A DNA stretch of 58,407 nt, the filler included, from Sphacelaria rigidula (taxonomy: Eukaryota), in NCBI GenBank assembly GCA_964200075.2. It is 4 parts of 4 records of this genome, joined end to end, with 100 filler letters (N's around TTAATTAATTAA, not from the genome) between each part and the next. Parts side by side here need not be neighbours in the genome. Positions count along the whole stretch, not along the records: positions 43,882 to 58,407 come from CAXNAA020002207.1; 3 more parts are not named here. The stretch is one strand, 5' to 3'. The notes below the pieces were generated by a model. The model was not told the DNA's origin. It ran no database searches and saw only the letters and a program-made list of their open reading frames with translations. The translations under genes and the position numbers were made by a program. Of the stretch, positions 1 through 58,407 are shown in pieces. The first letter of the stretch is position 1. Each line of letters begins with the position of its first letter.

Positions 1-6
1 GTATAT

Positions 7-57
7 TCAATGGTCTTCTGACTATGGCATGCATGGTCATGAGTACACCCCCCCCTC
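7..57 (+). mobile_element. LINE 3'-end fragment ending in a C-tract
   Basis: tcaatggtcttctgactatggcatgcatggtcatgagtacacccccccc matches copies at 17661-17830(-), 18490-18628 and 43882-43958. Confidence 0.65.
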
Positions 58-451
58 TCGAAAACTCAGATTTTCGATCTTGGGGCCTTTATGTCCAGAT
101 TTGTTTTCGCTGCCCCTTGAATATACGCGTATATATATATATATATGTTTTTTTATACGCTTTGTGGTTCGGGGGATGCGAGAAGAAACGAGTCAAGTGA
201 TGTAGCGGTCGAGTTATGATATTTCAACCGACCTCAGACTTCATTGCGACGACGCATGGGGACCAAAGCTCATCACTTCTACGCACTTGCCAGGCTACCG
301 GGCTTGATTCGACTTCGAATACAATCGAGACCCCACTCTGAACGTTAACCGTCTCAAGGCCTGGTCCCAATGTAGGGTCAGTTATGTTTCGGAACATGAC
401 CTTGTGGCCGGCCGGCCTTAAAGTAAGATCATGCTCAACATCTGTCCGCCT

Positions 452-570
452 CGACCCTTAGCTCTTTGACCGCCAGGGTGGGTCATATGGTCCTTCGATT
501 CACTTTCAACGTAGAACGATAATGCTGTTCCAGCAGATAGATCACGCACCCTGGCGGTCAAAGGGTTGAC
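452..570. mobile_element. Short MITE-like inverted-repeat element
   Basis: Arms ctttgaccgccagggtg / caccctggcggtcaaag; related copies near 17245-17350, 23370-23500, 40040-40150 and 53150-53280. Confidence 0.6.
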
Positions 571-844
571 CAAAAAGGCACTGCGCAAAACACGTGTATG
601 TGTGAAGCCAAGCTACTGTAGTGTTACTCTTTCTTTTATTTTTTATTCCAGCAGCCTTCGCAAGATATTTGTTTTTCAGGTATTGTTCCCAAAATGTTTC
701 CTCACTATGTCGTGGCTCTTTCCATCTCAGTACCCCTGCCTATTAGTCCGCATGCACAGCATAGCACAGCAGCAAGGTAGGGTTGGGGGATTACGTGCGA
801 GATGTGGCGATGAGTGGAAGCCATACATGGGCTACATTGATTCG

Positions 845-1231
845 AGCTCGGAAATGGTACCAGTTATAACTGGCCATTATCATTATAATGGTATTAATGG
901 TAATGGTTACATGAAAAGTTTGGATAATGGTTTTAAACCATTAATTACCGTTACCGGCTTGATAAGCCGTTACCGGCTGCGTATGCTACATACAGCCCTT
1001 GAAATTGCCCCAAATTTGACGTGTTTTTTAGCTCTAGTGAAGCCAATTCGCGCGCAAACGTGCCTCCGGCACGGCGCCTCCAGCGGCTCCCTCCCTCTGC
1101 CGGGGAGAGCTTTTTGGCTCGCGGCTGCGCCGCTCGATGACCGAAACCATCATGTACCATTTAACTGGTTAATGAGTGCGCTACGCGTAACCATTCAAGT
1201 GGTTAATGGTTAGACGAACCATTTCTGAGCT
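845..1231. mobile_element. MITE with internal aatggtt/taaccg-type repeats
   Basis: Terminal inverted repeats agctcggaaatggt ... accatttctgagct. Confidence 0.6.
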
Positions 1232-1615
1232 ATAATACTTATCATGCAGTCGCAACGTACGAGAATTGGGGTGGAGCGGATTGTGCTGTCTGATTTCCGT
1301 GTGCGTTCTTTGTCTGTAGGCTGGAAAAGTATCGAGTTGATCCGTCCCGTAAGAATCGCGGGCAGGAAATATGTTACGTTTGGATTCACGGCATATTGAT
1401 GACTCGTGGGATGCGACACCAACGGTACAGCTCAATCGCATCTGCAGAGTCATATTTTCTTTCACATCCACATGTAGTGTATATCTTCCTTGTCTGCTAA
1501 CCCATCCATTCAATTCATACAATACGTCCCTTCATTCATGTGCGTATGTTACATTTTGGACCCCTTCCTGCACGGATGTGTACAACACATACCTCCGGGT
1601 TAGCGATGAAGAAAT

Positions 1616-1903
1616 GTTTTCGTGACACGGAGAGTAGAGGGTATGATTGAAAGTGAAAAGCGGTCAATTAGTGAATGAATCGTTTCAGTTCCGAAATGTC
1701 CCTCCACGAGGCCCGATTTGCCTTCTGTAATAGCTTGCCACTGAGGCCCTTGATATGAGTGAGTAGGATATTGACGTGTAGCTTTAAGCACATGCTAATG
1801 ATGAAGACAAAGAGAAGCACACACGGAGTGAAAAAATGGCTAAGTTCAAGCGAATGATCGGAGTCCCTCTCAATCAGCGCTCTACTGACGATTTCACGAA
1901 AAC
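1616..1903 (+). mobile_element. ~290-bp MITE (family D), copy 1
   Basis: TIR GTTTTCGTGAGATTGAGAGTAGA / TCTACTCTCAATCTCACGAAAAC (degenerate here); internal sequence shared with copies at 26252, 29927 and 54998. Confidence 0.8.
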
Positions 1904-2562
1904 GGTGTTGATGGCAATTGCGGCTTAGTGTCAAAAGCTATCGCTGAACGGTGTAGAAGCGGTGAGCGGCAGCCTCGTCAGAGCACCGAGTGGAGGGGTG
2001 AGTGGTGACCTCATCCGGAGGGGGCAGCTCATGACGCCGAGATTCGTGGTGGGTGCATGAGTGAGTATGTTGAATAAATTAGCTACGAGCTGGGCCAGCA
2101 GTACATTCCGCATGTGCATCTCCAACCATAACGCGTCAACTTTACCAAATCAGCTCGACTTGAGCATATCGCTGTGAACTGTAGACCAACCTGGTGATGC
2201 ACGGCACCGCCGCTGGTCGATTGGCGGAGTTTTGGCAATGATGTTTTTGTACTGCATTGAGTACCAGGGACGTCTCATGTCGTTGCGTGATAGCGTGTCT
2301 GATGGCGCTTCGTTTCACGAAATATGGTGGAATTACGCTAGGGAATCGCGCAGCACAGGCACGCGTTGATTCGACATGCGCAGGCGAAAGCACACCAGTA
2401 CGAGTGCTGCAAGATTGCATTAAGGTTGTCAACAGCTCCATTATGGGAGAGAACCTCCCAGCCGACGGTAATTTACCACCGAAAGAGGGCGAAGTACTAC
2501 CTCAAACCGCGCTATACACCCCCCAAATGCGAGGCGCTGTGCCAGATTATGCGCAAAAAAAA

Positions 2563-2636
2563 TAGTCCTGTCGGGATTAGAACTCGTGACCTCGGTAATA
2601 ATCGGCGGTTTTACCAGTTTTGACCACCGGGTGCCA
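2563..2636 (-). mobile_element. tRNA-derived SINE head
   Basis: Minus strand reads gtggcacccggtggtcaaaactggtaa...gagttctaatcccgacagg: degenerate A and B boxes, no intact cloverleaf. Confidence 0.55.
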
Positions 2637-2645
2637 CACGACAAA

Positions 2646-5600
2646 TTGGATGCGGTGGGTAATTTGAAGAGTTAGACACTGAAATTTTGACACAACCTTT
2701 TCATCATCCCCACGCACAACATTTCTGGAGGTGCACCCGTATATTCTCTGTCACGGAGTTTTTTTTTTTTTCAATACGGTGTTTGCGAAGACCAAATTCG
2801 GGTCAGGATTCGGACTTTGGAATTCCCCCGAAGTTCAGAGTCAGTCCAAAGTCCGGTGGTTGCGTTTCGCTCGGTTTGGACTTTGATTAGGAGACGCTAT
2901 TGGTCAACAGGGGTGACGTGTAACGTGTAACCGTCCTCCTGACAGCACACACCACGCCAGCCACCTCGCTGCTCGCGCAAACATCAGAGCACACGCCCAG
3001 AACATGGAGGATAAACGGGTGATGGTGTGGCAGTGGATTTCTCGAAGCCAGCACAGCAACATATGCACAAAGAAATAGTATGTTGAGCACAACTTGACAC
3101 AGGCAGCGATTGACGTGACATGTATCCGGTTTGCACAGAAGTTGTTGCAGACTACAGTAGGAAACTCATTTTGATCACAATTTTTACAAACCATGAATCA
3201 CATGGGCACCTGACCCCTCTTGTGTTGCCAACATAGCTTCACATTGTAGTGTTCTTGTGGAACACTAGGCAGAGACATCAGTAGCGTGCAGTAGACTGTG
3301 TTCCGTGCAAAACGATGCACGCTCACTGTTCCTTGCCGCTGAGTCAAGCGAAGATACACCGTAACCTACAAGAATCTGATACAAACTGCCTTTGTCCGCG
3401 CTCGAGTGCGGGTGGGTGTGAATTCGTGAGGGTTTCTCCTGTAGTATTTTCTCTATATTTGCGGAGCGTTCAGCTAACCTCGAGGTACAGACAGTAGGTC
3501 ATAATGTAAAGTGTATTATATCCGTGTTCAGTCCCAAGTAAAGTATGATTCCTCCAAAGGACGATAAATACAGTACTTAGACCCTCCCCCCTTTATTTGC
3601 AGACCGGAACACAGCATGCAGCACTACAACCGTCCAGGCACTCTTCAGCGCACATCGCACCGTGATCGTCGTAGAGTGTTTAGATGCGCAACAGCACAGC
3701 GACAACTACAGCATATAAATGATGGGTTTGGGAAGCGCCCTGTTCGTTTGACTCGAGACGAAATAGCTCACACGCCATGAAGGTTTCAACAGAGTGTAGA
3801 GAGCACTGGGTGTCGACAGCATTATTTTTCGAAGAGACGAACGCCATGACAGTAGTAAATTACCTCGGGCAGTCAGTCCAAGCGGGGACCAAACCGTCTT
3901 CAAAAAGGCCTGCAGACACCACAGCGCAGCTATAGCTACAGCACAAGAGACAGCGCATGAGTGTGTTTGTGCTGCAGCACAGTGATACAGGACATGTCCC
4001 ATGCGATAGGTCTTCCCCTGATTTCGGATGGGCCATATTGGTGCTTCGCGCGAAAATAATTCATGTTCACTTTGGGTTACCCTCATCTGTGGGAGGTGAA
4101 CCGATAATTAGCTGACTGGAGCACAGCCAACAGACAGCACTGACTGTACACAACAGTGATTAGCACGAACAACGTGAAACCGCAGTGTGTCAACACAGCG
4201 GCGATTGATTTGGATCCCCAAAGCGCTTACAGAGACATGCGACTACATATCAAGTTTGTTGACTACTTCCTAGACTTGAGCAACTTCCGAGGTCACGGCG
4301 TTGAAAACCGAGACACCCTGGCCAACAGCCTACATCGGGAAAAAAAAGTGTACCGCGTACCTGAGAAACAGTCTTTCCGCTCCTGCACTGTACGCAGTAC
4401 ACTTCTATTCATGTAGTCTACTGTACTGTCGAGGGCGCGCCATGACCTTGTGATATGCTTTCCTTCGCCGGCTTTTGCGGGGGATTATAGCAGATCCGTG
4501 CAGCTTTCTGCTCTCGGCATAGCTTCAAGCATCACTCGCTATGCACCTATCAACTCTCCAACACTGTCCAGCACAACGGGGCACGCACTGCTCGGGAGGC
4601 CGACCTTGTGTAACACTGTCCAACGTCTTCAGAAAGTAGTGATAAACCTCTGTACGACTGTCTGAAAATCTGGCTCACCCTGTACCTCCCACAGATAGAG
4701 GTGACTCGAGGTGAGTTACAAGATTTTTGCGCGAAGCGCGATCATCGCCGAGCGTTTAAAAATCGGTACTCGTCAAAAAAGGAGGACCGATCTGAAATAA
4801 GGGAAAGAATTATCACATGAGACATCAAGGCAGACAGCTGCTACCATCAACCGCTTGGGATACAGCAGCTCCGTGGTGGCTCAGTTTGATTGCCCCAACC
4901 TGCACGCGTCCGCCTTGCGTGTCTTTTCTGATCACAGCACCCGACTACAACTGAACTTCCAAAGACCAGCTGCATTCGTTTCAACTTTGTGTATGCAGCA
5001 GTACAACTGTTCAGGCCCTCTCCAGCGCACATCACGCCATGTTCGTCGAGGAGTGCTTGAATGCACAACAGTACAGCGACGACTAAATACAAATTGATGT
5101 GGGAAGCGCCTTGTTGGCTTGACGTGAGACGAAACAGCCAACACCGACAGTCTGTATGCAGCACTGCGTGCCGAAAAACATAATTTCGCTCTGTAAGGAC
5201 CAAGGCAGTGAGTGACAGTAAGGCAACTTAGGCAGTCCCAGCGGAGATCAAACCGTCTTCGCAAATATCCGGACACACCACAGCACAGTGACAGCTACAG
5301 CACATGAGAGAGAGCGTGAGTATGTTTGTGTTGCAGCACGGTGAAATAGCACATGTCCAATGTGATAGATCTTCCCGTCATTTCAGATGGGTCCTCAATT
5401 TTTGCCGAGGGCCGATTTTTAAACGCCCGCCCATGATCGCGGTTTGCGCGAAAATCTTTCAATTCACTTCGACTTAGCCTCATCTGTGGGAGGCGAGCCG
5501 AAAAACGTGTCCTGCTGTATCGCATGCTCGCTCCCTTCTTCTCTGAACTTCCATGCAAGCCGGATACACGTCACGTTTGTCTCATGTTGTTCGTATTACT

Positions 5601-6165
5601 CGCTGTCTGTGTCAAGTTGTACTCAATACTCTTTCTTTGTGCATATGCTGCTGTGCTGACTTCATGAGGACACCAATGTCACACCAACCGTCTTCGGCGT
5701 ATGGTCTGTTGTTCGCCCTACGCGCGATGATAGAGCTGGTGTGGTATGTGCCGGAAGAACGGAAAACCCTTGGGGTCTGTTGACCAATAGCATGAACATC
5801 TAAAAGACCAAACCGAGTGCAGACCAGAACGGTCTCTAGGTTGCGGACTTTGGGGGCAAATATGCCCCCCGAACCAGAGTAATCCTAACTATGATGCGGA
5901 CTTGGAATCGTTGACCAATAGGAAAGCCCGAGCCCAAGACCCAAATTTGGTCTTCACATCACCAAAGTCGGTGGGATCTTCAAAACCTAGTTGTTGAACC
6001 GAAATCGAGTGACCTTCCGGTCTTGCTCTGGGCTTCAAGACCGGACCCGATTTTGGTCTCCGCAAACACCCTAATGCACCTCAGGAAATATTGTGCGTAG
6101 TGATGATAAAAGTGTTGTATCAAAATGTCAGCGCCCAACTCTTCGAATTACCCGCCGCATCGCCA
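2646..6165. mobile_element. ~3.5-kb foldback-type element (or two inverted copies) with ~500-600-bp inverted arms
   Basis: 2646-3137 is a diverged reverse complement of 5553-6165 (e.g. gatgcggtgggtaatttgaagagtt vs aactcttcgaattacccgccgcatc; catatgcacaaagaaa vs tttctttgtgcatatg). Confidence 0.65.
3705..4100 (+). repeat. Dispersed ~400-bp repeat (family E)
   Basis: Direct copies at ~5080-5493 and ~8490-8895 (gggaagcgcc..gttcgtttgac..gagacgaaa; cctcatctgtgggagg); partial inverted copy at 4680-4760. Confidence 0.7.
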
Positions 6166-6569
6166 AAATACATTAAAAAATCACTGTCAGCTGGCCCAGC
6201 CTGTACATCAAAATGTAGTGATGGCGAAATGGATACAGTCAGTGGCATACAGTACGGAGTGAATAAGTGAAGAGTAGTACAGTTATTTGTTGACGAAGAG
6301 GATGGGTTGCTAAAACAGGAGCCGAGATGGAGCGGTCGGGTCACATAAACACAGAAGGGTCTTGCTACCTATGGCGCGGATTCCATCCTTGTGGCTTGGG
6401 AAAGCGCAGGGGAGGTGTGATGTATCCGCAAGTCGCCTGAGGTTCTTACAGAGACTGGTGCGACTGCATTCAGCACAATCCCCAGATGGGAGCCAACGGT
6501 AGGATACGTGAGGAGTCGCCCTGTATTTGTACGGGTGATTCATGAGGTTTTCCCTAACCCGCCCGCCCC

Positions 6570-6646
6570 TGCTCCGTCTCGAAAGGGATGTGTGGTCAAC
6601 GGCCAAACGACTAAGGCAAGCAACAAATGAGTACGCCCCTCCCCCC
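6570..6646 (+). mobile_element. LINE 3'-end fragment (subfamily B)
   Basis: gctccgtctcgaaagggatgtgtggtcaacggccaaacgactaaggcaagcaacaaatgagtacgcccc matches 58095-58200(-) and 43270-43378. Confidence 0.75.
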
Positions 6647-7579
6647 ATGCTGGGCGTGGGGCGGGAGTGTATAGTGTGACAAAACTCAAAAGCAACTGCA
6701 AAGAGGGCTTCATTCTGTCTTCGGGAAGAATAGGTGTTTTGTGCAGGAGCGGGTAGAATTTTCCCATATGTTCATGGTGGTATAAGTTTCTTCAAGCCAT
6801 TCCAAAACAATTGGCCTGAACGATTGCCTCTAGAATGAGTCGGGTGGGACGGATCACTGTTGGAGAAGCAACACGGTACAAGGGCAAGTGCATCCGGCTA
6901 AATGCAATCCTACGGTGTGGGGAATAAGTTAGAGATTTGTGAGATCCGGGAGTCGGGCGGCGCGACCACCAGCGGGTGACCGCATCTCGAATCGTTGTTG
7001 TCTGAGTTTGTTCGGTCTGGGTTTTCCCCGCCCTCCCTTCCCTTGACGTCTTGTGGAATTGTGTTCCGCTCCAGCGCATGGCGTCAGTGTCGAAGGTTTC
7101 CCCCTGGAAATCGGGTTTTTCCTCTCAGTGAGGTTTTACCGGGGGCTGGGGTTTCCCGCGGCAGTGTTGGCAATATGATATTCTTTTTCTGAACATCCTT
7201 CCTCACCACCAACCCGATGCTTTCGATGGAGGAAGTGGCGTGGAAGAGAAGTGTGTGATGACAGGATTCCAGCAAGCATGTGCTATGTAGTGGAGCCGGC
7301 CCTCCCTGCAATGGTTTGACGTTTTGTCATCGTGTAAACGGACACGGTATGCGTAGTGGCACGGAGCAAGCTGTGGGTCGACGGAACCATTCTGCCCCCA
7401 GTGTTTGTGGCAGGCAGACGCCCTTACGGTATAGTGGAGTTGGGTTGTGGTGCATGCGGATATGTATTACTCAGTACGCGCGTTTGGGATTCTTGTCGGT
7501 ATGACGTGTCGGTAAGACGTCGGCCACGCAGCATGGGTACACCACCAGGTAGGCGCACACGCCGGCTGGCGGGAGAGAG

Positions 7580-7770
7580 TTAGATTGAATGATATTCCTT
7601 CATTGCTTATCGCACCTTACCTGATCCCCCAAGAACCCAGCCGTGGTCACATAGGAACAGTACCAGGGGTTCCCTTGTGCCTCCCCAACGTAGTACTAGC
7701 CTGGCCCAACATCGCTTCACTTAACATAGCGGACGGGATGTGGTGATATCAATGTGGTACAGCCGTAGTG
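7580..7770 (-). mobile_element. 5S rRNA-derived SINE (SINE3-like): 5S head 7657-7770 fused to a retroposon tail
   Basis: Minus strand ACTACGGCTGTACCACATTGATATCACCACATCCCGTCCGCTATGTTAAGTGAAGCGATGTTGGGCCAGGCTAGTACTACGTTGGGGAGGCACAAGGGAACCCCTGGTACTGT follows 5S rRNA. It continues into CCTATGTGACCACGGCTGGGTTCTTGGGGGATCAG, a tail also present at 15243-15310 and 38530-38601. Confidence 0.8.
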
Positions 7771-9324
7771 TTGATGTTGTGTTGGTCAACAGCTGAAGCT
7801 GGTGCGACGCTCAGCGCAATCTCCAGATGTTAGCCAACGGTCGGATACGTGAGAAGTCACACAGGTTTTATGGGGTTTTCTCTACCCCCCCCCTCCCCTT
7901 CCCCTTCCCCCAAGATGGGCGGGGGGCGAGAGTGCATCATGTGACAAAATTGGCACTAGGCCCATACATGGGGGTAGGTTTTTGTGAGGAAACATGAAAT
8001 TCAACCAACCAGAGGCCCGTCAGTAAGGAACCAGCGCAATTTAGCGCCAATGGAATGCGACCTTTGTAGTGAATTACTCCGAGGTATATATTATAGAGAA
8101 AAATGCTTGTTATTGACTTGCACACTCGAGTCACACCTGCACTGTGCATACTACATACAGTACATGAATGAACAGTCGCACCAACACCGATTTAGGAGCA
8201 GCAGAGAAACCGAGCAACAAGCAGACAGTGAGTGGTACATTGCCGCCACAGGGGGTCATTGCGATGCTCGTGTATCGGTATTTCCCCTTCTTCGTATGGT
8301 TGGTTGTGTCTTTCCGTGGCCGCGAGCCCTGTGCCGCCACGCTGGCGGATGCAATCAGTACCCTGGCGTTGCAGTATATCCGCTCTGTGTTGTGGGTTGC
8401 CTCTTTCATCGGAGCACGGGCTCTGGCCCAGCCGGTCGAGCGGAGAATACCGGCGCTGGTTGTGTGTCTTTACCCAGCCATGTTTGATCGCGCAAATTAT
8501 GATGGGTATGGGCAGTGCCTTGTTCGTTTTACCGAAGACGAAACAGTCAACACACCATGAAGTTTTCAATAGACAGCACTGTGTCCCGAATGATCATATA
8601 TTCTACACAGAGACGAATACAACTATACACCAGCTCGGGCAATCTAGCCGACACCAAGCCGTCTTCGGAAGGTCTAAACACAAACGCACCAAAGAATAGT
8701 GATAGCTACAGGACACGAGAGGGGACATGAGTGTCTTTGTGCTGTAGCACAGTCAAACAAGACATGTCAGATCTTTTAGTTCTTCGTCTGATTTCAAACG
8801 GCTGCTCAGTGATTGCTCCGTGCCGATCTTGAACGCTCGGCCACAATCGTGCTTCCCGCAAAGAATCTATTTCACTACAAAATCATCCTCATGTCTGGAT
8901 CTTATGCGACAAAATTCGAAAGCAACCGCAAAAAAAGACACCATTCTTGCCACTTGATCCTCACCGTGACGCCATATACAAGTTTGACGGACTAACGGAC
9001 ATGGGCTGGGCAACGCAAACCTAGACCACAGGACCGACTAACTTCATCCACGTTAGCTGGCCGTACACTAATCGTAATGGGCTACACCATGCCACACGGC
9101 ACATGCCATGCGGGGCACATAGGTGTAGGTAGGTACGGTTGAAGTTGGGGGCACCTGTATCAGTCCCTTGACCGCGCGCGTGGGTCATCTGGTTCATGCA
9201 TCTATTGCTCAGTGAAAAAAATGCCGATTCAACTGATGACTATGCTGGTGAGGCCGTGTCTTGTCGAGACAAACGAAAAAAAAGCGGGAAAAGGAACAAT
9301 TGTCCAAAAGGAGAATATCGATTA

Positions 9325-10146
9325 GGGTCTGTCTTGGCACTTTTTTTTTCGATCGAAAAAATGGGGCGGTGGAATCGATCTGAGCAGGATTTTCTCGTTT
9401 TGATGCAGTTGGGTCCAAATGGATGTTCAAGCTTTTGACAAAAAAAATACAGTGCAATTCGTGAAACGGCACATGGTCACACTCGTGTACAGTACAGACA
9501 GTCTGGACTGTCTGCACTGCTTGCAAGCAGGGTGTCTCGAGTGCGTGTGTGCGTGTTTCGTGCAGAAGGATATAGAGGAGGAGATGGCAACGTGCAGTGC
9601 AGGCAGCCCAGGACTATCAGTTCTCTCTGCTTAAAATGCGACGTGAAAAGGAAGGCAGCAGCGTGCAGCTTTGTAATGCCTGCACTGTCCATGAGCGTGC
9701 ACGCAACTCGGTTGCCCACCATACCGCGTAGTTCCGTCGCTGATGCCTACCATGAGAGAAGATGTGCAAGTTTTCGCAAACAAAATATAAACAAAGCACA
9801 CCCGGCTACGGCAATGTATCTATCCCTGTGCTCAACTCGTGCTCTATGTTGCAGGGTTGTGGTGGTAGCTGAGAATGAGTTGGATGGAGTTTGCATGGTC
9901 CTGTGAACAGGTGTCATTTGGCGTGGTGGTCTGTAAGATAGGAGTCAACTGCCTCTTCGTGCTTTTCGACCGCATGTTTACGATCGAAAACGATTGTTTT
10001 TTATCTCGTTGCATTCTTCTCCGCGCGCCGCTAATTAAAATTTTGAGTTGAAGCCTTCAAGAAACATAAATGCGATGGACCTATGAGGTTGTCAAAAAAA
10101 CTCGACCGCACTTCTTCGATCGAAAAAAAGGTGGTAAGACACGTCC
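9325..10146. mobile_element. PIF/Harbinger (Tourist-like) non-autonomous element
   Basis: TIRs gggtctgtcttggcac(t)n cgatcgaa / ttcgatcgaaaaaaaggtggtaagacacgtcc, flanked by TTA on both sides. Internal part also occurs inverted at ~45015-45105. Confidence 0.6.
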
Positions 10147-10329
10147 TTAGTCGCCGCAACCATAGACCCTGTAGCCAAATGATACCAAGCCGTGGGTTTC
10201 AGTATAATCGCATGCATGATTGGAGCAGTCGCAGGGGACAGGGGATCCTGGATTTGATGACCCTCATCTGTGTGGCCACTTGCTGTCTAGCTCTTGATGT
10301 GGTCTGTTGAGGATCACTCCGTGATAATA

Positions 10330-13300
10330 ACAAATGAGAAGAAAGGACTTGTCAAGCACGAGGCCAGTACTACTGGAGGGGTCCCTCGTGGATAGTCCTC
10401 TTATCCAGATCGTCTGGCAGAGGCTATAATTCTTCCGGCACTCTGTTAGAGGAGTTTTGGCTGAGAAGAGATTGGGCTGCAGCTAAGAGCCAGTTTAGTC
10501 CGGAGACAGGAGGAGACCAGCTTGGAGCGCACAGGGTTGGGAGAACGCTCCGTGAACTGGAGGACGCACAAGTTAGGCAAGAGTCTCTCCGGGAAATGTT
10601 TGAAGCATAGACGACATGGCTCAAGCGGCGGCAGCGCCGCTGGTGTTAGGTGAGCTACTACAGCCGTCAAAGTAAGGTGAAGTATGGACCGAGGAATCAT
10701 CACGCATTTTTTTCGCAAGATATCTTGACTACATACAGCGGTGGAGTCTAGCGAATGCAGAAGGAAGTATACGGCATGAAAGAGTAAGCATGGGGCAACT
10801 CATTCCTGTCTACATTCACCGCTGCTTCGAAGACATGTACAAGGACGGTCGGGCTATGATCCCTGATGAAGTGCTTGCTGTGAAGCAGCATGCCGGGTAT
10901 ACTACAACCGGTGGAAAGCATGACGCTACGCGGGCTGCAGCAGACCTGCGTAGGGTACTTACAATGAAGCAAAGCGATGGAAAGTCCGTGAAGGATCGTG
11001 CTATGATGGTTAGCTCAGATATGGAACGTTTTTTTGCACAGAACCTAATGGTCCAAGCCATGTACCGTGCGGAGGACAGGAGTTGGTTGCCCGGCCCGGC
11101 CGAGTCGGTTTCCATAGCTTTGGTGGACGGGATTTCGCCCCCGGAACTCAAGGCGTATGTTAGAAGTGTACTAACGTATGTTGACGGCTGGAAAAAGAAC
11201 CCCACGGTGGTGTTTAAAACACATTTGAGGCGGCCGACCAGTGAAAGGTTATTGAAGCACATGGCCGGCGCGACTCTGCAACAAGTGCAGGTGGTATGCG
11301 CCGCAAACAGCAACAGAAACAGAAACAGCAGCCGTCTACGCGAGAGTCGTCCACTCGCGCGTGTTACAACTGCGGCGACACCGGACACAGGGCCCAAAGC
11401 AATGCACGAGATTTATCAGGATCTCGGGGCGGTCGTCACGGTGGACGGAGCCGCGCCAATCAGGGACGCGGGAGTGTCGGCCGCGGTAGAAAGCAATCGG
11501 CGGCGGATGGTAGTACCTCCGCTGCTGTTTCTTCCACTGCGTCATCAGGTGGTGACTCTGGATCTTATGGTTCGTCCGTAGCGGGGCGGACAGTGTACGT
11601 GGGAAATGCTAATACTTCGGTGGGAGTGCCGGAGCGAATAGCTCGCAACCCCTCGGCCAGGCAGGATCCCTAGTGCTGCGACGGCTGGAACAGCGAGGTC
11701 TGCATATTCGGCGACTTGGTCTGGTTGGACCGACAATTCGCAGCTATCGATGCCAAGTGCTGGAGGGCAGCCCTGGCGTCAGGTGACTCTTGGGACAGAA
11801 CAGGGTTCTTCGGCAGGCGTGGTACCTGTCGATCGCAAGGCTAAATGCTTACGCGCAGATTTAGCCTTGCCTGGTTCTGTAGGTTCGTTCATGGCCCGCG
11901 TTATTCTGGATTCTGGGTCCGCGTTCACATCGATCATGTCTTCGCAGTTTGGCGGCGCTCAACTTCAGATTCCGTTTGAAAACGGACCGCAAACGGCACA
12001 GACCGCCACGGGTGCTCCCGTGACGGTCACACACAAAACGGTGCCAACTACTGTCAGCGTGCGTACGCCGTGGGGGGCTGTGCAGTTGCAGTCCATTACT
12101 CTTGCTGTCATGCCCGGTAGGGATAACGTGGTTCTATTTGGGATGGCGACAGTGAAGGAGCTTGGGATTGATTTATATCCGCTGGCATTGGAGAAGTTAC
12201 GTCCAAGTGCTGTGCCGGTGCAAACCGGCGTGGAAAACCCCGGTTACCTTGCTGCAAGGTGTGTGATCGTATCCATACGGTCATTCCAGAGCGCCAATGA
12301 GGAGGAGGCTTCTGCTGATGAAGCGGTAAAGCGCTTGGTCGATCGGGGATCTGATATGTTCATGGACCCAGCAGAGGAGAGGGGTTCAAGAAAATGTGCG
12401 CTTGAGGATAGTGTGCGGCAGGCTGAGCAGAAGGGCCTGAGCACCGATGGCTCACATTGTCTGCGCGATATTTTGGCTCGTCGCGTAGATACATTTCGTC
12501 GTGCGCTGCGTGGTGATCCACCAGCGCGCGTGGAGCCAATGAATGAGGCTGTGAAGACCAAGTCTCGCCACTGCGATCCGGTGAAGGCCGTGTGGCTTGC
12601 TTCATGCATCGCAGTTTTGGTGGCATTCGGGTTGTTGGTTAGGAATGTTCAGGCTGTATGGGCGAGTCCGGCGATGGCGGTGCCGAAGAGGGACACATTC
12701 CGTTTGGTCAGCGACTATCAGGCGGTGAACGTCTAGTGGAACAGTCTCCGGGGGTTATGCCAAGCCAAGAAGACATGCGGGAGTTGCTGGGAGCCCAACA
12801 ACAATATCGGTATGTCAGTGAACACATTCCTGGGGAGCGCATCTTTGGGGGAGATTAGTTGTCGTGCTTGGTTAAGGTTCCTACCGTGGCTGTTCGTTCT
12901 GTTGCCGTGTACAGCCCGCGTGATGTCGTTGATTCGCTGCCCTCGTTAGATGTCATTCGTACCGCGCAGCGCAAAACAGTCGGCGACGGCACTCATTCTT
13001 TTCCTACGACTTTCGGTCAAGCTACTACGGCTGACGATGGTTTGTTTTGCGTGCGTGTTGGCAGTAGTGATATTTTGTGGATTCCGTCGGATGATAAGGA
13101 TCTACAAACTCGCTTGATGGTGTGCGCTGACTCTGTTTCGTTTAAAAGAATACTTTGTGTGGCCTCACATGGATTCCCACGTTCGCGAGTTCGTTCGATA
13201 GTGTTTGCATTGTGCAGACACCCGTGCCGGTGAGATTGTACCTCGCCCGTATGGCGATACTGTGCATGGTGCTGCGCCAGGTGAAGTTATTCACTTTGAT

Positions 13301-14527
13301 TTTCTGTACGTTGGAAGTAGCGGACCTGAAGGTGTTAATGGTCTGCCTGAGGAGGATGGTCCTCGGTACGTTTTGGTCATCATGGATGATTTGACCCACT
13401 TTCGTTTGCTTGGAGCCGACCGAGGCTTGCACCGCCCAGGTTACGGCTAAGCACTTGCTCCATTGGTGCAAGACTTTGGGGGTGCCGCGTGTTTGGGTTA
13501 GTGATACCGCCACGCACTTCAAGAATCGAGTGATGGCGCAGCGATGCGCTGAAGGTGCAACACCAATTTGCTGTTGTGTATACCCCTTGGTCGAATGGTC
13601 CTTGTGAACGCATGGTGAAAGAGGTTATTTGTACGTTGAGGTCTATTCTGTCAGAACAGCGACGGCCAGTGTCTGAATGGGTTGATGTTTTTTCAGCCGC
13701 TCAGTGCGCGTTGAATACTTCTTTTCGTGAACGCTACCGTAACACTCCGTACTGTGTGACGTTTGGGCGTGCGCCGCCTACAGCTTTTTCCGCGCTGGCT
13801 TCTGTCACTGGCGGCGAGTGGAAAGTCGATGTCATGGATGCTGATTCGTTGCGTGACAAGGTTCGAGGCGTGGTTGATGAGCAAGTGCCGTTTTGTAACG
13901 AAGTGCAAGCTGCTGTCGCGGTGTCTCGCGAAACCAAACGCAAGCTTGCTCAGGGCCAGGCTGTGTTGCCCAAGTTTGCAGTTGGCGATTTAGTTTTGTA
14001 TGGCCGTGTTCGTAGGCAAGGTGTGACGCCAATGTTGATGTCGACGTGGACAGGCCCGTGGCGAGTGGTCGGAGCCGATCACGCTCACGTGCATTCGGTG
14101 CAGAACGTTGTTTCTGGCGCCGTGCACTCGGCCCATGTCGCTCGTTCACGTTTCCATGCTGACTCGCAGTTGCACATCACTGAGGAACTAACAGATGCAT
14201 GTCAGCATTCGTATGCTCAAGGTGAATGTCGAATGAATGCTCTGCTGCACGTCGCTGAGGATGACAATGGTGATAGTCACTGTTTTGGTCGATTGGGAAG
14301 GGTTCGGTGCTGAAGAACGTGCGTGGGAGTCTCTTTGCAAGATTCATTCTTCTGCGCCTGAATTTGTTTTGAAGGAACTGTCTAAAATGCGGTTAACTCG
14401 GGCGCTGGCCAGTAAATTAGCGTCGGAGTATGGTATTTCTTTGCGATCTGGCGCATGCGATTTCGCCTTGGTTTTTGTTGGTTGTCAAGCTCGTTCGTTT
14501 GTCTTGAAGTCGCTTTGCGGGTGCTGT
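10330..14527 (+). mobile_element. Degenerate Ty3/Gypsy LTR retrotransposon with chromodomain integrase (gag-PR-[RT/RH deleted]-IN-chromo)
   Basis: Gag zinc knuckle CYNCGDTGH (~11361); protease VILDSGS (~11900); RT start WASPAMAVPK..FRLVSDY (~12660-12720); RNase H end YRYVSEHIPG (~12805); integrase VIHFDFL, VLVIMDD, WVSDTATHFKN, NGPCERM (13285-13615); chromodomain VLVDWEGFGAEERAWESL (~14280-14335). Multiple frameshifts and stops. LTRs not identified; 3' end cut by the block edge. Confidence 0.93.
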
Positions 14528-14627
14528 NNNNNNNNNNNNNNNNNNNNNNNNNNNNNNNNNNNNNNNNNNNNTTAATTAATTAANNNNNNNNNNNNNNNNN
14601 NNNNNNNNNNNNNNNNNNNNNNNNNNN
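14528..14627. other. Artificial 100-bp spacer (N44-TTAATTAATTAA-N44)
   Basis: Identical spacers also at 29155-29254 and 43782-43881; they delimit blocks of 14527/14527/14527/14526 bp. TTAATTAATTAA gives stops in all six frames. Confidence 0.97.
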
Positions 14628-14922
14628 TCCCGGAGCGACCTAGAATCTTTTCTCGCCCCATGCCCAACCATGGAGAGCGACTATGTCGTGGGTACACAAA
14701 ATTCGACTTAACGGTCGACGAGGGAAAGGGACTACAGAACCCCTCTCGCGATAAAAAGGAAAGGCAAGCACGGCAGAAGGAAGGCGGGGTATTGAACACA
14801 AATAAAAAAGAAGAGCCCTGTGTCGACCCTTCTCCTGTGTGACCCTGGCTGATGCGCCCACATATACCGAAAGGTGTAGGCTGGTGCCCAGAATAAATGG
14901 GACGACAACACACACACACACA
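14628..14922 (+). mobile_element. tRNA-derived SINE (family B), head cut by block edge, (CA)n tail
   Basis: Body matches 23793-24170 and 48772-49140; ends gggacgacaacacacacac. Confidence 0.85.
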
Positions 14923-14923
14923 C

Positions 14924-17900
14924 CTCCACCCACTGCCCAACGAGCGAGACCTTGCACACAACCAACGTTCCCCTGCAGACAACGCTGCCAGGCGCTTTCT
15001 CGCCAATAAGGTTCAAGTCATGCATCGGCGTCGCCTGCACATAACACCAGGCATAAAAACGAAAATCCGGGAAGGATGTGACAAGTGAGTTTCGCGTATA
15101 CCATATTACAGTCATTTTTCAGTGCTTGATGTATGTCAAATGGTCATCTTTCAGTGAGTCCATGTATCCCATATTATGGTCATTTTCAAAGTGGGTCTTT
15201 GTACGCCAAACGATGGTCGTTTGCTAGTGAGTGCATACTATGGTTGATTGATGATTGATTGATTATCTCACATTAGCTGATCGCAACAATCCAGCCCGTG
15301 GTCAGGAGCAGCAAAAAATAGAACATAATAATGAAAAAAAATACAAAAAAAAAGGATGAGGAAAACGACAGAAGCAACGGCCTCAGAGAGGAAAGAAAGG
15401 GGGCGGCGATAAAAAAAAAAACACCACCACCACCAATAGCAACAACAACAACAACAGGAACAACAACAACAGTAACAACAAAAATAACGACAAACACAAA
15501 CAAGGACAAAAAAGATGATGACCGCGCATTACGTAGCTATGGTTATGGTTAGGTGACTTCATGTCCTCCGTGTGATGGTTACTATCTAGTTAGTTCATGA
15601 CATCATAATATCACCATTTTCCAATAAGTCCATGTACCTCAACGTCAATGATTGTGGCTTGAAACTAACGCACCACTGGCCCTGCAGACAGCAATTCGAA
15701 GTTTCCGCATTCGAAGGGTTTCAAGTAGAAAGAAACTAACAAGGCTAAACCGGCAAAATTGCAGCGACAACAGTTACCACTGTTGGACGTGAAGAGGATT
15801 AAAAAAAAAAATACAAGGCAGTACAGACAATAGCACAAGACTCGAAAGCAATCCGCGAAGGAGACAAAAAAAATAACTGCACAACCTACACTACGGTCGA
15901 ATTCGTGAGTATCAATTTCTCGGCGCTTTGCACACGTGCGACACACCGAACACGTTGTCTCCAAGGGCAGGTCGGGTAGGGCATGAACCTTTCAGTGCCC
16001 GGGTATGACACCAGGGTATTTATTTACTCTACACGAGCTGTCGACTGTAGATAGGGTACCATCTCAATGCTCTCCCCAAAAAGTGGGTAGAGTTGGGTGT
16101 GATCTCAATATGCTTACACAGAAAAGAGTAATTTACATAAGAAATAGTTGAGTATAGAATATCACTTGGGTATGACTCCAATGCTCAAACTCTCGGGAAA
16201 ATTGGGTACAATGCTCTACGCAAATATTGGGTAATTTGGGTACGACCTCAATCAAGACTCGACCCAACTTCTTTGGTACAAATTTTCTAAAATTCCCAGA
16301 TATAAGGTATACCATTCCCAACCGTACCGTTGTTTTGATCGCTGTAAAATTCCACGACACTGAACAACTTCGTGATTTTGTTTTGTGTCATGACAGTGAT
16401 TTTTCCTGACACTTCGTAACTTCGTGACGCTGTTATTTCGGAACAATGTAAAATTCCGTGACAGTATAACTTCGTGATGCTGTATATCCCGTGACACTAA
16501 AACTTCATGAAGCTGTATTATCCCGTGACACTGCATTACTCTGTGACGCTTCGTTATTCGGTGATAACTGTTTAACTCCATGACGCTGTTATTTCGTTAC
16601 ACTGTATAATTCCCTGACATTTCATAACTTCGTTATACTGTCATTTCGTGACACCGTACGATTCCATGACACTGCAGAAGTTGGTGATGCTGTGTCATTT
16701 CGTGACACCTTGGAACTTCGTCCTGCTGTCACTTCGTGACAGTGTGGTTCCGTGACGCTGTGTAATACAAATGTATATAACATAAACCAGGGCAAGTAGA
16801 GAGCTCCTCTGGCGGGGGAAATGGACACAACAGCACAGTCTTCTAGAACAAAATACGCACACCGATGTATCTGGATTTTGCTGACATACGCTGCTCTGTT
16901 TTGTCGTACATGTGAAAAAAAATGATAAAAATAAAAACGAAAACGAACGACACCAAATCTCATAGGACAACTGGGAAAAAGTGGACCTTCAAACGTGTAT
17001 CGGGTACGGTACTTCCTACATTTGGCCGTTTTGAAAAAATCGTGCTCAAAAGTACCCAAGCTTCGGCCGAGTATTGAGGCCACAAACAGTACTCAGATGT
17101 GGAGGAGGGTATTGCGATCGGGCCTTATTTAACCCAATACTCGGGTAGGGTTTCGTGATCGGACCATGTCAACACAAAATTCGCGAGGGTAAATAGCGGG
17201 ATATTTACCCCACTCACCAAACGGAGGGACCGTCCGCAACCATTTGATCGCCAGGGTGGGCCACCTAGGTCATCCTATTGCAGCATTCGTTTTTAGAGTA
17301 CAATCCATCCCGATTCCGCCGAAGACTCACCCAGGCGGTCGAAGGCTCGAACCTAAATACGCCATCTCCTCCGTATCTCATTAAAAAAGACGGAACGTGA
17401 AACTTTCGAATCCGCGCAAGCTAAGAAGTTGTTGAAGAATCAAATTTCTACTTCGTTCAATATCGACGACAAAAATAAAAAACAGTCAATACACTTCAAG
17501 GACAGCTCTGAAACACGCATTTTGAAGCGCTGATACACGAATAAATGAAGAAAAAAACATGAACCAAAACACAACCCCCACAGCAGAACAAATATATTGA
17601 AAATCACGTTCAACACTTGGAGAGCGTGACAGGGTGACGTTTACGATAGGGGGTGGAAGTGAGGGGGGGGGTTCTCATGATCATGCATGCCATAGTCACC
17701 AGATCATCGACCTCGCATCCCTACCAAGCCGGGACGGAGCACGTCGGGTTTTCGCCGGACCAGGCTTGCACACAAACCACCAAGCGCGAAGCGCCGTGGT
17801 ATGCTAGGCGAGTTGCATGAAGGGTAAGCTGCATCCTGCTAAGAGTGTTCGGTCGGAAGCCTACTGATAATCTTGCATTTGGATGACAGCCTACAATGAG

Positions 17901-20900
17901 TCGCTTTATTATCTGGTATCGCCATTTTCAGAGACAGCCACGGCTATTACACTGCCTCATGGGTGTCTAACCAGGAGGGGGGGGCGGGGGGGGCGTATTT
18001 TGGGGCACTTCTTTCACGATTTTTCACCTCGAATCATCGCTGAAAGTAGCAACGTTTTGTCGTTTGCGCTTGTTTCCAACGAGGCACGTTCTTTCATACC
18101 ACTAGGCAGCATTTTTACCCTACGCTAGGACAGACTCACCACGAGAATTAGGTCGCCGAGACATCTATAAGCCCCTGTTTCTCGTGGAATCAAGCTCCCT
18201 CTCCCTCATCGTCGCATCACCCTACACAAGAAGCACAGACAGTACCAGAAGCACGAATATGGAGTCCCTGTACAAACCTGAGCCCCGGCAATAGGTCCCC
18301 ACTCTTTGGGGTCCAATGGAACGTTTCCAGAGGGAGTCTTCGGCGAGTTCAAGAGATGCAGCACTAGAGTAGCGGCTGTCTTGCCCAAGCCCATCTCGTC
18401 GCACAGAATGCCACCCTGGAAGTACAATAAGGTAAGGGCATGATTTTGCGAGTGGAGATCCATGGGTGTGTTGGCATTCCGAGGTTAATTAATAGCGCAT
18501 CACGGCGCTTTGCGCATGGTTGAGGAAAACCTGCTTCGGCGAAGATCCAGGGTACTCCGTCCCGGCTTTGTAGGGATGCGAGGTCAGTGGTGTTATGACC
18601 ACGACATGCAGGATCAGTACACCCTCCCATCCCGGCGGGGTCGGAGAAGCAAAATAAAGCGCCCCACCGACCCCTTCAAAACAGCATCCAGTCATCCATG
18701 AAGAGGGCAAACACAGAAACGGACCTCGACCACACGCTGGCCCGCGACAACCTCACCCTGAATTCTTCCTACCAGAGCCTGCAGCCAACCATGGGCAAGA
18801 CGCAGCAACCCAAGATTCGCGTAAGCCAAGGAACACCTGCAGCCGTGGTGAGTTACGCTTATCACCACGCTGGTAAGAATGTCGGTATATTACCGTCGAA
18901 TAAAAATACTGTTTCATGTGTTGATCTTGCGCCTGTCGTGTCCTCCACATCTATTACTCCGCAGTCATTTTTTGCTGAGATACTGTGCAAACCGAAAACG
19001 GTTCCACTTACACGGGTGGATGTCAAGTGCTTGCCTCGCCTGTCGGGTAGTGCCGAGATTGGTAACTCCACCGATATCGATGTCCAGTCGAGGATTAACC
19101 AATACCGAACTGTCGCGAGTGTACTTGCCCAGTCTTTCCGCCAGAACGACCCATCACGGGGTGATAAAACTCTATTTCGACTTCTTCAGCCTGATCTTGG
19201 ATTGATCATTCAGCCACCGATGTATCAAAAACTCATGTCAGGTTGCATCAACTGGCAATCACATGTCATAATAGAGAGTTTCGGAAAACGTTTTTTTTCA
19301 TTTCAGAGTGCAAATAAATATCTCAGGAGCAGAGTGCAGAATAATAAAAAACAACTCATTGAAAAGAACTCAAGGGGATACCATATTGGACGGAGGGGAA
19401 AATAATTTTTCGTTACACTCTGATCCTGAGATATTTGCACTCTGAAATGACAAAAAATGGATTTCCGAAACTCTTTATTAACCAAAAACCCTCCGACAAG
19501 GTTGGTTCATTCACCTCAACCTCCAAGTGGAAGGAACTGTCCAACGCTGCACTAGATATTTTAATGCCTAGTAATCGTGCATGAGAATATGCTCTTCGTT
19601 TCCAGCGTTCAAAGCGGACAAAAACGAATCCGTCCAGATTCACGCTGTTCCTTTCGGTTTTGTCCTCGCACAGTTTAAAAATCTTGTCGAGAGAGCGACC
19701 TCTTGCCGTACGCCTTGGACCACATTTTCTGCCGTATTGTGGCAACATAGCGGTGCACCAGCCTGACAGTGTCTGCAACCAACTGAAAAGCTCATTACTA
19801 CGTTGCGCGAAGCTTATGACCGTGCTAGACGCCACGAGGCTGACAGTATCGTAGGTGCCATCGCTGCTAGTTGCATGCCACACATACCCTCAATCCGCAC
19901 ACCTGTCGCCCAACAATTCGCAGCACGAGGCTATCTTCCCCATTCAACACGCACTCGCCGCCCTCAAGGGGAAGCGCCCGCTTGAGGGCGGTGGATGTGT
20001 TTGGTGTCGGGAAGACGGCCTTGTGCTACGAACTGTCGTAGGGCGACAGCTGTGTGGTTGTGGATCTACAAGAATGACATGACACTAGCGGTAACGCCAC
20101 GCCACCTACGAGGCTAGCAGCCTCGTGGCGCCTGGCACGGTCGACAGCTTTGCGGAACGAAGTAGCCGGATATTCAAGGCCATTTTGCCACCGTATGAAA
20201 GAAAGTGCAGTCCAAGGTGAACGCCCGGGGGTCATCGTCTCCACAATCTTTTCAAAACGTGTGGGGACAAAACTGAAACGAATATCAAAACTTTGGGCGG
20301 ATTCGTTCTTGTCCATTGTGAACACCGCGAGATTGACAACACAATTTTCTACACTGTTACTAGGCATTAACAGACTTCGTACAGCGTCGGACGATTCCTT
20401 TCAGTTGCAGGAAGGGATAAATGAACCATCTTTATCGGAGGTTTCGGTACCAGTGACAGATGATTGCCAGTTCATGCAACCAGACACGACATGTTGATAC
20501 ATGGGGGCTGCTGAGACAGCTCGATCGACGCCGTCAGGCCTCACCTTCCATCTTTCTGATGTATCTCCTCAGGGCGTGTCTTTGGCCATCCATGTTGAAG
20601 TGAAGATCTATCAGATCGTTTTTTTTCTTCTTTTCCATCGCACGTTTGTTAACGCACGCCCTTGCGGGTTGTAATCGAAAGTGATTATTCACTGTTCGAA
20701 AAATAACTTTTGAACACTGAATGCCCCAACAACGATCAGTTTGAGTCTCCTCTGGAAGCAGTTTTGTTCAGATCGGTATTGTCCACCAACTATCAACGAA
20801 GAGTTGATTCGTTTTATGTACGGAAATGAAGCGATCAATTCCTTGGTGTAACGCCATATTTTTGCCTGCGGCGTGCAGGGGAAAACGATGGATCAAATCA

Positions 20901-23695
20901 AGTCGATGGTACACGCCCACATCAGATCCACACAATATTGTTCGCACAACGCAGTAGCGCAGCACACAACACACTGCACGCCACGAAGCACAGTTGTAAA
21001 GCAGTACACCCAGGGCTATACGGAACTCTACATCGTTAGTGGCGTGGTCAGTCGTGGTGTAGGTGCTGCACCCGCCGACGGTAACGCCGCATCGAAGTGT
21101 TCCCCCTCACTTGACAACAGTGAGGGTGGAGGTATGACCGATTCTGCCTTGTCAGTCGCACCGTTCATTTTTCACGTCAAAGGCAGGGGGTTTTCACATA
21201 CTTCTCGCAGGGCACCAGACGGGAAGGAAATAAATCATTATGGCATGCGTACCATGGAAAATGTAGGTCTTCGATCTCTGACGACGGTTTACGGGTAGTG
21301 GGCAGGACGATACCGCATCTATTCATCCGTCGCACCCGCAAGACGACATACTGTGTATCGACATGTCCAATGATGATACTTCAGCACCATACAACGAGAC
21401 TGGTGCATGGCGTGTTGAGTACACTTTATACTACTACATTACACGTGGTGTCTACAACGGATACGGCTGCAGAAATGCTGCTGGCGTGCGAGTGTGCGGT
21501 GACTTATTTTACCATGAAATATAGTCAAATTGAGGCTTATTTGCTCCTTTGACACTGCCAAAACAATCAACCAATTATGATCACTTGACATAATGAAGCA
21601 ATCAACCTGACTTGATCATGATTAAATAATCATGAGTAATCAACAGATTTGTGGACAGGTGGTCAAATAATGAAATCAACCCGTTTATCGATTTGTACAG
21701 TACAATCATAGTCCCGATCGAAGCCCAGATCTGCACACAGGTATACGAATGCGGCGGTTCTGAAAGTGGACATTAGTTCAACATCTCTGTACTGGTGCAG
21801 AACGTCTGGCGTATACCTGCCGGCGCAGGTAGATAAACAGAACCTGCTAGCAGAGAACCAGTCCCATAGGTCATTTGTGGAGACCCGCCGGTCCAACCAT
21901 CACCATTCTTTACCAGCCCGCGCACAACAGAGCCGACATAATACATATAAAGCCGGAATCGGAGCTGCCTGCGGAAAATCTCAGATAGCGCACGACAGTA
22001 TACATATCCAACAATGTAAAAAACGACCCAGGAGTGCACTCAACACCATCCTTCGCCGAGGAGGAAACTGCATCGTTCGGGAGCATTTTGCGGGGGAGTA
22101 TGGGGCGAGGTAGTACGGTGAGCTGTCGTGTTTCGCCTTACATATGTGTCATCATCACCCGTATTTCGTGCCAATACGTTGATCGGGATATATCTGTCTC
22201 CAGTAGTCTCAACTTCAGAGTGGTGTACGGAAGTACACTGGCACCTTTGCCGGACAGTCTAGTACAGTAGTGCATCAGCGCACAAAGCCGGACTGAAGCG
22301 CATGAAACAGACGGCAGTACAACGCAGTACGATGCGGATTAGCATGAAACAAGGAGCACGGTGTATAGATTGGAACCGATTGTCCGCAAGGCTTCAGTCA
22401 CTTGTGCTGTGGGTTGTCTGGGTGTGTTTGCTTGGGCTGTGTTGTGAAGATGTGTTTCGGTCATGTTCTCTTGTCACGCCCGTCGAGCCAGGTTTTAGAC
22501 AGAAAGAGGCACCGCTTTTGTAGGTGAAACGCTTTCATCTCGATTCCAGTGCTTACCGACATATCTTCTCGCAAAAAAGCATATCTCCTCCCCGAGGTAC
22601 TGTGGTGTACTGTACTTGATGTACGATAATACAATGTTATACAGCGCGGGTTGCTGCAAAACCAATAGCACGTAGCGCCGAGTTACTGCGAGACGTTATG
22701 TGCTTGTGCTGTGGGTGCCTGCATGTGTTTGCCGGGATGTGTTGTGCAGATGTGGTTCAGTCATGAGTTTCCGTCATGCCCGTTGAGCGAGATCTCAGAT
22801 TTGACTGGGACGGGTTCGTCTGGAGACAGAGCGGGTAGTGGAGTTGAATTCTATGTGCTTCATTTCTTCAATTGCACAAAACATGGAACAAGCTCCACGT
22901 GACACTTGATCAAAGACCGGGGCAGATAGACATTTGCGCTAGAAACATATTTGACAAAATCGGCTCTGTTTGAAAGACCGTGTGTCTGCAGTATCACATC
23001 GATTATGGTAGTGTACATACGAATGCCGTATGAAATAAAAAAATGTATAAATATATAGATAGAATATATACGAATTCACGTTGTACGATCATCTCACCTT
23101 GACAGCTCTTGTGAATGGATAGTCTTCGGTGAACTGGTTCAGAATCGGAGAGAACCAGCATCGCCGGAATTCATTCACCCTGTTGGACCCCTGGAACCAA
23201 ACAGAGAACCGAACCGAACCCACGGAAACGAAATACGGGAATGAGACACAGCACCAGGGTATAATCTCGGACCCCTTTCAAGTACAAATATGCTCGCACG
23301 AATTGTTGAATACACAAATCCAACAAAATCAACGTTGAAAGGCCCGGGAGGTAGGGCAGCCCAATCAAGTTGAACCCTTCGACCGTCATGGTAGATCATC
23401 CGTCGGAACGACACTCCTTCACTTGAAAAAAAAAAGTGCATGACCCAGATGGCCTTCCCTTGCGGCCTAGGGTTTCACGATCGAATGCTCAAAGGGGTTG
23501 CATGTTAGCAACGCACACATTTTATGCGAACGGTTGCCGGCTTCGGTTGTCTTCATTCCAGTTGCTCCTCACCGCGTTCGGGTGAGGAGGAAGCTCAGCC
23601 CAAAGGTGTTGCTTCGTGCCGCCTGGCAAATTCTCCTGGTCCAGCATCCACTGAGCATCCTGCTTCTGGTGCTCATACAGAGTTACCGCCAAGCA
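14924..23695 (-). CDS. SNF2-family ATPase, RAD5/RAD16-like (partial; exons 23573-23695, 23098-23190, 18278-18415, 14924-15034)
   Basis: Four GT-AG exons, all phase 0, splice to LAVTLYEHQKQDAQWMLDQE (Q motif) / CWFSPILNQF..AVK / GGILCDEMGLGKT (motif I, Walker A) / GTLVVCKVSLVGQW (motif Ia). Upstream and downstream exons are unresolved or outside the block. Confidence 0.88.
15243..15310 (-). mobile_element. Retroposon 3' tail ending in (CAAT)n
   Basis: Minus strand ctgaccacgggctggattgttgcgatcagctaatgtgagataatcaatcaat; same tail as the 5S-SINE and 38530-38601. Confidence 0.65.
15965..16328. mobile_element. MITE-like element rich in GGGTA/TACCC motifs
   Basis: Ends ggtcgggtagggcatg ... cattcccaaccgtacc are approximate inverted repeats; related sequence at ~16995-17215. 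Confidence 0.5.
16340..16765 (+). repeat. Degenerate minisatellite, ~16-18-bp unit (CGTGACACTGTATAACTT-like)
   Basis: More than 20 tandem variants of cgtgac[a/g]ctgt...ttc, with no unique spacers. Confidence 0.8.
17661..17830 (-). mobile_element. LINE 3'-end fragment (subfamily A) with C-tract
   Basis: Minus strand gtgctccgtcccggcttggtagggatgcgaggtcgatgatctggtgactatggcatgcatgatcatgagaacccccccc. Confidence 0.75.
18490..18628 (+). mobile_element. LINE 3'-end fragment (subfamily A)
   Basis: ctccgtcccggctttgtagggatgcgaggtcagtgg...cagtacaccctccc. Confidence 0.7.
19270..19480. mobile_element. Hairpin MITE
   Basis: Arms agagtttcggaaa..tcatttcagagtgcaaata..tctcagga / tcctgagatatttgcactctgaaatga..tttccgaaactct; interrupts one arm of an inverted duplication. 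Confidence 0.7.
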
Positions 23696-23792
23696 CTATA
23701 TCGGAACCAGCAAGGACGGACAAGAACAGACACAACACAACACCAAAAACGAATGGAAACTCAAGTTACAGTATTATCATCTTTCACAACAG

Positions 23793-24170
23793 CCGGTCGC
23801 CCCGGTGGCTTAGTTGGTAACCTCGGAACCTTCTGACGGTTGGGTCGTGGGTTCGAATCNNNNNNNNNNTCTCGGAGCGATCTGGGATTTTTTCTCACAC
23901 CATGCCCAACAGTAGAGAGCGACCATGTCGTGGGTGCATAAAATTCGACTCAACGGTCGACGAGGGAAAGGGACTGCTGGACCCCTCTCGCGATAAAAAA
24001 AACAAAAGGCAAGCAGCACCGCAGAAGGAAGGCGGGGTACTGAAGACAAATAAAGAAGAAAAAGCTCCTGTGTTGACCTTCCTCCTATGTGACCTCGGCT
24101 GGTGCGCCCACATATACCGGAAGGGGTAGACCGGCGTCCAGAATAGATGGGACGACAACACACATACACA
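23793..24170 (+). mobile_element. Full-length tRNA-derived SINE (family B)
   Basis: A box tggcttagttgg, B box ggttcgaatc, conserved body and (CA)-type tail. Confidence 0.85.
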
Positions 24171-25416
24171 ACGAAACGCGATTGTTCAAGCAGAGTGAAC
24201 ATGCAGCAGCACCAGCAGCAACCCCATACGAAAGTGCGGTGCCTCCACCATGACATGCGGTCAAAACCCGATGAACAGTGACTTCAATCTACCACTGAAT
24301 TGAAAAAAAGGCTTTGATACTACCGACATACAATGCCATCGCGCCCCGGTAGTCGATATCGCACATTTTGAAACCCGGGTAGGGTAGATTTGTAGGCCTC
24401 AATCTTTTTGTTTGTCTCGTTTCGTTCGCTTCAGTGTACTCTATTTGCTCTGAAATTGTGTCTTCACACTTCTCCCTTCTCGAGTTTCACCTAGAGAGTG
24501 ATTCCGGTTTGTTCACCTTGGGTACACGTGCGTCTATTTTGTGACAACGGCTGGATCCCAATGGCACGAATAAATGGATGGATAAATGAATGAATGAATG
24601 AATGGACACATGAACGAACAAATGAATGAATGTGACACCAATGACGATGAAAAAGAAAAGGAATCAACGGATCGATGAATCAGTGACCTTTATCAAATCA
24701 AGCAATCCGGACAAGTACCTCTTCTTCTGGGTAATAAAATATCCGATAAAAAAAAGCAAGGTGAGCGCCGTAGAACGAAGGTGAAGTGCTGGAACAAAGT
24801 AAAAAAATAAAAATTATATCGACAGGCGCAGAGCTGACCAAAGCGAGAGAGAGGGGGGGGGGGGACAGGTACGGAAGCAAGAAGTACAGCATGCCCTAAA
24901 TGAACGTGCCCCGGGCGTTGACCTCCCGAGCTCCATACATCGTGCCACGTATGGTAGGTACCTCGAGTGAAACACCACCGGCAGGTTAATCGAAGGATAC
25001 CCGACTTAACACGGGCCCGTGATGCCCAGGGGTAACAAAGATGTTTCAAGCGTTCGTAGAGTAGGTGGCTATGTTGTGGCTTACGTCGCCCGCGTGTTGG
25101 CGGCCTCCTTGCCCGAGTCCCCGGCAAGGGCCTGCTCTTCGGGGTTTTTGCCTGCTGTCTTTTTTCCATCTAGAGTAAACGTACCAATTTCGGTACAGTA
25201 CCAATTAAGGTACTCTTTTTTTTTAATCGTCTATGACTCCGCGAAATGTTGATTGTTTTCCATTCTGTTTTTTGCTGCGTGTGCACAAGAGCACGACGCT
25301 TCGTTTGAGCTACTGCACGTGCCTTTTGTATCAGAAAACACCATCCCACAGCACTGTGAATAAGGGCGTGTGTGTCATTTTTCAAAATCGGCTTTTTGGT
25401 CGATCGGTTGCTGAGC

Positions 25417-25930
25417 ATGCAGAGAGTAAAGGTGGACCCAGAACGTGCAACAGAGGCCATAGAAGCGGTACGCAGCGGTCGCATGACCTTCCATGCTACT
25501 GCAAAGGCCTTTGAAATCTTCGTTGGTTCGCCTCAGAAGCGTGTCAGTGGTAGCGTGGGCATAGCTGGCAGGGTTGGTCCGGGTACTGTACTGTCGACGT
25601 GGGGAGAAAATTCCATTGAAGATATGCTGAAAATATGCCGCAGCTCGTCAACGGGCCTGAATAGAGATGGCTTGAAACAGGCGGCTATGGCACTCTGGAG
25701 CGACAACCGACCGGTGCCATAGGACCCGACAGTAGGCTCAGGTCGGAAATGGCTCGGCTTGTTCAATCGAAGGCACCCGCGGCTAGGTGAGCGCAGCAAC
25801 CGCATCTACAAGGCCGACAGGGTGGTGCGGCCGACGAAGATCGCATGCCAGAGTTTTATGCGGTCAGTGAGGACTACGTGCACAAGGAAAATCGAGCAAC
25901 CGACCACAGATGGAACACGGATGAGAGGTG
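25417..25930 (+). pseudogene. pogo/Fot1-like (Tc1/mariner superfamily) transposase remnant
   Basis: Psq-type HTH (AIEAVRSGRMTFHATAKAFEI), CENP-B-type HTH (GRKWLGLFNRRHPRL) and first catalytic Asp motif WNTDE; in-frame stop at ~25720 and a frameshift near 25825. Confidence 0.8.
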
Positions 25931-26251
25931 CTTTACTGTCCGTCAAGAGCCGTTCCGTTTATGTGAAACAATGCATGTGTCTGGAGCTAGAGCCAGGGGC
26001 TGTTGCTGTGGCGTGGTGTTTGTCTGCTCTCAGTCATGCTGCGTTTGATTCGGTATTATTTTCGCCGCATTCTTCGCCGACAAAGCACTTGGCGTTTGCC
26101 TGCTCATTGCTGTCTCGGCATGTTTTGTTGATTGCACTTACTCTTCATAGAGGTCCTGCCTATACTGGCTGTAGAGGTGTTGCAAGTACCGTGTTTGGAG
26201 ATTGTGCCAGTACTGTGCGTATCACCCGATACTCGACGTACTACTAACAGT

Positions 26252-26544
26252 GTTTTCGTGAGATTGAGAGTAGAGGATACTGTACGATCGAGACTGAAAA
26301 ACAATCAATAAGTGAATGAATAGTTCCAGTTCCGAAATGCACCTCCGTGAGGCCCGATGTGCTTTATTTAGTAGCTCGCCACTGAGGCCCTTGATATCTC
26401 CGAGTAGGATATCGACGTGTAGCTGTAAGCACACGCTAGTGATGGAGACAACGAAAAGCAGATACGGAATGAAAAATTGACTTAGTGAAAGCGAATGATC
26501 AAAGCCGCTCTCAATTAGCATTCTACTCTCAATCTCACGAAAAC
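26252..26544 (+). mobile_element. MITE family D, copy 2
   Basis: Perfect TIR gttttcgtgagattgagagtaga / tctactctcaatctcacgaaaac. Confidence 0.85.
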
Positions 26545-26819
26545 GTTGTTTACTCTGTACCGAGCCCCCCCCCCCCTCCCCACCCCCCGCCCCTTACACC
26601 CTCCACTCGTCGATATCTTTGCCGTAGGTGTTACTTCGCAAGGGACCAGGGCGTGGGAGGTCATCGCCGAGAAAGATTAGGCGAAGTTTTCGCTGCTTGG
26701 CTTGCTCTGTTTCGTGCTCGCTGCTGTCTGCGAGCCACGTCTGCTGTTCTCGTAGTCATTGTCGATTTTGGCGAGAATTTGTGGGGGGAGGGGGGGCAGC
26801 AAACGTGTTTCATTGCAAC

Positions 26820-27790
26820 TCGGTCACATCCGTCGAACACCAAATTTTTGCGACAATTATGTCGAAACTAATCCCACTTGGTTGGGTAGCTCTAAACAAA
26901 CAGAAAGCTTAGAGCTCTGCGAACGTGTTCGTCGAATTCGGCGTTGCCAAACACGGAGAAGAATGCTCAACTTTGTTCCGAAAATCCGGGGATAGACCAT
27001 TTTATTCCCCGAATTGCCTCTTTTCGCTCTTTAGTGCCAGAACGTGATGCATTGTGATGCATTGCGATGCGTAAAGGTTTGTGCCGGAGTAAAATATCTG
27101 GAACGTCCTGGCTCTAGGTGTTCCATTTTCGCAGCATTGTCGATTTCTGGTGATTAGGGGGCATCACTTAACGTGCGTCATAGTACCTTAGTCGTAAGGC
27201 ATGAACACCAGATTTTGGGAGATCACTGTCAAAACGTATCTCGATGGGTTGATAGAGTAGAAAAAGAAAAAGAAAACGTTTTCGTCGAGTACGGCGTTGC
27301 CAAACACAGAATTAGTGGCGAAATTTGTTCCGAAAACTAGGGGATAGACCATTTTCATCCCCGGACTTTTTTTTCTTTGCAAAACGGACTGCACTAGTGT
27401 CATACACATTTTGTACCAAAAAAGGAGCCCTGAAATGTCCCAGGTATTCCATTTTCGTAGTCATTATCGATTTCTGGTGAAAAATAAATGACTAGGGGAC
27501 ACCACTCAACGTGCGTGATAGAGTACCTTAACCACAACCGATGAGCACCAACTTTCGGGAGATTGCTATCAAAACGTATTTTGATGGGTTGAAGAAAAAA
27601 AAAAACATCACTTTTCGTCGAGTATGGCGTCGCCAAACACCGACTTAATGGCGAAATTTGTTCCGAAAAACAGGGGATAGACGATTTTCATCCCCGCATT
27701 CATTTTTTTTTTTCCTTTTTGGTTTTTGAACTGACCGCACCAACCTCATGAGTATTTGTACCAAAGGAGAAGGTCTGAGACGTCTACGGT
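26820..27790 (+). repeat. Three tandem copies of a ~340-bp unit
   Basis: gtcga.t.cggcgt.gccaaacac...tttgttccgaaaa...ggggatagac.atttt at ~26930, ~27283 and ~27617. Confidence 0.8.
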
Positions 27791-28347
27791 CGCGAGAAAT
27801 CAACTGCTGCGTAATGTGTACCGTAATTGATACAGGGGGTGTTTTTGCACCATTTTTAACGTCAATAGAGCCATACTCCACATCTACTCCTGCGACTTTG
27901 ATTATTTTTCAATTTTGAGAAGCTCAGGTAACAAAATATTAAATTACTTCTCTTCGGCTTCTCTGGGGATTGTTCTACGTGTCGTGGTGTCCACGAACCA
28001 GAGTTTTTCCCGCCAGGTGTCTTAAGCGCACCTTAATTGGTACGTTTACCTCTAGTTCCCAATGTTTTTCTCCACTTTTTCTTCATCCCTTTTTCTCGGA
28101 TTTTCTTTCAGCGAATATTTTGTTTCACTTGCCATGAGTGTGTACGCGTGTATCTCACCACCACCACAGCCGAGTCAGTAGCATGGGACAGTCTATCGAT
28201 TGACTCGAAATGTAGAGTGTCATATGAACCCTCGTCTTCCTTGGAGGTTTTGATGCATTCTCGTGGATAGGCAGCTACCATTATACTACTTGGACCTCAT
28301 CATCGCGGACCCTGATATACTGTTAATGTTGACCGACATTGCAAAGC

Positions 28348-28660
28348 ATATATATATATATATATATATACATGTCACATTTTGAACCTCTGTCCTTTCT
28401 CGGGATGAGTCCGTGGCCTCGAAGGGTCGATCAATATCTCCCCGTTACACGCCTTGCACTATGGTCTCGCGGATAGGATTACTGCGTCAACTCTAGTTGA
28501 ACAAGCTGCGTCAACAAATTTCTGTTTACTCCCGTACTCAAGCTTTTGACGGTGGATATCAGATACCTCGAAGAAAAAACCCGAGGCATCGGCAATCGAA
28601 CCCACCTTCTCTCCGCCCTAGTGGTGACAGTTGGACCATTACACCACCGCGGTGCGGCGG
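28348..28660 (-). mobile_element. tRNA-derived SINE with (TA)n tail
   Basis: Minus strand head gccgcaccgcggtggtgtaatggtcc...ggtgggttcgattgcc (A and B boxes); ends in the (AT)n tract at 28348-28371. Confidence 0.7.
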
Positions 28661-29154
28661 CTGCAGATTTATGTGTTTTCCTATTTAGTTTTGTTCCACT
28701 TTTCGCTCTTGTTTCTTCTCAGTTAACTTCGTTCGTTTGTTTTACCCCCCCTCCCCCACACTCCTCTAACGCGAGAACCCGGCGTGCTCCGTCCTGGCTT
28801 TGAACGGGCGGACCACCGATGGGGTTGGCGTCGCTTGGCGACGACGCTTTAAAACACACCACTCACTGCGTAAGCTAGGCAACCAGGTTACCGTTCTTGA
28901 GTGCGCACTTGCGTTTTTTTCGCGGTTACCATGATGGTAGCCGGGCTAGATCATGTTGTGCGGCGTGGGAGAACCTCAACTCCGCCCAAAAAGGACGATC
29001 GTACTACGTGGTGTTATAATGGTGGAACACCCATGAGGCAGTGTATAAGCCGTTCCTGTATCTGGAAGTGGCGATACCAGACAATAAAGCAACTCATTGT
29101 AGGCTGTCATCCGAATGCAAGACAATCAGCAGGCTTCGGGCCGAACAATCTTAA

Positions 29155-29254
29155 NNNNNNNNNNNNNNNNNNNNNNNNNNNNNNNNNNNNNNNNNNNNTT
29201 AATTAATTAANNNNNNNNNNNNNNNNNNNNNNNNNNNNNNNNNNNNNNNNNNNN
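29155..29254. other. Artificial 100-bp spacer
   Basis: Same N44-TTAATTAATTAA-N44 linker. Confidence 0.97.
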
Positions 29255-29926
29255 CCTTTCGGGCAATCAGGCAGAAAAAATCGTGAATTTGGTGATTTTG
29301 AGTCGTGATGATTTGTCCTAACCGTGGAACACTCGAGCACTCCCACCGCGGCGCAACCAAGCGTATTCTCAAATTTCAATTTTCATACCCAGCTTACTAC
29401 ACTACATACGGGAGGAGCTGGCGAAGACGAGTGTTGAACCGATCCAGGTTCCAAGGCACATCTCTTGTGGGGAGGGTTCACGAAGCAGTTGAAAACAATT
29501 TCACGTGTTGTTGTGACAGTTAAGCAGCAAGGTAAGAAGCAAAAAGAGCAATTACAGCGGTAGGTTTGTATGTATGCTATCCTTCCGGGTATTGTACAAT
29601 GGACTACGACGAGTATTAGATTCTTGTACTGATAAATGAAAGTTGATCAAACCCCCTACCCGGCGAGTCGGGTTATTGACGCCTTCGTTCGTTTATTCTC
29701 TCATTGCATGCCTCTTACCTACCCGTCACCATCGTGGGTAATGAACAAGGACATCGTTTTCCTTACGGGAAAATACGCTTCCTTCGAATAGGGTATATTT
29801 TGCTCAGTACAGTACACACATACAGACACGCAACGATGCACAGTCAGAGACAACGTCTGGGTGTGTTTTGCGCATCTCGACGGACCGTTCCGCTCAGTGA
29901 GTGATCGCCCTTCAGCATGAAACAAT

Positions 29927-30191
29927 GTTTTCGTGAGATTGAGAGTGAAAAACGGTCAACAAATGGATGAATTGTTTCGGTTCGGAAATGTCCCTCCACG
30001 ACACCCGATATGTTTTCTGTAGTAGCTTGCCACTAAGGCCCTTGATATCCCCGAGAAGGATATCGACGTGTAGCTGTAAGCACACGCTAGTGATAGAGAT
30101 GAAGAAAAACACACACGGCGACGAAATGGCCTAGTTAGATCGAATGACCGAAGCTACTCTCAAATAGCGCTCTACTCAATCTCACGAAAAC
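29927..30191 (+). mobile_element. MITE family D, copy 3
   Basis: Same TIR and internal sequence as the other copies. Confidence 0.8.
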
Positions 30192-33100
30192 GTCATGAGT
30201 GAAAAAAAATAACGCATTTCTTCTTTCTGTCACATGGTTGAAGGCGGATGGATACGAGAAACATAAGGGCGGTCGCGAGTCTGCGCTGAGGAACGGAGTG
30301 TCAAGTAGCTTCGAATCCAATAGTGTCCACCGGTGCCAGGTCTCGCACCAGCTACAATTCATAAGCCACACGCCTCGCATCGTCACCCCTCCAAGACAGG
30401 CTCGCTCCTCAAACATTTTTCGGCAATCCAACGCTTTATATCATTGCTATTACCTTCATTTCCGTTTTTTTTTTTTAATCCGAATTGATATTATCGATCC
30501 CATAAACTTCTCGCAGCGCACTACCTGATACGATACGAAGTCCACGTAAATGCAGCAGTAACAACGTACTATATACAAGACCGGACATGTAAAAAACTCT
30601 CGCGGCGATTTTTTTAAGCCAATTAGGGCCTGCGGCGGGTATCCCATGCTGACACCAAATTATCGGGATCCACGGGAAACAAACGGGTGAGCGGAGTAAA
30701 TTGTCTCCCTCCCTCGGGACGCATCGATAGTCTCGAAGGGATGTTAACTCATCTCACCCCCGGTACCTATTTCACAACTCATTACATAGCATGAACCATG
30801 GCTATCAGCACCCCCCAGCCCGTCGACTGTCATCATTTCTTCGTCAACTCTCAGTCTCACGCTTGCCTCGACGGAAATGAGGAAAATTAACCATAATTAT
30901 TGAAGTCGGGATTGGAAGTCACCACCACTACTCCGCCAAAACTGGTCGATGACACACCTGTTACAAACACCGTGGGGCGGGCCACACACAGTGTGCATGG
31001 CGGACATCGAGGCAGGGCACTCCTAGCATTCAGAACCTCCGAGTAATGAGTTGTCATACTACTAATAACGGACATTATCAATGTATGATGAGACGAGAGA
31101 AGGACAAATGAAAAAGATGATCGACGGGACAAGAACACTAAACACAACAAAAAAATGGACCGGAAACAAAAAAAAAAGTGCTCCATATTGAATGATCGAC
31201 CCCCACAACCGGACAAGAAAAACACTTTTTTTCAGAGGAAGTTTAAACACAACACAAGACGTCTTGTGGAGAAATTGCCTAAAATTGTCCAACCCTCGAC
31301 GGTAAGCATCCAATTTTATCATCAATTGCTGTTACCAACACGACGCGCACATTACGACCCCCCCTCTTTCCAAAACAGACTCCCACGCACAAATACTGGA
31401 CGAAGCCAAAGATAACGACAAACGAAAAACATTGTAGCCAGCAGGACTATGCTCGAAAAAACGAAGGGACAATTACCAAGAACCCGAGGCCACCCCATTC
31501 CCCCACGCCCTCGTCTCGTTCTTCAGCAACCAGGCAAAACACAGGCATGGCAAGATATGCACGGCGGTGCCTTCCTCTGCAGCTCCTTCCTCTTGCTCTG
31601 ATCCACACTGAACTCAACCATCCACCGATCGCTACAAAAAGAGCGCTACCTGCCCAGGACAAAATAAATAATCTCAAGAGGGAATCAAATCCGCGCACCA
31701 CTTGTTCGCCGACTCTATACGGCTAAATCATTCCATCCTCTCTTGATGCCCTGCCCACAAGTAATCGGCGTTGTCAGGTGTACTTGGAGAGCTGCACAGA
31801 TATCAAGATACTGACTCTGCGCGCACTGCAACAGCGTAAAATGCCCCCCCTCTTCCCCTCCCCCTCCCAGGTCTCGGTCGCGCTGCATTCATCACTTCCC
31901 CTACCCCTCGCCATATCTTCTTGCACTTCGCGTACGCGGGCAACAGACTATCCAGCAGCGACGGCTGTGAAGTGCAGTCCTCGATCCCTTCCTCCACCAT
32001 ACCATCCAATCAGCTTGTAAAAGGCTCGACAACAACAGAAACGAAGACAGCGAAAGAAAGGAAGCTACTAATAATCCACACATGTTCATTCTCATCATCA
32101 AGGGTCACTTCTTGTGGATCCCTGTAAGATCTCAACCAATTACGGACGTCCACCACGCAACATCACCCGTGATAAAAACCCCACCATGCACTATGCACTA
32201 TGCACTAACGACCACTACCGTCCGACCCTTTACCGCACCCCTCGTGATATATACCCCTACCCACCCTACCCACCTGCCGCGGCCATTGAAGCTATTACTA
32301 TCCCGCTGCGAAAGAACTCGAAATTGGACATTCGGCATGGTCGCACTCACCCGCCTGCCTGCCCAAAATCAGGATGCCCAAATTTGAGCAAGTAATGATC
32401 GTCTACGATAATCCATGTTATGAAACAGCTCAAGTTCTGCACGTGTGCAGTAGGTCTGTGGACTCAGCAGTTACACAACAAAACCACTCACATGTCACCC
32501 ACGATGCCCCCGGAACACGCCGCACGTCAAATCCTACAATGTACGAAGCATGCACTACTTCCCCTGAAGTGAACTACCCGCGTTCTTCGACCACCGTCAG
32601 TACACCCCGTCCGGAATGCACCTCTTGGGGGACTGTAGGTCAGATGAAGAGCAGCACTACCGCCGCCGCCACACCCGCTATCAAACCGGAGTGCTGCACG
32701 AGGCGTATCATCTCAACTCTGGCCGATGCCCGTTATGGATGAGCGACGCGCGTGAACGAAAAAAAAATTAATCGCCGACCAACTCTCAAGCGCATACGTA
32801 GCGAACAGGGAGATCGCAAAAAGTGATGGACGAGCGCGGCAGGAAAGAGCAACCGCACGATACACCCCCCCCACTCGAGTGCTACGCTAACTACCACCAC
32901 CACCACCACCACCACCACCAACCCTCTTGCCTTCCGCTCTCGTTCATCAACTGGAAGGTGAAGTGAACAGAGCCGGCAAGAAGACAAATGTAATATACAA
33001 CACCCGCACTACTAATCTGCGCCACAACAGCTCTGCTGGTAACACGCTCCCTCCATCTCTGTCGCCATCCCAGAATCACCCGTCTGGTGCCAGCAGTACG

Positions 33101-34070
33101 CGCTATCTTTGTACAAGGCAGCCACGTATCATTCACTACTGGCGAATCGCGTGCCGGGTGTCTCTTGCAAAGATCCGTACGCTTAAGGGTAAACCAAGTG
33201 AAAATACAGTAACGGAAAGAAGGTATCACACCACATGAACAATCATCTGCTCAGAAGTACGTCGAGCAAAGCAACACTCTGACGCAAATCACACGACGAG
33301 CCAAAAAACCTCAAGGAGATCGAACCACCGGCGGCCATGGACAAAAAACGGCGTTCCAAGATCGTCCCGCCTACACGACCCGACAGGGCAGCTTCCAACA
33401 CATCAACTACTCCCGCATCAGGGCCAACAAATACGCGCCTCAGCGCGTACCGTTTCGTCGGGAAAGATAAAGATTAAGACACATGCAGATAAAACGCTTT
33501 TCAGCCCATCCAGGCCACTTCCTGCTCCACAGGCACGACAGCACCCCTGCTCTGTCCCTAGAATGCCCCAGTACCTCCCTGGCCCCCCGCGAGGACCTCT
33601 TTGTCCCCCTCCGGTTCTCTCATCCACTCTGCCCTGACATGGCATGGATGCCAGACCAATGCTTGCATGGCCCGGCGCGGCGCCATGATCAGCTAACTTC
33701 TCCAGTCCTTGCAAGGCTGTGCTGTCTTGGGTTAGTCTTCTGCAGACGAAAAACTGCATGTGGACGAATCTAACAAAAATGAGTTGACCCCCCCCTCCCC
33801 CTCCCTGCCATCTATCCAGACCAACTACCGTAGGCCCGCCCCAAACGCCCCGTGTCGGGGACGTTGCCTCAGCGCTACTATTTCGACGACTACGGATGCT
33901 ACTAGCAACGAAACGTGCCGATAGTGTAGCGGAAATGTGTCGATCGACCAACTAATTCATCGACGGCAGCGCCCTGCTCATCGAGATGACTCGTTCGCGT
34001 TCCAGACAAGGTCGGCCCGGGGCGTATTTACACGAGGAACGTTTTTTTACTTCTTTACGGTAGGTACTAG

Positions 34071-42428
<8,358 letters not shown>

Positions 42429-43269
42429 CTGGGAAAAAACCAAGACAACGAACCAACACCAAACGCAGAAGCACACGCCGTCAATGACGAGAAAAGGAAC
42501 GGTCGATTTTACAAACAAACGCACACGTATCAATCATGTAGAACGAAAGAAGCTGTCGTTTAGTTAGCAATGAGGCCGCACAAGATTCGGCGAAACTTGC
42601 ACTGGTAGGTCTGTCTCCCCTGCTTTAATGATACAAATACAAGTGTGAGCAAATTTCGGGTTTAAAATTGAGTCATCTTCCAATACGGTCACCTCCTTCG
42701 GCTTTTCGGGTGGTTTATTCACCCACGTGCGTTGAGATACTGTCAACGCTCAACACAGCTACGTCACAATTGTCAACAAACGCCCAAGGTTTTGCCCTCA
42801 AAAATTATATTCGACACGATAGTGATCAAGTCGTACTGTGCGAACTTTGCCCCCCACGTTTTGTCGGGTGGTGTGAGCTACCGTGACACTATTGATATGC
42901 CGCGCGTTTGAGGTTTTGACAGCATGCATCAAAGGCCGCACACGGAAAATACCCCCGTTCACAGGACGTAGAGGATCAGGCTTGAGTGCGACAGTAGTGG
43001 TGGTAGTAGTAGTAAAATGAACCAGCAGGGTTCCAATCACCGGCTCGTGAAGGAGCGGTTGATAACACCCGATAGAGTTCATGCAAGAACCCCCCCCCCC
43101 CTCCTCCCCCTCCCCTCGCTTGGTGCATCAGCTAGTAGCCATAGAAGGATCGCTATGCTTGGAGATGGGTGATGGCCACAGAATGTCAAACAGGAAGGGG
43201 GTGAGACAGGTATAAGATTTTTGTGTAGTGTACGGTAGAAACGTACTGAGCGCCCAAATGCTGGACGTG

Positions 43270-43378
43270 TCTTAATTAGGACCAGGAACGGTGCGTCACG
43301 AAAGGGATGCGGGATCAATGGTCGAATGACTAAGGAAAGTATCAAATGAGCACGCCTCCACTCCCTACTCCCCCCCAA
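43270..43378 (+). mobile_element. LINE 3'-end fragment (subfamily B)
   Basis: aggaacggtgcgtcacgaaagggatgcgggatcaatggtcgaatgactaagg...atgagcacgcc followed by a C-rich tract. Confidence 0.7.
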
Positions 43379-43781
43379 CCTGCACTCGACACTGACAAAA
43401 ATATCGTGCCTCCGCAGAACACACGCACCACATCTACTCAACCGGCCTACGTTCCCAAACCCCCTTCGCGGGCATGATCATTCCAACGGCCTCAATCCTG
43501 AAGGAAATCACTTGTCATAAACAAGACAAACACGCCCAAACTACCATCATGTGTTGCCGTGGCCGTCAACATCTCATCCCACCGCAACGACTATGAACAC
43601 CATAACAACGAAGCGAAAACTGTGTCTGGCACGGAGGCCCGTTGACCCTGACCTGCCATCCACTTTGCGCTCGGCACGTACCGCGTGTTACATGCTTTCG
43701 TCGAAACTCGACCCTAATCCAAGGCATACTGACGACACTGAGCGCGCGCGCAAGGGGGGGGGGGGGGGGGACCTCTTTTTT

Positions 43782-43881
43782 NNNNNNNNNNNNNNNNNNN
43801 NNNNNNNNNNNNNNNNNNNNNNNNNTTAATTAATTAANNNNNNNNNNNNNNNNNNNNNNNNNNNNNNNNNNNNNNNNNNNN
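43782..43881. other. Artificial 100-bp spacer
   Basis: Same N44-TTAATTAATTAA-N44 linker. Confidence 0.97.
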
Positions 43882-43958
43882 TCCGTCCCGGCTTTGTAGG
43901 GATGCGAGGTCAATGGTCTGATGACTATGGCATGCATGATCATGAGTACACCCCTCTC
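43882..43958 (+). mobile_element. LINE 3'-end fragment (subfamily A)
   Basis: tccgtcccggctttgtagggatgcgaggtcaatggtctgatgactatggcatgcatgatcatgagtacacccc. Confidence 0.75.
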
Positions 43959-45322
43959 CAAGGCGCGAGAGCAGGTGAAAAGGAAAGAAAAAAATTGAAG
44001 CATCCGAACAGTAAGGCGTTGCTCTTGCGCCGCTGAGGAATTGGAGGACACAATCGCCGGGATAGCCGCTCTGTATCACGTTGCAAGTTGATGCCCGCGG
44101 TTGGTCGTGCGGTAGGCTTCCTCCCTAACCCTAACCCACAAATCAGTAGATGGCAGATGCCGCACACAGCGGAAACAGATGCACATCCATATCAGCTGCC
44201 ACACACGGTGCCGTGCGGTCACCGCAGCGGCACGGCAGCGACGAGACCGCTGTATTGATGTAGGAACACACGAAGGCCGCGTGCGAGGGCCTTATCGTCG
44301 CCACGGGTACTCCGGTGCCGTCGTCGGCGGGACGCGCGCGGGTAGCCACGCCAGCTACCTAAACTACTTGGGACCCGAATACAAGCGAAAGCGCTTTCCA
44401 TGACTTCACTGTTTCGGCCAAACTATCGAAAACCCAAATAGGGGTTGAGCCCCATTTTTGTGTTCAGCCCCATTTTTCAGGATCCGCTGTTAAATGTTCA
44501 CCTTGCCCTCCAATTCATTCGGAGATCGGGGGAAAAGAGATTTATTGCGAGCGTCAATCGAGCATATCCCGCATACTGCACCGTTACCAGCGCATGGGAT
44601 CCGACACGCAGGAAAAGTTGTTGAAAGGTATTCATCCTTTTGCCTCCCAGTCCATATAGACATGGGCTAAAGGATAAATCACTTTCAACAGCTTTCGCTG
44701 AATAGAGATCCCACACATTGGATACGTGTGTATATCCACACCTGTGCTTCAAGCAAACCACCTGGTAGGCGTGATAAGATGCGGGGTGAACGGGGTATAC
44801 CTCGCCCATGAATCCACATACTTCACAAAACTCCCGCATTCCAGTGTCTACCAACACGAACCATATTTAGAAAAAGTCACTTAATCAATCGTATATGAAT
44901 AGTATATAGACCATCACCCGAATAAGATATCTACTCCGTATGTACCATCGACCGGCTGTTCACAAGCCGAACATCAATGCACACCCGCCCGCACAACAGT
45001 ATTATTCCCGGCTTCCACCACAACCCTGCAGCGAAGAGCACGGATTGGGCACAGGGATATAGACACATACACACTGCCGTGGGTGGATATGGTGTGTTTC
45101 TTGTTGGTGGAAACCTGAGCATCTTCTTTCATGGTCGCGACATCGCGCGGCGACGACATACGCGGGGTGTAGGCGGGTGCGAGGAACAATTAACCGGCCG
45201 CCTATTATGCATACACACTCACCATATGCATGCTGGACGCGCCGATAACGTAGTGCAGCATACAGGCCGTACGATATGCCGCACGTTGTTCAAGTCATTT
45301 TCACGTCGCACTGTAGGTAGAG

Positions 45323-45356
<34 letters not shown>

Positions 45357-47497
45357 TTATCCTGCGCTGTCTGTACTGTACTCTCCCCCTTCCCTTTTAC
45401 GCCCTACTTACTGTGCTGCAGCGGCTGTGCGCATACGCTGTGGGACGCGCATGTAATACCGACGTTCGTGACGGTATGTAACACCCCCATATATCAAAAA
45501 GAGCTGCAGGCATCTACATTGTATATATAGCCAGCCATCTGCGGTACATGTCGCCGCACGCATAAGCACGGTATAGCACACTGTCCCACATGGTATTGTA
45601 GAGTCTAGAACAGTTCATCGTTGAGAATATACATCCCGAGTACGCAGTGTCAACCGCGCGAGAAGATGTTTCATTATTTCGTGTATTGTCTTGGTTTGGT
45701 CGACACGGGACTACAGGTTTCAGGTATATGCGTTCATAACCGAGTTAAATCACGGTCCATCAACAGTACTTCAGCAACTAAACCTCGCGTGCAGTATGCG
45801 GGACTTGTGAACAGCAGAAGCTCCTCGCGAATAAGTTCTTCCTTCGGCTACCTTTCAGGTATGGCGGGCAAGATGGGGATCCATTATTTCGAATAGCAGA
45901 GACTGTCCTTCTTTCCTCTGCTATATAGTGTATGTGGAATTATCTGTACAGCTTCTGCTCTTCGAAATGAATCCGTTTTACCCTATTCCAAGTTCGGAAC
46001 TAGCATTCATTTTGAACAGCAGCGGCTGTTCAAATTCCGATTTCCGTTGCACTTGTGCCTCAAAAGAACAATCCGGGGCATTTCAGTGTCGACACGGACC
46101 TTCGAGGGCCCCAAAATCAGAAATCCTCAACATCAAGAAGTACAAAGAATACTCCATGTTCACAACGACTACCATGTGTAGCTTAGTGGATAACCACGTT
46201 TCTTCCCAAAGATGGAGTAGTGGGTTCGATTTCCCGTCAGACCGTGCCCAGTCCTTTCTTTTCAGTCAGTACCTCGCCCGCAGCTGCATGTGAAGGGCAG
46301 TGTTTGTGCGTAAACGCACTGCACAGCATTGCCGGCAGCGATGAACTCTTCACGGAGCGACGGAACCCTGTGATGTACCCTATTCATGACCACTGTAGAG
46401 AAACCCTGTGAAGCGTCCTGTGCTACGCTGGAAAACACTGTGCAGTAAAATTTCCGCCAGAAACACTGCGCAGGGTACGTGAACCCTGTAGACCCCCTCC
46501 ACAGGGGTAACTGTGTCCACGTGTGTCATCTAAGAGCTCGCTAGAACTGTGGTGAGCTGATGCTCAGCGATGAGGAACTATGAGACAAGTCCCAAGACTT
46601 CACAGAGCCGTTCGTGTCTTGTTTTGATTACCGATACTAATGCCAAAGGTCTAGACTCGAAAACAAGTATCAACAAGGAGGTGGGGCTAATGGATGTGTC
46701 GACCTCTGATCATTACAGCTGGAAGCTGAAACATTACGCATGCTAGCAACTAGGGGGGAGGCGCAATGCTGCCTTGGGATCGAGAACGATTCCTGGATCG
46801 ATCCGTGGAGCCTCGAGATGTTCACAACATCGGTGACGGCAAGACAGTTCGAGTGTCAGTTTGATACCCAACACCCGCTCACACATTCGACCACACCGCG
46901 TACGAATACGTGCTCCTCACGCCACCACCTGGAAAACGTGTTTTCAACGAGAACGGTGCCACCCCGTCCGTCCTGGGTATATTGTCACCGTCCACCTAAC
47001 GGGGGAGCTACGCCAGTAATTATGCTCATCGCACCTCCGCGTCGGGCGGCATAGACAATAACACACACCATCACACACAGTCACCTGGGATACTCTTTCA
47101 ACAACTTTTTACACACTACTCAATTCACGCTGGAGTACGTCGTGGCGGGCAACTCACTGGCGACGAAAACAGTGATGTTCGTCTTACAACGGCAGCGATA
47201 CATCGACAGACGTAAATTCTAATCACACGGCGACGTCCGGCTACCCAGATCATCTCCCATACATTCAACAAACTGCTACTCCGGGGACCGCGCAGCAAAA
47301 GCCGGTATGTTGCGCGACACATGCGTGATGTTCGCCTCCCTAATTCCCATGGAGCCAACCGCAAGCCTGCGCGCCAACCTAACTTCCCCGGCGATTGACG
47401 CGGGGGAAGCGTACCAGAGTGTGTGCCATCATGCACCGACAGCCTGAGTTGGATGTGCTCGATGCCTCAACAACTACCGTTACCGCACCCGTGTGGG

Positions 47498-50400
47498 TCA
47501 GACCGGGGCCGGTGTTGGTGCAGGGGTCGGCGCAGGGGTCGGCGCCGGTGTTGGTGCAGGGGTCGGCGCGGGGGTCGGCGCCGGTGTTGGCGCAGGGGTC
47601 GGCGCCGGTGTTGGCGCAGGGGTCGGCGCGGGGGTCGGCGCCGGTGTTGGCGCAGGGGTCGGCGCAGGAGTCGGCGCCGGTGTTGGTGCAGGGGTCGGCG
47701 CAGGAGTCGGCGCCGTTGTTGGCGCAGGGGTCGGCGCAGGGGTCGGCGCCGGTGTTGGCGCAGGGGTCGGCGCAGGGGTCGGCGCAGGGGTCGGTGCCGG
47801 TGTTGGCGCAGGGATCGGTGCAGGGGTCGGCGAAGGAGTTGGCACAGGGGTGACGGGAGCCATGGTCGGCGCTGGGGACGGCACAGGTGTGACGGGAGCC
47901 GTGGTCGGCGCTGGGGTCGGCACAGGTGTGACGGGAGCCATGGTCGGCGCTGGGGACGGCACGGGTGTGACGGGAGCCGTGGTCGGCGCTGGGGTCGGCA
48001 CAGGTGTGACGGGAGCCGTGGTCGGCGCTGGGGTCACCACGGGCGCAGGTGTGCGAGAGTCGTCGTTGAAGAGGATCAGCTGAACGACGCAGACGTTTCT
48101 GGTGCAGAAGACCGGAAACCTCTGTCGCCGGTTAAACACGGGAGTGAACGTGGCGAGTCTGACCGGCGTGCGAAGGACGACCAGGCCATTGACGACCCCG
48201 ATCAGGAAGGGGTTCGAGTTGGCGATCGAGATAGTCCGGCGGAAGATCTCCACCGTCACGATAGTCAAAATCACCTGACATTCGAAAAACCGCAGAGTTC
48301 AAGGCGACGACACCGGAAGAGTGGACGATTGTTCGGCGAACGAGAAATAAGGAAGGCGATATGTTGGTATCGTGTTCTCGCTGCCTCACCACGCGTGCTC
48401 TATACCGGCGCCCACGTCATGTTGATCATGGGACGAAAATGGCTCGCTGGCTATGGTTGTCCCCTATCGCCGACACGACCCGCGATGAGGAACCCAACTC
48501 GGACCATGCTGCCCCCCCTCCCCGCCCATTCATCGGGCGTCGGGTTCCGGGAGAGAGTCGTGTTCTTTTCGACCATGATACTCGACACAAACAGTCAACT
48601 TACAACCTACCGTGCAACACACAAATCTGCTCAGCGACAACCGAGGGATTGACGATAGAACCGCCAGACGGCGGTCAACGCCTCCACGCCAACAAGGCCT
48701 TCGCCCTTGCCCAAGGGATACGATACGTATTCTCGTGAAACAGTAGACAGAGTAAATGTACTTCTGGTGTGTAGCCCCACAACTGACGAGTTTGTAACCT
48801 TGAGACCTTCTGACGGCTGTGTCGTGAGTTCAAATCCCGGCGACGTTATACAAGCTGAGCTCATCTCTCACACCATGCAAAACAGCAGAAAGCGACCATG
48901 TCGTGGGTACACAATATTCGACTTCACGGTCGACGAGGAAAAAGGACAGCTGAACACCTCTCGCGAAAAATAAGTGAGGCAAGTACCGCGAGAGGAAGGT
49001 GGGGTACTAAAACAAACGAAAGACAAACCCCCGTGTTGGCCTTCCTCCTGGATGACTCCGGCTGACGTGCCCACCTATACCGAAATATGCGAACTGGCGT
49101 CCAGGATAAATGACATGGCAACACGCGCGCACACACACATCTACAGACAGTAAGCCTGGGAGGTGCACAACGGATCGCTCACATTGATGGTCGACCGCCC
49201 CTGAAGACTGCGAGACTCGTCATTCTGCGCTGCCATCGCCGTGTTCTCCGCTCCGGTCGCTTCCGTCAACCTTCGTGCGGCTGACACGAAAACTGTGACC
49301 TGTCCCACCACGACTCCAGTTTGGTCCACTAAAATGACCGTGGGGGTCTCGCCGACCACCAGATCTCCCGGTCGGATGATTGCGGAGCCTACCGCAAGGC
49401 CCGGTATTCCTGCATATTCGCAGCAACGAGGGCAAGGCCGATCTCAACAGAACGGGTGCGTTCACGAACTATAGTATGCAGGACAGCCACGGAGCACGAC
49501 CCCGATTGCGGGAACTAGCACAACGCAACCGTCTTGTACCAGGCCCGACAAACTCCGGCACCTCGGCAGGTCATGACAAAACCATCAGAACAGAAAACCC
49601 CCTCCCACGTGGCCTCACCCGGTATCGACACGATGTCCTGGAATCCTGCCACCGGGGCCGGCGTCGGGGCCTGCCTGGCAGTCGGCGCCGGCGTGGCAGT
49701 CGGCGCCGGCGTGGCAGTCGGAGCTGGCGTGGCAGTCGGGGTCACCGTGGGTGCCGGAGTGACCTTCTTCGCTGCAACCGACGGAGGCAGAAACACAGAG
49801 CGGCACAACCGGGGCGCGTGGAAGACGTAGCAGCAAAACATGTGAATTCAAAACACCGCTGCTGCGCGAGGGGCGGGGGAGGGGGTGGCGGGTGGCGGTG
49901 GGATGGGTCGATACACGGTGCCATTTCGACGAAGACGGGCACGCATGTCGACATACCGCTCGTGATTGACCGCATACCTGCTATGCCGTTGTTTTCGACA
50001 CCAGCCGACCACGAAAAACAAGTTATAACTTGGACCATTTCTACAGCATGGCACACGGGACGTTAGGCAGGTCGGCGGTGTACTCACCAGGGAATCTCCG
50101 GCCTCTGCGCCCACCACGCCTTCTTCGCCTCCTCCCCTTCCTGCCCCTCCCCCTCCTCCTCCGGCTCCTCCTCCCGCCCCTCCTCCTTCTCTTCTTACCC
50201 CTTCCCCGGCCCTTTCTCTTGAGATCTCGTCTCTCCTCCTCACCTGAATTTAGGGGGGCAACAGCGCGGATAATGACGGCAAGAAGTGGAGGCGTTGGCG
50301 GCGTTGGCATCCCCTGTGCGGTTCATCATATACGAGGTGCGCGACTGCACTACAAGGCATCGTTGGCAACGACACATTATTCGAGTACGGATTGCGCCAG

Positions 50401-51860
50401 GCCGAAAACCGATACTTCTCTACCGCCTGATGACGGCTTCTTCAGTCTCCCACATTGACCCGATGCAAGTATATCGCTCGAGAGTGTAGACCAGCCTGCT
50501 GATGAATGTTCCCCGGCTCGGAAAAGCACCAACTCAAGAACGGAACCAGATCATGCTGAAAACAAAAGCCATGTGTCGGGAGCGGAACTAGTAACTTTCG
50601 CAGCTGGAGTGCGGTGTCATGGAAAGTTGAACGCCTCACACAAGTGGGAGCACAGGATTCTTCACGGACGTCGCGAACGTTCCTTTCCCTCCCATGGTTC
50701 CATACCGTGTTCATCTTACAGACCCGACGAAGTAAAAACGCTCTTGTCGGGATTCGAACCCACGACCTACCGCCTTGTGGCGCCGTATTTTTCCACCGTC
50801 ATACACTCTCACCGGAATGCACGACCCCATTCTGGTCGGTTCGGGCCACAGCTGTACACACGCACCTCTCATATGTCAATGTGCAAAGACTGACCTCGGT
50901 AGCCACAAGAGTTGGGGGTATCTTTGCCGAGTCGGGACATCCCAAATACACTCCAGAATCTCCACAACATGGCTCTCATTTGCTGTCTTTTCTTTTCCGG
51001 CTACCGCGGTCCGTTTTCGCATCTCGATACCAACTCTCGAGTCTAGTGTTTAGCTTGAAGATATCGGGGCCAGACCGCGCAAGGCTAGTCAAGCGCCGAA
51101 AAACGTGCTTCGAGCCAGTGAGCGTGTAGCACGTTCTGACGCTCGGTAGCATCTGAAAGGCCCACCTTCCGCTGATGCACGCGTAACGGAGCCCTGAGTC
51201 ACTGCAGGGACAGACGCCGTGGCCAAGGCTGTCGGACGCTCATCTTCCCGGAAAGCCACTGCCGCAGTCCCCGACCCTAAAGCGTAAATTCAAGACACAC
51301 AGACGACATCGAACGCTGAGACATCCTCCTTTAGCATACAGGCAAACCGGAAGCCGCCAACGATGTCAACTACCACCAGTTCGACACCAATCGAATGCCC
51401 GGTCACCTCGAAGAAATGAACAGATATCAGTGAGATGCTGCTCGTGGTGACGACATCTGACATGCACGTGCGCCACGATCAAATCCCTGCAGCACATCCT
51501 ACACGCCTGCCTTGGCGCTCCACTGACGACCGTGATATTGTAATGCGTGAGAGGACCGCGTGCTTAGAGGACCGCATCGGAATTGGAGAACCCCCATGGT
51601 TAGAGATGGGGTTAGGGTTAGTGTTGGGGTTAGGGTCAGGGGCGAGATACCTGCAGGGACTGACCCGGTTGGTTTTGAAGAACGTCGATCCTGAGGTATT
51701 TTGAACTACGGCGCGGTCCTCTAAGCACGCGGTCCTCTCAAGCAATACAAAATCCAAGACATTCGACCTGCCACTCACCCGCTGCAGTTGAACGCTCGAA
51801 GAGGGCCAAGCAAAAGGTGATCCCAACCACACATGCGTACAGCCTCTTCGCCGACCACAT
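47498..51860 (-). CDS. Secreted Pro/Thr-rich (TPAP) mucin/extensin-like protein with Arg/Gly-rich polycationic segment, ~501 aa (exons 51779-51860, 51166-51276, 50088-50243, 49619-49771, 49183-49409, 47498-48274)
   Basis: Six GT-AG exons with compatible phases total 1506 nt. Signal-peptide-like start [48 protein letters not shown]...; two TPAP repeat blocks; stop at 47498. Exons 1-3 are less certain than exons 4-6. Confidence 0.78.
47500..48055 (-). repeat. Coding tandem repeat: 12-bp units (TPAP) and 39-bp units ([13 protein letters not shown])
   Basis: ggggtcggcgca / ggtgttggcgca arrays on the plus strand. Confidence 0.92.
48772..49140 (+). mobile_element. tRNA-derived SINE (family B) in intron 5 of the secreted-protein gene
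   Basis: B box gagttcaaatccc; body aligns to 23793-24170; (CA) tail. Confidence 0.8.
50480..50810 (-). mobile_element. tRNA-derived SINE (different family)
   Basis: Minus strand ggtcgtgggttcgaatcccgacaag (B box at ~50745-50765); the 3' boundary is approximate. Confidence 0.5.
51539..51749 (+). mobile_element. ~210-bp telomeric-repeat MITE (family C), copy 1, in intron 1
   Basis: 37-bp TIR TGTAATGCGTGAGAGGACCGCGTGCTTAGAGGACCGC; internal gggttagggtta. Confidence 0.88.
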
Positions 51861-52164
51861 CTTGTCCGCCGCGTGTCCCGATCGCAGTCTGTAGAGCACA
51901 ATTCAGCACACGAAGCAAAAAAAAGGCAGCGTGCCATCTTGAGGTGATGTCTCTTCGAAGCCGCGATATGACTGGCGTCAGCCCATGTGTAATCGTCGAG
52001 TGTCCCGAGTCTCCCTGCCCCCCCCCCCCCCCCCCCCCCCCCCTCTGAGGGTTTCTGATCCAGCGCAGGCAACACTAATGATTGGAATGAGTCGATGAAC
52101 CGCAAGAGTCGGCGTTGTTCCTCCTCCCTACTGTGGAGACATCCGTCTCCGTAATAATAAAACA

Positions 52165-52294
52165 GTGTTGGGATTAGGGTCAGGGGGGATCCCTGCAGGG
52201 ACTGGTCCGACTGGTATTGAGAAACGTGTATCTTGGGGTGTTTCGAACCACGATGCGGTCCGAAACGCCCGCGGTCCCCCCACGCATTATTACA
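52165..52294 (+). mobile_element. MITE family C, truncated copy 2
   Basis: 3' half only: ctgcagggactg...gcggtcc...cacgcatta. Confidence 0.7.
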
Positions 52295-53577
52295 ACATCA
52301 CACACATCGTTTCATCTCTTCCAAAAACTGCACACGTGCACACGATGTCCACTCGACTATAAACGGCCGAAGACGTCCATCTCTATTCGCGCCAACGAAC
52401 ACTTGGCTAGCCGGGCGACATCTCTGTCGACCACGCGATAAAGCCGTCGACGGACGTGCAACAAGGGCTGTGCGAGGCTTCTCATGACGGCCATTGCCGC
52501 CTCTTCTTGAACGAAATCACCACCGAAAACCCTAGAAAAAGAAGCCTCTATCGCCTTCCTCATGGAAATGGACCCCCAGCAATCCATGTTTTCATGACGT
52601 CACTCACGGCGAGTCACTCCTCTCCATGACGCTCAACATACCTAGAATGCTTACCCACGGCCCGCATTCCACCGGGTAGCACAGACGGCCACGGTACACA
52701 CACACTGCCTTCTCACCGTGACTCCTAGGTGTGGCAGCTGCTGTCCCGAAAAATGATGAAGGGCCGGGTCTCGATTGTTTTTGATGTGGATGGCGGGAGG
52801 AGGGAAGGGGGGGGGGGGGGAAGGGGGGTTGGCGAGAGCAGCGAACAGGGTGGCGAAACGTGTCCCATTTCCTTGCGGGCACCTGTTTCATAACCTGCCC
52901 AAGTGCTGGTACGGACATGACTGAGACGTACATGTATTTTCCACGTTTCATTTATACAGCATGAATGACGGGCACAGGCGTTTTCTGCTGCTTCATCGGT
53001 GCGACATGGCTCGTGCGCACATGTGACACACCCGGACCAAGCTCGACCAATGAGAACGGACGTGTGAAATCGACTCTTTGATCGCCAAGGTAGGCAGGTC
53101 ATTCCTTGAATCGGTCATAATTTGAGTTGGAGAATGTGCTCAAGACTCACACGATCCACACTGGCGGTGACGAGGTCATCCTGTGACCGCCGGGGTAGGT
53201 TACCTAATCAGGGGTCGTAATATCCTTCGAGGGAAAATGATGTCGATTCGACGGATGGCCTACCCTGCAAGCCAAACGGTTGCGGCGCGCGAGATATGGA
53301 ACGCCAGCCATGGGTAGAGGAAGTATTTGGTTGTTTGCATGAACCATATCGTCAGACTCTCTGCCGGAACGCTCATACAGTTGCGGCCCGCAATTAATGA
53401 AGATGTAGTCAAGAAAAATAGGCTGGGCCTTTCACGGAAAATTGGAAAAATGGACTAAGAAACACACCTCAAGCTGGGCGACAAGATAAGAAACATGAAA
53501 ATAAGAAACAGCGCGGATACATACCTAAAATAGGCATAAATAAGAAAAATAAGAAACTAGGTGACTGGGGAGCTCCC

Positions 53578-53789
53578 TGTAATGCGTGAGAGGACCGCGT
53601 GCTTAGAGGACCGCATCGGAATTTGAACATCACTATGGTGAAGGTTAGGGTTAGGGTAAGTGTTAGGGTTATGGTCAGGGGCGTGGTACCTCCAGGGACT
53701 GACCCAATTGGTTTTTAAAAAACGTCGATCCTGAGGTGTTTTGAATCACGGCGCGGTCCTCTAAGCACGCGGTCCTCTCACGCATTACA
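53578..53789 (+). mobile_element. MITE family C, copy 3, with 5-bp TSD CTCCC
   Basis: Perfect 37-bp TIR; ctccc on both flanks. Confidence 0.92.
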
Positions 53790-54997
53790 CTCCCTCCCAA
53801 CTAAGAAACGTACCCATAATATCAAGACCCCCCCCCCCCCTGCTGAACTATACTTTTGTGGGAGCGGCATAATACGTTCTTGATTTACGGCTGTTTCGTG
53901 CGGCGCGATCGAAGCCGGTTGGGGCTGTTCTTTGTGCGGCCGCTAGGCCTGAGTCCTTTGTGCCGGCATAATTCCTAGCATCACTCGTATTTTTTGCCCG
54001 AATTAGCCTACGAGCATCATGCCAGCATGATCAGGGCTGAGGTAGCGTAATACCCCGTTTAGCGGCATAATCCGGTAGCACAAAAATCGATACCGGCTAT
54101 TTCGATTGTAGAGCATGACCTTTACAGCCGAACACAAAACATGCGGTAGCAGCGGTGGCTTCTGTTTCAGCAAAATAGCCTCAGTTTTCTTTTGTGCGGT
54201 GTCCCTGAAAATCATTGTCTTGTTTTGGTTGTTCTGCATGGGGGAGGAAGCACAGCACAACCTACCTAGCATTTTGAGTAGCGCCAGTTAGACACTGTAG
54301 AGCTGCGGGGGTGTTTTTCCTTGGGTAAGTTGCGTGGAGCGAGGAGGTGGCGGAGGCAGTACATCGAGGATATAACAAAACGACAATTTAAGAAAACCAA
54401 CAGGATCCGGTCGGCCAGAAATATACGAAAACTCAATACAAGAAAAGACACAACTGATGCTAGTGTTTGCGCCCGAAGTAAGACTTTGAGCCTCGACCCC
54501 AAACTGACATTTCTTATCTCCGGGCCGTAACTGTATGACGTGTGCATATTCCTCACCTGGCGTCCGGTCCACAGGGCACGGATCACGTGTACACGTTTCC
54601 CACCTGCCCCTCCTACGGCGAAAAACAGACGCACATGTTCTCAGTCGTGGTTTGTTCGGCCCAAATGAAGCGTACATGGGTATCCTTCATGCGGCACGAA
54701 TTACATGTACATGTTTCTCAGGCTGTCCGCATTATCGAGACGAAATAGTAAGAACGGTGATAGACGTATCTCAAACTCGATGTCCCAGCTATATTTCACG
54801 ACAAGCTTGGGGAATTCTGGGCTTCGAGTTTGAGACATTCCTCAAACGACTCTTCCGAACAGAAATCAACGAGTTCTCAGCTGGATCTTTGACGAAAGTC
54901 CTCCCCCGTTTACAAGCTTGATTGAGTTCATATTATTTCCAATGTGAGGCCGTGTCTTGCTTAGCACATCGTTTTCGATCGAAACAATTTAAGCACC

Positions 54998-55296
54998 GGT
55001 TTCGTGATATTGAGAGTAGAGCGCTGATTGAGAGTGACTCCGATCATTCGCTGTAACTTAGCCATTCTTTTATTCCGTGTGTGCTTCTCTTTGCCTCTAT
55101 CATTCGCGTGTGCTCACAGATACACGTCGATATCCTACTCGGGGATATCAAAGGTCTCAGTGGCAAGCTACTACTGCACCACAGAAAACATTTTGGACCT
55201 CGTGGAGGGGTATCTCGGAACTGAAACGATTCAATCACTAATTGACATATTTTCACTCTCACTCGTATCCTCTACTACTCTCAATCTCACGAAATC
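54998..55296 (-). mobile_element. MITE family D, copy 4
   Basis: Reverse-orientation copy of 26252-26544. Confidence 0.8.
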
Positions 55297-55326
55297 ATCG
55301 TTCGTAGTGGAAAACAAAAATCCCGA

Positions 55327-55548
55327 TGTAATGCGTCATAGGACCGCGTGCTTCGAGCACCGCATCGGAATTTGAACATCGCTATGGTTAGGGTTAGGGT
55401 TAGGGTTAGGGTAAGTGTTGGGGTCAGGGTCAGGTGCGTGGTTCCTGCAGGGACCGGCTCCATTGGTTCTGAAAAACGTCGATCCAGAGGTGTGTCGAAC
55501 TACTGTACGATGCGGTCCTCTACGCACGCGGTCCTTTCACGCATTGCA
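55327..55548 (+). mobile_element. MITE family C, copy 4 (4-bp CCGA flanks)
   Basis: TIRs plus (GGGTTA)4. Confidence 0.88.
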
Positions 55549-55769
55549 CCGATCTGATAGGTCGTGACTTCAACCATCTTCAGAATTTACGACGATGGTA
55601 TCAGATCGGGATTGTTGTTTTCCAGCCCACCATTTCGATCGAAACCAAAAGTCCAATCAAAGCCGTCGAAAGATACAATGTATACATGACGTGCGTATGA
55701 TTTTTGTATGCGGGGATCTTGGCAGTTGACTTTTTTTGTTTTTTGGCGTAAGTGTCATATGGAAAATAA

Positions 55770-56240
55770 GGCTACTTCTTGTGTATCGAAAAAATAAACT
55801 TGTTGAGAAAAAGTGCATTTTTGGCCCTTCTCCGTCGTTTTCCCCCCGAAAAGAGGGCTAGGCGGCTGTTGACACCTTGGAATGACTTGCTCTACTCGCT
55901 GAGACGGTCCCAGAGCACCTTTGCGTTTCCCGTAGGTCACTGTTTGGTTTTTGGCCAAACCATAATTTTCAGTAAGAAGAGTCAAGTTGTCCAAAAACAG
56001 GGGGAAACTGGCATTTTTTTGGTAACTTGACCGTTTGTCATTGAAAATTCAAGTTTGGCCAAAAACCAAACAGTGACCTACGGGAAACGCAAAGGTGCTC
56101 TGGGGCCGTCTCAGCGAGTAGAGCAAGTCATTCCAAGTTGTCAACAGCCGCCTAGTGCTCTTTTCGGGGGGAAAACGACGGAGACGGGCCAAAAATGCAC
56201 TTTTAAACAAGTTAAATTTTTCGATACATGAGAAGTAGCC
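55770..56240. mobile_element. Near-perfect foldback: ~190-bp arms, ~90-bp loop
   Basis: 55770-55960 is the reverse complement of 56053-56240 with few mismatches; ends GGCTAC...GTAGCC. Confidence 0.85.
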
Positions 56241-56673
56241 GAAGACTGTGAGACTCAAACCGAGGTGACTTCACCACTTGGCAGTTGACAAATATTTCTC
56301 GGAAAGTTATGGTTTGTGCAGATGCGGATGATCATGACTGTTCTTTTCGAGGGGCCTCATATCGGGAAATGGCTGCACCATCGCCTATACTAACTACAAG
56401 TAATCAGATGTAATTAACGTGAGATTAATACACGTGCTGGTGCAGTGCAGAAACTACCATCGCCATATCCAGCAACCAGGGGGAACGCCCCCCCCCCCCC
56501 CCCCCCTCCCGCTGCCCCTCCCCCTTCTTCAACCCCAAAATGAGCTTTTTGCGGCCTGGGGAGCGGTGGTGCAGCCGTTTCCCAACATGCGGCCCCCTGG
56601 TTCTTTTCGCACATGAGCCTGGCGCATGGAACAATACCTCTCGCGACATCTGTTCGACACCAACTGTCACCTC

Positions 56674-56884
56674 TGTGATGCGTGAGAGGATCGCGGGCTT
56701 AGAGGACCGCATCGGAGTTTGAACATCCCTATGCTCAGGGTTAGGGTCAGAGTTAGTGTTGGGGTTACACTCAGGGGCGTCGTACCTGCAGGTACTGACC
56801 CGATTGATTTTGAAAAACGTCGATCCTAAGGTGTTTTGAACTACGCCGCGGTCATCTAAGCACGCGGTCCTCTCACGCATTACA
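56674..56884 (+). mobile_element. MITE family C, copy 5, with 5-bp TSD ACCTC
   Basis: TIRs; acctc on both flanks. Confidence 0.9.
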
Positions 56885-56958
56885 ACCTCCTTCGTGACAG
56901 TCCCGGAAAAATTGCGCCGATTTTCAGCAAGACCGAGCACACACGCGCGCAGTCAATG

Positions 56959-56967
56959 ACACACACA

Positions 56968-57005
<38 letters not shown>
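56959..57005. repeat. (CA)n microsatellite
   Basis: Read directly from the sequence. Confidence 0.9.
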
Positions 57006-57008
<3 letters not shown>

Positions 57009-57643
57009 GAACACTGCGTAGCATTTCTGCTGCCCCTGGACGTGCCAAGTTGCTGCAGTGCACCAGCTTTGAGGAGAAGACCTCACTTGATACTTACAGC
57101 AGCCTGGCCACATGTGCACGCATTCGAGTCCAGTAGCAGTTGCGCAACACACCTCCCGATGCTGCAATTGCTATGCGGGTGATGTAGCGCCGAGGGCAGA
57201 GCGACACAGTTCGACACAGCTCGAGTTTCTATGTCAAGGCTGCATCATCACACCACAGCGGAATCGTGGGCTTGTACCCGAGAGAAGTTGGGCATGAATA
57301 GCAGCGATGATGGGTAGTAGCTGAGTGACTTCCATGCTGTACTGGCGGGAAATCATACCGTTCTGGCGGGAAACTACAGCGATAACGAAAACTCCGTCCT
57401 CCGTGGAGGAGGCGGGCTTGTTGCCGAGGGAGTGGACGGGATGCCGCCGGCCCGTCCTTTTTCGGTCAACACTCAACACGCGGGCGACAGCGCTCTTCCC
57501 CCGGTAATACGCCCTGTACAATACGACCCTGCGTTTTCTCTCAGGCGATCCTATTGGTCGCAAATGGATTTGGTTGTTCTGAACCGACACTGGTCGTTCG
57601 GGGCACTCCAAGCGGCACTACTACAACGCAGGATGGGGCAAAA

Positions 57644-57839
57644 TGTAATGCGTGAGAGGACCGCGTGGTTAGAGAACCGCGCCGTAGTTCAAAACACCTC
57701 AAGATCGACGTTTTTCAAAACCAATCGGGTCAGTCCCTGGAGGTACCACGCCCCTGACCATAACCCTAACCCTCACCATTAGGATCTTCAAATTCCGATG
57801 CGGTCCTCTAAGCACGCGGCCCTCTCACGCATTACTACA
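57644..57839 (-). mobile_element. MITE family C, copy 6 (opposite orientation)
   Basis: TIRs; internal taaccctaaccc. Confidence 0.88.
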
Positions 57840-58094
57840 CAAAGCACCAAACCAGACATATCGCTTCTCACATCGGGGGGGGGTGGTCATGGGAGGAGTG
57901 CGATCGATCAGACGGTTTATCGGCGGAGGTGGTGGCAGAGGCGGTCACGATAGGAACGACGGCGGAGGGGGAGGCGGTGGCGTAGAGTCGTTGTTATCCG
58001 CAAGGTGCAAAGTGGTGAACCAGGCATCACTCCATCCTACGAGCGCCGTTTGTTCAACCGTCCCAGAGTACCCGAGGAAAGGCATGGTCGTGGG

Positions 58095-58407
58095 GGTATG
58101 GTGGGGGGGGAGGGGGGGGCGAACTGATTTGTTGCTTGCCTTAGTCGTTCGACCATTGACCACGCATCCCTTTCGAGACGGAGCACCGTTCCTACTCCTA
58201 AAAGAGACATCTCCAACATTCTGGCACTCATCATGTTTCTTCAAAAGCTCACTATTACGTTTCTTCCATACATTACACAAGAACCTTTTAAATATCTCAT
58301 CCCCGTCCTGTTTCGCCGTCTGTGGCCACCATCCATCTTCTAATATAGCCATCGTTTTCTCCCTACTGTCTAATGCTTCAAACGATTTCATGCCACCTTT
58401 GTTCACG
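58095..58407 (-). mobile_element. LINE 3' region: probable ORF2 C-terminus plus C-tract end
   Basis: Encodes ...MAILEDGWWPQTAKQDGDEIFKRFLCNVWKKR...GAPSRKGCVVNGRTTKASNK, followed by a C-tract; the longest copy of the family also seen at 6570 and 43270. Confidence 0.7.

Follow-up and report, generated by a model that had tools for sequence, protein, structure and literature searches.

What kind of protein does the split, repeat-rich gene in this stretch of Sphacelaria rigidula DNA encode, and what is the Val/Ile-rich domain at its centre? We analyzed the whole stretch of 58,407 nucleotides, hereafter called the window, in which the locus is almost certainly a protein-coding gene. The initial annotation left the Val/Ile-rich domain unnamed; we now identify it as a degenerate C2 domain whose two halves apparently stand in swapped order. 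The reading that we favour, at slightly better than an even chance, is that of a secreted protein, matured at RxL motifs into a two-chain, permuted, calcium-independent C2 domain with a polycationic arm to bind alginate or fucans.

Gene structure and paralogs

The gene lies on the minus strand and encodes 464 aa, from an ATG at 51860 to a stop at 47500-47498 (Table 1). Six in-frame exons had been proposed, whereas splicing keeps the frame with five coding exons (51860-51779, 50243-50088, 49771-49619, 49409-49183, and 48274-47498), with intron phases 1, 1, 1, 0 and GTGAG at 4/4 donors. A sixth coding exon was rejected, the 11 other frame-keeping candidates being without counterpart in more distant paralogs. 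The introns share only short matching patches with distant paralogs, and a long match solely with the closest copy, L031. A pyrimidine tract and CAG lie 28 nt 5' of the ATG, and 12 paralogs have a YAG 35-42 nt upstream of theirs. This arrangement suggests a non-coding 5' exon upstream of the ATG, beyond the coordinates given here, which could be the sixth exon. A coding N-terminal extension was also rejected: in-frame stops separate the YAG/CAG from the ATG in 5/13 models, and the distances are unequal. The order of parts described at first holds, with a signal-like N-terminus, EEERRDL, the basic segment, a TPAP block, the Val/Ile domain with RRLTE and RSLQ, and the TPAP tail.

Table 1. Features of the gene in the window, in order of transcription.
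Feature	Position	Strand	Basis
Probable 5' UTR part of first coding exon	51861..51888	-	follows splice acceptor
Coding exon 1, signal-peptide-like N-terminus (aa 1-27), phase 1 donor	51779..51860	-	hydropathy, conservation
Short pro-peptide ending at RxL site 1 (RDL, aa 33-35)	50221..50243	-	RxL position conserved
Arg/Gly polycationic segment (aa 36-79), ends RRF	50088..50220	-	conservation, substitution pattern
Coding exon 3, Thr/Pro/Ala stalk, phase 1 to 1	49619..49771	-	in 16/16 loci, 132-171 nt
Probable C2 strands 6-8, C-terminal third placed first (aa 132-175)	49276..49409	-	exon 4, poly-C2 A exon similarity
RxL site 2 (RRL, aa 176-178)	49267..49275	-	15/15 loci having exon 4
Acidic 18-aa spacer, former linker between C2 units	49213..49266	-	composition, alignment to poly-C2 linker start
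RxL site 3 (RSLQ, aa 197-200)	49201..49212	-	R[SG]LQ in 14/15; HSLQ in L031
C2 strands 1-5, N-terminal two-thirds placed second (aa 207-280)	48053..48274	-	exon 5, PF00168 and hhalign
TPAP repeat tail, about 182 aa, plus stop	47498..48052	-	repeats, composition

The genome holds 16 related loci, this gene among them, and 13 have full five-exon models, a recurrence that makes the gene structure more than chance. Two public gene predictions splice paralogs as in our models. Of four contig runs compared with 48036-52010, the three presumed to be RNA gave neither cover nor a joint over the exon junctions; as contigs, they have no bearing on expression. Exon 1 is conserved in 13/13 full models, at 82 nt (85 in L031), and its product has a basic n-region, a 12-residue hydropathy mean of 2.5-3.1 and small residues at the end. 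All 13 full models are free of internal stops, and dN/dS is below 1 in each of the five exons. The precursors are 289-464 aa long in full models and 593 aa in L031, a close copy whose tail has a frame change. Some of the 16 loci may be alleles, and the range of the family looks narrow. One metagenome candidate (1/50) was rejected as a bacterial-type locus matching on a non-coding frame. Our literature searches found no description of a secreted family combining a permuted C2 domain with RxL motifs.

The tail of the window gene, first put at about 180 aa, measures 182 aa, with 81 Pro, 44 Thr and 38 Ala, in tandem repeats with periods of 12 and 39 and without a hydrophobic anchor. Tail type varies by paralog: TPAP, Gly/Asn/Pro repeats, or very short. 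The composition fits that of mucin-like or hydroxyproline-rich glycoproteins, with putative O-glycosylation, and the Thr/Pro/Ala stalk may be O-glycosylated too.

A probable C2 domain in swapped halves

That strands 1-5 derive from a C2 domain is practically beyond doubt. PF00168 matches 13 of the 16 paralogs, with a best E-value of 6.4e-5; the match in the window (E 0.018) covers profile positions 21-75 of 104 and scores 15.7-15.9 bits, under the gathering score of 22 bits. The spliced paralogs P0001 and P0002 gave no PF00168 match at E 0.01. The same genome contains a tandem poly-C2 gene (G000 C387, C6028) built of the same two exon types, A and B. Over strands 1-5, exon 5 aligns to its B exons, which pass the Pfam cut-off (hhalign 98%, E 1.7e-13), and the reciprocal search, with a poly-C2 exon as query, finds 10 family contigs.

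Exon 4 is likely to supply strands 6-8. When the family profile was run on 713 frames, six matches exceeded 6 bits, all of them poly-C2 A exons (best E 3.8e-4), and in the reverse test of this half 11/15 scored at least 5 bits, against 35/3000 shuffles. The similarity to A exons is in register, and weak by hhalign (E 0.0039, probability 8.6). Searches of Pfam with exon 4 found nothing, as did those with poly-C2 A exons alone (0/4). A block resembling strands 6-8 stands upstream of strand 1 in 15/15 loci. Past strand 5 there is only the TPAP tail and nothing C2-like, so that the strand order is neither that of type I nor that of type II.

Most calcium ligands are gone. At the five acidic ligand positions, taken from the poly-C2 alignment, Asp occurs in 0/15, 1/15, 0/15, 7/15 and 0/15 family members vs 16/18, 16/18, 18/18, 16/18 and 16/16 poly-C2 exons; at four of the five, 14 or all 15 paralogs have lost it. 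Strands 1-5 carry two invariant Cys, a new pair, and are under weak constraint (dN/dS 0.71-0.78).

The swapped halves probably fold together. Models of P0001 and P0002 are of low confidence (mean pLDDT 52 and 48), built on alignments of mixed fragments that were misaligned and had depth for the exon-5 half only. In both models, the stretch that aligns with type I C2 chains (Z <=5.1) begins at the last strand of exon 4 and ends with strand 5, which is the range that the permutation predicts. The best VIA-align scores of these two low-confidence models (Z 7.2 and 4.8) are both to unrelated sandwiches, among which the C2 rows stand at Z 3.3-5.1, with 4.7-5.1 vs 7.2 in one comparison. Foldseek found nothing for the paralog models at E 0.001, and sequence searches against solved structures gave nothing under E 0.38 and two C2 entries at E of about 1. 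Predictions of the two halves as a complex, made without alignments, scored 0.76, 0.26 and 0.24. Separately, an Atlas search returned C2 clusters with a score of 0.81, which is a lead only.

Probable origin by exon capture

In the poly-C2 gene, of which about 20 units, short of the 5' start, are seen, each of 20 B exons closes with a phase-1 donor and each of 19 A exons opens with a phase-1 acceptor. They alternate except at two places, and their junctions fall at the positions found in family exons 4 and 5. More precisely, exon 4 and the A exons share a phase-1 acceptor within a Gly codon. Given the shared exon types, intron positions and phases, exons 4 and 5 correspond to a pair made of the end of unit n and the start of unit n+1. 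In a tree of 76 columns, where the branch is long and bootstrap is unsettled, a split at 94/95 sets the family and poly-C2-type rows apart from the 29 remaining C2 rows. In the divergent paralog L045 the spacer is absent and a turn of about 4 residues connects the halves; the ancestral site after strand 5 shows a GT donor motif in phase 1. L045 also carries two additional Cys, one in strand 5 and one in strand 6. A search with its A exon as query matched only L045 itself.

Judging from these exon structures, a pair spanning two poly-C2 units (unit n giving strands 6-8 and the linker, unit n+1 giving strands 1-5) would have been captured and set behind three exons encoding a signal peptide, the Arg/Gly segment and the Thr/Pro stalk. 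Calcium-binding loop 3 would thereby have become the open end of the domain, with the old inter-domain linker as its new closure.

RxL sites and the basic segment

In 14/14 loci RxL site 1 falls among the first 7 codons of exon 2, as RxLR in 11 and RxLK in 3. The pro-peptide before it had been described as acidic (EEERRDL), which is the case in the window; it is not consistently so in the family, where 0 to 4 acidic residues precede the RxL. The ancestral inter-domain linker now sits between RRL and RxLQ, as a spacer of 17-18 aa with 3-5 D/E and 0-1 K/R in 15/15 loci. There is no RxL in 533 aa of poly-C2 linkers, and 5415 aa of family sequence outside the three sites contain 7 stray RxL, 5 of these at one place in exon 5. 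The three sites seem to have been acquired within or next to a linker without RxL in the donor, and their putative cleavage seems likely to us.

The Arg/Gly segment of the window comprises 25 Arg, 5 Lys, 11 Gly and no D/E; the earlier count of 30 Arg/Lys and 11 Gly in the 42 aa behind EEERRDL is exact. All 13 full models have an acid-free basic segment of 29-44 aa, and across paralogs it contains 21-28 Arg and 1-7 Lys. By the initial annotation, a reading of exon 50088-50243 in the Gly/Glu frame would refute its proposal. This frame, open in 13/14 loci, is disfavoured: its phase does not fit that of exon 1, and synonymous/non-synonymous substitutions (969/1002 in the Arg frame vs 412/1643) speak against it. 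Internal gaps of the exon are multiples of 3 in 41/41 cases. A DNA-pattern search for extra basic exons found none, with a pattern that was probably badly designed. The homologues keep both the RxL sites and the basic exon, in agreement with the original proposal of a secreted-type precursor (signal-like by hydropathy and conservation) whose RxL motifs are conserved and whose Arg/Gly segment is under selection.

Proposed maturation and function

In the maturation that we propose, the signal would be removed, and an RxL endopeptidase would then trim the short pro-peptide and excise the acidic linker. Strands 6-8 would be clasped in strands 1-5 to form a two-chain beta-sandwich, with a +30 arm on one stalk and the mucin-like tail on the other chain. 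The arm could bind alginate or sulfated fucan electrostatically and make the protein a wall or adhesive cross-linker; that polyanion binding in the wall or an adhesive is the main role has, in our view, an even chance.

No RxL separates the basic segment from the stalk, and the peptide therefore stays tethered unless the RRF is also cut. Such a cut is part of an alternative with the same origin, in which the Arg/Gly peptide is freed at RxL and RRF for antimicrobial or antifouling defence and the C2 domain is a carrier or surface anchor. RRF closes the segment in 12/14 loci; the 16 loci, their variable tails and the dN/dS of 0.7-0.8 in strands 1-5 fit a defence-type family; and silaffin peptides are reported to come off their precursor at RXL-type sites (PMC4557024). 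However, RRF differs from RxL, and L042 and L043 lack it; far from diversifying, the exon of the basic segment is the one under the strongest constraint (dN/dS 0.14-0.17). The segment is also nearly devoid of hydrophobic residues, unlike most membrane-lytic peptides, which contain them. We regard a freed peptide as unlikely.

Less probable still is complementation in trans, where strands 6-8 would complement strands 1-5 supplied by a different molecule or paralog, giving chains or mixed two-chain products. In the ancestral array the two halves are indeed parts of different domains, and the 30-residue linker between them has putative cut sites at either end, but the short turn of L045 fits folding in cis, and in the low-confidence single-chain model the two halves pack into a single sandwich (aligned range 25-184). 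A bolder version is just as doubtful: a third C2 topology, born of exon capture from a poly-C2 array and exported, whose interlocking RxL-matured chains swap between molecules or paralogs into a combinatorial or chain-forming polycationic glue for the alginate-fucan wall, and which would be the first set of brown-algal substrates for the stramenopile RxL protease. It is very unlikely that exon 4 has an origin other than C2, exon 5 being what is left of a truncated C2 and the Val/Ile strands aggregating as a fibre-like structural core. The weak scores of the A half, the lack of a solved-structure match in sequence searches and the low model confidence would agree with this; the match to poly-C2 A exons is nevertheless in register with a shared intron position, and these exons are 6/6 top matches among the 713 frames. 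Finally, the frame change in L031 and the protamine-like composition of the basic segment could point to silent copies or a nuclear protamine-like protein, with no secreted product, which is scarcely credible against the lack of stops in 13/13 full models, a dN/dS below 1 in all five exons and the conserved hydrophobic N-terminus.

If the favoured reading of a secreted, two-chain permuted C2 domain is right, C2 strand orders extend beyond types I and II to a secreted, calcium-independent form. The family would then illustrate cleanly how exon capture can permute a domain, the same genome having kept both the probable type of donor gene and a variant that lacks the linker, and it would offer a concrete candidate for a cationic protein partner of alginate and fucans in the brown-algal wall. 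Its three conserved RxL sites would make the RxL protease question testable beyond diatoms.

Comparison with known systems

C2 types I and II are already reported to be related by circular permutation (10.1101/2020.10.30.361964). The family differs from both: it is cut in calcium-binding loop 3 with three strands moved to the front, has a Cys pair and a preceding signal-like N-terminus, and has mostly lost the calcium Asp. It resembles the poly-C2 gene and giant multi-C2 proteins (P0003, P0006, P0007, P0009) in exon types, intron positions and phases, and in the acidic linker at the A exon end. However, poly-C2 has about 20 units seen, ligands intact in 16-18 of 18 per position and RxL-free linkers, whereas the family has one A+B pair in swapped order. 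Swaposin is a circularly permuted domain from the boundary of two tandem repeats. The family would likewise be boundary-derived, with a different fold, and unlike swaposin it has boundaries that coincide with introns and a likely donor gene type in the same genome.

Among diatom wall proteins, silaffins, cingulins, frustulins, silacidins and silicanin-1 are described as having a signal peptide followed by RXL, more internal RXL and a polycationic segment, and RXL removal is reported (PMC5525289, PMC4557024). The family is similar in its signal-like N-terminus followed by RxL (by hydropathy and conservation), internal RxL and polycation. It differs in its brown-algal host, C2-derived core and Arg/Gly cation in place of modified Lys, and the searches made found no sequence similarity. 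For example, silaffins are reported to carry Lys-based repeat peptides with methyl or polyamine modifications (PMC4557024), whereas the basic segment here is Arg-dominated and in single copy.

The RxLR after the signal-like N-terminus in 11/14 loci recalls oomycete effectors. In these, an acidic dEER follows the RxLR, whereas the family segment after RxLR is without D/E. Site 2, RRLxE in 13/15 loci, is similar to PEXEL/TEXEL motifs, and Toxoplasma ASP5 is reported to cut a PEXEL-like motif (PMC4764566). Unlike the oomycete and apicomplexan systems, the family belongs to a free-living alga and has no pointer to export into a host cell. Protamines are short Arg-rich nuclear proteins without a signal peptide; the family shares the Arg-rich composition, but its segment is an internal exon of a precursor with a hydrophobic N-terminus.

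Gene model and paralogs

The window gene encodes 464 aa in five exons of 82, 156, 153, 227, and 777 nt, spliced in frame with junctions in phases 1, 1, 1, and 0 and GTGAG at all four donors. An acceptor-like site lies 28 nt upstream of the ATG, pointing to a non-coding 5' exon. A longer N-terminus was also considered for the gene and its family, but in 5 of 13 models in-frame stops lie between the upstream acceptor place and the ATG, which speaks against it. The initial annotation, a secreted polyprotein-like gene with RxL sites, an Arg/Gly peptide, and TPAP stalks, is confirmed in the order of its parts and in its counts (30 Arg/Lys and 11 Gly in 42 aa; TPAP over about 180 aa). Its six exons, however, become five coding exons, with no further one common to the window gene and the more distant paralogs. 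Its interpretation is partly supported and is extended here.

Coordinates of the features discussed (the window unless a contig is given)
Feature	Location	Strand	Description
Window gene	ATG 51860 to stop 47500-47498	minus	In-frame splice of open frames
L045	C26123, 1375-3164		Most divergent paralog
L031	C6571, about 6300-6950		Closest copy of the window gene
Kinase gene	34800-42300	minus	Multi-exon, AGC-type, from motifs in open frames
Retrotransposon-like frames	10676-14313	plus	Broken, like Ty3/gypsy; gag-, protease-, and integrase-like pieces (by eye)
Intron 1 repeat	51537-51749		High-copy short interspersed repeat; again near 52170-52280, 53560-53800, and 55386-55434
Intron 4 repeat	48891-48970		High-copy short interspersed repeat

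The exon-5 domain has 16 matches in the genome and exon 4 has 14; 15 further contigs with family loci were examined beside the window. Full five-exon models without internal stops were obtained for 13 loci, the window counted, with four boundaries placed by hand; some loci may be alleles. Exons 1 and 2 are absent from the stretch examined at L040 and L041, while L045, whose exon 4 is divergent, has no exon 1. P0001 and P0002, two public gene predictions that carry the label Sphacelaria rigidula and as such are not proof of expression, splice L040 and L045 like our models; the one difference is that P0002 continues through the donor motif that follows strand 5. In seven paralogs (L033-L037, L040, and L041) the TPAP tail of exon 5 is replaced by Gly/Asn/Pro 7-residue repeats. 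The introns of L031 are 85-95% identical to those of the window gene; it has HSLQ at the third RxL site, and a frame change, real or an assembly error, makes its TPAP tail Arg/Pro/Leu-rich.

The basic exon and the RxL motifs

The frame of exon 2 is fixed by exon 1, whose end is in phase 1 in 13/13 models. The lengths of exon 2 (14/14) and the alignment gaps (41/41) are multiples of three. Since the alignment used for dN/dS (0.14-0.17 in the basic exon, 0.38-0.78 in the others) favours the Arg frame, a frame-blind DNA alignment of exon 2 served as control. Pairwise comparisons, in which pairs are not independent, gave 969 synonymous and 1002 non-synonymous differences in the Arg frame, 412 and 1643 in the Gly/Glu frame, and 136 and 1839 in the third. 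All six Arg codons are in use. When only the window gene and its nearest copy are compared, the Arg-frame signal is absent (4 synonymous, 11 non-synonymous). From sequence, then, the exon is read as Arg/Gly, the exon 1 phase and the substitution counts favouring the reading first proposed over Gly/Glu.

Homologues keep both the RxL sites and the basic segment: the basic exon and site 1 (an RxL in exon 2, RDL in the window gene) in all 14 loci, site 2 (RRL) in 15/15, and site 3 (R[SG]LQ) in 14/15. Sites 2 and 3 enclose a spacer of 17-18 aa with 3-5 acidic residues. Elsewhere in the family, seven further RxL occurrences were found in 5415 aa scanned, and none in 533 aa of linker from the poly-C2 gene described below. 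RXL is described as a mark of many diatom wall proteins, removed by an unknown protease (PMC5525289, PMC4557024).

A probable C2 domain in swapped halves

Exon 5 matches PF00168 in 13 of 16 paralogs, the window score being under the cut-off. A profile searched against 1.84 billion representatives gave 30 matches, five of them family-like and the others mostly long proteins with repeated matches; the seven non-family matches scanned were all C2 proteins. Through one of these, P0016, which in return matched 10 family contigs, we reached a tandem poly-C2 gene of the same genome (C387 and C6028; L058-L061). About 20 two-exon units were seen, the ends lying beyond the stretch examined; most have intact calcium ligands and two have altered first loops. 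We found 20 B exons (strands 1-5; Pfam positions about 3-74; phase 0 to 1) and 19 A exons (strands 6-8, being the rest of the domain, plus an acidic linker), alternating in all but two places. A exons all have a phase 1 acceptor, and in 12 of them a donor in phase 0 lies at codon 70-100.

In profile alignments, family exon 5 matched the B exons with a probability of 98% (E 1.7e-13) and exon 4 matched the A exons more weakly (probability 8.6, E 0.0039). The exon-4 profile, run against 713 frames, gave six matches above 6 bits, all of them A exons, and the A profile reached at least 5 bits in 11/15 family exons 4 versus 35/3000 shuffles. Exon 4 and the A exons also share an intron in the same Gly codon. 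Given the matches of both halves and the shared intron position, we read exons 4 and 5 as A(n) + B(n+1), and the Val/Ile domain as a C2 in swapped halves; the profiles establish a C2 origin for exon 5 and make it likely for exon 4. C2 types I and II are described as differing by a permutation (10.1101/2020.10.30.361964). When 67 B halves are placed in a tree (76 columns, rough support), a long branch (100/100) separates the family and two unnamed database proteins from the remaining rows. At 94/95, the family and the poly-C2-type rows together are set apart from 29 other C2 rows.

Asp occupies the five calcium-ligand positions in 16/18, 16/18, 18/18, 16/18, and 16/16 poly-C2 units, against 0/15, 1/15, 0/15, 7/15, and 0/15 in the family, where positions two and three are Asn (14/15 each). 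These counts demonstrate, at the level of sequence, the loss of the ligands, and the proposed permutation would by itself open calcium-binding loop 3. In seawater, a calcium switch would probably serve little purpose. Two Cys around the loop that precedes strand 5 occur in every paralog (16/16) and likely form a disulfide.

Divergent relatives and range

L045 runs from RxLR through a basic segment and a stalk to a 105-nt A-type exon. About four residues, without a spacer, join A to B, a predicted layout that is consistent with folding of the halves within a single chain and shows that the spacer is dispensable. A phase-1 GT donor motif follows strand 5, at the place of the poly-C2 exon donors. 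Additional Cys residues, in strand 5 and in the A exon, could pin the opened loop together.

P0005 and P0010, two unnamed proteins from the databases, are of the B type: their B half is degenerate, has Asn in place of Asp as well as the Cys pair, and carries Gly-Glu at the ancestral donor place. Each probably represents a single exon from a relative in another organism or strain. Nothing in this assembly matches P0010 at more than 50%, which means that there are relatives elsewhere. The family-like database matches include no other named brown alga, and the range looks narrow on these matches.

Proposed product

The predicted structures of P0001 and P0002 are of low confidence (pLDDT 52 and 48), since alignment depth was confined to the B half. 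In the low-confidence P0001 model both halves pack into a single sandwich; its stretch from the last exon-4 strand to strand 5 aligns with type I C2 chains, the range that permutation predicts, but at Z 4.7-5.1, below unrelated folds. The halves likely fold in cis. While the architecture and conservation of the family are established by sequence comparison, we propose that the protein would be secreted and cleaved at all three RxL sites, giving two chains: the arm, stalk, and strands 6-8, then strands 1-5 and the tail. The stalks would be O-glycosylated. Alginate and fucan are brown-algal wall polymers, and the +30 arm would bind one or the other electrostatically. The main rival has the arm released at RRF, present in 12/14 loci, as a defence peptide. 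On our reading, the protein would derive from a C2 domain, be permuted and independent of calcium, and be secreted with a polycationic arm.

In the titles and abstract openings of non-subscription literature, we found no report of such a family, and only unrelated titles for a secreted C2 domain with circular permutation; nor did non-subscription literature join brown alga, C2 domain, signal peptide, and cell wall. Term searches found nothing on permutation in PMC3495828, and no C2 domain, RXL, or arginine-rich in the main text of a 60-genome brown-algal preprint (10.1101/2024.02.19.579948), whose supplements may list the family orthogroup.

Elsewhere in the window, no link was seen between the kinase gene and the window gene. 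The repeat of intron 1 has inverted ends and GGTTAG-like runs.
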